A stretch of 64,000 nt of DNA from NCBI GenBank assembly GCA_047285535.1, contig JBJBDC010000001.1, forward strand, positions 1,504,136 through 1,568,135, in the 5' to 3' direction. Position numbers and translations under genes: made by a program. The first letter of the stretch is position 1, and each line of letters starts with the position of its first letter. This document shows positions 1 to 64,000 of the stretch, one piece after another. This stretch comes from Synechococcus sp. (GTDB taxonomy: Bacteria; Cyanobacteriota; Cyanobacteriia; PCC-6307; Cyanobiaceae). The notes beneath the pieces were generated by a model. That model was not told where the DNA came from. It did not search any database and saw only the letters and a list, made by a program, of their open reading frames with translations.

Positions 1-994
<994 letters not shown>

Positions 995-1025
995 TTGCGA
1001 GGCAATGGCCCACTGCTGTCCAAGC

Positions 1026-1817
1026 ATGACTTCATCCCCGCGGGCCTTACTGCTGTTTGACATCGACGGTGTGATCCGCGATGTAGGAAGCAGCTACCGT
1101 CGGGCGATTGCCGAAACAGTTAATCACTACGGTGGCTTTCGCCCCGACCCAGCTGCAATCGATACGCTGAAGGCTGAGGGTTGCTGGAACAACGACTGGA
1201 AAGCGTCCCTTGAATTGTTACGGCGTAGTCCCTGGGGTCAGCAAAACCAGTCTTTGCCTTCCTTTAAAGCCCTGGTGGAGATCTTCAACAGCTTTTATTT
1301 CGGAGGCGATCCAAAAGGCGATCCTGCTGCCTGGCAAGGGTTCATTAACGATGAACCCTTGCTGGTTCATCCGGAGTTCTTTCAAACCCTCGAGCAAAAA
1401 GGTTGGCAATGGGGGTTTGTGAGCGGTGCAGAACCACCCTCGGCTCGCTTCGTCTTGGAGCAGAGGCTGGGCCTGATCAATCCACCTCTGATCGCGATGG
1501 GCGATGCACCAGACAAACCAGATCCCGAAGGACTCATCAAACTGGCGACCACTCTCCTGGGTTGCAATCCCGGTCTCGACGCTCCATTAATCGCGTATCT
1601 CGGTGACACAGTGGCGGACGTCCAAACCGTGATTCGAGCCCGTCAGCAGTTGCCTCAACAGCATTTCATAAGTCTTGCCGTCGTTCCTCCTCACCTACAA
1701 AACGACAAGCGATCTGAAGAAAGAAGTCGCTACGAAACAAACTTAAGGACAGCAGGAGCCGATTTAATCCTCACAAACACCATGGCGGCATTGAACTTGA
1801 ATCCAACTCAATTTTAA
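1026..1817 (+). CDS. HAD-superfamily hydrolase, TIGR01548 family
   Basis: Motif I LLFDIDGVIRD, WNNDW, DKPDP and YLGDTVAD. ATG 1026 preferred over 978. Confidence 0.9.
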   Translation: MTSSPRALLLFDIDGVIRDVGSSYRRAIAETVNHYGGFRPDPAAIDTLKAEGCWNNDWKASLELLRRSPWGQQNQSLPSFKALVEIFNSFYFGGDPKGDPAAWQGFINDEPLLVHPEFFQTLEQKGWQWGFVSGAEPPSARFVLEQRLGLINPPLIAMGDAPDKPDPEGLIKLATTLLGCNPGLDAPLIAYLGDTVADVQTVIRARQQLPQQHFISLAVVPPHLQNDKRSEERSRYETNLRTAGADLILTNTMAALNLNPTQF

Positions 1818-2959
1818 TGCGCAAAGAATGGCCCTTGATGGTTGGGGCAGTCAGCCTGATCGTCCTCCAAAGCACCCATCTATTGGATTGGCTGTTGCTG
1901 CAATCGGCGACCCTTGTCTTGAGCGGATTAGGGGTTCTCAGCCTCTTAATCCTTGTGCTGGCTAGACGCGTCGCCAGGCAAGCTGATCATCTCGCCGAAC
2001 AGTTAGGCGAACCGATTGGAACTCTGGTGCTGACTGGCTCCGTCATTTTGATCGAGCTGGCTCTGGTGTCGAGCACCATGCTGACCGGCGAGAGCAATCC
2101 CACGCTGGCAAGGGATTCCATGTTCTCGGTACTGATGATTGTGCTCACAGGAGTGAAGGGAATCACTCTGATCCTCGCCTCAAGGTTTCAACGCGTGGGC
2201 ATTACTGAACCTCTCCAGCCAGAGGACATGGCCACCATCAATCAAAGCGGTGCCTCCACCTACATCAACCTGATCACGACCATGAGCGTGCTCGTTTTGC
2301 TGCTACCCAATTTCAGCTCTGATAGCGCTGAAGCCAACTTTTCCTTGCCGATCAACTGGCTTCTCACCATGGTTGCCATTGGCCTCTATGCAGCCTTCCT
2401 CCTGTTTCAAACCGGCTCCTACCGCAACCTATTTCTGGACGCTTCCAAACAGCTGGAGCTACCTACAGCGCATGAGACCAACTTATTTCACCCCTCATCA
2501 GACAAAGAAGACAAGTCCAACATTCGTGATGGCCTTCTCATGGCCCTCGGACTTCTGATCTTGGCCCTGATCGCCGAATCCATGGGAGACCTGATCGAAG
2601 TTGGCATTACCGACGTCGGACTCCCAAGCTCCCTTGGTGGCCTGCTGGTGGGTCTGCTCGTGGTAGCACCGGAAGCTCTCAATGCCTTTCAAGCGGCCAA
2701 CCGCGGCGAGGTCCAACGATCTCTCAACACCCTCTACGCATCCTCTCTATCGACGCTTTGTCTCACCGTTCCAGCCGTGCTTTTGATCGGACAATTGACC
2801 GACACCAAGGTGATCCTTGGACTCAATCCAATGGAATCAGTGTTGCTCGTTCTCACACTGATCCTAGTCCGCCCTCTCAGCGGCAGAGTGAGCGAAATCG
2901 ATGGCCTAATGCTTTTAACAGTTGGGGTGGTCTGGGTCTCACTACAAGTTGTGAGCTGA
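1817..2959 (+). CDS. chaA: Ca2+/H+ antiporter (CaCA/ChaA family)
   Basis: About 11 TM segments; LAEQLGEPIGTLVL..IE and PEALNA..A..QRSLN alpha-repeat motifs. Confidence 0.85.
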   Translation: MRKEWPLMVGAVSLIVLQSTHLLDWLLLQSATLVLSGLGVLSLLILVLARRVARQADHLAEQLGEPIGTLVLTGSVILIELALVSSTMLTGESNPTLARDSMFSVLMIVLTGVKGITLILASRFQRVGITEPLQPEDMATINQSGASTYINLITTMSVLVLLLPNFSSDSAEANFSLPINWLLTMVAIGLYAAFLLFQTGSYRNLFLDASKQLELPTAHETNLFHPSSDKEDKSNIRDGLLMALGLLILALIAESMGDLIEVGITDVGLPSSLGGLLVGLLVVAPEALNAFQAANRGEVQRSLNTLYASSLSTLCLTVPAVLLIGQLTDTKVILGLNPMESVLLVLTLILVRPLSGRVSEIDGLMLLTVGVVWVSLQVVS

Positions 2960-2965
2960 GCGGCT

Positions 2966-4303
2966 TTATCGCTCCATCGAAGCGATGTCCTTGAGCGCAG
3001 CAGCCGTCAAAACCTCGTGACCATCGTCGAGAACGGCAACATCATCTTCAATGCGAATACCAATTCCTTTCCAGCGATCGTCAATTTCAGGCTGGCCATC
3101 AGGAACTGGTAATCGATCACTGACGTAAAGGCCAGGTTCCACGGTGAGCACCATTCCTGGATCAAGTTTCACATGATGCTCACCAAGCCGATAAGCACCT
3201 ACGTCATGGACATCCAAACCAAGCCAATGGCCTGTGCGGTGCATATAGAGATGGCGATAGGCACCTTGTTCGATAATTCCGTCCGCCTCTCCGGTGAGTA
3301 ATTTCAGTTCCAACAATCCATCCACAAGATGTCGTACAGCGGTCTGATGCACCTCCTCCGCGGTCCCTCCAGGTCTGACGGCCGCAATAGCTGACATCTG
3401 TGCATTCAGAACAACGTCGTAGAGATCTCGCTGTTCACCTGAGAAACGGCCATTAACTGGAAAGGTGCGAGTTATGTCTCCGTTGTAGTAATCACGGATT
3501 GAGCAACCTGCGTCAATCAGCAAGAGATCCCCGTCTCTAAGCACATGCTGATTATCGATGTAATGAAGGACGCAAGCATTGTCACCCCCGGCAACAATGG
3601 AGCTGTAAGCAGGACCACGAGCTCCTTGATCAAGGAAGTGAAACTCAATGAGAGCCTGAATCTGACGCTCGCTCATTCCTGGCTTCACGGCTTCACGAGC
3701 GATTTCATGCGCCTGAGCCGAGATATGGCAGGCCTCACGCATCCGATCCAGTTCTGCGGAATCCTTGCGCAGGCGAAGTTCATGGATCACCGGGCAAGGC
3801 GCCACCAAACCAAGAGCGGCAGATCCAAGGCGTGACGCTCGATCCAACTGTTCAGACCAGACTTCGAGTACCACGGACTCCACGTCCGGATGATGTCCCG
3901 TGCGAAAGGCAATCCCCTCAGCATCTCTTAGATAATCACGCAAGCGTTCTGGCAATTCAGATCGAGGATGTGCGATGTCAGCACCGAACTGATGAACAGC
4001 TCCCTCTGTTCCCCACCGCCGTCCTGTCCACACCTCAGCAGCAGGCTCTCGAGGGTTCACGAACAACACGTATCTCTCCCCCTCCGGCCGATGCGGCAAA
4101 AAAAGAGCTACCGCATCAGGCTCATCAAATCCTGTGAGATACCAGAAATCGCTGTTCTGGCGAAATGGCCACTCACAGTCGGCATGGTGTGTCACCAGGG
4201 TTGCCGCTGGAATCACAGCGGCCGCACCGCCAAGATGGGAGATGAAGCGCTGACGCCTTTCGGCGTAGCCCTGGGAATCAATTGGGAGCGAACTATGAAC
4301 CAC
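2966..4303 (-). CDS. pepP: Xaa-Pro aminopeptidase P
   Basis: FRQNSDFWYLTGF, LIDAG, DITRTFP, HWLGLDVHD, TVEPG and IRIEDD metal ligands. GTG 4303 chosen; the ORF extends to 4345. Confidence 0.95.
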   Translation of the reverse strand: MVHSSLPIDSQGYAERRQRFISHLGGAAAVIPAATLVTHHADCEWPFRQNSDFWYLTGFDEPDAVALFLPHRPEGERYVLFVNPREPAAEVWTGRRWGTEGAVHQFGADIAHPRSELPERLRDYLRDAEGIAFRTGHHPDVESVVLEVWSEQLDRASRLGSAALGLVAPCPVIHELRLRKDSAELDRMREACHISAQAHEIAREAVKPGMSERQIQALIEFHFLDQGARGPAYSSIVAGGDNACVLHYIDNQHVLRDGDLLLIDAGCSIRDYYNGDITRTFPVNGRFSGEQRDLYDVVLNAQMSAIAAVRPGGTAEEVHQTAVRHLVDGLLELKLLTGEADGIIEQGAYRHLYMHRTGHWLGLDVHDVGAYRLGEHHVKLDPGMVLTVEPGLYVSDRLPVPDGQPEIDDRWKGIGIRIEDDVAVLDDGHEVLTAAALKDIASMER

Positions 4304-4356
4304 GACGGAGACAGTGCACCTTGTAGACGTCAGGATGGCAGGCAAAGCCTCCCTGC

Positions 4357-5370
4357 ATGACTCCCGACCTGCTGATCCTGATTCTGCTTGTGGGCGTAGT
4401 ACTGACTGGATCCGCCTTGTGTTCTGGCGTCGAGGCGGCTTTCCTGTCTGTGAATCCTGTTCGGGTTCATGAATTAGCAGGTCGAGCCAAACCGATTGCT
4501 GGTGCTCGCAGACTTGCCCAGCTTCGTCAACGACTGGGCCGAACCCTATCGGTGCTGGTCATTGCCAACAACGGCTTCAATATTTTCGGCAGTTTGATGC
4601 TCGGTGGCTACGCCGCTTGGCTGTTCGAAGATATGGGCATTAGCGCTGTGGCTCTCCCGCTATTTTCCATTGGTCTCACGGTACTGGTGATTCTTTTGGG
4701 GGAGATCCTCCCCAAAGCATTCGGCACGCGACTGGCGCTGCCCGTCTCACTCGCCAGTGCACCGATCTTGCACCTGCTTGGAGTTTTGATGCGTCCTCTG
4801 GTACTCCTGCTGGAGAGACTGCTGCCTGCCATTACCCAAGAAAGCGAACTCAGCACCGACGAAGAGGAGATTCGATTGCTGGCCCGCATGGGATCCCAAA
4901 CCGGCCAAATCGAAGCAGATGAAGCGGCCATGATCGCCAAAGTGTTTCAACTCAATGACCTCACCGCTAGGGATTTGATGACACCAAGGGTTGCGGCTCC
5001 GAGCTTGGATGGAGCGAGCACATTGACGCAGCTGAGGTCCGCTCTGCTCGAAAACGAGGCCCAATGGTGGGTGGTACTCGGTGATGCCGTCGACAAGGTT
5101 TTGGGTGTAGCAAGTCGTGATCGATTGCTGGCTGCACTGGTCCAAAATCAAGGTCAACTCACCCCAGCAGATCTCAGCGAACCCGTTGAATTTGTGCCTG
5201 AGATGATTCGTGTTGATCGACTGTTGACAGCCTTCCGACGCGACAACAGCGGGGTCCGAGTTGTGGTTGATGAATTCGGGGGTTTTGTTGGCGTCATTGG
5301 CCCTGATGCGGTGCTTGCGGTCCTCGCTGGCTGGTGGCGCAAGTCAGCAGGAGCCAATGCTTCGTCATGA
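4357..5370 (+). CDS. CNNM/DUF21 + CBS domain membrane protein (HlyC/CorC-like)
   Basis: SGVEAAFLS, GEILPKA, DLMTPR and VVVDEFGG. Confidence 0.9.
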   Translation: MTPDLLILILLVGVVLTGSALCSGVEAAFLSVNPVRVHELAGRAKPIAGARRLAQLRQRLGRTLSVLVIANNGFNIFGSLMLGGYAAWLFEDMGISAVALPLFSIGLTVLVILLGEILPKAFGTRLALPVSLASAPILHLLGVLMRPLVLLLERLLPAITQESELSTDEEEIRLLARMGSQTGQIEADEAAMIAKVFQLNDLTARDLMTPRVAAPSLDGASTLTQLRSALLENEAQWWVVLGDAVDKVLGVASRDRLLAALVQNQGQLTPADLSEPVEFVPEMIRVDRLLTAFRRDNSGVRVVVDEFGGFVGVIGPDAVLAVLAGWWRKSAGANASS

Positions 5371-6716
5371 CGGCGTCTGCGCCTACATCCACCGCTAAGC
5401 GGTGCCTCGCACTGCTGCTCACCTGGCGATCTCAGCTCAAGCTCAATAGCCGAGAGCAAACCCTCTTGGCTGGTTCGCTCAGGAGCTTGGACCTGCAATT
5501 GGAGCGCCTGGCAAATCGCAAACTGCGCGTCGCAGTGTTCGGTCGCGTTGGAGTTGGAAAATCAAGCCTCGTCAATGCGCTAATCGGCCATGATCTCCTG
5601 GCCACTGATGTAGCCCACGGCTGCACCAGACATCAACAGGCTGTGCCTTGGGAGATCTCAATTCCTGGCCTCAACACAATCGAGCTTGTTGACACACCAG
5701 GCATCGATGAAGTGGCTGCAGCAGCACGAGCAAGGCTGGCCGCACGCGTGGCCCTGCAGTCCGATCTTGTGTTGCTTGTCTTGGATGCGGATATCAGCAG
5801 GGTTGAACTCGATGCCCTGGAGACGTTGATCAGCAGTGGCAAACCAGTGTTAACGGTGCTGAACCGCAGTGACTGTTTCCCTACGGAGCAACTCCACAGT
5901 CTGCAAAGGAGCATTAGCCAAAGGATCGGGGAGCGCTGTTACCGCCATCACCGAGCCAGGCTGCCTCAGCCGATTGCCGTTTCAGCCGCCCCACGCCTGG
6001 CCTACCAACGATCCGATGGTCGAGTGCGGAGCAAGCAACAACCAGCGGTTGTGAACCCTTTACGCACGGCTGTGATCAATCTGCTGCAAGAGCAAGGCCA
6101 AGCCCTCTTGGCCTTCAATGCACTCCGGCAAGCAGAACGGCTCCAGCAACAACTGGAATCAGGGCGACTGGAGCGCCGACGACTAGATGCACAAGGCCTT
6201 ATCGGCCGCTACGCAGCGCTCAAGGCCACAGGGGTTGCTGCCAATCCTCTGGTGTTACTCGATCTAGCCGGAGGCTTGGCCTGCGACACCGCCTTAGTGG
6301 TGCAGCTCTGCAAGCTCTATGACCTGCCGATGGGAGGCCCTGCCGCACGACGACTCATGCAACGGCTATCGGGGCATAACGCCATGTTGGGAGGCGTCCA
6401 ACTGGGACTTCAGCTTGCGCTCTCTGGACTTCGACAGCTTTTGCTCATCGCTGCCCCCTTTTCCGGAGGTTTAAGCCTGGGTCCAGCGGCACCCGTTGCC
6501 GTCGCGCAGGCGGCTCTCGCCGTACACACAACGCGCAGGACTGGCCAGCTCACAGCCCGCTGGCTTGTCGATCAACGAGGTCGAGGGCGGCGAGGCAATC
6601 CAGCACCGATGACCCTCATGCGGCGACTGGTTCGAAGCGATAACAGCATGCAACGTTTACTTGCAGAGTGGCCACAGCCTCCGAGTCGGCCCCAGCGCGA
6701 TGGGCTCTTGCCATGA
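5367..6716 (+). CDS. Era-like GTP-binding protein with DUF697 C-terminus
   Basis: G1 GRVGVGKSS, G3 DTPG, G4 NRSD; ATGA overlap with the upstream gene. Confidence 0.88.
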   Translation: MTASAPTSTAKRCLALLLTWRSQLKLNSREQTLLAGSLRSLDLQLERLANRKLRVAVFGRVGVGKSSLVNALIGHDLLATDVAHGCTRHQQAVPWEISIPGLNTIELVDTPGIDEVAAAARARLAARVALQSDLVLLVLDADISRVELDALETLISSGKPVLTVLNRSDCFPTEQLHSLQRSISQRIGERCYRHHRARLPQPIAVSAAPRLAYQRSDGRVRSKQQPAVVNPLRTAVINLLQEQGQALLAFNALRQAERLQQQLESGRLERRRLDAQGLIGRYAALKATGVAANPLVLLDLAGGLACDTALVVQLCKLYDLPMGGPAARRLMQRLSGHNAMLGGVQLGLQLALSGLRQLLLIAAPFSGGLSLGPAAPVAVAQAALAVHTTRRTGQLTARWLVDQRGRGRRGNPAPMTLMRRLVRSDNSMQRLLAEWPQPPSRPQRDGLLP

Positions 6717-7291
6717 GCGCAACAATCGCCCTGCTCGGCACCAGCGCCGATCCACCAACACTCGGTCATCAGGCGCTACTAGAAAGTCTTTTGGTTCACT
6801 TTCAACGCGTCGCCACCTGGGCTAGCGACAACCCAATGAAACGTCACGATGCCTGCCTCGAGCTCCGTAGGGAATTACTCCAGACCTTGGTCAAGGCGAT
6901 CGACAACCCACGGGTGAGCATCGTTCAAACCCTCAGCAGCCCGTACACCATCACCACGCTTGAACGAGCAGCACATCTGTGGCCCGATCACGAGCTCTAC
7001 TTCGTTGTGGGAAGTGATCTGGCTGCTCAGATTCCCCATTGGAAGCAAAGCGAACTTTGGCTCAAGCGCTGCCGCTTGGGAGTGGTGCCGCGAAAGGGTT
7101 GGCCATTGGAACCCAAACATCTCGAACAACTCCGCCATCTCGGTGCAGAGATCACAGTGCTGCCCTTGCAGATACCCGAGACCGCCAGCTCCAGCATTCG
7201 CAAAACGATCGCGATTGATCAAATCCCTAAACCGCTCTTGCCGCTCCTCTTGCAGCACAATCTTTACGGACTCCAAGACGCTCCTTCCTGA
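6713..7291 (+). CDS. nadD: nicotinate-nucleotide adenylyltransferase
   Basis: GTSADPPTLGH, VVGSDL and SSSIR; ATGA overlap at 6713-6716. Confidence 0.93.
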   Translation: MSATIALLGTSADPPTLGHQALLESLLVHFQRVATWASDNPMKRHDACLELRRELLQTLVKAIDNPRVSIVQTLSSPYTITTLERAAHLWPDHELYFVVGSDLAAQIPHWKQSELWLKRCRLGVVPRKGWPLEPKHLEQLRHLGAEITVLPLQIPETASSSIRKTIAIDQIPKPLLPLLLQHNLYGLQDAPS

Positions 7292-7297
7292 ATTGTC

Positions 7298-9019
7298 ATG
7301 CGCATCGCCTTGGCCCAGACCAATCCTCTGGTGGGCGATCTGTCCGGGAACGCCAAACGACTTCTAGAGGCTTGTCTCAACATCAGCGATCAGGCGCAGC
7401 GCAACCCCCCAGCGCTTGTGGTGAGTCCAGAACTTTCACTTTGGGGCTACCCACCTCGAGACCTGCTGTTAAGCCCTGAGCATCTCCAGCAGCAAAGCCA
7501 GGTCCTAAACCAACTCCAACAGGAACTCACTCATTCCCTGCCGCAAACTGCCCTTCTGGTGGGGGTGGTGGAACCTGCACCAGACCAGCAGCATCCACGA
7601 CTCTTCAATGCCGCAGCCCTGGTGGAAGCCAACGGTTGGCGCGTCGTAGCCCGCAAACAGCTCCTTCCCACCTACGACGTCTTTGATGAATCGCGTTATT
7701 TCAGACCGGCCTACCAACCCGGTGTTCTGAGACTTGCCGCTGAAGGAAAGGAATGGCGCCTCGGTCTCACCATCTGCGAAGACTTGTGGGTAGAGGACGC
7801 GCTCCAAGAGCAACGCTTGGTGGGACCGGATCCGATTGCCAACCTGGTCCCGGAGCAAGTGGATGTGTTATTGAACCTCTCCGCGTCCCCTTTCGGCAGA
7901 ACCAAATCATCAATCCGGCATCAGCTCGCCGCCCGCGCTGCCAAACGATTGAATTGTCCGGTTATTTATGTGAACCAGGTCGGCGGCAACGACGAGTTGG
8001 TGTTCGATGGCTCCAGTTTCGTAGTGGCATCCACTGGTGAAGTGGAGTTGCAACTGCCCACCTGCCGTGAAGCGATCGCATGCTGGGACAGCACTGACAG
8101 GAGGGTCACAGCAGCGGCAGGTCAACCAGACACCTCGGAAAGCGCTGATCTCGAGGCACTATTCCAAGCCCTTGTACTCGGCGTGCGTGACTACGCGAGC
8201 AAGTGCAGCTTTGAACGCGTCCTGCTGGGTCTGAGTGGAGGCATTGACTCAGCTCTCGTGGCAGTGATCGCGGCAGCAGCACTCGGAGCAGACCGCGTGC
8301 AGGCGATGCTGATGCCCTCTCCCTGGAGTTCAAAAGGATCCATCAACGACGCAGAAGCTCTTGCACAACGCCTAGGAATTCTTACAAAAAAAATTCCGAT
8401 TGAAATGCTGATGGAGGGCTTCAAAGCCTCCCTCATTCCGGCACTGGGTCAAGCACCGTCAGGCATCACAGCCGAAAATCTGCAGTCCCGCATTCGAGGC
8501 ACCTTGCTGATGGCCGTTGCAAACCAGCAAGGACAACTCTTGCTCTCCACGGGCAACAAATCGGAGCTTGCGGTGGGTTACTGCACTCTGTACGGCGACA
8601 TGAATGGAGGATTGGCCGTCATCGGTGATCTCTACAAATCAACAGTGTTTTCCCTCTGCCGCTGGTTGGACAGCCCGGAAGCCAGAGTTTGTCGAACTGA
8701 CCTGGGGCTTCCAAGCAGCAACGAACTCATCGGACAAGAGATCTTGAACAAACCGCCGAGTGCAGAGTTACGCCCAGATCAGCAAGACAGCGATTCACTT
8801 CCTGATTACGCAACCCTTGATCCACTCCTTCATGATCTAATCGAAAAGCACAGCTCAGGCGCTCAATTAATCGCAGCCGGCCATGACCCTGCTGATGTGC
8901 AACGAATTGAACAATTATTCCGGCGATCGGAATTCAAACGCCGACAAGCTCCTCCAGTTTTGAAAGTGAGCCGCCAGGCCTTTGGTAGCGGCTGGAGGCT
9001 CCCCATCGCTGCCCGGTGA
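7298..9019 (+). CDS. nadE: glutamine-dependent NAD+ synthetase
   Basis: Nitrilase domain (PEL, RKQLLP, ICED) plus synthetase domain (GLSGGIDS, ENLQSRIRG, GNKSE, PPSAELRPDQ). Confidence 0.97.
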   Translation: MRIALAQTNPLVGDLSGNAKRLLEACLNISDQAQRNPPALVVSPELSLWGYPPRDLLLSPEHLQQQSQVLNQLQQELTHSLPQTALLVGVVEPAPDQQHPRLFNAAALVEANGWRVVARKQLLPTYDVFDESRYFRPAYQPGVLRLAAEGKEWRLGLTICEDLWVEDALQEQRLVGPDPIANLVPEQVDVLLNLSASPFGRTKSSIRHQLAARAAKRLNCPVIYVNQVGGNDELVFDGSSFVVASTGEVELQLPTCREAIACWDSTDRRVTAAAGQPDTSESADLEALFQALVLGVRDYASKCSFERVLLGLSGGIDSALVAVIAAAALGADRVQAMLMPSPWSSKGSINDAEALAQRLGILTKKIPIEMLMEGFKASLIPALGQAPSGITAENLQSRIRGTLLMAVANQQGQLLLSTGNKSELAVGYCTLYGDMNGGLAVIGDLYKSTVFSLCRWLDSPEARVCRTDLGLPSSNELIGQEILNKPPSAELRPDQQDSDSLPDYATLDPLLHDLIEKHSSGAQLIAAGHDPADVQRIEQLFRRSEFKRRQAPPVLKVSRQAFGSGWRLPIAAR

Positions 9020-9089
9020 TTTCAACTCACTTAATCCAGTGGCCATTCCTGCTGAGCAGGGTCAGATTGAAGAATCGTCGTCGGCAGCC

Positions 9090-10229
9090 ATGGCCCAATC
9101 CATACTGACGGCTCCGATGGCCACCATCGGAGTTCCTACAGAGATCAAAGTTGATGAGCAACGTGTCGCGTTGACCCCTGATGCGGTGAAAGAGCTGGTG
9201 ACCCATGGACTTGAGGTACGGATTCAATACGGAGCCGGAGCTGGAGCAGGGATTGATGACGACGCCTTTGCTTCTGCAGGCGCACAGATGGTGGATCGAG
9301 ACCAGGCCTGGGGAGCTCACCTGGTCGTGAAGGTCAAGGAACCGCAACCTGAGGAATTCCGTTTTTTACGGCAAGACATGGTGTTGCTGACCTACCTCCA
9401 CCTCGCGGCCTACCCAGAGGTTGGCGAAGCTCTTCTTGAGGCTGGGACCACGGGCGTTGCCTACGAAACGGTACAACTTGAAAACGGAAGCCTTCCCCTG
9501 CTGGCGCCGATGAGTGAAATTGCAGGTCGTCTCGCTGCACAAGTTGATGCGCGCCTGCTCGAGCGTCCCCAAGGGGGCAGAGGCGTTCTCATCGGAGGAT
9601 GCACAGGCGTGCAACCGGCTCGCGTGGTGGTGCTTGGTGCAGGCACCGTGGGGTGGAACGCAGCACGGCTCGCTGCGGCGATGGATGCCGAAGTAATGCT
9701 CCTGGATCGCTCTCCGGAACGATTACGCAGCCTGGATGCCTTTCGGCGAGGACGCCTGATGAGTCTCGTCAGCAGCCGAGGCCTTCTAGAGCGATTGATC
9801 CCAACAGCTGACCTGCTTATTGGTGCGGTCTTGACCCCTGGAGGCAGAGCTCCAACTTTGATTGATGAAGCCATGGTCCAAGGGATGAAACCTGGATCAG
9901 CGATCGTTGATGTGGCCATTGATCAAGGCGGCTGTATCTCCACCAGCAAGGAAACAACCCATACCAATCCCACAGTGACCATTCACGGTATTCAGCACTA
10001 TGCCGTCGGGAATATGCCCGGAGCCGTTCCTTTCACATCCACAGAGGCCCTCGTCAGCGTGACCTTGCCATACATCCTTGGCATTGCAGGGCGCGGCCTG
10101 GAGGAAGCGGTCACAGAACGGCCTGAATTGCTGTCTGGCCTGAATACGGTGCAGGGATCTGTATGCCATCCAGGCGTAGCAAAGGCACTGGACGTACCAC
10201 CACGTCATCCCATGGCCTGCTTGCGCTGA
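9090..10229 (+). CDS. ald: alanine dehydrogenase
   Basis: IGVPTEIK..EQRVAL, VKVKEP, LHLAA, PMSEIAGR, GAGTVG and DVAIDQGG. ATG 9090 preferred. Confidence 0.96.
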   Translation: MAQSILTAPMATIGVPTEIKVDEQRVALTPDAVKELVTHGLEVRIQYGAGAGAGIDDDAFASAGAQMVDRDQAWGAHLVVKVKEPQPEEFRFLRQDMVLLTYLHLAAYPEVGEALLEAGTTGVAYETVQLENGSLPLLAPMSEIAGRLAAQVDARLLERPQGGRGVLIGGCTGVQPARVVVLGAGTVGWNAARLAAAMDAEVMLLDRSPERLRSLDAFRRGRLMSLVSSRGLLERLIPTADLLIGAVLTPGGRAPTLIDEAMVQGMKPGSAIVDVAIDQGGCISTSKETTHTNPTVTIHGIQHYAVGNMPGAVPFTSTEALVSVTLPYILGIAGRGLEEAVTERPELLSGLNTVQGSVCHPGVAKALDVPPRHPMACLR

Positions 10230-10375
10230 TCATCATCTGGTTCTTGCTTGACGAAAAGAAGCTTCAGAACGCAGCAAACGGCTCAAAGCGAGCACAAACA
10301 TCAGCCTCAAACCAACAACATCCAAAGCCCCACCACTATCTAACAGAATCAAGATAGAGCCAAAAGACAACAATC

Positions 10376-11875
10376 ATGCCTAGATACTTGTTTCGCGAAG
10401 GAGTAAAGATCAACCCAGAAAATAAAGACATAATCATCACAACTCCTTACGCCACACGATCAAGCCCAAACCAGCAAACGCTCCGAATCAAAGATCCTGA
10501 AGCGCCTTTAAAAAAGCTTCTCAAAGACCTTCTTCAAACCGGAGTCGAAAGCAATCAGCATTTAATAGCATGCGAGAGTATAGAGACTACAGCAATACAT
10601 TCAGCCCATGGATTCCAACTTAAAACGCTTTTCAAAAAAGGATTGCTGATTTACGAAATCGATGGATGCAATGGCACTGCCATACGCCTACTACCAATAA
10701 AACCTGGACCCAAACAACACGCCCTCCCAAAAGAAGGAAAGACATTTAAGCTCTCTAATTTTGCCAGCATTCAACCCTTCTCTGAAGGCCTCGACATCAC
10801 AACACCCTCATCACCTACAACATTACGACTACAAGACCATCGGCTCTACCAGATCATCCCAAAACTCGTAGAACCCTGCACGACGGATAGTATTCGTGAG
10901 CTCTTACCCGAGGATCTGCGATTACAAACTCTCGACATTATCTCGACCTTCCTCACATCGGAAACAATCGGAATCTGCAACACGCAGCACATTGCAACGA
11001 TCGATGCAGAAGCAATCGCTGCAGGCTGGAGCAAAGAAGATCTCACGTTCCACTGCCATACCCGTCGCCACAGCGTTGATCTCCACCAAGAAGAATCTTT
11101 AGCGAAAGAATTCTGCACCAAGACACCACAAGCAAGACATCAAAGAGTCATCCTCAATACAGTAAAACTAAAACAACCATTACCGCATCAGCACAACTCT
11201 AATTTCTTTCAAGTCATTGAGAAACGAAAGACCATTCGAGCCTATAGCAATCAGCCCATCAATTCTGAAGCGTTAGGAAATCTTCTCTGGTATTCAATAC
11301 GCACTCGAGAAGAAATCTGCTGTGATCCAGGATTACCTCGCTCCTACGAAGGTTTACTTAGACCAGTCGCAAGCGCAGGGGGCCTCCATTCCATCGAGCT
11401 TTATTTATGCATTAAACAGTGCATCGGCATTCCTCCAGGCTTTTATCATTACGACTCCTTTGAGCATGCACTGGGGAAATTAAGTGACCTGAATCAGGCA
11501 TGTGAAAACATGCTGACGCTTGCAGTCAATACAACATGCCGAGCACCACAGGCCCCTTCCATATCACCTGGCGAAGCCCAGCAGCCTGATATTTTAATCG
11601 TGATGGCCGCTCGCTATCAAAGAAATGCAAGCCTTCACTCTGGCACCGGGCTTGCCTACACTCTGATTCTAAAAGATGCCGGGTCAATCTATCAGCAACT
11701 CTATCTTGTTGCCACAGCCCTTGGACTCGCGCCGTGTGGATTAAGCTTTGGCAGCAGTGAATTATTCGAACAGGCTTCTGGCATCTCTAGCAAGACTGAA
11801 TGCTCCGTAGGCGAATTCATGATTGGCAATCCCAAGCAAGGGTCGATCATTCATCAAAGCCAAAGCTTGCATTAA
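10376..11875 (+). CDS. SagB/ThcOx-family FMN-dependent peptide (azoline) dehydrogenase, cyanobactin-oxidase-like
   Basis: C-terminal nitroreductase fold with RKTIRAY, LGNLLW, RPVASAGGLHSIELY, GFYHYD and LKDAG..YQQLYLVATALGLAPC. Long N-terminal region with W...DL.FH..TR as in ThcOx/PatG oxidases. Confidence 0.85.
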   Translation: MPRYLFREGVKINPENKDIIITTPYATRSSPNQQTLRIKDPEAPLKKLLKDLLQTGVESNQHLIACESIETTAIHSAHGFQLKTLFKKGLLIYEIDGCNGTAIRLLPIKPGPKQHALPKEGKTFKLSNFASIQPFSEGLDITTPSSPTTLRLQDHRLYQIIPKLVEPCTTDSIRELLPEDLRLQTLDIISTFLTSETIGICNTQHIATIDAEAIAAGWSKEDLTFHCHTRRHSVDLHQEESLAKEFCTKTPQARHQRVILNTVKLKQPLPHQHNSNFFQVIEKRKTIRAYSNQPINSEALGNLLWYSIRTREEICCDPGLPRSYEGLLRPVASAGGLHSIELYLCIKQCIGIPPGFYHYDSFEHALGKLSDLNQACENMLTLAVNTTCRAPQAPSISPGEAQQPDILIVMAARYQRNASLHSGTGLAYTLILKDAGSIYQQLYLVATALGLAPCGLSFGSSELFEQASGISSKTECSVGEFMIGNPKQGSIIHQSQSLH

Positions 11876-12152
11876 AAGCAGTTTAAGTCTAAAGATAAAA
11901 AAGATCGCTTCTTTCTATATTAAATACTATCGGAGCGAACAAACAGAGGACGCAAGGAACAATTGATAGCTTGATCAAGCCTTGTCTTGCAATCAACTCA
12001 GCTTACACGCGACTTACAATAACAATCACTCCTCGAAACATACTATTCACCCCAAGCTGACAAAAAAACCTCCCAAATGATCAGATGATTCACGCTCAAG
12101 TATAGATTTACGGGTCAAACGAAATAGGAAGACTACAATTTAAAAGCCAGCA

Positions 12153-12389
12153 ATGAAATCCATGGAAGCTGTTGCGAATGCACTTAAACTAAAGACAGCA
12201 GGCTTTATGGCGTCATACTTTTGCTCTCGAAGCATCCTGAATGCATTATTCATATCGCTCATCACTTTTGTCATCATTCCATCAATCACAGCTGGAAGCG
12301 AGCCAGAGAGTTGCCTGCTGGCCGTTATTCCATCACTATTAGTAATAATAGTTTTTTGGCTTAGGTTTACACACAAATACGCAAATTGA
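12153..12389 (+). CDS. small hypothetical membrane protein (2 TM)
   Basis: 78-aa ORF with two hydrophobic stretches; shares MEA and IVFWLRF with the next ORF. Start may be ATG 12162. Confidence 0.55.
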   Translation: MKSMEAVANALKLKTAGFMASYFCSRSILNALFISLITFVIIPSITAGSEPESCLLAVIPSLLVIIVFWLRFTHKYAN

Positions 12390-12392
12390 ATC

Positions 12393-12614
12393 ATGGAAGC
12401 ATCAAGGAGCTCGCCTTACGGACTAGAACACTTCAGGAGCCTTGGATTCTTATTCTTTTTATGCGGAGCTTACTATCACTGTATTGATTTTCTAGGCACT
12501 GAAAAAACCACTCTATGGGGTATGGGACTAACTTTCTCAGGATTAATGCTAGCGACTATAGTATTTTGGCTTCGATTTGCCATACAAAGAAGAATCTGGA
12601 AATATTTATTTTAG
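12393..12614 (+). CDS. small hypothetical membrane protein (2 TM), paralog of the upstream ORF
   Basis: 73-aa ORF starting 3 nt after the previous stop; IVFWLRF motif. Confidence 0.6.
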   Translation: MEASRSSPYGLEHFRSLGFLFFLCGAYYHCIDFLGTEKTTLWGMGLTFSGLMLATIVFWLRFAIQRRIWKYLF

Positions 12615-12692
12615 ATTAAAGACTAAGTTCCAACCAAGCAAAAGCCAGGCACTCCCTGAAGCTGAGCTTTTCTCGGTCAGAACAGATGTCAT

Positions 12693-12956
12693 TCAATTGG
12701 CTGAACCATTTTTGGCTGAAGAAGGTTGAACAGGCACAGTCGATCCGTCTTTTCGCTTCAAAACAGTGGGATTAGCGGCAGCCGGCTTAGTAGCAGCCGG
12801 CTTAGAACTGGCAGACTTGGAAGCAGTCGAAGCCTTGCCAGGCTTGATTACATAAATCTTAGAGCCATATGTTTTTTCGATTAAGAAGAAAATCAACACC
12901 ACTACTGGGACCGAAGTTAAGCCACCAACAATGACCTCGAATTCAGACAACGCCAT
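12693..12956 (-). CDS. small single-TM protein with Lys/Ala/Ser/Pro-rich tail (N-terminus PsaM-like)
   Basis: 87-aa ORF with one hydrophobic helix (about aa 8-26) and a low-complexity basic tail; divergent from isiA. Confidence 0.7.
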   Translation of the reverse strand: MALSEFEVIVGGLTSVPVVVLIFFLIEKTYGSKIYVIKPGKASTASKSASSKPAATKPAAANPTVLKRKDGSTVPVQPSSAKNGSAN

Positions 12957-13234
12957 TATAAAAGAATAATTTCAAACAATACCCGAGAGAATTCTCAGCA
13001 TCAAATCATTTGGCACCTATCGAAGCAGCTTTTGAAAAGGCAATAAGTACGTTTTGCGACGCCATCCCGCATCAGAAAATATAGACGGAGGAAAATATTG
13101 ACCACAGAAATGAAGCAATTGAGCGAAGAAAAGTATCATGTTTACAGCAAAATTGTTCAATCAAAATATGTTAAATCCGCGAAGATTTGCCGGGCATGAC
13201 TAACTAGTCTGAGACTGCCCAAGTTCATCAACCA

Positions 13235-14269
13235 ATGCAATCTTATGGGAAACCATCAGTCAATTATGACTGGTGGGCAGGCAATTCAGGAGTAGCCAAA
13301 CGATCAGGTTCTTTCATTGCTGCTCATACAGCACATGCAGGCCTAATTATGTTTTGGGCAGGAGCATTTACGCTCTTTGAGCTAGCTCGCTATGACGCGT
13401 TGCTGCCAATGGGGGAACAAGGATTAATCCTTCTGCCTCATCTGGCGTCGTTGGGCTTTGGCCTGGGTACAGACGCAACCATAGTGAACACGGAACCTTA
13501 TATCACGATCGCTGCATTTCATTTGGTCTCCTCCGCTGTATTGGGGGCTGCTGGTATTTGGCATGTCCTTAGAGCGCCTAAGGATCTATCAAAAGCGGAA
13601 GGAAGGGCCGAGAAATTTCATTTTAATTGGGATGACCCCAAGAAACTCACCTTTATTCTTGGCCACCATCTCATCTTTCTTGGGCTAGGAGCCATTGCTT
13701 TTGTGGAATGGGCACAACATCACGGAATCTATGACACTGCCATTGGCGCAGTTCGCAAAGTTGAACCCAACATTGATCTGGGCATGGTATGGAGCTATCA
13801 GACCAATTTTCTTTCCATTAGCAGCTTAGAAGATGTAATGGGAGGACATGCTGTATTAGCTTTCATACTGACAATTGGTGGAGTATGGCACATTATTACA
13901 AGCCCATTTGGACCCTTCAAAAAAATACTCATCTACTCTGGAGAAGCAATCCTTTCCTATTCTCTTGCAGGAATTGCACTCATGGGGTTTGTCACAAGCA
14001 TCTGGTGTGCACAAAACACAACGATTTATCCGGTTGAGTTCTACGGCGAAGCTCTAAAACTAAATTTTGCATTCTCACCCTATTTTAGTGACACAGTATC
14101 CGTCTTAAACGATGGACATACGGCACGAGCTTGGCTTGCCAATACGCACTTTTACTTGGCCTTTTTCTTCCTGCAAGGCCACTTCTGGCACGCATTGAGG
14201 AGTATGGGATTTGATTTCAGGAGCGTCTCTAAAGCAATCGATTCAATGGATACAATGCAGGTAAATTAA
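13235..14269 (+). CDS. isiA: IsiA/Pcb chlorophyll-binding antenna protein (CP43 family)
   Basis: WWAGN, AAH.AHAGL..FWAGAFTLFE, ILGHHLIFLG, LEDVMGGH and RAWLAN.HF..FFFLQGH.WHALR. At 344 aa it lacks the large lumenal loop of CP43. Confidence 0.93.
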   Translation: MQSYGKPSVNYDWWAGNSGVAKRSGSFIAAHTAHAGLIMFWAGAFTLFELARYDALLPMGEQGLILLPHLASLGFGLGTDATIVNTEPYITIAAFHLVSSAVLGAAGIWHVLRAPKDLSKAEGRAEKFHFNWDDPKKLTFILGHHLIFLGLGAIAFVEWAQHHGIYDTAIGAVRKVEPNIDLGMVWSYQTNFLSISSLEDVMGGHAVLAFILTIGGVWHIITSPFGPFKKILIYSGEAILSYSLAGIALMGFVTSIWCAQNTTIYPVEFYGEALKLNFAFSPYFSDTVSVLNDGHTARAWLANTHFYLAFFFLQGHFWHALRSMGFDFRSVSKAIDSMDTMQVN

Positions 14270-14292
14270 CGACTCATCATTTGAATGGGACT

Positions 14293-14332
14293 AAGTGGCC
14301 TCTTTGATTTTTCATAGGGGCCACTTCTTTTT
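14293..14332 (+). terminator. intrinsic terminator after isiA
   Basis: AAGTGGCCTCT...AGGGGCCACTT stem followed by CTTTTT. Confidence 0.7.
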
Positions 14333-14538
14333 GGACGCCTTTACAAGCCACTTCACTGACAACCATCCAATCATTCAAGCAAACGGGGATATCTGATTCT
14401 CATCAAAAACATTGGCAAACGTGCAATACCAATTACTAAATAGCCCTTTATTCGCAAAATCTAGATTTAAAAATCAAGGAAGTGGACGATGAAGGTTACG
14501 ACACAGATCACAACCCAAGTAAGCACGAATCCAGATCT

Positions 14539-14976
14539 CTACTGAGGCTTGATGTACAGCCAGTTCCCTTTTAGCTCTCCATCCTTCCGTTGAAACAGCG
14601 ACGTTTCAGTCATCACATGGCGTTGACCACCTGCTTCAAACGTTGCTTCAAAAGTCACAGTGCCTTCGAAATCATCCACACCACCAGCCTCCACCGCCTT
14701 GATCTTCAATCCAAACCAACGGACCTCGCGACAATTGTTGCGCAACTCTTTTCGGCGTTGTGCCAAAGGAGTCTGTAAATCGAGATGAGTGGCGAGTAAA
14801 TAATTAACCTCAGCAAGAGCAAAAGCCGAATAACGCGAGCGCATCAATTGCTCAGCCGTGACCGCCCTTTGCTCCCCGCGATGCAAAGGCTCGCAACAGA
14901 TTTCATAGCTTGCTCCACTCATACAAGGGCAAGGCTTTGTACTTTTTGATGATCCAAAACCAGCCGTTCTTGGCAT
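14539..14976 (-). CDS. ychJ: YchJ family (SEC-C motif) protein
   Basis: CPC.SG..Y..CC.P.H, TAEQLMRSRYSAF, E.S.F and W.Y. Confidence 0.9.
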   Translation of the reverse strand: MPRTAGFGSSKSTKPCPCMSGASYEICCEPLHRGEQRAVTAEQLMRSRYSAFALAEVNYLLATHLDLQTPLAQRRKELRNNCREVRWFGLKIKAVEAGGVDDFEGTVTFEATFEAGGQRHVMTETSLFQRKDGELKGNWLYIKPQ

Positions 14977-16046
14977 CAGTTCAGCTCCTTCAAGGCGGGC
15001 AAAGGTCGCATCAATGAAGCTGAGGCCAGACCTTCACGTAAAGCCAGAAGCCATCCAGCGGCTTCTGTATAGGACCGAGCTTGCAATACCTCACTTTCCA
15101 CACCAAGAGACTGTGACGTGACCTGCAACAGCGATGGATTGACCACACTGATCACAGGAAGTCTGCGCTCAAGCGACGCCAACACCGCTTCTCCCCCAAG
15201 AGCTCCTTCCGGTACAACCAACGCGCCCACATCTTCAGCCACAAGATCCCGATGGCTTGCAGATGAGCGACGCACCAAATCAGGAGCCTGGCTTAATCCC
15301 ACCAACACACAAGTTAAAAAGGTGTGACCAAGTTCTTCCCCTGCAGCCCGCGCATCCAATTGCGGATCCAGCTGCAGCGCCGATAAGGCGGGTGCATGGG
15401 CGCAGGGAATCTGCAAATGACGCACCATTAGATGGCTGATCACGGCTTCGGCGCCCGCCAAGGCATCCACACCGCTGCCATGGCGATAGGCATCCAAAGC
15501 CTCAGTTCCCTGATCGTCCGGGAAGCGGGCAACCACCGCAATCGCAGTTGAACCGTTGGATTTCAATTGTTCACCCGCCCGCAATAAAGCATCGGGGCGT
15601 TCAAGAGTGCCCCAACTCGCACCGCTCTGTCCCAATTGCAGATGCACCCCTAACGGCACATCGCTCGTCACAACAGGGCCAATCTCAATACCGAGCGTTG
15701 CCCTGCAACCATCGGCCACCTGCAGGTGGCGTTGCCGCAGCTCAGGCTCCAAGCCCGCATCCAACAGCAAACCAATTCGTTGTTGACGCACAGGTCTCAG
15801 CGCCCAGTCACCAGCCGCAAAACGATCCAACCCGTAGCCCTCGACGTAGTGAATTCGAGGGTCTTTCCAATACAACGAGGCGCCATTCATCACGTTGGGA
15901 TGGGTGATCAAACACCCTGAGGCTGCAGCCAAAAGCCTTGCACTTGGAAGCGCGTCTCCGGCATACCCGCCCACCGCACATCCAATCCCCGTTGGAACCA
16001 CCATCAACGTGGGTAGCGGAGATCTCAAAGACAAGCCCTCGTTCAC
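14976..16046 (-). CDS. DUF3326 domain protein
   Basis: VPTGIGCAVGGYAGDALP, THPNVMNGASLY and GVDALAGAEAVISH. Confidence 0.88.
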   Translation of the reverse strand: MNEGLSLRSPLPTLMVVPTGIGCAVGGYAGDALPSARLLAAASGCLITHPNVMNGASLYWKDPRIHYVEGYGLDRFAAGDWALRPVRQQRIGLLLDAGLEPELRQRHLQVADGCRATLGIEIGPVVTSDVPLGVHLQLGQSGASWGTLERPDALLRAGEQLKSNGSTAIAVVARFPDDQGTEALDAYRHGSGVDALAGAEAVISHLMVRHLQIPCAHAPALSALQLDPQLDARAAGEELGHTFLTCVLVGLSQAPDLVRRSSASHRDLVAEDVGALVVPEGALGGEAVLASLERRLPVISVVNPSLLQVTSQSLGVESEVLQARSYTEAAGWLLALREGLASASLMRPLPALKELN

Positions 16047-16231
16047 TCGATCAACACCGCTTCGATCTGCAAGTCAGCCTGTTGTTCATGAGCCGAATGA
16101 TCCACCAACGTGATGGCCCACCGAAGCGGTTCACCATGAACCCGCAATTGATCTTTCACCCAACCACTCAGCTGTGATGCTTGTACATCCTTGGGCCAAG
16201 ACACAGTCAACGTTCTCGACGTCAACTTCAT
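16043..16231 (-). CDS. conserved hypothetical protein
   Basis: 62 aa with GEPLRWAIT; 4-nt overlaps with both neighbours. Confidence 0.7.
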   Translation of the reverse strand: MKLTSRTLTVSWPKDVQASQLSGWVKDQLRVHGEPLRWAITLVDHSAHEQQADLQIEAVLIE

Positions 16232-16569
16232 TTCTGGTACTGACCAAACTGAGCTTCATAGAGTGCATCTTCCTGACCGGCTAGAAGCCGAAGATCCGAG
16301 CAAGGGAAAGCAACGCAAAGCAAGGTGAATCCATCAGCACGCAGGTCTTCTTTCACACCCATCGCATCAGGTTGATCAACAGAACCACTTGTGAGCTTGG
16401 CTGCACAGGTTGTACAAACCCCTGAACAACAAGAACTCGGGAGCATCACCCCAGCTTCTTCAGCAGCAGCCAGCACGGTTTGGTCTGAGCGGCAGGAAAA
16501 ACTGTGCGTCGACCCCTCGAACTCGATGCTGACGTTGTAAGTAGCGGCAGCAGTGGCGTTGTCGCTCAT
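16228..16569 (-). CDS. 2Fe-2S plant-type ferredoxin
   Basis: LPSSCCSGVCTTCAA...LLCVAFP, with the C-terminal EDALYEAQFG typical of the Fed3/FdC1 type. Confidence 0.93.
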   Translation of the reverse strand: MSDNATAAATYNVSIEFEGSTHSFSCRSDQTVLAAAEEAGVMLPSSCCSGVCTTCAAKLTSGSVDQPDAMGVKEDLRADGFTLLCVAFPCSDLRLLAGQEDALYEAQFGQYQK

Positions 16570-16600
16570 CCTGATCGGTCAGTCTTTGATGGTTATTCTC

Positions 16601-17308
16601 TCAGGACGGCAGCCCTGAGCAAGAGCTCCAATGAGAGGGATGGGGCGCAAGGTATTCCGGCGGATGACCCTGCTGAGGAGCGCTCAGCACAAAGTCAAAA
16701 CTGATCGAGCAGCGGAGCGATTCAGGATCGCCATTCGCCAACACGCTGTGATCAAGCCTGGCAGGGAAGAGAACCAACAGGCCAACCTCGGGAGCCAAGT
16801 CCCAGCGATCTGTGTTGAGAGGGTGTTCATTGGCAATGGGCCCACCATGGCCAGCGAAAAGCCCTGGCACCAGTTCATTGCTTTGCAATGGGGCATGAAC
16901 ACGAAGCACGCCCTCCTCACCTGAGCCACGCCCTGTGAGATACAAAACCGCACTGAGATGGGCATTGGGATGATGATGGCGGCCAACCATCTGATCCCAG
17001 TCACTCAACACAGGCCAGCAGCGCTGCAAATGCAAAGCCACTCGACTGCGATCAAACCCAACCGCCGCTAAATAACAGCTGGCATGATCAACAACACGCT
17101 GAACTAAGGGTGCAAACTCAGGTTGGTGATGCAACTGCCAAACACCGTTGATATCACCAGTCCAAGCGCATCCCTCACTGGGGTTGCCCACAGCCTCACC
17201 CCTAAGAGCCAGCAGCGTCTGCAAATGCGCAGCAAGGTCAATCGGATCGATTGCCAGCTTGGTTGTCGCCACAACCGTTGGGAAAAGCTGGTGGAGAGTC
17301 AAAGTCAT
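16601..17308 (-). CDS. putative 2OG-Fe(II) oxygenase (TIGR02466-like)
   Basis: LFPT, HHHPNAHLSAVLY, LFP..L.HSV and R.SISF. Confidence 0.8.
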   Translation of the reverse strand: MTLTLHQLFPTVVATTKLAIDPIDLAAHLQTLLALRGEAVGNPSEGCAWTGDINGVWQLHHQPEFAPLVQRVVDHASCYLAAVGFDRSRVALHLQRCWPVLSDWDQMVGRHHHPNAHLSAVLYLTGRGSGEEGVLRVHAPLQSNELVPGLFAGHGGPIANEHPLNTDRWDLAPEVGLLVLFPARLDHSVLANGDPESLRCSISFDFVLSAPQQGHPPEYLAPHPSHWSSCSGLPS

Positions 17309-17317
17309 CTCTCCATT

Positions 17318-17341
17318 AAAAAAGCCGGCCCTTAGGCCGGC
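17318..17341 (-). terminator. intrinsic terminator of the atp operon
   Basis: GCCGGCC-TAAG-GGCCGGC hairpin followed by TTTTTT on the minus strand. Confidence 0.8.
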
Positions 17342-17362
17342 AAAAGAATGGTGTTCAGAAAT

Positions 17363-18316
17363 CTAGGCTCCTGCAGCAGCTGAGCCACCAACCACTTCAA
17401 GGATTTCCTGAGTAATGGCTGCCTGACGCGCCTTGTTGTAATCAAGGGTGAGCGTCTTAGCCAACTCCTTGGCATTGTCACTTGCATTGTTCATTGCGGT
17501 CATTCGACTTGCAAGCTCGGATGCTGCCGATTCCTGCAGCGAACGCAAGAGTTGATTTTGTAGATACAAAGGCAACAACGCATTCAACAACTGATCAGGA
17601 CTTTGCTCAAACACGATGTCTGAAGGCAATTTGGGCTGCGCATTAGCCGGAGCGTTCTCTGATTCAACCGTAAGACGACCTTCCTTGGTCGTGAGACGGA
17701 AAATCTCATCTTCTGCTTCAGCAATACCCTGAGGATCCAGAGGTAATAGCGTCTGAACTACTGGTTTGCAGCTGACCAAATTAATGAATTTGGTGTAGAT
17801 GATCTCAACACGATCAGATGTTTCTGAAAGAAATTCAGCAAAGATCTCGCTAGCAATGGAACCAGCTTCATCAGCCGTAGGGACCTGTTCCAAGCCTGTG
17901 AAAGTGGCCTGAATTGGATAACTACGATTAGTGAAATAGCCAATGGCTTTGCGTCCAATCAAAACAAGCGCCACCTTGTAACCCTGGCCTTGAAGCTCAG
18001 CGAAACGTTTCTCTGTGCGTTTGATGATGTTGGAGTTGTAACCACCGCAAAGACCGCGATCGCCAGTCACTGCCATCAAGGTGATCGTTTTGACAGGACG
18101 ATTCTCTAACAAAGGAGCATCTGCATCTTCAAAACGCATGCGCGACTGCAGATTCTCCAAGAGGCGAGCGAGTCGATCCGCGAACGGGCGACTACGCAAA
18201 ACCTGTTCCTGGGCACGACGAACCTTGGCCGCAGCCACGAGGCGCATGGCCTCCGTGATCTTGCGCGTATTTTTGACCGATTTAATCCGGTCCCGGATCT
18301 CTTTGAGATTTGCCAT
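17363..18316 (-). CDS. atpG: ATP synthase F1 gamma subunit (cyanobacterial atpC)
   Basis: [20 protein letters not shown] and [13 protein letters not shown]. Confidence 0.99.
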
Positions 18317-18327
18317 GGCTTAAGCCC

Positions 18328-19902
<1,575 letters not shown>

Positions 19903-19907
19903 TTAGC

Positions 19908-20456
19908 TCAGCTCACCTTGGCGAGTGCAAGACCAAGGCGTCGAACCTGACCGGAGAGGCTGGCATCGATCACCTGAGAGCCAAGGTTGACGACGAAGCC
20001 ACCAATGAGCGATGAATCGATCTTGAGATCAATTTCAACAGCATTGGTACCAGCCATTGACTGGACTTTGGTCGTCAGTGCTGCTTGCTGTTCTTCTGAT
20101 AGAGGTTGAGCAGAACGAACGTGTGCCAAAGCGATATTCCGAGACTCTCGGTAAAGCTCGAGATAGCGCAAAAGCACTGCTTCAAGGGCCGGAAGGCGCT
20201 GACGATCAGCCAGAACCTTGAGCAAATTCATCAAAGAAGGGGCCACTTGCTCAGAGAGAAGGCTGGTTAAGGCTTTCTTTTTTGCCTCTGGCTCGAGCAC
20301 TGGAGATGTCATCGCATCGCGAAGAGTCTGAGAACCATCCCAAGCAGCGAGAAGACTCTTGCACTGAGTGGCAACGTCTTCAGACTCATTACGAGCCTCT
20401 GTGACCTGAAGCAGAGCTTCGGCGTAAGGAGTGGCTAGAGAATTTAAAAGAGGCAT
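19908..20456 (-). CDS. atpH: ATP synthase F1 delta subunit (cyanobacterial atpD)
   Basis: LATPYAEAL and LIGGFVV..GSQVIDASL; operon position. Confidence 0.97.
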   Translation of the reverse strand: MPLLNSLATPYAEALLQVTEARNESEDVATQCKSLLAAWDGSQTLRDAMTSPVLEPEAKKKALTSLLSEQVAPSLMNLLKVLADRQRLPALEAVLLRYLELYRESRNIALAHVRSAQPLSEEQQAALTTKVQSMAGTNAVEIDLKIDSSLIGGFVVNLGSQVIDASLSGQVRRLGLALAKVS

Positions 20457-20980
20457 CAGACATCCTCCAAGCGGGAGATCGAGGAATCGATAAGCTCAGA
20501 TTGAGCCTTGGTGTCGAGGCGTTTGGGGAGTTCAGTCAATGCTCTATCAATTGCGGAAAGAGCGGCCTCGCGACGAAGCTGTTCAGTGAGGCGAGCACCT
20601 TCCGCATTGAGATCAGCCAACGCGTCCTGCTTAATAGAAGCCATGGCCTGAATCGTCCGTTTCTCTCCGTCAGTACGAATGGCTTCAGCGCGCGCCTTAC
20701 CATCTTCACGAATTTTTTCAGCTTTTTGCTGAGCAGCAGAGAGCTCTTTTTGTGCTTTGGACAAGTCTTTTGTGGCCGTGCTCAAACGCTTTTCAGCATC
20801 TTGAAGATCCTTAAGGATGGTCTCCCGTCTGCGATCAAGCGTGCCTCCCAGAAATCCTTTCAGGAACCAATACAAAACACCGATCACGATGACCAGGTTG
20901 ATCAAATTGGTTTCAAAAAGATTGAGGTTGATTCCGAATCCACCCTCAGCGGCAATCAAAGGAAAGAGAGAAGTCATCAT
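20456..20980 (-). CDS. atpF: ATP synthase F0 subunit b
   Basis: [10 protein letters not shown], then TM and coiled coil. Confidence 0.96.
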
Positions 20981-21441
20981 GCAGCTAGCAGTCGTTGAAT
21001 GATCTGTGAGCTGAGTTGATCAACCTGAGCCATCAACTTTGATTGGGCAGATTCACGTTGAGACTCAATTTCTTTACGAGCTTGTTCTCGAGTGCGATTG
21101 GCCTCAGTTTCCGCAGCCGCCAATGCTTCGCGGTAGAGAGAATCAACTTCCGTTTCTGCTTCAACAATGGCTGCCTGAGCAGCTTGTCTGGCACCGCGAA
21201 GTTGATCTTGAAGATCTGCCTCGAGTCGCTTCACTTGCTCAAGCTTTTGCTTGGCATCGGCAAGACTCGTATTGATATATCCCTCACGATCTTCCACGAC
21301 CTTGCCAACTGGCCGGAAGAACAGTGAATTAAGCAGAAAGGTTAGGAGAACCACCTGAAGTGCCATTAAGGGCAAGGTGGCATCGAGGTCAAAAAGACCT
21401 CCCTCCGGAACCGCCGCTTCAGCGAACAGAAGCCAGGTCAT
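20977..21441 (-). CDS. atpF2: ATP synthase F0 subunit b' (cyanobacterial atpG)
   Basis: [14 protein letters not shown]. Confidence 0.96.
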
Positions 21442-21490
21442 GGAAGAGTTGAGCTGGAGAGGAGCGAAAAATTGCGTAGAGAGTCTTTAA

Positions 21491-21521
21491 GGGAGTGACC
21501 TTACAAAAAGGGGACACTCCC
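21491..21521 (-). other. stem-loop just downstream of atpE (mRNA stabiliser or partial terminator)
   Basis: GGGAGTG...CACTCCC inverted repeat with additional inner pairing. Confidence 0.5.
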
Positions 21522-21531
21522 GAACTCTGCA

Positions 21532-21837
<306 letters not shown>

Positions 21838-21839
21838 TC

Positions 21840-21906
21840 ACCCTGCGCAGGGACACCGTCTCTAAAGAAAGTGGGCCCGAATCTTGAAGTCGGACCTGCG
21901 CGCAGA
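21840..21906 (-). ncRNA. ATPC RNA motif (cis-element between the subunit a and subunit c genes)
   Basis: Minus strand folds into a three-way junction: GCGCAGG/CCTGCGC, GTCCGA/TCGGGC, CAC-TTTCT/AGAGA-C-GGTG. The location matches the described ATPC motif; boundaries are approximate. Confidence 0.75.
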
Positions 21907-21947
21907 AGTTTTTAGCAGACGAACCTTTAGGAAAGGCCGTTGATTGC

Positions 21948-22673
21948 CTAGTGCGATTCGTGGAGGCCTTCGCCGATGTAGAAGGCCGCAAGAGTCGCAA
22001 AAATAAGAGCCTGAATAGCACTGGTGAAGAGGCCGAGCAACATCACCGGAAGGGGAACAATGAGGGGCACCAGATAAACCAGCACACCAACAGCTAATTC
22101 ATCCGCAAGAATATTCCCGAAAAGACGGAAAGAAAGGGAGAGAGGTTTTGTGAATTCCTCAATGATCTTGAACGGGAGCATGATTGGGGTTGGCTCCACG
22201 TAAAGCTCGAAGAATCTCAAACCCTTCTTGCTCAGACCTGCGTAGAAGTAGGCCAGCGACACAAGCAGAGCCATCGCCACAGTGGTGTTGATGTCTGCAG
22301 TTGGGGCACCGAGTTCTCCTTCGGGGAGTTCGATCAGCTTCCAAGGGATCAGTGCGCCACCCCAGTTACTGACAAAGATGAACAGGAACAGGGTGCCGAT
22401 GAAGGGAAGCCATTCGCGGTAATACTTCTCTCCAATCTGATCACGGGCGAGATCACGCAGGTAATCCCACATGAACTCAAGAAGGTTCTGCACACCTTTT
22501 GGATCGCGATCAAGCTTTTGAGTACCAACAAGCACAAGAGCTAGGAGGGCACCGATCAAAATCCAGGAGCTGAGGAAAACCTGGCCGTGCAGATTGAGAT
22601 TACCGATCTGCCAATACAGGTGGTGGCCAACCTCCAGTTCGGCGAACGGCAGTGAGAAAGGCAGCAAAGCCAT
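21948..22673 (-). CDS. atpB: ATP synthase F0 subunit a (cyanobacterial atpI)
   Basis: PTADINTT and [18 protein letters not shown]. Confidence 0.99.
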
Positions 22674-22698
22674 GAATGCAGAAGAGGGATGCGCGGAA

Positions 22699-23082
22699 TC
22701 AGCCGTCGAGAACGGTCTGAAGAATCAAGGCGGGCTTGTAGATGAGAAAACCCACAAATGCAGGCAAAAGATCGAGTTGGGGGAATCGAGCTGCCGAAAC
22801 GATGAGAACGATCGGGACAACGAGCTGAAAACGACCAACTTGACGGGAAGTTCCACCGAGCCGGGCCACGCTGCGGGCGAGTAATCGCAAGTAAAGAAGA
22901 CCAGCGACTGCTCCAACCAGCAGGCTTCTAGCCACAAAGAGGTCGAAGTAAAACGATGCGAACAAAACCGCAACGAGAGAAATGACCACCGTGGCCAGCA
23001 TCAGTCGAAATTGAAGCCGAGCAAAATGCTCCATTCCATTTCCAGCCGGGGATGACCCCTCGGCTGAATCTGTGGAGGGCAA
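22699..23082 (-). CDS. atpI: ATP synthase protein I (Atp1)
   Basis: 4 [11 protein letters not shown] and GFLIYKPA; first gene of the atp operon. Start uncertain (TTG 23082 or ATG 23034). Confidence 0.88.
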
Positions 23083-23138
23083 GGCTTGCAATGAGCGCCT
23101 GAGAAAGCGGGCGGAATCTATCACGCGAATCAACTTTC

Positions 23139-24341
23139 TTAGCCACCTGTCCCTTCAAGAAGGAGCAACCTCCTCTGGAACAGATCCCTTGCAATCGAGG
23201 CAGTGTTCACGCCGGACTGAAGGTTTCCAAGCTTGACCCCAGGGTTGTTCTCAACAACGCTCAATAGCTCAAAAGCCTCATCGGAGAGTGATTGAGGCTC
23301 AAAATCTGGGCCCAACAAACTGGTGGAAGGCCAACCCCACAAACAGGGCTGGCAACGAGCACTTGCTCCCAGCAAGATCGAGTCGTCATCCCATGAGATA
23401 GGGAGGATGGGTTGGGCACTCAAAAAAAACTCAAAGTGACTGATCTCAGGATCAATTTGCTCCACGAGTGTCCATTGATCCAACGGCTTGAGTGATTGAG
23501 CGCGAGAAAGCAATTCACCCTTCAGCAATCGGGCCGGGTTCCATACGGAAGGATTCGAGAAGCCAGCAAAATGAAGTCCCGATGACTGGATCAACCTCAT
23601 TAAGGCCTTAAGGTCATAACTGCTCTCCTGAGGATGCAAATACATATCGGCAAAATTGGCATCGGCTTGGGTATCAAGTGCCCAACGCTGCTCGTGGTTA
23701 CGACGTAAACGATTCGTCTCAGGCAAAGCCGATAAAAGCTCACGCCCCAACCTGAGGCCATCCCCACCTGTTCCCGCTCCGAGCAGCGCAAGAGCTTGCT
23801 GGGTGCGATGAATCTCCCAACGGCCAGCATCGGCGTAAAGAAAGAGGTGAAGAAGTCCTTTAGGGGCTAAGAGCTTGCCAAGAGCTTTCAATCCAGCCAG
23901 AGGGTCACTCAAATGATGCAAAACCCCTACTGAGTTGATGTAATCGAAACAAGTTTCATCATGAAGATCCAGCAAGCTTTTTTGTTCCTGACGGAGGGAT
24001 CGAACCCGATCTGCTCCTCCAGAACGACGAAGACGCTCACGCGCAACGTCTAAAGCGCCCGCACTGATGTCGACAGCCAACACTTCCGAGCCTGGATTGA
24101 GATGGCAGAGATAGTCCGTGCTGACACCTGTGCCACAACCTGCATCAAGAATGCGAACAGGGGTCTTATTGGAATCATGTGCTTGGAGCTGTCCCCTTAC
24201 AAATGAGAGCACGCTGTCATGGCACCACCGCCAGTTGTACCCGGGCGGAGGACCGTCTTGACAAGGATCTCCTGGATAAGGAAAGCGGTCATAAAAGTCG
24301 CTCACGACTGGGGTAGCCAAATCCGAGGGTTGGGAATTCAT
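23139..24341 (-). CDS. class I SAM-dependent methyltransferase
   Basis: ILDAGCGTG, GVLHHL and FADMYLHPQE. Confidence 0.9.
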   Translation of the reverse strand: MNSQPSDLATPVVSDFYDRFPYPGDPCQDGPPPGYNWRWCHDSVLSFVRGQLQAHDSNKTPVRILDAGCGTGVSTDYLCHLNPGSEVLAVDISAGALDVARERLRRSGGADRVRSLRQEQKSLLDLHDETCFDYINSVGVLHHLSDPLAGLKALGKLLAPKGLLHLFLYADAGRWEIHRTQQALALLGAGTGGDGLRLGRELLSALPETNRLRRNHEQRWALDTQADANFADMYLHPQESSYDLKALMRLIQSSGLHFAGFSNPSVWNPARLLKGELLSRAQSLKPLDQWTLVEQIDPEISHFEFFLSAQPILPISWDDDSILLGASARCQPCLWGWPSTSLLGPDFEPQSLSDEAFELLSVVENNPGVKLGNLQSGVNTASIARDLFQRRLLLLEGTGG

Positions 24342-24498
24342 AAGGCCACCAATTCTGGGAGTAGACGCTCAAGGGAGCATTTCATGGAAGACCCCCATAG
24401 AGCTTCAAACCTCATCAGAGCTGCAAACATTTGTTCATGGCTACCCAGAAGCCTGAATAATGAGCCCTAATCTGATGCGATCCGGCTTGCTCTCGTCC

Positions 24499-27400
24499 AT
24501 GACAGTGACCGCCAGTAGCGGCAGCCCAAGGGTCACCCCTCAGCTGTACGACACCCTGCCGCTCTCCAGTCTCCGTCAGGCGGAACAACAAGACCGCTTT
24601 CCAGACGGGGGTGAACTCGACACCCTGATCACTTTTTTCCGGAGTGGGAACGACAGGATTGAGGCTGCGCGCCTTCTTGCTGCAAACGCAGAGTCAATCG
24701 TTGCTAGGGCCGCCAACAGAATTTTTGTGGGAGGAACACCTCTCTCATTCTTAGAAGCGCCTCTAAGCACTGGCGATGAAAACATCAACACCACCACGCC
24801 ACTAGCCGCGGACCAAGCTGCTTTTCAGGCATCTGTTCAGACCTTCACTGGAGCTCAATCCAGTAGTAAGCGCGGCAATTTATTTACTCGTCTATTTCAG
24901 GGCAATGATGAGGGCGATGTTCGCGTCGTTCTACCAACTGGTTTCACCGCCATCAGCGTTGCCAAGTACGGCCCTGGAAAGATGCGGAAATCAGTACGCG
25001 ACCTGGGATGGTTCTTGCGCTATGTGGGCTACGCCTTGGTGGCAGGTGATCCAAGCATTCTCGCTGTCAATACTCGTGGATTGCGAGACTTGCTTGAAAA
25101 AGGATGCTCCCTGCTCGCGACGAACGTGGCTTTGCAAGAAATGCGTGCAGAAGCTTCTGCTCTTCTTCGAGACCGCCCCGAAGCCCGTCGACTCACCATC
25201 GAGTGTTTCAACGTTCTGCTTAAAGAGCTATCTATTTCAACCCCTTCCACCCGTCAGAAGTTAGGCAGTTCCGTTAGCCAAGGACTGCAACTGCCAGCGA
25301 TCTATGCCTTAGCAGCAGAGTCTGCTCAGCGGTTTGACATGCGTCCAGGGCTCTCAGGCGCTGAAAAAGCAGAGATTGTGCGCGCTGCTTATCGCCAAGT
25401 GTTTGAACGTGACATCGCAAAGGGTTACTCTCAAACTCCATGTGAATTAGAGGCTAGTCAGCTCATCCAAGGCAAATTATCAATGCGCGAATTTATTCGC
25501 GCGCTTGGAAAAAGCAAGGAATATAGGGCTCAGTTTTATGGACCATTTGTCAACAGCAGAGTAGTGGAACTGGCCTATAGGCATTTTCTTGGGCGTGGCA
25601 TCAGTTCCATCGAAGAGTTTCGAAAGGCTTTTTCGATAGTTAGTGATCAGGGGCTCAATGGACTGATCGATGTCCTCATCAATGGTGCGGAATACTCACA
25701 AACCTTTGGCGAGGAAACAGTTCCATATCTACGTGATCTTGGCGAAGAGGCACAAGAAAGCGCAGGCTGGGGATCCAATCGTCGCTTGTTCAGATTTAGT
25801 GCCCCTTTCGAGGGATCACCGCAATACATCACTCTTTACGCGTCCTATCGCCAACCCCTAAGCGACCAGCACGTTTACGGTGGCGGCAATGACCCTATTG
25901 GCAACCAATACGGCGCCATTTTTCCTTCTGCCACTGCTTCTGTATCTACACGCCCTGCACCCTTCGGATACGACACCCGCAGACTTTTAGTCAGCAATGG
26001 TTTGGCCCAACCGGGCCAAATGGACAGTCCCCAGTTCCGCAGTAGCCAACCACGGAGTGTTGGGCCCAAGGTGGTGAGATTGCAGCAGATCGCCACCGGT
26101 GGAAACTCAATTCCGCGACGTGGAGGACAACCAAGTGTTCGTTCAACCGAAGTCAGTACTCAAGCTGTCATCAAAGCGGTCTATGTACAGATCCTTGGGA
26201 ATAATGGTTATGCAGGCGAAAAGTTAACCAGTAATGAGAACAAACTTGAAAATGGTGATATCAATGTACGGGAGTTTGTTCGTCTCGTAGCACGATCCAG
26301 TGCATTCCGTCGGCGTTATTGGGAAGGCCTCTACATTGCCAAAGCCATCGAGGTGATGCACCGCCGTCTTTTGGGAAGACCCACGTTTGGCCGTTGGGAA
26401 ATCGATGCCCTCTTCGATACGGCAGCTCGAGAAGGATTCTACGGTCTAATTGATGCTCTTGTGGGCAGCAAAGAATTCTCTGAGTGCTTTGGTGATGACA
26501 CTGTTCCATACGAACGCTTCATCACCCCAAGGGATCTGACTAGTCGACGTGCGCCGACATGGAAAGAGCCACTCAATCTTGAGGCTCAAAGTCAATTCAG
26601 GCAAAGCCCAAGACCAGAAATCAAATCAGATCACAAATTTAGATCTTCAGGAGATATTACGCCTAGGAATCTCCAACCCAAAGCTAACAGCACCACTGAC
26701 TTCTGGTTGACAGCCTCGCCACCTCGCCAAACCGATACACGTGAAGCTTCATTCTCTATTACCAAACCTGACAGCACTCCAACGACCCAAAAAGAACCAA
26801 CATGGGCAAGGAAAGTAAGCTTCAAGGGTTCAGCTTCTCCTGAGATCCCTGGAGCGCGACTTAGTAGAGCACTAGATGATCAGGATTCTGCTGGCTTTGC
26901 CAGCAGAATTGGCATCCCTTCCTGGATCGAGCTTAAGGCTCCTTTCACTGAAGAAGAATTGAAAACTGCAGTCGATGCAACCTACCGACAACTCCTGAAT
27001 CGGGTGCCTCTCGATCATGAGCGGCTGATCAAAGTTGAATCACAGCTGCGCAACCAAAATATTAATTTGGCTGACTTCATAGAAGCAGTGGCGCTGACCG
27101 ATACATTCCAAGATCGGCTCTCGCGCATCGCCCCCCTTCGTGTTGCGTCTGCGGCAAGTCTGGCATTACTTGGTCGTGCGGCTACCCCTTCAGAAACAGC
27201 TGAATTCCTCAAAGACCGGGCCAATAAAGGGCAACGTCATGCCATACGCAACATGATGAAGCGTCGAAATACTGAAGATTGCAATCGCCTTTTGCAGATC
27301 AAACTCGGATCATTCTCTGGGAAGACACCATTCAATGATTTAAATAAAAACAGAGCAGAAAGAATACTTGCGCCCACTCAACTCACCAGCGGTCCGCAAC

Positions 27401-28050
27401 TTGAAGCCTTAGTTTTTCCCTCTACCGATACACCACTATCAACGCAACGCACCAGCGCCCAAACGAAAGCAATTTTAAAACAAGAAGGGCCAAATACTAA
27501 GCTTTCGAGTGCTCTTCAGACTACAGATGCAAGTGGCTTTGCAAGGAGAGGAGGAATTTCCTCACGCATTCAATTAAAACCTCCATTTACCGAAGAAGAG
27601 CTAACAATCGCGATTAATGAGACTTATCGACAGCTACTTAACAGAATCCCTTTGGACGAGGAGCGACTATCTTCCGCCGAATCACAATTACGCAATGAAG
27701 ATTTGAACCTTTCAGGTTTTGTTAAAGCCATTGCCATAAGTGACGCCTTTCAAAACCGCTTATCCACCATGTCTCCACTTCGATCAGCAGCGGCCGCAGG
27801 ACTTGCGCTTCTGGGACGCGCAAGTACACCTTCAGAAGTTTCAGAGTTTCTGAGGATTCGCGCACGCGATGGTCAACGGGAGGCAACTCTTTACTTCCTA
27901 GACCAAAGGAATCAAGACGAGGCCGATGATGTCCCCAGAATCAAAGGCATGACCACTGCTCCGGGACAAGACCAAGCCACAGTCATTCGGACATCAATGC
28001 TCTATAGAGGAAATGCAGGACTAAACCCGCCCACTAACCAACCCTTATAA
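24499..28050 (+). CDS. apcE: phycobilisome core-membrane linker LCM with four REP domains
   Basis: MTVTASSGSPRV start, phycobiliprotein domain with chromophore Cys (EKGCS), and REP domains (AAYRQVFERDI, AVYVQILG, two TYRQLLNR). ATG 24499 preferred. Confidence 0.97.
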   Translation: MTVTASSGSPRVTPQLYDTLPLSSLRQAEQQDRFPDGGELDTLITFFRSGNDRIEAARLLAANAESIVARAANRIFVGGTPLSFLEAPLSTGDENINTTTPLAADQAAFQASVQTFTGAQSSSKRGNLFTRLFQGNDEGDVRVVLPTGFTAISVAKYGPGKMRKSVRDLGWFLRYVGYALVAGDPSILAVNTRGLRDLLEKGCSLLATNVALQEMRAEASALLRDRPEARRLTIECFNVLLKELSISTPSTRQKLGSSVSQGLQLPAIYALAAESAQRFDMRPGLSGAEKAEIVRAAYRQVFERDIAKGYSQTPCELEASQLIQGKLSMREFIRALGKSKEYRAQFYGPFVNSRVVELAYRHFLGRGISSIEEFRKAFSIVSDQGLNGLIDVLINGAEYSQTFGEETVPYLRDLGEEAQESAGWGSNRRLFRFSAPFEGSPQYITLYASYRQPLSDQHVYGGGNDPIGNQYGAIFPSATASVSTRPAPFGYDTRRLLVSNGLAQPGQMDSPQFRSSQPRSVGPKVVRLQQIATGGNSIPRRGGQPSVRSTEVSTQAVIKAVYVQILGNNGYAGEKLTSNENKLENGDINVREFVRLVARSSAFRRRYWEGLYIAKAIEVMHRRLLGRPTFGRWEIDALFDTAAREGFYGLIDALVGSKEFSECFGDDTVPYERFITPRDLTSRRAPTWKEPLNLEAQSQFRQSPRPEIKSDHKFRSSGDITPRNLQPKANSTTDFWLTASPPRQTDTREASFSITKPDSTPTTQKEPTWARKVSFKGSASPEIPGARLSRALDDQDSAGFASRIGIPSWIELKAPFTEEELKTAVDATYRQLLNRVPLDHERLIKVESQLRNQNINLADFIEAVALTDTFQDRLSRIAPLRVASAASLALLGRAATPSETAEFLKDRANKGQRHAIRNMMKRRNTEDCNRLLQIKLGSFSGKTPFNDLNKNRAERILAPTQLTSGPQLEALVFPSTDTPLSTQRTSAQTKAILKQEGPNTKLSSALQTTDASGFARRGGISSRIQLKPPFTEEELTIAINETYRQLLNRIPLDEERLSSAESQLRNEDLNLSGFVKAIAISDAFQNRLSTMSPLRSAAAAGLALLGRASTPSEVSEFLRIRARDGQREATLYFLDQRNQDEADDVPRIKGMTTAPGQDQATVIRTSMLYRGNAGLNPPTNQPL
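26851..27888 (+). repeat. diverged internal tandem duplication in apcE (642-bp offset)
   Basis: PFTEEEL...TYRQLLNR.PLD.ERL...ESQLRN...LALLGRA.TPSE..EFL occurs at 26941 and again at 27583. Confidence 0.9.
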
Positions 28051-28670
28051 TCAACAATAATTGATATTTAGAATCCTATAAATAGAATTCAATAAAATAA
28101 CCAGTCAAATTCGACATCCTCACCAACTGAGCGTGTCACATTCGACTCCCCTGTCCACCTCAGCGAATAAGTTCAAATCACATCAATATCCCTATCAAGA
28201 TCATCCAATCACTTCAAAACCTTCGCCATGCCTCAGACAACGCGACATGGAAAGCCCAACAAGAAAAAAATCCCATAGCGAAATAGCTTCATATCACTTT
28301 CAAGAAGCCTGAGAGAATCTTTCCAGCTGCATATTTTTAAACAGCAAATTTTTAATCATAAACTTCTCGCCGTAAGGAATCTCACTGTCGACGCGGCAGC
28401 AATGAAGATCTGTTACCGATTCAGAAGCGATTCTTGAGGTTGTTGGACAATAAAGCCGCGTAAGTTGGATTTGGCCACCGCCATTCCCAACTTCGCTGAG
28501 AAAGGTCAACAGATACAACATCTGCACCCTTTTCAGCGTGGATTTCCAGTCCAACCCCCAAGCCGCGCTTAAGCTGCTTACAGATCTCTCAAAGAGATCG
28601 CCAAATTCACCCAACATTCACCGGCATATCGGCCTCCTTCGGGCGGCCGCTTGTTTCGAGGTAGAACTGC

Positions 28671-29156
28671 ATGAGCATCGTCTCCAACTCGATCATCAAC
28701 GCGGACGCCGAAGCCCGCTATCTAAACCCTGGCGAATTGGACCAGATCAAGTCCTTCGTCAGTGGAGGACAGCGTCGCTTGCGTGTCGCACAGGTTCTCA
28801 GCGAGAGCCGTGAACGCATCGTCAAAACAGCAGGCGGCCAGCTGTTTCAAAAACGTCCTGACGTCATTTCCCCTGGTGGCAATGCCTACGGCCAGGAGAT
28901 GACAGCAACCTGTTTACGAGACATGGATTACTACCTCCGTCTTGTTACCTACGGCGTAGTTGCTGGCGACGTCACTCCGATTGAAGAGATCGGCGTGATT
29001 GGGGCCCGTGAGCTTTATCGCTCTCTTGGTACACCTCTTGAGGCAATGGCTGAGGCCGTGCGCGAAATGAAATCAGCTGCCATGAGTCTCCTCACGGGCT
29101 CAGATGCCGAAGAGGCTGGCTTCTATTTCGACTACGTGATTGGCGCCCTCGCCTAA
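28671..29156 (+). CDS. apcA: allophycocyanin alpha subunit
   Basis: [18 protein letters not shown] and [11 protein letters not shown]. Confidence 0.99.
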
Positions 29157-29198
29157 ATCAACGGAATCACCCACCTTCCACGCCACTTCATCTGATCC

Positions 29199-29687
29199 AT
29201 GCAAGACGCGATCACCAACGTCATCAACAAGTCGGACGTTCAAGGCCTTTACTTGGACACCAACTCCATGACAAACCTTGAGCAGTATTTCACCAGTGGT
29301 GAGCTGAGAGTCAAGGCTGCCGCCACCATTAGTGCTAACGCGTCTTCGATCATCAAAGAAGCCGTAGCCAAGTCGCTGCTTTACTCGGACATCACCCGTC
29401 CAGGCGGCAATATGTATACAACTCGTCGTTACGCGGCTTGCATCCGCGATCTTGACTATTACTTGCGCTATTCCACCTACGCAATGCTTGCAGGCGATAC
29501 ATCGATCCTTGATGAGCGTGTCCTCAATGGTCTAAAAGAGACCTACAACTCTTTAGGCGTGCCGATTGGGGCAACAGTTCAAGCGATCCAAGCCATGAAA
29601 GAAGTAACAGCTTCCTTGGTTGGTCCTGATGCAGGCAAGGAGATGGGTGTCTACTTCGACTACATCTGCTCTGGTCTAGGTAACTGA
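29199..29687 (+). CDS. apcB: allophycocyanin beta subunit
   Basis: [10 protein letters not shown] and [16 protein letters not shown]. Confidence 0.99.
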
Positions 29688-29888
29688 ATGCGACTCTTCA
29701 AGGTCACAGCCTGCATCCCCTCACCGGAAAAGGTTCGTTCACAGCGTGAACTTCAAAACACCTTTTTTACGAAGTGGGTTCCGTATGACAGCTGGTTTGC
29801 TGAACAACAGCGAATTCAAAAACAAGGTGGCCGCATCATCAAAGTTGAACTTTGTACAGGTGGCCTTCAAGTCAACGTTGGAAACTGA
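29688..29888 (+). CDS. apcC: phycobilisome small core linker Lc7.8
   Basis: MRLFKVTACIPS..RSQRELQNTFFTK..EQQRIQKQGG. Confidence 0.98.
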   Translation: MRLFKVTACIPSPEKVRSQRELQNTFFTKWVPYDSWFAEQQRIQKQGGRIIKVELCTGGLQVNVGN

Positions 29889-29915
29889 TAGCCAAATTGC
29901 CGAATTCCATCGTTC

Positions 29916-29940
29916 AAGCCCGGCCTTCGCCGGGTTTTTT
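29916..29940 (+). terminator. intrinsic terminator after apcABC
   Basis: AAGCCCGGC-CTTC-GCCGGGTTT followed by a T-run. Confidence 0.85.
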
Positions 29941-30008
29941 GTTGTCTTGGCTTGGCAAAACGTTCAGATGACGGCTGAATAGGTGTCGGACTATTTATCT
30001 TCTTTCTC

Positions 30009-31262
30009 TTGAGCGACACCAGCGTGACCTCCAGAAGGAGCCAACCCACGCAGAGGGGGGCGTCGAGACGCTCTAAGAACTCACCAACATCACCAACTGA
30101 TGCACGTGCTTTATTTGGGCGATGGTTACCTCTCGATTGGTCACTCTGGCCAACAGAGGCAAGACTCCTGCTCAGCCTTACGGCCATCTGGTGTGTTGCT
30201 GGACTGCTGGTGTTGGCTTCAGCTAGCTGGTGGGTTGCCGCCCGAGAACAGGGAGAAGGTGCTTACTACCTAAAACGTCAACTGGTCTGGATGGTGGCCA
30301 GCTGGAGCCTGATGGCTTGTGTTGCCTCAACAACTCTCAGACGCTGGTTAAAAATTGCAGGCCCAGGCCTCTGGGTCGGCTGCTTGATGGTTGCAGCCAC
30401 ATTGGTCATGGGCACAACTGTCAACGGGGCGAGTCGCTGGCTCGTCATCGGTCCAATCCAGATCCAACCATCAGAGTTGGTTAAACCGTTTGTGGTCCTC
30501 CAAGCTGCCAATCTCTTCGCCCATTGGAAGCGGAATGCACTAGATCAAAAACTGCTTTGGCTAGGAAGCTTCGCAACCCTGGTTCTGCTCATCCTCAAAC
30601 AACCGAATCTGAGCACCGCAGCGCTGATCGGTCTTTTGATTTGGCTCATGGCCTTTTCAGCAGGGCTTCCTTTAATTCAACTTTTTGGAACAGCACTCGC
30701 TGGAGGTCTACTTGGAGTTAGCAGCATCCTGATTAATGAATATCAGCGGTTACGGGTAATCTCGTTTCTCAATCCATGGCAAGACCCCCAGGGCGATGGT
30801 TATCAACTGATTCAAAGCCTTCTGGCGATTGGATCAGGGGGGATTTTTGGCCAGGGATTCGGATTATCAACCCAGAAACTGCAGTATCTACCGATCCAAA
30901 GCACAGATTTCATCTTTGCTGTTTACGCCGAGGAGTTTGGTTTCGTTGGATCTGTGATGTTGCTGTTATTTCTCATGCTGATGGGCTTTTTAGGGCTTCG
31001 TGTTGCTTTGCGCTGCCGAAGCAATCAGGCAAGACTGACAGCGATTGGATGCTCGACGCTTCTGGTTGGACAATCACTGATGAATATTGCAGTGGCTTCA
31101 GGTGCAATGCCCACAACGGGCCTTCCTTTACCACTCGTCAGCTATGGGGGGAATTCACTGCTCTCCAGCATGGTCACTATTGGGTTGTTAATTCGTTGCT
31201 CTTTGGAATCCACCGGATTAATCGGTGGCCGCAGCCAGCGCGATAAGCGTCGACGTGGATAA
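30009..31262 (+). CDS. ftsW: SEDS family peptidoglycan polymerase FtsW
   Basis: NGASRW, QPSELVK, QSLLAIGSGG, TDFIFAV..EEFG and PTTGLPLPLVSYGG. Confidence 0.93.
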   Translation: MSDTSVTSRRSQPTQRGASRRSKNSPTSPTDARALFGRWLPLDWSLWPTEARLLLSLTAIWCVAGLLVLASASWWVAAREQGEGAYYLKRQLVWMVASWSLMACVASTTLRRWLKIAGPGLWVGCLMVAATLVMGTTVNGASRWLVIGPIQIQPSELVKPFVVLQAANLFAHWKRNALDQKLLWLGSFATLVLLILKQPNLSTAALIGLLIWLMAFSAGLPLIQLFGTALAGGLLGVSSILINEYQRLRVISFLNPWQDPQGDGYQLIQSLLAIGSGGIFGQGFGLSTQKLQYLPIQSTDFIFAVYAEEFGFVGSVMLLLFLMLMGFLGLRVALRCRSNQARLTAIGCSTLLVGQSLMNIAVASGAMPTTGLPLPLVSYGGNSLLSSMVTIGLLIRCSLESTGLIGGRSQRDKRRRG

Positions 31263-31384
31263 GGTAAGACTCTCTTAATCCCGGCATCACCGGTACAACC
31301 ATTTCCTCACTCGAGCTGGCACTTTCCGATCTTGCCCGCAGTAGCGAGCAACTTCTCAACCATGCTCTACAACAGCCAGGTCCT

Positions 31385-32020
31385 GTGACCGTGGCTCTGG
31401 TCTTTGCCGGAGGAGCACTAACCAGCCTGGGGCCATGTTCCCTTTCTCTATTGCCAATCACAATCGCCTACCTAGCAGGCTTTGAGAACAAACAAAAGCC
31501 TTGGCAACGCAGTTTGTCTTTTTGTGCTGGGATCGTTGGCGCACTAGTCACTCTAGGCAGCCTGAGTGGCCTGCTTGGACGCATTTATGGTCAAGTCCCA
31601 GGATTAATTCCAACAATCGTTGGCGTTTTAGCGGTGGTTATGGGCCTCAATCTTCTCGGGATTGTTCGGTTGCCCCTTCCTGCTGGACCAGACCCGATGA
31701 ACTGGACGCGCAAGGTGCCCTCTCCTTTAGCCCCTGTTGCAGCAGGATTAGCTTTTGGGCTTGCAGCTTCTCCATGTACGACTCCAGTGCTAGCCGTTCT
31801 GCTCGGCTGGATTGCCAGTACAGGGCGTCCTCTTCTTGGGATGGTGATGCTGACAAGCTTCGGGATCGGTCAAGTGCTACCCCTTCTGCTTGCTGGTAAT
31901 TTGGCTGCATCTCTGCCGCGTTTGCTGGCGTTGCGGCCCATAGGCCGATGGATTCCACCCATCAGTGGTGTCGTACTGCTAATCACCGGTGCTCTCACAT
32001 TGCTGGCAAGACTGAGGTGA
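31385..32020 (+). CDS. ccdA: cytochrome c biogenesis protein CcdA
   Basis: [12 protein letters not shown] and ASPCTTPVL cysteines. The true start may be upstream (see findings). Confidence 0.93.
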
Positions 32021-32024
32021 GCTG

Positions 32025-33332
32025 ATGCGTGCCCTTCACCGTTTCTTGGCACTGCTCTCGGATCTTCGTCTAGCAATCTTGCTGCTTCTGCTGATTGCCC
32101 TAGCCAGTGCCCTTGGGACCATTCTTCCTCAGAACGAAGCTCCAGATCTTTACTTAGGGCGTTTTAACGACGATCCATGGCTCGGCCTGATCAACGGAGA
32201 AATCCTCTTACAGCTTCAACTCGATCATATCTATTCCAGCCAGTGGTTTTTAAGCCTTCTGGCATGGCTGGGATTGGCTTTGATTTTGTGTAGCTGGCGT
32301 CGTCAATGGCCCGCGCTTCTCGCCTCCATGCGCTGGGTCGACTACCGCAAGCCCAGACAGCTCAGCAAATTGGCTCTGGCCGAATCGATTACTTGTTCAA
32401 ACGGTGAATCAGCCTTAGAAACGCTGAACTCACACCTAAAAAAGCAAGGCTGGCAGGTCCAGAAACATAAGGATCGTCTGGCGGCACGTCGCGGTGTCAT
32501 TGGCAAAGTTGGGCCCTTATTGGTTCATACGGGATTGGTCCTGCTTTTGATCGGGGCTGCTTGGGGAGCGCTTTCTGGCAACCGCTTAGAACGCTTCCTC
32601 GCGCCTGGTCGAGTTCTCGATCTGCTGGACCCCTCCGGCAACAACCGTCTCTCCCTCACTCTTGAGCGCTTCTCAATTGAGAGAGATCCATCAGGGCGCA
32701 CAGAGCAATTCCGGTCCACACTTCGGCTCGATCCATCAGATGGCCCCTCGGAAGAGCATGTGATCAGCGTGAATCATCCGCTCCGATACCGAGGTATGAC
32801 TGTCTATCAAGCAGATTGGTCACTGGCTGCGATCACCGTGCAGATCGGCAAAAGCCCTGAACTGCAATTACCCCTTCGCAGTTTTCCCGAACTTGGCGAA
32901 CAAATGTGGGGACTTGTGCTTCCAACACGTCCTGATGGAAGCGAACCGGTGCTGATGAGCATGAGCAGTGAACAAGGCCCGGTTCAAGTCTTCGATGATG
33001 AAGGATCACTCCTTGGCAACCTCAGACCTGGAGGAGCGTCAACCGAAATCAAAGGATTACCCCTAAAGGTGGCAGAGATCATGCCTGCCAGCGGCCTGCT
33101 TTTAAAGCGCGATCCTGGCGTCCCACTCGTTTATGCAGGATTCGCAATCACACTGCTCGGCGGAGGGCTCAGCTTGGTAGCAACCCGCAAACTATGGGCT
33201 GTGCTCGATCCACCACCCATTGAGCCATCAGGCAGAAAAATACACATTGGCGGGCTTTGCAATCGGAATCTCGCTGGCTTCGCTGCAGAATTGCCAATCC
33301 TGATCAGCAAGCTAGACGGGCCCCATGACTGA
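32025..33332 (+). CDS. ccsB: cytochrome c biogenesis protein Ccs1/CcsB (ResB)
   Basis: [31 protein letters not shown] and DPGVPLVY. Confidence 0.93.
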
Positions 33333-33714
33333 CTCTCACAACGGTGTGAACGTTGCCACGAGGGTTGAAATCAGCTTCTAGCTGCATCCAAACCGGATCG
33401 CAGGCCATCACCAAATCATCAAGAATCTTGTTCGCCACCTCTTCATGAGAAATGGAACAGTCACGAAAGTGATTGATGTACAACTTGATGGCTTTCAACT
33501 CGACCACTCGGGGACCCGGCTGATAGATCAAGCGCAAGACAGCAAAGTCGGGGTAACCCGAAAAAGGGCAAAGACAGGTGAATTCCGGCAATTCAATTGA
33601 AATCTCATAGGGGCGTCCCACCCTTGGATTGTCGAAACAAATCAACTCTGCGTCTGCAATAGCTCTTTCGCCATACAAAGGAGTTTTGGTGATCTCAGTG
33701 CCGGAGTTGCTCAT
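33304..33714 (-). CDS. queF: NADPH-dependent preQ0 reductase
   Basis: [29 protein letters not shown] and PRGN. Confidence 0.96.
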
Positions 33715-33798
33715 GAGGCAAATACAGGGAAAACCAGCAGCTGAGACTAGAGCCGGCCTTCAACCAATGCTGATCGACTCTCCACGATGATTGATTTG

Positions 33799-33812
33799 GT
33801 ATCAAGACTTAC
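33799..33812 (+). promoter_or_regulatory. putative NtcA binding site
   Basis: GTA-TCAAGACT-TAC (GTA-N8-TAC) with a -10-like CCTAAT 22 nt downstream; lies upstream of the ORF-glnB pair. Confidence 0.65.
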
Positions 33813-33866
33813 AAACGGTGACTGGAAATCAAGGCCTAATGGAAGGAAGTCAACAATCGCTTTAAT

Positions 33867-34094
33867 ATGGATCTCAGACTGATGATCGAAGGTCATTCCT
33901 TGCGACTGCAGCCTGAGAGTGTTCATGGAATGCTGTGGCTCCAAACTCATTTCGAGCAATCCCATTGGGACCTTCTCTCTCAGGGACTCGTCACAGTGAG
34001 TCAACCCAATGCTGAAGAACTCATTGCAGATGCAACGACAGCTGGATTGAACCTTTCTCCTCTCTCAGCCCTGTCATCTCAGGACAATTCCTGA
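33867..34094 (+). CDS. conserved hypothetical protein upstream of glnB
   Basis: 75 aa; LQPESVHGMLWLQTHFE..HW recalled as a conserved picocyanobacterial small protein. Confidence 0.75.
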   Translation: MDLRLMIEGHSLRLQPESVHGMLWLQTHFEQSHWDLLSQGLVTVSQPNAEELIADATTAGLNLSPLSALSSQDNS

Positions 34095-35273
<1,179 letters not shown>

Positions 35274-35464
35274 TTCGACATGAAAACAGAGTGAAAACGA
35301 AACAAATACTGGAGTTCTGCACAGATTTCCACAGAGTTCCTTGAAGATCTTGGCAAGCCGCACGCAAGTACGTGTCAGCCAACAAGCCTTTAAATATCAA
35401 AAGCAGACGCCGCCCACATCTACGGGCAAAGGTTTGTCTGACACCTCATCAGCCATCAGGGTGC

Positions 35465-35635
35465 GTGCTGGAGCTCCTAGCACCAGGATCCTTTGTGATG
35501 CTTGACAACCACCCAAACGATCTACCCCCTTTTCAAGTCATAGAATGCCGTGGTGGCCTGTGCTGGGTTCGTCAGCAATCCTGGGGACAGAACGTTCAGT
35601 GGGAAGTTGAGCATCGACGACTCACCTCTGCTTAA
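35465..35635 (+). CDS. small conserved hypothetical protein
   Basis: LLAPGSFV...DLPPFQVIECRGG.CWVRQQ.WG. GTG 35465 preferred; the ORF extends to 35372. Confidence 0.7.
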   Translation: MLELLAPGSFVMLDNHPNDLPPFQVIECRGGLCWVRQQSWGQNVQWEVEHRRLTSA

Positions 35636-35701
35636 GAGAAATTCCGCGAGACCAACCCGTCAGCGCCATACATTGGGTGAGTTGTTGCCACGCGCTGGCC
35701 C

Positions 35702-36997
35702 TTGATCGAGAGATACACCCTGCCCGAAATGGGCGAGATCTGGACAGACCAGGCCAAATACCAAAGTTGGCTGGATGTTGAGATTGCAGCCTGCGAAGCC
35801 AATTGCAGTCTTGGCCGTGTCCCTAAGGACGCGATGGACACGATTCGAGAGCAGGCGAAGTTTGAGCCAGCAAGGATCTTAGAAATCGAGGCCGACGTCC
35901 GCCATGACGTGATTGCTTTCCTCACCAATGTGAATGAACACGTTGGTGATGCAGGTCGATACATCCATGTAGGAATGACCAGTAGTGACGTACTCGATAC
36001 AGGCCTCGCGCTTCAGCTGAAAGCATCCGTTGCGCTACTGCGCCAAGAGTTGACGGCCTTGGATGCAGCGATCGCCAAGTTGGCCACAGAACACAAGGCC
36101 ACCGTCATGATTGGTCGGTCTCACGCCATTCATGGCGAGCCGATCACCTTTGGGTTCAAGTTGGCGGGCTGGTTAGCTGAAACACGCCGCAATGCTGAGC
36201 GACTGGCTCGACTCGAACGTGATGTCGCGGTAGGCCAGGTCAGCGGAGCGATGGGCACCTACGCCAATACAGATCCTGAGGTGGAAAGACTGACTTGCGA
36301 ATTACTGGGTCTCACTGCAGACACTGCGAGCACCCAAGTCATCTCCCGCGATCGCCATGCCGACTACGTGCAAATCTTGGCGCTCATTGGGGCCTCACTC
36401 GATCGCTTCGCCACAGAGATTCGCAACTTGCAGCGCACAGATGTGCTTGAAGTCGAAGAAAGCTTCGCGAAGGGACAAAAAGGCAGCTCGGCCATGCCCC
36501 ATAAACGCAATCCCATTCGCAGCGAACGAATCAGCGGTTTGGCAAGAGTGCTCCGCAGTTACGTCGTCGCCGCACTGGAGAACGTCGCTCTCTGGCACGA
36601 ACGTGACATCAGCCACAGCTCGACAGAGCGGATGATGCTGCCGGACTGCTCTGCAACCCTGCACTTCATGCTCCGGGAGATGACTGCCGTGATCTCAGGC
36701 CTCGGGGTCTACCCCGACAACATGGTTCGCAATATGAATGTGTATGGAGGCGTAGTGTTCAGCCAACGGGTCCTCCTAGCACTCGTGGAGAGAGGCATGA
36801 GCCGCGAAGATGCTTACCAGGTTGTTCAGCGCAACGCTCACAGTGCTTGGAACACGAATGGTGGTGACTTCCGTTCCAACCTTCAAAACGATTCAGAGGT
36901 GACCGGCAAGCTCACTGAAGACCAACTTGCTGAATGTTTCAGCACCGACCTGCACCAAGCAAATCTGGGTGTGGTCTGGGATCGACTGGGCCTTTGA
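35702..36997 (+). CDS. purB: adenylosuccinate lyase
   Basis: MIERYTLPEM, RHDVIAF and GSSAMPHKRNP. Confidence 0.98.
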   Translation: MIERYTLPEMGEIWTDQAKYQSWLDVEIAACEANCSLGRVPKDAMDTIREQAKFEPARILEIEADVRHDVIAFLTNVNEHVGDAGRYIHVGMTSSDVLDTGLALQLKASVALLRQELTALDAAIAKLATEHKATVMIGRSHAIHGEPITFGFKLAGWLAETRRNAERLARLERDVAVGQVSGAMGTYANTDPEVERLTCELLGLTADTASTQVISRDRHADYVQILALIGASLDRFATEIRNLQRTDVLEVEESFAKGQKGSSAMPHKRNPIRSERISGLARVLRSYVVAALENVALWHERDISHSSTERMMLPDCSATLHFMLREMTAVISGLGVYPDNMVRNMNVYGGVVFSQRVLLALVERGMSREDAYQVVQRNAHSAWNTNGGDFRSNLQNDSEVTGKLTEDQLAECFSTDLHQANLGVVWDRLGL

Positions 36998-37001
36998 GTC
37001 G

Positions 37002-37103
37002 ATGTTTTGGACTCCCTATGCCGACTGGATTTACGTGGTGATGAGCGTTAGCGGGATGATCCTCATCATCGCGCTAGTGCTGCGCCCTGACGCAAAGTCA
37101 TGA
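37002..37103 (+). CDS. 33-aa single-TM microprotein
   Basis: [33 protein letters not shown]. Fills the purB-fumC gap exactly and has an ATGA overlap with fumC. Confidence 0.65.
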
Positions 37104-38491
37104 CCAAAACAACCAGGACTGAATACGACAGCATGGGGCCGGTGAACGTGCCGGCTGATGCCCTTTGGGGTGCACAAACTCAACGTTCTCTAGAGAACTT
37201 CGCGATCAGTGATGACCGAATTCCTCTTGAGCTGATCCACGCTCTGGCACAGATCAAGCAAGCAGCTGCAATTGTTAACGCCCGACTGGGAGTGCTGGAT
37301 GACAGCCGACGCGACCTGATCGTGACAGCGGCGGCTGCGATTGCGGAGGGTCTCCACGATGATCAGTTCCCTCTGCGAGTCTGGCAAACCGGAAGCGGCA
37401 CCCAGACAAACATGAACGTGAATGAGGTGATCAGCAACCTGGTGTCGCATCGAGAAGGGAAGCCATTAGGCAGTCATGAACCTGTGCACCCGAACGATCA
37501 CGTCAACCGCTCCCAGTCGACCAATGACGCCTTCCCGGCAGCCATTCACATCGCCACCGCCGCTGGCATCAAGCATCGACTCTTGCCAGAGGTGCAACAC
37601 CTAACCGAAGCCTTTGCAGAGAAGAGTGAAGCTTGGCAGGAAATCGTAAAAATCGGCCGCACCCATCTGCAGGACGCGGTACCTCTCACCCTTGGCCAAG
37701 AGGCGTCTGCCTGGTGCGATCAACTCGCCAGTGCCAGGATCAGAATCGAAACATCGTTACAGGAACTGCACCCGCTGCCTCTTGGCGGCACTGCAGTGGG
37801 TACAGGCTTAAATGCTCCCAAAGGATTCGCCGAAGAAGCTGCGGCTGAGCTGGTCCGCCTCACTGGTTTGCCCTTGTGCTCAGCCCCCAACAAATTCGCT
37901 GTGATGGCGAGCCACGACGGGCTCGTCAATGCCATGGGCCAAATGCGATTGCTCGCAGTGAGCCTGCTCAAGATTGCGAACGATATCCGCCTGCTCGCAT
38001 GCGGCCCCCGCGCCGGCCTGGCAGAACTTCATTTGCCAGAAAACGAACCCGGCAGCTCGATCATGCCTGGGAAGGTGAATCCAACACAGTGTGAAGCCAT
38101 GGCCATGGTGTGCACCCAGGTAATTGGGCTCGATACGGTCGTTGCGATGGCCGGAGCCGGGGGCCATCTGCAGATGAATGTCTACAAACCACTCATCGGT
38201 TTCAACCTGCTTCAGGCGATCAGGCTGCTTACCGATGCCTGCCACTACTTCCGGGTCGCCATGGTGGAAGGCATCGAGCCCAACCGCAGTCGCATCCAAC
38301 GCGATGTCGAGCAGTCGCTGATGCTGGTCACTCCTTTAGCGCCGGTGATCGGTTACGACAAGGCCAGCGCCATTGCCAAGTACGCCCATGAACAGGGCTC
38401 CAGCCTGAGGGATGCTGCGCTGGACCTGGGTTATGTCAGTGCGATGGAATTCGATCGGGTCGTCAATGCTGCGGACATGACGAATTGCTGA
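37100..38491 (+). CDS. fumC: class II fumarate hydratase
   Basis: [19 protein letters not shown] and [11 protein letters not shown]. Confidence 0.98.
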
Positions 38492-38539
38492 TGGGATCGA
38501 GTCACAACTGAAGTCTTGAAACTCGAGTTCTGAGAAGAT

Positions 38540-41275
38540 TTATGCTGCACGCTCAGTCGCCACATTTAAGCCTCCGGCTTCAGCCGCCGCGGCCGTGATC
38601 AACTGATCAGCTTCTGCAACTGGGAAACGATTAATCGCCTTCAACGCCTGATGGGCGTTCTTGCGCAGCTGCTCACTGATCGCTTCGCAGTAAGGAACTT
38701 GCGCCAATAAATCCACCGTGCGCCGCATGATCCTCACGACGTCTCCCTCATCCAACGAGGTGTTAGCAATCAGATCATGCCAAGTCGTTCCCTTCGCCCA
38801 AGCTTCCACTAATCCCATCAACTCAGGCTCCCACCAAGCTGGCACCACCACCTTGTATCGCTCCTGCGCCCTTAGAAGCTCTCGACGGATTCCCGACAAA
38901 TCCTGCAAGGCCTCTTCTGCAAGAGGAGGAGCAGGGAATCCACTCCAAAGATCTGGTCGATTCACCTCGGTGCTGATGGCTTCGAACACTGAGGCCAGTT
39001 CTGACGGTGGCAACTCATCAAGGTGACCGCTCATTAATGCGAGTCCAAGCCAGAGCTCGTTGTCGCCACGCAGCGCGGCAACGGTACGACCGATCTCCGT
39101 CGGTTCCAAATCGTCAAGGCAGCCGAAATGCCGAAGAATTTCAATCAGGGCCAGAAAAGTCTCCCAGTGCCGGTTGGAACGGTGATGGAGCAATTGCTGG
39201 CGTTCACGGATTTCAAGCTCAAGATCCTCCATACGTCGCCGGTGCTTCTTGAGCTGCTTACGATCTCCCCAACGATGAGCCGGATGACACGCCAGCTGAT
39301 CCTCCAAGTCATGAACTAGCCGAACTTGAGACAGTACCTCGCCAGCCAGGTCGTACTGAGGAGTCGTCATGTCATGGCGTCGAGCCATATGCGCAACTGC
39401 CAAGGCCAGAGCTCCGCTTTCCTGATCACCATGACGGAGTTCGCCGGCACGGCTCAGGTCGGGCGCATTCACTCCACCCACTTGCAAACAACTTAATTCC
39501 GCATGCAAGCTCACCACCCCCTGACAGGACAGAAGGATCCAAACGTTGTCCTGCGTTAAACAAAGCAAGAGTGGGAACTGCCCTGGGCCATCGCATTTCT
39601 CAACGATCACTGCCGGTGTTACCCCACCGCGCAAGCGAGGTGATTTAAGGCTCACCATCGTCCCTTCGCTGGCAAACTGAAGGGCAATGGTCAGTTCGTG
39701 CGCGAGGGTTTCTTCAGCCTGCTTCTGAAGGATCCTGAGCAAGCGCCTCTCCTCCCGCAGACGGCCGCGCTGTTTTTCGTATTCCTCAAAGTCTTCCCAA
39801 GGCACATCTCCAGCGGTGCCTTCAAGTTGGGTCAGCTGCAAGCGCAACTCACCCAACTGTTCTTCTTCGTCCACCAAATCCAAACTTGCGAGGTAACGGC
39901 CAAAGCTGCGCTCCACGAGCTCTCTTGATTTAGCCAGGTCATGACGCTGCAACAGATTGAGCACCATCCCATAGCTAGGGGTGAACTGACTCACAAGCGG
40001 ATCAGAAGCACTAGTAGCCAACTGGGCCGCCTCACGCACCCCCTCAAATCGACTCTGCACTGTCACCACATAACCCTTCGTGTCCAAGCCTCGGCGGCCC
40101 GCACGACCAGCCATTTGCAGAAACTCACTGGCCATCAACGGACGATGACCACGTTCAGTTCGCTTCGAGAGAGATGCGATCACAGTGCTCCGCGCCGGCA
40201 TGTTGATTCCCGCCGCCAGCGTTTCAGTGGCGAACACCACCTTCACCAAACCCTTCTGAAACAGCTCCTCAATAAGCTCTTTCCAAGCAGGGAGCACTCC
40301 GGCGTGATGGGAAGCGATCCCACGCAGCAAAGCATCGGCATGAAACCCATCCCGCACGGCCTCAGGATTCGCAATTGTGTAGTCCTGAAGCCGCTGTCGA
40401 ATCGTGACTTGCTCCTCTTCCGTCACTAAACACTGAACCCCAAGGTCGCGAACGGCTTTATCACATCCACGGCGACTAAAAATGAAATAGATGGCAGGGA
40501 GCATTTCCCGTTCAGCCATTTGCGCCACAACAAAGCTGATGGGAGGAGCTTCCGGTTGAGGGGGCCTGGGAGAACGGCCTTTGCGTTTATGCCCTTTTGG
40601 CGCTCGCCAAACCTTGCAGTTGGGATGGATGCCAGTCCCCTTTTCATTCAGAAGTTGATGAAGCCCCCTGGCACTACAGAAGCTGAATTGCAGGGGAACT
40701 GGACGAAAATCACTGATAACAAGTCGAGTGGGACCATGCACCTTCTCAATCCAATCAGTGAGTTGCTCCGCGTTAGCAACGGTGGCGGACAACGCCACCA
40801 GTTGCACTGAGGATGGGCAGTGAATAATCGATTCTTCCCAGACAGTGCCCCTCTGGGAATCATTCATGTAGTGACACTCATCGAGCACCACAGACTCCAC
40901 ATCAGCGAGAGGGTCGTCATGCTGATCCGCTTCTGCGTAAAGCATGTTGCGGAAGATCTCAGTAGTCATGACCACCACGCGGGCCTCACGATTCACACTG
41001 AGGTCACCCGTCATTAAGCCAACATTTTCGGTTCCAAACTGTGCACGAAAATCACGTAACTTCTGATTAGACAAGGCCTTCAGAGGTGTTGTGTAAAACA
41101 CCTTTTGGCCATGGGCAATCGCCCGGTGAATCGCATACTCCCCTACCAGAGTCTTGCCAGATCCAGTGGGCGCACTCACAACAACAGAATGCCCCTGGTT
41201 CAGCGCATCGATCGATTCCAACTGGAACCCATCCAAAGGGAATGGAAACAGCTGAGAAGCATCTGGTGTCACCAT
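38540..41275 (-). CDS. Ski2/HelY-like DEAD/DEAH-box RNA helicase
   Basis: APTGSGKT, DECH, LSAT, ATETLAAGINMPA, QMAGRAGRRG and C-terminal DSHCT (DEGDVVR). ATG 41275 preferred. Confidence 0.93.
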   Translation of the reverse strand: MVTPDASQLFPFPLDGFQLESIDALNQGHSVVVSAPTGSGKTLVGEYAIHRAIAHGQKVFYTTPLKALSNQKLRDFRAQFGTENVGLMTGDLSVNREARVVVMTTEIFRNMLYAEADQHDDPLADVESVVLDECHYMNDSQRGTVWEESIIHCPSSVQLVALSATVANAEQLTDWIEKVHGPTRLVISDFRPVPLQFSFCSARGLHQLLNEKGTGIHPNCKVWRAPKGHKRKGRSPRPPQPEAPPISFVVAQMAEREMLPAIYFIFSRRGCDKAVRDLGVQCLVTEEEQVTIRQRLQDYTIANPEAVRDGFHADALLRGIASHHAGVLPAWKELIEELFQKGLVKVVFATETLAAGINMPARSTVIASLSKRTERGHRPLMASEFLQMAGRAGRRGLDTKGYVVTVQSRFEGVREAAQLATSASDPLVSQFTPSYGMVLNLLQRHDLAKSRELVERSFGRYLASLDLVDEEEQLGELRLQLTQLEGTAGDVPWEDFEEYEKQRGRLREERRLLRILQKQAEETLAHELTIALQFASEGTMVSLKSPRLRGGVTPAVIVEKCDGPGQFPLLLCLTQDNVWILLSCQGVVSLHAELSCLQVGGVNAPDLSRAGELRHGDQESGALALAVAHMARRHDMTTPQYDLAGEVLSQVRLVHDLEDQLACHPAHRWGDRKQLKKHRRRMEDLELEIRERQQLLHHRSNRHWETFLALIEILRHFGCLDDLEPTEIGRTVAALRGDNELWLGLALMSGHLDELPPSELASVFEAISTEVNRPDLWSGFPAPPLAEEALQDLSGIRRELLRAQERYKVVVPAWWEPELMGLVEAWAKGTTWHDLIANTSLDEGDVVRIMRRTVDLLAQVPYCEAISEQLRKNAHQALKAINRFPVAEADQLITAAAAEAGGLNVATERAA

Positions 41276-41324
41276 GATTGGGATCCTAGGGATGGCGCGA
41301 GCAGGGAGCAGCAAACTAAGCAAC

Positions 41325-42482
41325 ATGAGCAGCCCATCCCAGGCCCGCCGCCGTCAGCTCCGCACTTGGAGTCCTAATCCAGATGGTTCAGGCTTCCTTC
41401 CTGTCAGATCGACCAAGGAGGAGATTGAGTCGCAGCGCCCCTTAGTGGATCTAGCCAGCAACGACTATCTCAACCTGGCTCAGCACCCAGAGCTCATCCA
41501 TGCAGCCAAAGAAGAAATGGAGCGCAGCGGCGTTGGAGCCGGAGGTTCCAGGCTGGTCAGCGGAAGCCGCCCAGTGCACGATCAACTTGAAGAACAATTG
41601 GCATGCTGGCTTGATAGGGATCGCGTTCTGCTCTACCCGAGCGGCTTTCAAGCGAATCTGGCTGCCGTCCTTGCTCTCGCGGACCGTCACACACCCGTAC
41701 TGGCTGACAGACTTTGCCATCACTCCTTGCTCACCGGGATTCAAGCCAGTGGTGCCCGCCTCAAACGCTTTTCCCACAACGACCTGATTGATCTAAAACG
41801 CAAGTTGGAGCGCTGCCATCAAGAGCACCCGAAAAAGCGCCCCCTAGTGATCACTGAAAGCCTATTCAGCATGGAAGGCACAAGCCCCGACCTCGGCGCG
41901 ATGGCAGAGATCTGCTATGACCACGGAGCCCGACTGCTGGTGGATGAGGCTCATGCGCTAGGGGTGCTCGGAGCAGAGGGGCGCGGACTCTGCCAAGCGT
42001 TACCCAAACACGCTGTGACCATGCTTAGCGGAACCTTTGGCAAGGCCTTTGGCAGCGGTGGAGCATTTCTGGCCTGTAATGCAGCCCTCGGGGAGACCTT
42101 GCTCCAATCCAGCGGTGCTTTTCGATATACCACTGCGTTGTCACCACCCCTTGCTGCAGCGGCTCTTGCAGCCTTGACGCTGATGCAACGCCATCCCCAT
42201 TGGTCTGTAGAGCTGATCTCAAGGAGCCATCAGTGGCGATCCGCTTTTGCATCAGCAGGATGGCCATGTCCAGGCGGCACAGGACCGATTCTGCCCCTCA
42301 TAATCGGTCCTGACCAAAGAGCTCTCGACTGCCAACAGAAGTTAGAAACTGCAGGTTTACTAAGCATTGCCATCCGCCCCCCTACCGTTCCCGAAGGAAC
42401 AGCCAGGCTGCGCTTGGTGATCCGTCGGCAACTGCCCGATGGAACATTGGAGAAAGTACTGAAAGCCCTCCCCTTGAGCTGA
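41325..42482 (+). CDS. bioF: 8-amino-7-oxononanoate synthase
   Basis: ASNDYL, GSRLVSG, VDEAHALG, GTFGKAFG and IRPPTVP. Confidence 0.95.
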   Translation: MSSPSQARRRQLRTWSPNPDGSGFLPVRSTKEEIESQRPLVDLASNDYLNLAQHPELIHAAKEEMERSGVGAGGSRLVSGSRPVHDQLEEQLACWLDRDRVLLYPSGFQANLAAVLALADRHTPVLADRLCHHSLLTGIQASGARLKRFSHNDLIDLKRKLERCHQEHPKKRPLVITESLFSMEGTSPDLGAMAEICYDHGARLLVDEAHALGVLGAEGRGLCQALPKHAVTMLSGTFGKAFGSGGAFLACNAALGETLLQSSGAFRYTTALSPPLAAAALAALTLMQRHPHWSVELISRSHQWRSAFASAGWPCPGGTGPILPLIIGPDQRALDCQQKLETAGLLSIAIRPPTVPEGTARLRLVIRRQLPDGTLEKVLKALPLS

Positions 42483-42489
42483 TGTGCGC

Positions 42490-43215
42490 ATGAAACAGGT
42501 CATCGCGATGCACGGTTGGAGCGGAGATAGCCATGCATGGAGGCCCTGGATTCGCCATTTCAAGCAACACAACTGGTTTTGGCAAAGCGGTGAGCGCGGT
42601 TACGGCAGTCTCCAGGTCCAAATGCCGTTCTGGAAGGACGATCATGATCCAATTGAGGAACAACGCCGAGTGGTGATTGCCCACTCACTTGGACCGCATT
42701 TGCTTCCGGATGAGGTGCTCGCCCTAGCCACAGATGTGGTGTTTTTGGCGAGTTTCGCGAGATTTGTGCCAAACGGAGCCAAAGGCCGAGCCCTTGCCAC
42801 GGGCCTTAAGGGCATGCGCCGCTGCATAGGTAGCAGCGAAGAATCCAAGATGCTGAACAGTTTTTGGGCACGGGCAACCGCGCCAGCCTTCCCAAAGGGA
42901 TTACCGCGCGGACCGATCGATGAAGGACTATCAACCAAGGGCCGCCAACGCTTGATCGACGATTTGGATCGTCTCATTGCAAGCTCAGAGCTCCCTCCGG
43001 GGCTGCGAGAAACAACACGCGTACTGATTGTTGAAGCTGGACAAGACGCCATCGTGGTGCCCGCCGCTAGACGAGAACTGCTCGAGGCCTTGCAGAGCCG
43101 ACTGCAGAAGCAAGCAGAGCAATGGATACTGAAGGAAAGCGGTCATGCACTATTGATTCCTGATCTGCTGATGCGTGTCCAGCGATGGCTTGATCAGGAT
43201 TGTCCAGCGTCATGA
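42490..43215 (+). CDS. alpha/beta hydrolase, pimeloyl-ACP methyl ester esterase (BioH/BioK type)
   Basis: MHGW, AHSLG nucleophile elbow, D..V and GH; lies between bioF and bioC. Confidence 0.8.
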   Translation: MKQVIAMHGWSGDSHAWRPWIRHFKQHNWFWQSGERGYGSLQVQMPFWKDDHDPIEEQRRVVIAHSLGPHLLPDEVLALATDVVFLASFARFVPNGAKGRALATGLKGMRRCIGSSEESKMLNSFWARATAPAFPKGLPRGPIDEGLSTKGRQRLIDDLDRLIASSELPPGLRETTRVLIVEAGQDAIVVPAARRELLEALQSRLQKQAEQWILKESGHALLIPDLLMRVQRWLDQDCPAS

Positions 43216-43967
43216 ACACCACCTGGGGATCCAAAGTTCTCACGAGCTTCGAAGGCGCAGCATTTAAGTACAACGATGCAGCCCGTCTCCAAAAGGCGAT
43301 GGCCTGGCGACTAGCTGGACACTGCCGTCGACTGCCAATTCCAGCAGGACGATGGATGGATCTAGGAAGTGGAACGGGTTTGCTTGCCAATGCCATCGAA
43401 CAACGGAACCCCGGACAGATCGTGGAGCGCATCGATGGAAGTCCATCGATGCATAGATACAGCAGCCGGGAAGAACACACTCAGGTGTGGGATTTGAATG
43501 ATCCTTTACCTAACTGGATAGACCCTCCGACTCTTATTGCCTCAAGTTTCTGTTTGCATTGGTTATCTGATCCAGTAATCACACTTCGGCATTGGTTCGA
43601 GCGGCTAGCCCCCAAAGGCTGGTTAATCGTGGCTCTGCCGATTCAAGGCTGTTTCCCTCAATGGCACACAGCGGCCCGTCAAGCGTCAGTCCCTTGCTCA
43701 GCACTGCGTCTCCCCTCAAGCCAAGAATTAATTGCTTCATTGCCCACTCAGCAAATCAGACGACAGCAACTGCTGAGGTTTAGCGAAAGAGCCAACCACA
43801 TCACAGCACTCTTGCGACCTATACAGGCCATTGGCGCCGGGACCACCACCAGTGCACCTCTTAGCGTGAAGCAGTGGCGCCAGCTGAACACCGACTGGCC
43901 TGAACGCTGTGCTGATGGACAGATCAGATTGACTTGGGTAATCCAACTGCTGGTGATTGAGCGATGA
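43212..43967 (+). CDS. bioC: malonyl-ACP O-methyltransferase BioC-like
   Basis: Y...A.LQ, DLGSGTG and LHWL; bio cluster context. Confidence 0.85.
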   Translation: MNTTWGSKVLTSFEGAAFKYNDAARLQKAMAWRLAGHCRRLPIPAGRWMDLGSGTGLLANAIEQRNPGQIVERIDGSPSMHRYSSREEHTQVWDLNDPLPNWIDPPTLIASSFCLHWLSDPVITLRHWFERLAPKGWLIVALPIQGCFPQWHTAARQASVPCSALRLPSSQELIASLPTQQIRRQQLLRFSERANHITALLRPIQAIGAGTTTSAPLSVKQWRQLNTDWPERCADGQIRLTWVIQLLVIER

Positions 43968-44623
43968 AAACTTGTCCAGCTCAGGTGGTCATTTGCGGAA
44001 CAGGTACTGATGTAGGCAAGACCATTGTCAGTGCTCTTTTTGTGCAGGGATTAGGTGCCACTTACTGGAAACCGGTCCAAAGCGGCACTGAAGACGGTGG
44101 AGATCGACAACGTTTGATCGATCTTCTTCAATTACCTAAGAATCGATGTCTGAAGGAAGCGTATGCATTCACAGCTCCAGTTTCTCCGCACTGGGCTGCT
44201 GAACGCGAGGGGAAACAAATCAACCCTGATCAACTCAGATTGCCAACCGTTGAGGGAGCTCTGGTGATTGAAACCGCTGGAGGCCTGATGGTGCCACTCA
44301 CTCGCAACTGGTTGCAAATCCAACAACTGGAACGGTGGGGACTCCCGGTGGTCTTAGTGACCAGGAGTGAACTGGGAACTCTGAACCACACGCTTCTCAG
44401 CTTGGAAGCACTCCGGAGACGGAACATTCCCCTCCTTGGATTGGTGATCAATGGCCCTGCTCATGCTGACAATCCCCGCACCCTGAAACAACTCGGCGAT
44501 GTGACTCTGCTATGCGAATTACCAACGTTTGAACATCTCAATGCTGATGCCCTCGCCAAGCAATGGCATGCTCAGAACGTGAAAGCTAAGGTCGAAACCG
44601 AAATCAATCGTTTTCATGTTTAA
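43964..44623 (+). CDS. bioD: dethiobiotin synthetase
   Basis: GTGTDVGKT, YWKPVQSG, SPH, ETAGG and LGTLNHTLL. Confidence 0.96.
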   Translation: MKTCPAQVVICGTGTDVGKTIVSALFVQGLGATYWKPVQSGTEDGGDRQRLIDLLQLPKNRCLKEAYAFTAPVSPHWAAEREGKQINPDQLRLPTVEGALVIETAGGLMVPLTRNWLQIQQLERWGLPVVLVTRSELGTLNHTLLSLEALRRRNIPLLGLVINGPAHADNPRTLKQLGDVTLLCELPTFEHLNADALAKQWHAQNVKAKVETEINRFHV

Positions 44624-44625
44624 AG

Positions 44626-44781
44626 ATGAATCGCCGTCAGACTGGAGCAGCAGTAGCCATTGCACTTCTTTGCGCGGGAATTTTTGTATTGCTCACTGAT
44701 GTCGAAGTCGGGATTGTGCGATGGTTCAGCTGTGGCCCGATTGCAACCGAATCTGAGAAAAACAGTCAAGTCTGTCGTTGA
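44626..44781 (+). CDS. 51-aa small membrane/secreted protein
   Basis: MNRRQTGAAVAIALLCAGIFVLLTDVEVGIVRWFSCGPIATESEKNSQVCR*. Starts 2 nt after the bioD stop. Confidence 0.65.
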   Translation: MNRRQTGAAVAIALLCAGIFVLLTDVEVGIVRWFSCGPIATESEKNSQVCR

Positions 44782-44832
44782 TTTCAAAATCACTTCATAA
44801 GCAACACATTCATTGGCAACTGCAACGTCGTT

Positions 44833-46116
44833 GTGCCTGAGAATCATCACTCCCACCTCTGGCCACCGTTTACACAAATCTCTACGACTCCTCCTTTGGA
44901 GAGGGTGCTAAGTGGAAACGGTGCCTTGCTCTATCGCGATGAAGGGCCACCCTTAATCGATGCGATCAGTAGCTGGTGGGTCACATTGCATGGCCATGCT
45001 CACCCCCACATTGCGGAGGCAATCTCGCAACAGGCCAAGATTCTTGAGCAAGTCATTTTCGCCGAATTCACCCACCCTCAAGCCGAACGTCTCGCCAATC
45101 GTCTGGCAGCCAAAGCTGGACTAGAGCGGGTCTTTTTCTCTGATAACGGCTCCACCGCCGTAGAAGTGGCTCTCAAAATCGCCATTCAGTGGTGGCACAA
45201 CCAAGGAGAACCCAGACAACAGATTGTTGCTTTCGATGGTGCTTATCACGGAGATACGTTTGGAGCGATGGCAGTGGGAGCTCGCAATCTCTTTAGCGAG
45301 CCCTTTGATCCACTCTTATTCCCCGTTGCCCGCATCCCTTGGCCCGCGACTTGGTGGGACGACGAAGACATCGCCAAGAAGGAACAAACGGCACTGAACC
45401 ACCTTGAAGAAGCTTTAAACACCCCAACAGCTGCTGTCATCCTTGAGCCGCTGGTCCAAGGCGCTGGTGGAATGAGCATGGTGCGTCCAGCCTTTCTTCA
45501 AGAGGTGGAAAAGCGAGTTCGAAACGCAGGAACGTTGTTAATCGCCGACGAAGTCCTCACAGGCTTCGGGCGTTGCGGCGATTTTTTGGCGACTCAAAGG
45601 GCAGGGATCAAACCTGATCTGGTCTCGCTGTCCAAAGGATTGACCGCTGGCTTCCTTCCCATGGGTATCACCATGGCAAGCACTTCTGTGTTCGATGCCT
45701 TTGTCGGGACTAATCCGAGTTTGACGCTTTGGCATGGTCACAGTTTCACCGCCAACCCCCTGGGGTGTGCGGCGGCGAATGCCAGTCTGGACCTGCTCGA
45801 GACAGAACCTCATAAATACCAAGATTTCGAAACGAGACATCGGTCACGCTTAGAGGCTTTGGCGGACCATCCAGGCATCAGGCATGCTCGCGTGACAGGC
45901 ACCATTGCAGCGTTTGATCTCGTGGTCAGCGACCAACAGGGCTACCTCAACCCTGCAGGGAAAGTGCTAAGCCAATTAGCGAGAGAACGAGGAGTCCTGA
46001 TTCGGCCTCTAGGCCAAGTGGTGTACTTACTTCCCCCGCTCTGCATCAGCGACAACCAACTGGATCACTGCTATGCCGTTCTCCATCAAGCGATCAATCT
46101 CTTAAACGAGCAGTGA
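44833..46116 (+). CDS. bioA: adenosylmethionine-8-amino-7-oxononanoate aminotransferase
   Basis: LWPPFTQ, DAISSWW, SDNGSTAVEVALK, YHGDT, IADEV.TGFGR and SKGLT. Confidence 0.97.
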   Translation: MPENHHSHLWPPFTQISTTPPLERVLSGNGALLYRDEGPPLIDAISSWWVTLHGHAHPHIAEAISQQAKILEQVIFAEFTHPQAERLANRLAAKAGLERVFFSDNGSTAVEVALKIAIQWWHNQGEPRQQIVAFDGAYHGDTFGAMAVGARNLFSEPFDPLLFPVARIPWPATWWDDEDIAKKEQTALNHLEEALNTPTAAVILEPLVQGAGGMSMVRPAFLQEVEKRVRNAGTLLIADEVLTGFGRCGDFLATQRAGIKPDLVSLSKGLTAGFLPMGITMASTSVFDAFVGTNPSLTLWHGHSFTANPLGCAAANASLDLLETEPHKYQDFETRHRSRLEALADHPGIRHARVTGTIAAFDLVVSDQQGYLNPAGKVLSQLARERGVLIRPLGQVVYLLPPLCISDNQLDHCYAVLHQAINLLNEQ

Positions 46117-46125
46117 GATGAACCT

Positions 46126-46383
46126 TCAGGGACCAAACCTCAGGGCAGCCTCAACATCAGCACGTGACAGCCCATAAGGAAATACACAGGAGCGAGGCGC
46201 TTCTCTCGGACTCCAAATCACCGCTAAGTCCTTCTGCTGCAGTCGGATTTCGGCAGTCCATCCGTTTCCTTGCCAAGACCAACCACAGGGGTCATCGTCT
46301 AATCGCTGCGCTCCAAGCTGCTCGAGCCAATGCTCAAGTGCCTGCAGCGAATGCTGATTCAAAGGAGTTTGGGCTGGAGGCAT
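46126..46383 (-). CDS. DUF3143 domain protein
   Basis: TPLNQHSL.ALE.WL...FPYGLSRADVEAA. Confidence 0.8.
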   Translation of the reverse strand: MPPAQTPLNQHSLQALEHWLEQLGAQRLDDDPCGWSWQGNGWTAEIRLQQKDLAVIWSPREAPRSCVFPYGLSRADVEAALRFGP

Positions 46384-46864
46384 CAACACCATCGAGAACT
46401 TCGCTAGTCAACGGCTCCACATGAGTCTGCTCGGCCACCAGCCAACTGGGCTGAACCTGAAGTTCCATTCCCCGACTCCATGCCACCCCAACGCCTACTA
46501 ACAAACATAAAAACAAAGCCGCCAGCAACATCAGAAGCGACAACCACTCTCCTCCTGAAAGTGGTCGTCGCTCACCAATTTCCGTTGCAGAAGCCACTGC
46601 AGGTGAAGGCAATGGAGCGTGCTGCTGTTGCCAGAGCTGATCCTGCTGGATGAGTTGAGAGTCATAGATCTGACGCAGGTGAGGATCGGCCAGCTGGTCA
46701 TAGGCCTCACGCAACAGCTGAAACTGACGCGCTGCTTCTTCTGCCGGAAGTTTGGTGGTATCTGGATGAACCGATTTACTCAGACGACGAAAGGCCCGAC
46801 GCAAGGCCTCTGGATCGACTCCACGAGTCACACCTAACCTTTCGTAATAAGAGGAGACTGTCAT
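46334..46864 (-). CDS. DnaJ-domain membrane protein
   Basis: YYERLGV, HPD, AYDQL and a C-terminal TM. ATG 46864 preferred. Confidence 0.88.
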   Translation of the reverse strand: MTVSSYYERLGVTRGVDPEALRRAFRRLSKSVHPDTTKLPAEEAARQFQLLREAYDQLADPHLRQIYDSQLIQQDQLWQQQHAPLPSPAVASATEIGERRPLSGGEWLSLLMLLAALFLCLLVGVGVAWSRGMELQVQPSWLVAEQTHVEPLTSEVLDGVDASSPNSFESAFAAGT

Positions 46865-46925
46865 CACGCCCTCCTCTTTGCAATCGTGAACATGCATTCT
46901 AGGAAGAGTCGCTGCCCTGGCAGCC

Positions 46926-47690
46926 ATGCCAGAAGCAAAAACATTTTCTGATGCAGGCCCTGACTTATGGCAGTGCCTGGGTTGGCAACCAAAAGACTCC
47001 CAGCTTTTGCAACTCAAAGAGTTGCAATCCCTTTTACGTCATTGGAACAGCAAAGTAAACCTCACCCGATTGGTGGAGAACGAGGACTTCTGGATCACCC
47101 AAATCTTTGACAGCCTTTGGCCTCTTGAGGATGAACTACGCACCCCTGACTTGCCACGTCGTTGCATCGATGTAGGCACTGGCGGAGGTTTCCCAGGTAT
47201 GGCCGTAGCGATTGCACTGCCTGGGACCACGCTGACGCTTGTCGATTCAGTTGGTCGCAAAACAGCAGCAGTGGCAGCCATGGCCCAATCTCTCGGTCTA
47301 GAAAGTCGCTTAGAAATCCGCACCGAACGGGTTGAGGTGACCGGTCATGAGCCGTCCTGTCGAGGACAGTTCGATTTGGCAATGGCCAGGGCAGTCGCGA
47401 CTCCCTCCGTCGTAGCGGAGTATCTCGTTCCCCTTTTGGCCCCTCAAGGTCAGGCACTGCTTTATCGCGGGCACTGGAGTGCCGACGATGCAGCAAACCT
47501 CAAAAGAGCGTTGATCCCTCTCAAAGCAAAACTTGTACATTGCAAACAGCTCAACCTGCCTGCACAACGAGGTCTTCGCACGTTGGTGAGAGTCGAACCC
47601 TCGGCACCATGCCCAAAGAACTATCCACGATCTGTTGGGCTACCAAGCCGTCTTCCCCTAGGGGATCAAGCAGATGACAGGCGTTTCTGA
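46926..47690 (+). CDS. rsmG: 16S rRNA m7G527 methyltransferase
   Basis: [22 protein letters not shown] and YPR..G.P. Confidence 0.95.
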
Positions 47691-48883
47691 GGAGCAGTAC
47701 CAATCCTTTCCTTCAAACCAAGGAGCAGCCCTGGGATCGTTTCAGCCCAGGGGCTTCGGTTCAAAACAGCTTGAAGATCACTTGCACTGACATCTTGATC
47801 AAGCGCATCGGCATTGAAACCAGGGTGCCAGTCCCCTGCATGGCCCAGAAGTCCGTAGCGTGCTCGAGCATAACTCTCCAAATCCCAAGCTTCGAGCAAG
47901 TTGTAAAGCCATAACAACACAGGGAGATTGATACCTCCTGGCGTGTCTTTCCAATGCGGCAAACCTTCGTGCCAGGTCATCAACCAAGGTTCACCCAGAA
48001 CTTGTAATGCTTGACGATGCAAACGTTGTTCAATCGGCGCGATCAGAGTCTCGGCAACATCCAACTGATGCACTGCTTCCAGATGAAGATCGAGATCAGC
48101 GGGCTTAGACGCACCAACACTGATGGTGTGCACCCGACGATCACGCAAACAAAACAAATCATTAAACACAATTGGATGCAGAGGAGCACACAGCTGCTGT
48201 AAACGCAGAGAAGGAGTGTGAAGATGTCCGCCCTTATCTGTGGGACTAATGATGAACACACCCATGTCATGCCGATGAGCTGCCTCAATGACCGGTTCGT
48301 TTTCTTGACGGATGTAATACCAATGAAGATTGACGTAATCAAAAGCGTTGGATTCGATCGCGGCTTGGATGACGTTTCTCTCTCCATGGGTGGAGAAGCC
48401 CACATGATCAATCCGCCCCTGGCGCTGCCAACGGCGAACCACCTCCATACACCCACCTAATCGAATCGTTTGCTCCAGCTGACTCATCCTGTTGATGCCA
48501 TGGATCGCCAACAACTGAATCCGCTGAACGGATAAACGCTCCAAGCTGAGCTCAAGCTCGGCTTCAAAAACACCTGGATCGTCCCGTGGAAGGATTTTTG
48601 TTTGAAGGATGCGTCCTGGATCAGGCACATTAAGAAGGGCCCAGCCAAGTTGCCGTTCAGAGCTGCCGTAATGACGTGCAGTCTCTAGATGGTGAAACCC
48701 GAGCTTCACAGCACGCTCAAGGATGTTCTGAACATTGCGCTGCGACTCAGGGGTAATCACATCCGCTGTTACATCCGACCAACTTTGCTGAAACCTCATC
48801 CCCCCAAGCGAGAGGACCGGCATTGAAAGCTCTGTGCGACCAAAACGCCGTGTAGGCAAACCCAAGGAGGCCGTTTTTCCCAT
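47666..48883 (-). CDS. aldo/keto reductase
   Basis: [30 protein letters not shown] and GFSTHG. Confidence 0.9.
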
Positions 48884-48890
48884 CGAACGA

Positions 48891-49334
48891 TCAGTCTTGC
48901 GGGTCCTGCCGAGGAAGCGTGCGTCGAGGACGAGCTGGAGAAGGCACTCCTAGAGGGAAAAGTTCCTGAGCTTCAAGCTGAGCACTTAAAACCTTGAGGT
49001 CATCAAATGGAACCCAATGGATGCAATCCACGGGACAGGTCTCTATTGCTTCCTGAATTCGCTGAGGACTGTCTCCGTCCTGACGAATCGCCCTCGAGCG
49101 GCCCAGATCGGGTTCAATCACGAAGGTATTGCATGCCACATGAGCGCAATAGCGACACCCTATACAAACAGCTTCATCAACCCAAACAGCTTTCTCAGCC
49201 AACGCACCACCCAAAACGGGTTCCTTGCCATTGGGTTGAGTGTCTTGAAGTGATGAAGCGCTATAGGCAGCAGCCGGGGCTCCAAAAGCGTCGTTCACTG
49301 CCTTGTTGTCCAATGCCTGCTGCGGATCAGGCAT
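48891..49334 (-). CDS. bacterial-type 4Fe-4S/3Fe-4S ferredoxin (Fed7-like)
   Basis: VWVDEAVCIGCRYCAHVA...AIETCPVDCIHWV. Confidence 0.9.
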   Translation of the reverse strand: MPDPQQALDNKAVNDAFGAPAAAYSASSLQDTQPNGKEPVLGGALAEKAVWVDEAVCIGCRYCAHVACNTFVIEPDLGRSRAIRQDGDSPQRIQEAIETCPVDCIHWVPFDDLKVLSAQLEAQELFPLGVPSPARPRRTLPRQDPQD

Positions 49335-49719
49335 CCCAGCGCGTCACCACCAGCTCGATCGAGCCATCCTGGCAATCACGTTGCTCGGCAACATCAAAGC
49401 CTTCGATCACTGAAGCTTTCAACACCGTGTTGAGTGCATAGCGTTGCGTGAGACGAGAAAGAAACCGTTCAATCGGAATGGGCTGGCGCCATAAATCCAG
49501 ATCAGTGACGAACTCATAAGCACCGTTGGATTCGTTCCAGAGAAAACCAAAATCCGCACTTCCCTCAAGGGTGACAGCCAGCTCAGCTTCAACGGTTTGT
49601 CCGCGGTAACCGCGAACGGGATGGCCACCCTGATGGGGCTCGTAACCAAGATCTTGCAGAGCTGAGACTAAAGACTCACGCTGACGGAGTTCCGTTTTAA
49701 CAGTGCTGAAATGGGACAT
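49327..49719 (-). CDS. ycf35: DUF1257 / Ycf35 protein
   Basis: MSHFSTVKT, VRGYRGQT, DL.LW and QRYA. Confidence 0.9.
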   Translation of the reverse strand: MSHFSTVKTELRQRESLVSALQDLGYEPHQGGHPVRGYRGQTVEAELAVTLEGSADFGFLWNESNGAYEFVTDLDLWRQPIPIERFLSRLTQRYALNTVLKASVIEGFDVAEQRDCQDGSIELVVTRWDA

Positions 49720-49922
49720 CAGGAGGGTTCGACGAACTGGGTCTGGGTCTGGGTCTGAGTTGTAACGAAGGCATCAGATGTTGGCTGGCGGCGTTCCACC
49801 GTGCCAAGAGCTGATTCCAACCGTTCTGTGAGTAGGAGACAAGCGTCACCTTCAACGCCTTCAACGTGCTCTTCGACGCGGCCGTCGGGACGGATTCGAA
49901 AACGAAGCGTGCGCTGAGGCAT
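49719..49922 (-). CDS. DUF2997 domain protein
   Basis: FRIRPDGRVEE.VEGV.G.AC..LT..LE.ALG. Confidence 0.88.
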   Translation of the reverse strand: MPQRTLRFRIRPDGRVEEHVEGVEGDACLLLTERLESALGTVERRQPTSDAFVTTQTQTQTQFVEPS

Positions 49923-49995
49923 GCACTACACCCAACAATGAGCAGATGCTAGTGGCGAGAACGCGAAGCTGAAGACGTCCTGTTACGTCGTCCTG

Positions 49996-50805
49996 TCAGG
50001 AAAGTAACCCCTCGTCCATCAAAGTTTGGAGACGATCCAAGACCTCAGGTGATTCCATCTGCTCAAGAGCGGTACGGGCCTCGTCTCGAACAGACCTTTC
50101 TCCATCTTGCAAGAGCGCTCGCACAAACACCTCAATAACCTCAGCGCGTCGAGGCTCAACAAGATGGTCAAGCAAGCGACCTAGAGCCCAAATGCAATTG
50201 CTACGTACTACAGATTCACTGTCTATACGAAGGCTTATCAGCAACTGAACAGCTGCTGGATCTGCTTTTGCGGCAGATGTGACTCCAGCTTCTGCAAGGG
50301 AGACGGAAGCCCACAGTCGAACAGCCGCGACATCGGTCTGCAAAGCTCGAATCAAGGGATTCAGCACTGGTGCATCGGGATAATTTCCAAGACTCCAGGC
50401 CGTGGCCTTGCGCACATAAGCATTGCTGTCATCTTGCAGCAACTTCAGGAGGGGACCAACAGCAGGCGGGGAAGGGTTACGACCAAGGGCATAGACAGCG
50501 CTCATGCGCACAACGGGACAAACCTCCTCCAACAGAGGTAGAAGCAAAGGAACCGCACGAGGATCTCGATGCTCACAAAAAACGCGAAGTCCCTGGAGGC
50601 GTTGTTCATGCCCCTGCCTTAACCAATTGAGGGCCTCATCACACTGTCGAATGGCCTCCAGTGCATCCTGTTCTGGATCATCGAGATCAATATCATCTAG
50701 CGGATCCCCCACCTCTTCAGCTTCTAGCTCACGGGCTAGCACATCGGGATCAATGGCCAGATTGGCCAGTCGCTGATCACGATCCAATGGCAAGCTTTCG
50801 GTCAT
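49996..50805 (-). CDS. HEAT/PBS-lyase repeat protein
   Basis: Repeated VR..A..ALG units. Confidence 0.88.
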   Translation of the reverse strand: MTESLPLDRDQRLANLAIDPDVLARELEAEEVGDPLDDIDLDDPEQDALEAIRQCDEALNWLRQGHEQRLQGLRVFCEHRDPRAVPLLLPLLEEVCPVVRMSAVYALGRNPSPPAVGPLLKLLQDDSNAYVRKATAWSLGNYPDAPVLNPLIRALQTDVAAVRLWASVSLAEAGVTSAAKADPAAVQLLISLRIDSESVVRSNCIWALGRLLDHLVEPRRAEVIEVFVRALLQDGERSVRDEARTALEQMESPEVLDRLQTLMDEGLLS

Positions 50806-50829
50806 AACGATGATCGTAGAAGGATCTGG

Positions 50830-50955
50830 TCAACTGACTGGAGCTGGGGCAAGCATGTCACCAGGCAACCAGATTCGTGCACTGACTGCAAACAGAGCTA
50901 GCCCAAACAAAATCACGATCAGAATGGGGAGGATGGTGCTGCGAAAAAAACTCAC
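50830..50955 (-). CDS. 41-aa conserved single-TM small protein
   Basis: GTG-SFFRSTILPILIVILFGLALFAVSARIWLPGDMLAPAPVS*. The short start avoids overlap with the upstream gene. Confidence 0.7.
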   Translation of the reverse strand: MSFFRSTILPILIVILFGLALFAVSARIWLPGDMLAPAPVS

Positions 50956-50999
50956 GGTTCCAAGTTTCAAATAATTTTCCAAGCAATTGTGAACGCTGA

Positions 51000-52763
51000 T
51001 TAAACAGCAATTCGTCGATGGCGTCCTCTCCAGAGCAGAGAGAGTGAAACCACTGCGAGTATCAACCCTGACCAACCAGCCAGTTGTTGGTGAAGAAGAA
51101 ACGCACCCGAGCCGAGAAGCGCACCAAACAGAACACAACTACTCAGCAGGAAACGAACAACAAGATGTTGGAGCGATTCAGACGCCTCCACATCGCAGTG
51201 AAGCCGCCAGCGACTCCAACCTGGCCCCGGGGGCTGAACCCGCTGCACAAATCTCTCGAGCACCTCAGCTGACTCTGGAGGAGTGATCAACATCACCACC
51301 ACCCAAACGATTGCAGTGATGGCAGTGGTAACCATCAATCTGATTCCGTAGTCCGATATCTGGAGAATGGGAACAACTGACGTGACCAAGCCAACAAAAA
51401 ATCCACACACCATTGATGACAATTCAGCCGCAGCATTGATTCGCCACCAGAACCAACGCAACACCAGAACCACACCAGGCCCCGTACCAATCGCGATCAC
51501 AAGTCGAAATACGGTACCAATGCTGTCACTGATCAATGCGGTCAGCACCCCAAGCACCAACAAAAGGATGCTGGTTCCTTGGCCCACGAAGAGCAGCTCT
51601 TTCTGGGAGGCATCAGGCCTAACAAAACGCTGATAAAGATCATGGGTCAGATAACTCGCACCCCAGTTCACTGACGTACTGACCGTACTCATAAAAGCAG
51701 CCACCAAGGAGACCACCACCAGCCCAAGCACTACAGGTGGTAGATAGGCCACTGCCAGAGCCGGATAACTCAATTCCCAATCGCCCTGGTCTGGCAGGAG
51801 CACCAGAGCGGCCAACGCCACCAGAACCCATAACCAACTGCGAAGCAAGTAATTGACCACCAGAAAAACCCATCCAGCCAAACGCGCCTGACGTTCATCC
51901 CGGGTGGCGAGCATCCGTTGAATGAATTCGCCTCCCCCATCACTTCGCCGAAAACTCCACCACTGCACCGTGAGATAAGCCAAAAAGGTGGAGACACTGA
52001 TCCCCGCGCCTCCAATCCAATTGAAGCCAGCATCAGTCCAGCGCCAGGGAACAAGCGACAACATCTCAGGACGACCCAAAGCATTCAAGCTGGCAAGCAG
52101 AGCCTCCATCCCACCCGCAGCATGAATCGCAGCCCAAGCCACTGCCAGAGCACCCACCAAAGCCAAAATCAACTGCACAAAATCAGTCACGACTACTGCC
52201 CAAAGGCCACCTGCCACCGTGTAGACAAGAACCAAGGCAGCCACAATGGTCAGCAAAAGAACCGTGTCAGGAAGGCCACCCAGTGATGGCACAGGCCGGT
52301 CGGAAACGATCCCCAGAGCTTGCACCACTTTCCGCATGGCCAAGAACGCATAACCGATTCCAATGCAATTGATCGGTAGCGCAAGCAAAAACGCTTTGGT
52401 CCCCCGCAGCCAAGCTGCCGTTGCACCTCCATAACGCAGTTCCGTGAAAGCTGCGTCGGTCATCACACCGCTCCGCCGCCATAGGGGAGCAAACACCACG
52501 GCCATCGCCACGTGAGCCAGACCGAACCCCCACCACTCCCAATTCGCCGCCAATCCTCTGGTTCCGACTAAACCGGCCACATACAAGGGTGTATCGATGG
52601 AAAAAGTAGTGGCAGCCATTGATGCGCCTGCAAGCCAACCGCTCAGGCTGCGCCCAGCCACGAAATAATCGTCTTCCCCACGATTGCGTCGAGCCAGCCA
52701 AAGCCCGAGAACCAATGTGCCTATTAAGTAGAAGACCAGCAGAAACCAATCGATCGGTGCCAT
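51000..52763 (-). CDS. sodium:solute symporter family protein
   Basis: DYFVAGRSL, TTFSIDTP, GGLWAVVVTD, IQRMLA and AAFMST. Confidence 0.93.
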   Translation of the reverse strand: MAPIDWFLLVFYLIGTLVLGLWLARRNRGEDDYFVAGRSLSGWLAGASMAATTFSIDTPLYVAGLVGTRGLAANWEWWGFGLAHVAMAVVFAPLWRRSGVMTDAAFTELRYGGATAAWLRGTKAFLLALPINCIGIGYAFLAMRKVVQALGIVSDRPVPSLGGLPDTVLLLTIVAALVLVYTVAGGLWAVVVTDFVQLILALVGALAVAWAAIHAAGGMEALLASLNALGRPEMLSLVPWRWTDAGFNWIGGAGISVSTFLAYLTVQWWSFRRSDGGGEFIQRMLATRDERQARLAGWVFLVVNYLLRSWLWVLVALAALVLLPDQGDWELSYPALAVAYLPPVVLGLVVVSLVAAFMSTVSTSVNWGASYLTHDLYQRFVRPDASQKELLFVGQGTSILLLVLGVLTALISDSIGTVFRLVIAIGTGPGVVLVLRWFWWRINAAAELSSMVCGFFVGLVTSVVPILQISDYGIRLMVTTAITAIVWVVVMLITPPESAEVLERFVQRVQPPGPGWSRWRLHCDVEASESLQHLVVRFLLSSCVLFGALLGSGAFLLHQQLAGWSGLILAVVSLSLLWRGRHRRIAV

Positions 52764-52796
52764 CTGATCCCATTCAGTCTGTTCCCGCAGTCTCTC

Positions 52797-54004
<1,208 letters not shown>

Positions 54005-54060
54005 TTAACAGTTGGAAGAGGCCAGAGCCACTGATGTGATACAGAAGCGAAAAGGGTTCT

Positions 54061-60118
<6,058 letters not shown>

Positions 60119-60165
60119 TGGCGGTTGAAAAGGAAGGAGGTTTTGTCGTTTCGTTCGTTGATCCG

Positions 60166-63100
60166 TCAGTCCTCGTCGTAATCCGCGACGCCTAAGGATT
60201 CATACGTGGGTCTACTTGGCGTGCTTCTTCGAGGATTCACGTCTTGCATCAAATCAACTTCCTTGCCCTCATCGGTGAAAACAGCGATATCCAGACCAAG
60301 AGATTGAAGTTCACGCATGAGCACCTTGAACGACTCTGGCGTTCCTGGACGGGGGATCGGCTTGCCTTTGACGATGGCATTGAGAGCTTCATTACGACCC
60401 TGCATATCGTCCGACTTGACCGTGAGCAATTCCTGCAATGTATAAGCGGCGCCATAAGCCTCGAGAGCCCACACCTCCATTTCACCCAATCGCTGCCCGC
60501 CTTGCTGAGCCTTACCTCCAAGAGGCTGTTGCGTGACCAACGAGTAAGGGCCGGTGGAACGTGCATGAATCTTGTCATCGACAAGGTGCACCAGCTTCAA
60601 GAAGTGGGAATAACCCACGGCCACAGGTTGGTCGAAGGGTTCGCCCGTCCGTCCATCACGCAGCAAAAGCTTGCCAGGATCATCAGGGTTGTAGATCCAA
60701 TCCTTACCGGGCTGACTCGCTGCTTCTTGAAGATAAGCCTGAACTGTCTGTTGAGACTTTTCAGGGCCGTACATTTCGTCGAAAGGCACAATTTTGACTC
60801 GGCAATCAAGATTGGCGGCCGCCCATCCCATTAACAACTCAAAGACCTGACCTACATTCATACGGCTCGGCACTCCGAGGGGATTCAGCACGATGTCTAC
60901 AGGCGTGCCATCAGGGAGGTAGGGCATATCTTCGCGGGGAAGAATGCGACTGATAATGCCTTTATTGCCATGGCGGCCAGCCATCTTGTCACCCACTTGA
61001 ATTTTGCGGCGCTGTGCCACATAGACCCTTACAACCATGTTGGCGCCAGGTGGAAGTTCATCTCCCTGTTCCCGGGTATAGATCCTCACATCCACAACCC
61101 GGCCACGCTCGGTACTTGGAACCCTGAGGGAGTTATCGCGGACGTCGCGGGCTTTTTCTCCGAAAATGGCACGCAATAGCTTTTCTTCCGGTGGCTGGTC
61201 AGATTCACCCTTAGGGGTAACCTTGCCGACAAGAATGTCTCCACTCTCTACGAAAGCGCCGATACGAATAATCCCCATTTCATCGAGGTTCCCAAGACTT
61301 TCCTCGGCAACATTAGGGATCTCACGAGTTATTTCTTCAGGCCCTAACTTAGTCTGACGAGCTTCGATCTCATACTTCTCAATATGTACAGAAGTATAAA
61401 GATCATCATTAACTAGGCGCTCACTAACAAGAATTGCGTCTTCATAGTTATATCCCTCCCAGGGCATATAAGCGATCAAAACATTCTGACCAAGAGCAAT
61501 CTCACCGCCTTCACACGCTGAACCATCAGCCAAAACTTGCCCAATAATGACCTGATCGCCCTGTCGGACGATTGGACGCTGATTCAGACAAGTGTCCTGA
61601 TTGGATCGCTGGTATTTCTGAAGAAAATGAGTGTGATCAAATCCTTCTTCATCACGCACCACAATGGCAGTTGCATCAACAAAGGTGACTGTGCCATTCA
61701 CTCTAGAAATGGGGACCATGCCTGAATCACGGGCCACCTGCGTTTCAAGACCAGTCCCTACCAGAGGTCTTTCAGGACGAAGCAAAGGCACCGCCTGACG
61801 CTGCATGTTGGACCCCATCAAGGCACGGTTGGCATCGTCATGCTCCAGGAATGGAATCAGCGAGGTAGCAACAGAAATGACCTGAACCGGGGACAACTGC
61901 ACATAGTCGACCTGTTCAGGCGGAACTTTCTCAAAATCCTGCCGGTAGCGAACTGGAATGAGCTCGGCCAAGATTTTGCCATCAGAATCGGTAGCGACGT
62001 CACCAGGCGCGACGCGGCATTCATCTTCCAGATCAGCAGAGAGGTAGATCGGGTCTCCGCTTTTTTGGACTATTCCATTCTCGACTCTCCAGAACGGAGT
62101 CTCAATAAAGCCGTATTCATTCACTCGCGCATGGGTCGCCAGTGAATTGATCAGACCAGCGTTTGGACCTTCTGGAGTCTCAATCGGACAAAGACGACCA
62201 TAATGAGATGGATGAATATCTCGGACAGCAAAGCCTGCGCGTTCACGGGTGAGACCACCTGGACCTAAAGCAGAGATTCGGCGTTTATGGGTGAGCTCAG
62301 CCAAAGGATTCGTTTGATCCATGAACTGACTCAGTTGGCTGGAGCCAAAAAACTCTTTGATAGCTGCAACAAGTGGCTTGGGATTCACTAATTGAGCAGG
62401 AGTGAGCGAATCGGTTTCACCAACAGTCATCCGCTCTTTGATAATTCGCTCAAGGCGATTCAATCCAACGCGAACTTGATTCTGAAGAAGTTCACCAACA
62501 GAGCGAACACGACGATTGCCCAGGTGGTCAATATCATCAAGGCTTGCGCCGCCTACATCAAGCTCGAGATTAATTAAGTAGTCAAGCGTCGACAGAACAT
62601 CTTCATGCGTGAGTGTACGAACCGAATCTGGAATCGTGAGACGCAGCTTTTTATTGATTTTGTAACGACCAACCCGTCCGAGGTCATAACGCTTGGGATC
62701 GAAGAAGCGAGTCTGAAGCAATTGCTGGCCACCACTCACGGAAGGAGGTTCACCTGGACGCAGCTTTTTGTAGAGCTCAAGCAGGGCTTGATCTTCGGAA
62801 CTAATCCCCTCATCGTTAGCGGCTTCTATCGATTTTTTGTAGTACTCAGGGTGCCTGAGTTTATCGACAACATCGTTGTCTGATAAACCCATCGCGCGCA
62901 TTAAAACGTGGGCGTTAATTTTTCGAGTTTTATCAACTCGAACATGTAAAAGATCATTTTTATCAGTTTCGAACTTTAGCCAAGCACCTCGATTAGGGAT
63001 CACGCTTGCATTGTAAGTACGACGACCATTTTTATCTTGCTCGTCTTTGAAATAAACGCCAGGACTACGAACAATCTGATTCACGATCACCCGCTCAGCA

Positions 63101-63459
63101 CCATTGATGATGAACGTGCCACGTTCCGTCATAAGGGGGAGTTCCCCAATGAAAACTTCCTGCTCCTTAATCTCCCCGGTCTCTTTATTCACCAACCGAC
63201 AAGTCACGTACATTTGCGAAGCAAAAGTTGCATCTCTTCGCTTCGCCTCCTCCACATCGTGCCGAGGACGTTTTAAACGGTACTCGCTTCCAACGAAATG
63301 GAGCTCTAGCTTGCCGGTGTAATCCGTAATTGGAGAAAAACTCTCGAGCTCCTCAATCAGGCCTTTATCAAGAAACCATTTAAAACTTGCCCGCTGCACC
63401 TCCACCAAGTCGGGCAGATAAGTGACGGTCTTGGCGACTTGAATCGCGCTGCTGCTCAT
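60166..63459 (-). CDS. rpoB: RNA polymerase beta subunit
   Basis: [25 protein letters not shown] and GGQRLGEME. Confidence 0.99.
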
Positions 63460-63547
63460 GCGGAGACCTGCAGTTGAAAAGTAGGAACAAAGGCCTGAAC
63501 GATCGTTAGATATTCATGAATCAAAAAGTCTCTTGAACATCAGAACA

Positions 63548-63577
63548 GGCAGCCAACCCCATAAAGGATTGACTGCC
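63548..63577 (-). promoter_or_regulatory. 13-bp hairpin in the rpoB upstream leader
   Basis: GGCAGUCAAUCCU-UUAU-GGGGUUGGCUGCC, with three G-U pairs that form only on the minus strand. Confidence 0.55.
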
Positions 63578-63734
63578 GTACTCCATGGCTCTAGAGGTTT
63601 TTGGGCTGAACAGCTGACGTCGTCAATGCACCGGAAGGAAATGGACGCTTCTGGGGGCGAAAGTACAGGAACTGCACAATGGCCAGGCCAATGAACTATC
63701 TTACACTTTCACCCACTTCGAATAAGGACGTTCG

Positions 63735-64000
63735 TCAGGGAAGCGCAAATAAGTTTCTGGCATTCGCTGTGCTGGCATTCGCCACATCGATCACGGTCTG
63801 GCCTCTCAGCTCGGCCACACGCTCAGCCACTGAAGCAACAAAGGCAGGCTCATTTCTCTTACCGCGTCGGGGAACGGGTGCGAGAAATGGGCAATCGGTT
63901 TCAACAAGAAATCGGTCTTGCGGAACCTCTTGGGCACAGATGTGCGTATCGACTGCTTTTGGGAAGGTAACGGTTCCACTGAAACTGATATGGAAACCCA
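63735..64000 (-). CDS. tatD: TatD family hydrolase (partial, C-terminus)
   Basis: Manual translation ...ISFSGTVTF...[24 protein letters not shown]...NARNLFALP*. Confidence 0.93.

What the first reader, a model, noticed from the sequence alone, without database searches (positions are those of the whole stretch)
12693..14269. PsaM-like single-helix protein divergently paired with an isiA/pcb antenna gene: candidate accessory PSI-antenna module
Seen: an 87-aa ORF (12693-12956, minus) shares a 278-bp divergent promoter with isiA. Its first 31 residues are MALSEFEVIVGGLTSVPVVVLIFFLIEKTYG, followed by a Lys/Ala/Ser/Pro-rich tail (KPAATKPAAA). Established: PsaM is a roughly 31-aa single-helix PSI subunit, and IsiA forms rings around PSI. 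Against the PsaM sequence as I recall it (MALTDTQVYVALVIALLPAVLAFRLSTELYK), the N-terminus aligns without gaps, sharing M1, A2, L3, V8, V10, V20, L21, F23, L25 and Y30; the conserved Arg24 is replaced by Phe. Inference: this may be a diverged, tail-extended PsaM paralog or a new small antenna subunit co-regulated with this IsiA, possibly remodelling PSI-IsiA supercomplexes. Short hydrophobic alignments can arise by chance.
Basis: partly seen in the sequence, partly recalled or inferred. Interest (0 to 1): 0.72.

Follow-up and report, generated by a model that had tools for sequence, protein, structure and literature searches.

The report
FNR-anchor-like helix protein beside isiA
The small gene next to isiA is real but is not a PsaM copy: it encodes a membrane helix related to the anchor that ties ferredoxin-NADP reductase to Prochlorococcus thylakoids, plus a basic floppy tail, and it travels with iron-stress antenna and flavodoxin genes in marine Synechococcus.

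Summary
The 87-aa ORF (12693-12956, minus) is as described and is a real gene. Its codons 1-41 have pN/pS 0.156, and it has 56 representative relatives among 1.84 billion proteins.

It is not PsaM. hhalign gives 1.85% probability and BLASTP finds nothing. The genome's true psaM lies elsewhere.

The helix is homologous to the N-terminal membrane anchor of Prochlorococcus-type FNR and of ~100-aa stand-alone proteins (hhalign 97.8%, E 9.6e-13). That FNR anchor is reported as membrane-bound in PMC6312871 (passages read). After the helix comes a disordered, basic tail of very variable length.

Across 301 high-quality genomes of the order, 135 of 136 with the helix module also have an IsiA/Pcb gene. 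In the window's genus 11 of 20 copies lie beside isiA, in three arrangements. The other 9 lie apart from isiA; at the 9 such loci with enough sequence, the gene lies upstream of a second flavodoxin.

o73, the small gene and isiA are gained, lost and moved as one unit.

Best reading: a cytoplasm-facing thylakoid tether of the IsiA/flavodoxin iron-stress set, possibly docking on IsiA. Expression, location and binding are untested.

The parts
12693..12956 (-). Gene for the 87-aa single-helix protein ('SMALL', subtype A), stop codon included
   Evidence: ORF. Purifying selection, pN/pS 0.156. 56 representative relatives. Public records of relatives read only 'hypothetical protein'.
12864..12956 (-). 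Codons 1-31: conserved N-terminal helix module (short acidic N-terminus, GG and S-x-P motifs, then E/Y-K...G)
   Evidence: AlphaFold2 gives helices 4-13 and 16-30. The 19-residue hydropathy peak is 2.31. Columns invariant across subtypes are M1 L3 F6 E7 G11 G12 S15 P17 K28 G31. hhalign to the Prochlorococcus-type FNR anchor gives 97.8%, E 9.6e-13.
12696..12863 (-). Codons 32-87: disordered Lys/Ala/Ser/Pro-rich basic tail (net +9, pI 10.6)
   Evidence: No secondary structure beyond residue 30, block-mean pLDDT 47-54 over residues 31-87 and segments 39-44, 46-56 and 70-80 below 50. Composition and charge. Family members (whole protein) run 53-307 aa and tails differ in repeat pattern.
12645..12659 (-). 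Terminator-like hairpin followed by a T-run, 34 nt after the stop codon of the small gene
   Evidence: Consensus scan: 2 sites found against 1.0 expected, so weak on its own.
12957..13234 (.). 278-bp divergent spacer between the small gene and isiA, with blocks conserved in subtype-A loci (strongest at 13153-13175)
   Evidence: Alignment of 9 loci. The strongest block occurs once in the window and in none of 25 loci of other subtypes at <=5 mismatches.
13235..14269 (+). isiA/pcb-type CP43-like antenna gene (344 aa), the only one in this genome
   Evidence: TIGR03041 509.3 bits (cut-off 335). PF00421. The own-genome search finds only this gene plus psbC- and psbB-like genes.
12393..12614 (+). 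o73: 73-aa ORF with two hydrophobic stretches, convergent with the small gene; third member of the mobile unit
   Evidence: Present beside SMALL in all 10 subtype-A loci (L001-L006, L062, L113-L115) at 56-72% identity, and next to SMALL and a flavodoxin gene in L123. The overlapping antisense ORF 12140-12394 is less conserved, 43-53%. Hydropathy. No Pfam or NCBIfam family.
10240..14500 (.). Low-GC stretch (41-46% against 56-60% outside) that holds the SagB-like gene and the o73/SMALL/isiA unit
   Evidence: In genomes without the unit the same locus reads ald - SagB-like - ychJ - DUF3326, so only 12393-14269 is the variable unit.

Best explanation
The ORF encodes a small single-pass membrane protein. 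[quoted passage not shown] By homology and the positive-inside rule, the few N-terminal residues face the lumen and the rest faces the cytoplasm. That rest is a disordered, strongly basic Lys/Ala/Ser/Pro tail whose length and sequence are free to vary.

The gene belongs to the accessory iron-stress gene set of marine Synechococcus. It sits beside isiA or upstream of a second flavodoxin gene, and it occurs almost only in genomes that have an IsiA/Pcb antenna.

Most likely mechanism (inferred): the conserved helix packs against the CP43-like antenna protein (IsiA here, Pcb in Prochlorococcus) or the PSI-IsiA supercomplex. The polycationic tail then acts on the cytoplasmic surface as an electrostatic tether or landing strip for acidic acceptor-side partners such as flavodoxin.

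Shown: the gene is real, its anatomy, the homology to the FNR anchor, the linkage and the co-occurrence. Inferred: thylakoid location and topology, iron-stress expression, contact with IsiA, and the partner of the tail.
For: Real gene: pN/pS 0.156 over codons 1-41.

Anatomy: helix 4-30 with a break at 14-15, just after the Gly-Gly at 11-12, and a disordered tail. The tail is net +9 here, +9 to +14 in the 8 type-A tails and +3 to +22 in the 4 type-C tails measured.

Homology:
- hhalign of the 19-sequence Synechococcus profile against 28 N-termini (13 FNR, 15 stand-alone) gives 97.8%, E 9.6e-13, aligned Met to Met over 38 columns. The same test against PsaM gives 1.3-1.85%.
- The fused proteins are FNR by Pfam. 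Named records include Prochlorococcus sp. AG-402-K14 (378-aa FNR) and AG-436-C05 (108-aa stand-alone).
- PMC6312871 (passages read) reports a predicted N-terminal TM helix in Prochlorococcus FNR and shows FNR in MIT9313 thylakoid membranes.

Linkage:
- All 8 first loci have isiA within 1 kb.
- In the genus, 11 of 20 genomes with both genes have them adjacent. The arrangements are divergent (A), same strand about 230 bp upstream (B) and same strand about 750 bp upstream (D).
- The 9 type-C loci with enough sequence show DUF1997 - SMALL - orf107 - orf138 - second flavodoxin on one strand.

Co-occurrence (both / small only / isiA only / neither):
- Window's genus, 46 genomes: 20/1/2/23. The 33 high-quality ones: 18/0/0/15.
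- Second genus, 51 genomes: 24/5/1/21. High-quality: 16/1/0/10.
- Order, 301 genomes: 135/1/14/151.

Unit of inheritance: G034 keeps an isiA remnant at the emptied site, and G009 carries o73-SMALL-isiA elsewhere. The psbC tree needs at least 5 joint changes.

IsiA identity tracks the SMALL subtype: 94-96% for A, 83% for B, 81% for D and 81-82% for C.

Flavodoxins are net -19/-20 with pI 4.05-4.29.
Against: - No direct evidence of expression. Metatranscriptome contigs from 4 studies cover isiA, but the small ORF is touched by only one 61-nt contig.
- Co-occurrence is inflated by kinship and by physical linkage. Adjacent genes are co-inherited trivially. The unlinked subtype C is a single clade on the psbC tree, so one event. 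All small-genome genera have both features, possibly from one ancestral event.
- One complete genome (G195) has the protein but no isiA.
- 14 of 149 genomes with an antenna gene, nearly all in other genera, lack the module. IsiA therefore does not need it in general.
- No shared promoter motif was found between subtypes.
- The authors of PMC6312871 favour cytochrome b6f, not Pcb, as the partner of the anchored FNR.
- One architecture joins the module to a LysM domain, which fits a generic anchor better than an antenna-specific one.
Confidence: 0.45

Rival explanations
1. Generic membrane anchor with hitchhiking. The helix is only a signal-anchor that puts any cargo (FNR, LysM, charged tails) on a membrane. 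The small protein has a function unrelated to IsiA, and it travels with isiA or flavodoxin only because it lies in the same flexible islands.
For: The module occurs with three different C-terminal parts: FNR, LysM and low-complexity tails. G195 has it without isiA. Adjacency explains most joint gains and losses. No shared promoter motif was found.
Against: A purely hydrophobic anchor should drift. Here 10 columns are invariant across all Synechococcus subtypes, and G-G...P is invariant across 34 sequences including the Prochlorococcus forms. Linkage to isiA is kept in three arrangements. The unlinked subtype still occurs only in isiA genomes and sits with a flavodoxin paralog. 135 of 136 module-bearing genomes have an antenna gene.
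Confidence: 0.25
2. The helix docks on another thylakoid complex present in all cyanobacteria, such as cytochrome b6f (as proposed for the Prochlorococcus FNR) or PSI itself. The stand-alone protein then adjusts cyclic or acceptor-side electron flow during iron stress without touching IsiA.
For: PMC6312871 (passages read) found FNR in native-gel bands that also held cytochrome b6f subunits, and proposed that association. The gene neighbours (flavodoxin, isiA) all concern the PSI acceptor side.
Against: The same bands also held PcbB, by the tables quoted, so the data do not separate the two partners. A partner present in every genome does not explain why the module is missing from all 25 high-quality isiA-less genomes of the two Synechococcus genera.
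Confidence: 0.15
3. Surface brush or spacer. The tails act collectively as a charged polymer layer on the cytoplasmic face of the thylakoids. This sets membrane spacing or excludes phycobilisomes when IsiA replaces them under iron stress, with no specific binding partner.
For: Tail length is hypervariable: the protein is 53 to 307 aa long in one subtype, and the tails are repeats of an 8-residue Lys/Ala/Pro/Asp unit. Tail sequence is not conserved, while charge sign and composition are.
Against: This does not explain the strict conservation of the helix. No data bear on abundance, which a brush would need.
Confidence: 0.08
4. Diverged, tail-extended PsaM paralog that replaces or supplements PsaM in PSI.
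Against: hhalign gives 1.85% and 0.33%, and HMM cross-scores are <=2.6 bits. BLASTP finds nothing at E<=100. The PsaM model misses it genome-wide at E<=10, while the canonical psaM scores 54.7 bits. The family's helix aligns instead to the FNR anchor at 97.8%.
Confidence: 0.02
5. Spurious ORF in a low-GC spacer.
For: Small size, no family annotation, and no RNA cover seen.
Against: pN/pS is 0.156 with pS 0.50. Start and frame are conserved in dozens of genomes of two genera. There are 56 representative clusters.
Confidence: 0.01

Closest known systems
N-terminal membrane anchor of Prochlorococcus ferredoxin-NADP+ reductase (PetH)
   Same: The helix is homologous, aligned from the initiator Met (hhalign 97.8%, E 9.6e-13). 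It is followed by an Ala/Pro/Lys-rich low-complexity stretch. The module is found in 99 of 100 genomes of the small-genome genera and in about half of the two Synechococcus genera.
   Different: There are no FNR catalytic domains: the tail ends in nothing. The window genome's own FNR has no such helix, since the module profile finds only the 87-aa ORF in G000. In Synechococcus the gene is accessory and tied to isiA or flavodoxin, whereas petH is a core gene.
About 100-aa stand-alone helix proteins of Prochlorococcus (ESM Atlas automatic cluster name 'possible Integrin alpha cytoplasmic region')
   Same: Same N-terminal module and the same plan of one helix plus a charged low-complexity tail. 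They are the nearest Atlas clusters, though at score 0.80, which is only a lead.
   Different: Their tails are Lys/Glu-rich and end in poly-Lys. No pcb gene lies within 3 kb in the 6 stand-alone loci examined (L077-L082), nor at the LysM-fused locus L083. Function is unknown there too. I found no paper naming them.
PsaM (PF07465), the roughly 30-residue PSI subunit
   Same: Small, with one transmembrane helix near the N-terminus.
   Different: No sequence relationship. It is 87 aa with a long basic tail. The genome already has a canonical psaM.
Phycobilisome-docking N-terminal domain of FNR in phycobilisome-bearing cyanobacteria (as described in PMC6312871, passages read)
   Same: A functional parallel only: an N-terminal add-on that fixes a cytoplasmic acceptor-side component to the light-harvesting apparatus.
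   Different: That domain is soluble and binds phycobilisomes. This module is a transmembrane helix, and no sequence relation is claimed. Pfam does not call a CpcD domain in the window genome's FNR at E<=0.001, so the nature of that extension rests on the paper and on my recall.

Membership tests
PsaM (PF07465) | Scores above the family's gathering cut-off (21.1 bits) with the PsaM model | tested here: not met
   No Pfam hit at E<=1. The genome-wide PsaM scan at E<=10 finds only the canonical gene. The cross-score with a PsaM HMM built here is <=2.6 bits.
PsaM (PF07465) | Profile-profile similarity to PsaM beyond that of unrelated TM helices | tested here: not met
   hhalign gives 1.85% (local) and 0.33% (global). 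The FNR-anchor set scores 97.8% in the same test.
PsaM (PF07465) | About 30-35 residues, with no long extramembrane tail | tested here: not met
   87 aa here, and relatives run 53-307 aa. The 23 distinct PsaM sequences collected were trimmed to about 29-35 aa around the model match.
PsaM (PF07465) | Bound in PSI near PsaI/PsaB | not testable with these tools
Prochlorococcus-type FNR N-terminal anchor module (no database family; defined here by alignment A4) | N-terminal helix starting at the initiator Met, with the G-G...P core | tested here: met
   hhalign 97.8%, columns 1-38 to 1-38. G11, G12 and P17 are invariant in 34 sequences.
Prochlorococcus-type FNR N-terminal anchor module (no database family; defined here by alignment A4) | Followed by a low-complexity Ala/Pro/Lys-type linker on the C-terminal side | tested here: met
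   Tail composition. FNR linkers are seen.
Prochlorococcus-type FNR N-terminal anchor module (no database family; defined here by alignment A4) | Fused to FNR FAD/NAD-binding domains | tested here: not met
   The ORF ends after 87 aa with no Pfam domain. It is therefore a stand-alone relative of the anchor, not an FNR.
Prochlorococcus-type FNR N-terminal anchor module (no database family; defined here by alignment A4) | Thylakoid membrane location with the C-terminal part in the cytoplasm | not testable with these tools
   Inferred from the FNR homologue (PMC6312871) and from charge distribution: an acidic N-terminus and basic residues after the helix.
IsiA/Pcb chlorophyll-binding antenna (TIGR03041), for the neighbouring gene | Scores above the curated cut-off and is shorter than CP43 | tested here: met
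   509.3 bits against a cut-off of 335. 344 aa, against a 488-aa open frame for the psbC-like gene.
Known small PSII/PSI/b6f single-helix subunits in Pfam (recalled examples: PsbK, Psb30/Ycf12, PsaI, PsaJ, PetG) | Any Pfam-A family match | tested here: not met
   0 families at E<=1 in Pfam-A. NCBIfam gives only noise: MamP at 16 bits against a cut-off of 300. That those named families are in the library is recalled, not checked.

The most novel reading that the evidence does not exclude
The helix is a dedicated docking element for CP43-like antenna proteins. Prochlorococcus, having lost phycobilisomes, uses it to fix FNR to its Pcb antenna, the membrane counterpart of FNR docking on phycobilisomes. 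Marine Synechococcus that carry isiA use the stand-alone form to equip the iron-stress PSI-IsiA supercomplex with a polycationic arm that holds flavodoxin (net -19/-20) at the acceptor side. That would make it a previously unseen subunit of PSI-IsiA and of Pcb supercomplexes. It would also explain why its presence tracks isiA/pcb in 135 of 136 genomes.
Probability: 0.25. Interest if true: 0.85.

Novelty: new variant of a known kind. Interest (0 to 1): 0.62.

Why it matters
IsiA and flavodoxin are the standard markers of iron stress in ocean cyanobacteria, and PSI-IsiA supercomplexes are well studied in freshwater models. An unannotated protein family that is inherited, lost and moved together with isiA, or placed in an operon-like row with a flavodoxin paralog, is a concrete candidate for a missing component of that response in the marine lineages that dominate iron-poor waters. 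This family also shares its membrane helix with the FNR anchor of Prochlorococcus.

It also bears on an open question: what does the Prochlorococcus FNR anchor hold on to? The published suggestion is cytochrome b6f. The phyletic pattern found here points to the Pcb/IsiA antenna as an alternative that can be tested directly.

In practice the finding gives annotators a name for a family now labelled 'hypothetical protein'. It gives experimenters a short list of strains and a clear pull-down, cryo-EM and knockout design.

Tried and rejected
1. PsaM homology: rejected.
2. Any curated family: none. Pfam at E<=1 and NCBIfam gave nothing for the small protein. Pfam and NCBIfam at E<=0.01 gave nothing for o73, orf107 and orf138. 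NCBIfam at E<=0.01 gave nothing for the type-C protein or the Prochlorococcus stand-alone form.
3. Solved structures: 0 chains at E<=10 with the module profile.
4. Expression: one search for runs and one laying of 4 metatranscriptome runs from 4 studies. isiA relatives are covered. The small ORF has only a 61-nt contig at 12675-12732, and o73's 3' part has one 181-nt contig. These are contigs of related strains at 88% likeness, so the lack of cover says nothing.
5. Shared regulation: the strongest conserved block of the type-A spacer is absent from 25 loci of other subtypes at <=5 mismatches. Upstream alignments of type-C SMALL and of type-C isiA show their own conserved blocks, but nothing I could match between sets and no clear Fur-box-like palindrome. 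This was inspection by eye, not a motif finder.
Its iron cluster 'syn8' holds 17 uncharacterized families, and I could not see whether this family is among them.
8. ESM Atlas: best score 0.80, a lead only.
9. Earlier findings of this scan: nothing by sequence or by words.
10. Literature. Searches: isiA + marine Synechococcus + iron; Prochlorococcus + ferredoxin-NADP + N-terminal + CpcD; Prochlorococcus + petH + transmembrane; Prochlorococcus + cryo-EM + Pcb + supercomplex; Synechococcus + iron limitation + isiA + hypothetical protein + transcriptom; 'Integrin alpha cytoplasmic region' + Prochlorococcus; picocyanobacteria + isiA + flavodoxin + adjacent gene + Cyanorak. I then read passages of PMC6460047, PMC6312871, PMC13464640, PMC11970481 and PMC2441476. 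None describes the stand-alone family or its link to isiA.
11. A search for named relatives of the 100-aa stand-alone protein L077 found none by that route. L171 filled the gap.
12. A CpcD domain in the window genome's FNR is not called by Pfam at E<=0.001.
13. SagB-like gene as part of the unit: rejected, because it stays at the locus in genomes that lack the unit.
Full report
**Observation**

The gene 13235-14269 (+) is an IsiA/Pcb-type antenna protein: TIGR03041 scores 509.3 bits against a cut-off of 335, and PF00421 scores 187.9 bits. It is the only such gene in this 3.03-Mb genome besides psbC- and psbB-like genes. The spacer is 278 bp. Both genes lie in a low-GC stretch of about 10.2-14.5 kb, at 41-46% GC against 56-60% outside.

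**Is it a gene?**

Yes.
- A word-indexed search found 38 clusters at E<=0.01 among 47 candidates.
- A full scan of 1.84 billion representatives with an N-terminal profile found 56 at E<=0.001 and 49 at E<=1e-10.
- In 21 aligned relatives there are 24 invariant columns, all but one in the first 47 residues. The Lys/Ala/Ser/Pro tail varies in length and sequence.
- Over codons 1-41 of 8 subtype-A loci, mean pS is 0.50 and pN is 0.079, so pN/pS is 0.156.
- AlphaFold2 on the alignment gives helices 4-13 and 16-30 and no structure after residue 30. Mean pLDDT is 54.6, with block means of 47-54 beyond residue 30.
- The 19-residue hydropathy peak is 2.31.
- A terminator-like hairpin lies 34 nt after the stop codon (weak).
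- Sources name relatives only 'hypothetical protein'.

**PsaM**

- Pfam gives nothing at E<=1.
- The PsaM model scanned over the whole genome at E<=10 finds one place, the canonical psaM 330 kb away, at 54.7 bits.
- In 31 related genomes, 28 have PsaM hits (26 of 26 high-quality ones), and none of the 30 hits lies at a small-ORF locus.
- A profile of 37 distinct N-termini against a profile of 23 distinct PsaM sequences gives hhalign probability 1.85% (local) and 0.33% (global). HMM cross-scores are at most 2.6 bits.
- BLASTP against the genome's own PsaM finds nothing at E<=100.

The ungapped resemblance is what two hydrophobic helices give by chance.

**What the helix is related to**

With the Synechococcus profile, weak hits of 20-27 bits turned up in genomes of 1.4-2.0 Mb. 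They always sat at the very N-terminus of either a 366-409-aa frame or a roughly 100-aa frame.

The long frames are FNR by Pfam: NAD_binding_1 at 85-88 bits and FAD_binding_6 at 23-24 bits. Their layout is helix, then an Ala/Pro/Lys linker, then the catalytic domains.

A profile of 28 such N-termini (13 FNR, 15 stand-alone) aligns to the Synechococcus profile with 97.8% probability, E 9.6e-13, column 1 to column 1 over 38 columns. The same set against PsaM gives 1.3%.

Named records with these forms are Prochlorococcus sp. AG-402-K14 (378-aa FNR) and AG-436-C05 (108-aa stand-alone).

PMC6312871 (passages read) states that Prochlorococcus FNR has a predicted N-terminal transmembrane helix conserved in 10 strains. 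It shows by activity, immunoblot and mass spectrometry that FNR is in MIT9313 thylakoid membranes. The authors suggest association with cytochrome b6f. Their tables, as quoted, list PcbB in the same native-gel bands.

The window genome's own FNR has no such helix, and the module profiles find only the 87-aa ORF in G000. One further architecture joins the module to a LysM domain.

**Subtypes and neighbours in marine Synechococcus**

Relatives are in records titled Synechococcus sp., and one Cyanobium sp. MAG. Four subtypes occur in the window's genus.

| Subtype | Arrangement |
|---|---|
| A (the window) | Divergent from isiA, with a 73-aa two-hydrophobic-stretch ORF (o73, 12393-12614) convergent on the other side, in 10 of 10 loci |
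| B | Same strand, about 230 bp upstream of isiA |
| D | Same strand, about 750 bp upstream of isiA |
| C | 0.8-2.4 Mb from isiA or on another contig. Tails are 8-residue Lys/Ala/Pro/Asp repeats, and the whole protein is 53-307 aa long |

At the 9 type-C loci with enough sequence, the gene lies in the row DUF1997 - SMALL - orf107 - orf138 - second flavodoxin on one strand.

In those genomes isiA sits in a classical cluster with flavodoxin, a thioredoxin-reductase-like gene and an alpha/beta hydrolase. These are the gene kinds named in the iron cluster 'syn8' of PMC11970481 (passages read).

In the second genus, copies lie 0.3-2.8 kb from isiA in further arrangements. Some of these copies carry stop codons while an intact copy lies elsewhere in the same genome.

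**Co-occurrence**

| Set | n | Both | Small only | isiA only | Neither |
|---|---|---|---|---|---|
| Window's genus, all | 46 | 20 | 1 | 2 | 23 |
| Window's genus, high quality | 33 | 18 | 0 | 0 | 15 |
| Second genus, all | 51 | 24 | 5 | 1 | 21 |
| Second genus, high quality | 27 | 16 | 1 | 0 | 10 |
| Order, combined module profile against TIGR03041 over cut-off | 301 | 135 | 1 | 14 | 151 |

- In the window's genus the small-only genome is 80% complete, and the two isiA-only genomes are 70% and 73% complete.
- In the second genus the one high-quality exception is the complete genome G195, which has the protein without isiA.
- In the order-wide set, the 14 antenna-only genomes are nearly all in other genera.
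- Flavodoxin is slightly wider than isiA. It is over the cut-off in 24 of 46 genomes (23 counting the 33 high-quality ones would be 20), including two that have neither isiA nor the small gene.

**How independent is this?**

On a psbC DNA tree of 32 high-quality genomes, the joint presence/absence needs at least 5 changes, and sister genomes differ. Subtype C is one clade, and for adjacent genes joint inheritance is trivial.

The locus comparison shows the unit directly.
- G016, and the syntenic site of G009, read ald - SagB-like - ychJ - DUF3326 with nothing in between.
- G034 keeps a 34-residue isiA remnant there.
- G009 carries o73 - SMALL - isiA at another, low-GC place.

IsiA identity to the window's copy follows the SMALL subtype: 94-96% for A, 83% for B, 81% for D and 81-82% for C. 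So the pairing is old rather than a recent accident.

**Mechanism**

Shown: a real, conserved, single-helix protein with a disordered tail. The tail is net +9 here (pI 10.6), +9 to +14 in the 8 type-A tails and +3 to +22 in the 4 type-C tails measured. Its helix is homologous to an experimentally membrane-bound FNR anchor, and it is tightly linked genomically to isiA and flavodoxin.

Inferred:
- Thylakoid location, with the tail in the cytoplasm. FNR must face the cytoplasm, and the charges follow the positive-inside rule.
- Expression under iron stress.
- Packing of the helix on IsiA/Pcb or on PSI-IsiA.
- The tail as an electrostatic tether for acidic partners. The two flavodoxins measured are net -19 and -20, with pI 4.05-4.29.

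The strict conservation of the helix across three cargo types argues for a specific partner. The phyletic pattern points to the CP43-like antenna. The published suggestion of cytochrome b6f, the LysM fusion, G195, and the 14 antenna-only genomes argue for caution.

**Not done**

- RNA contigs did not cover the ORF, which is uninformative.
- No shared promoter motif was found by inspection.

**Verdict**

The PsaM reading is rejected. The 'IsiA-coupled small membrane protein' reading is supported at the genomic level, and sharpened by an unexpected homology to the Prochlorococcus FNR anchor. I found no paper describing the stand-alone family or its link to isiA.

Noticed in passing
window 10376-11875 (+): A 499-aa SagB-type peptide dehydrogenase: TIGR03605 at 125.1 bits against a cut-off of 78.4, and a weak ThcOx-like N-terminal hit at 21.6 bits, below its cut-off. 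It lies in the low-GC stretch. It stays at this locus (67-69% identity) in genomes that lack the isiA unit, so it is a separate resident, perhaps a RiPP maturation gene. No precursor peptide or cyclodehydratase was looked for.
   Followed up: partly
window 12393-12614 (+); also L002-L006, L062, L113-L115, L123: o73 is a 73-aa ORF with two hydrophobic stretches and no family. It always accompanies subtype-A SMALL. In L123 it lies between a SMALL gene and a flavodoxin gene. It may be a second unknown membrane component of the same unit. The antisense ORF 12140-12394 overlaps it and is less conserved.
   Followed up: partly
L013, L018-L024, L061 (type-C loci, e.g. L021:804-4199): A conserved same-strand row of DUF1997 protein, SMALL, two unannotated proteins (107 and 138 aa) and a second flavodoxin paralog (137-142 bits, just under the TIGR01752 cut-off of 146.75). 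It looks like an unrecognised flavodoxin operon.
   Followed up: partly
G008:C1:379298-379384 (L052) and G017:C1:2538058-2538144 (L053): Two genomes carry a second, divergent psaM-like gene (39.9 and 38.4 bits) besides the canonical one. Genuine PsaM paralogs therefore do exist in this genus, but at other loci.
   Followed up: no
L166:6204-6305 (G034): A 34-residue remnant of isiA (67.6% identity) remains between the SagB-like gene and ychJ in a genome that has lost isiA, the small gene and o73.
   Followed up: yes
G110:C1:818700, G136:C1:1459160, G144:C5:280126, G130:C15:274703, G352:C62:4002: In the second genus, the SMALL copy lying 1.4 kb from isiA carries 1-2 in-frame stop codons in five genomes. 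Four of them (all but G110) have an intact copy elsewhere. This suggests turnover or replacement of the isiA-adjacent copy.
   Followed up: no
L083 (G103:C1, 272-aa ORF): The same N-terminal helix module is joined to a long charged region and a C-terminal LysM domain (44.6 bits). This is odd for a protein whose C-terminus is predicted to face the cytoplasm.
   Followed up: no
L128 (PBXW01000080.1): A contig binned as a Crocinitomicaceae MAG carries SMALL and an isiA gene 81% identical to the window's. It is most likely a cyanobacterial contig mis-binned into a Bacteroidota MAG.
   Followed up: no
L054-L060 (isiA loci of type-C genomes): About 110 nt upstream of isiA are almost invariant among 7 genomes, far more conserved than the surrounding spacer. 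This suggests a structured 5' leader or a dense regulatory site.
   Followed up: no
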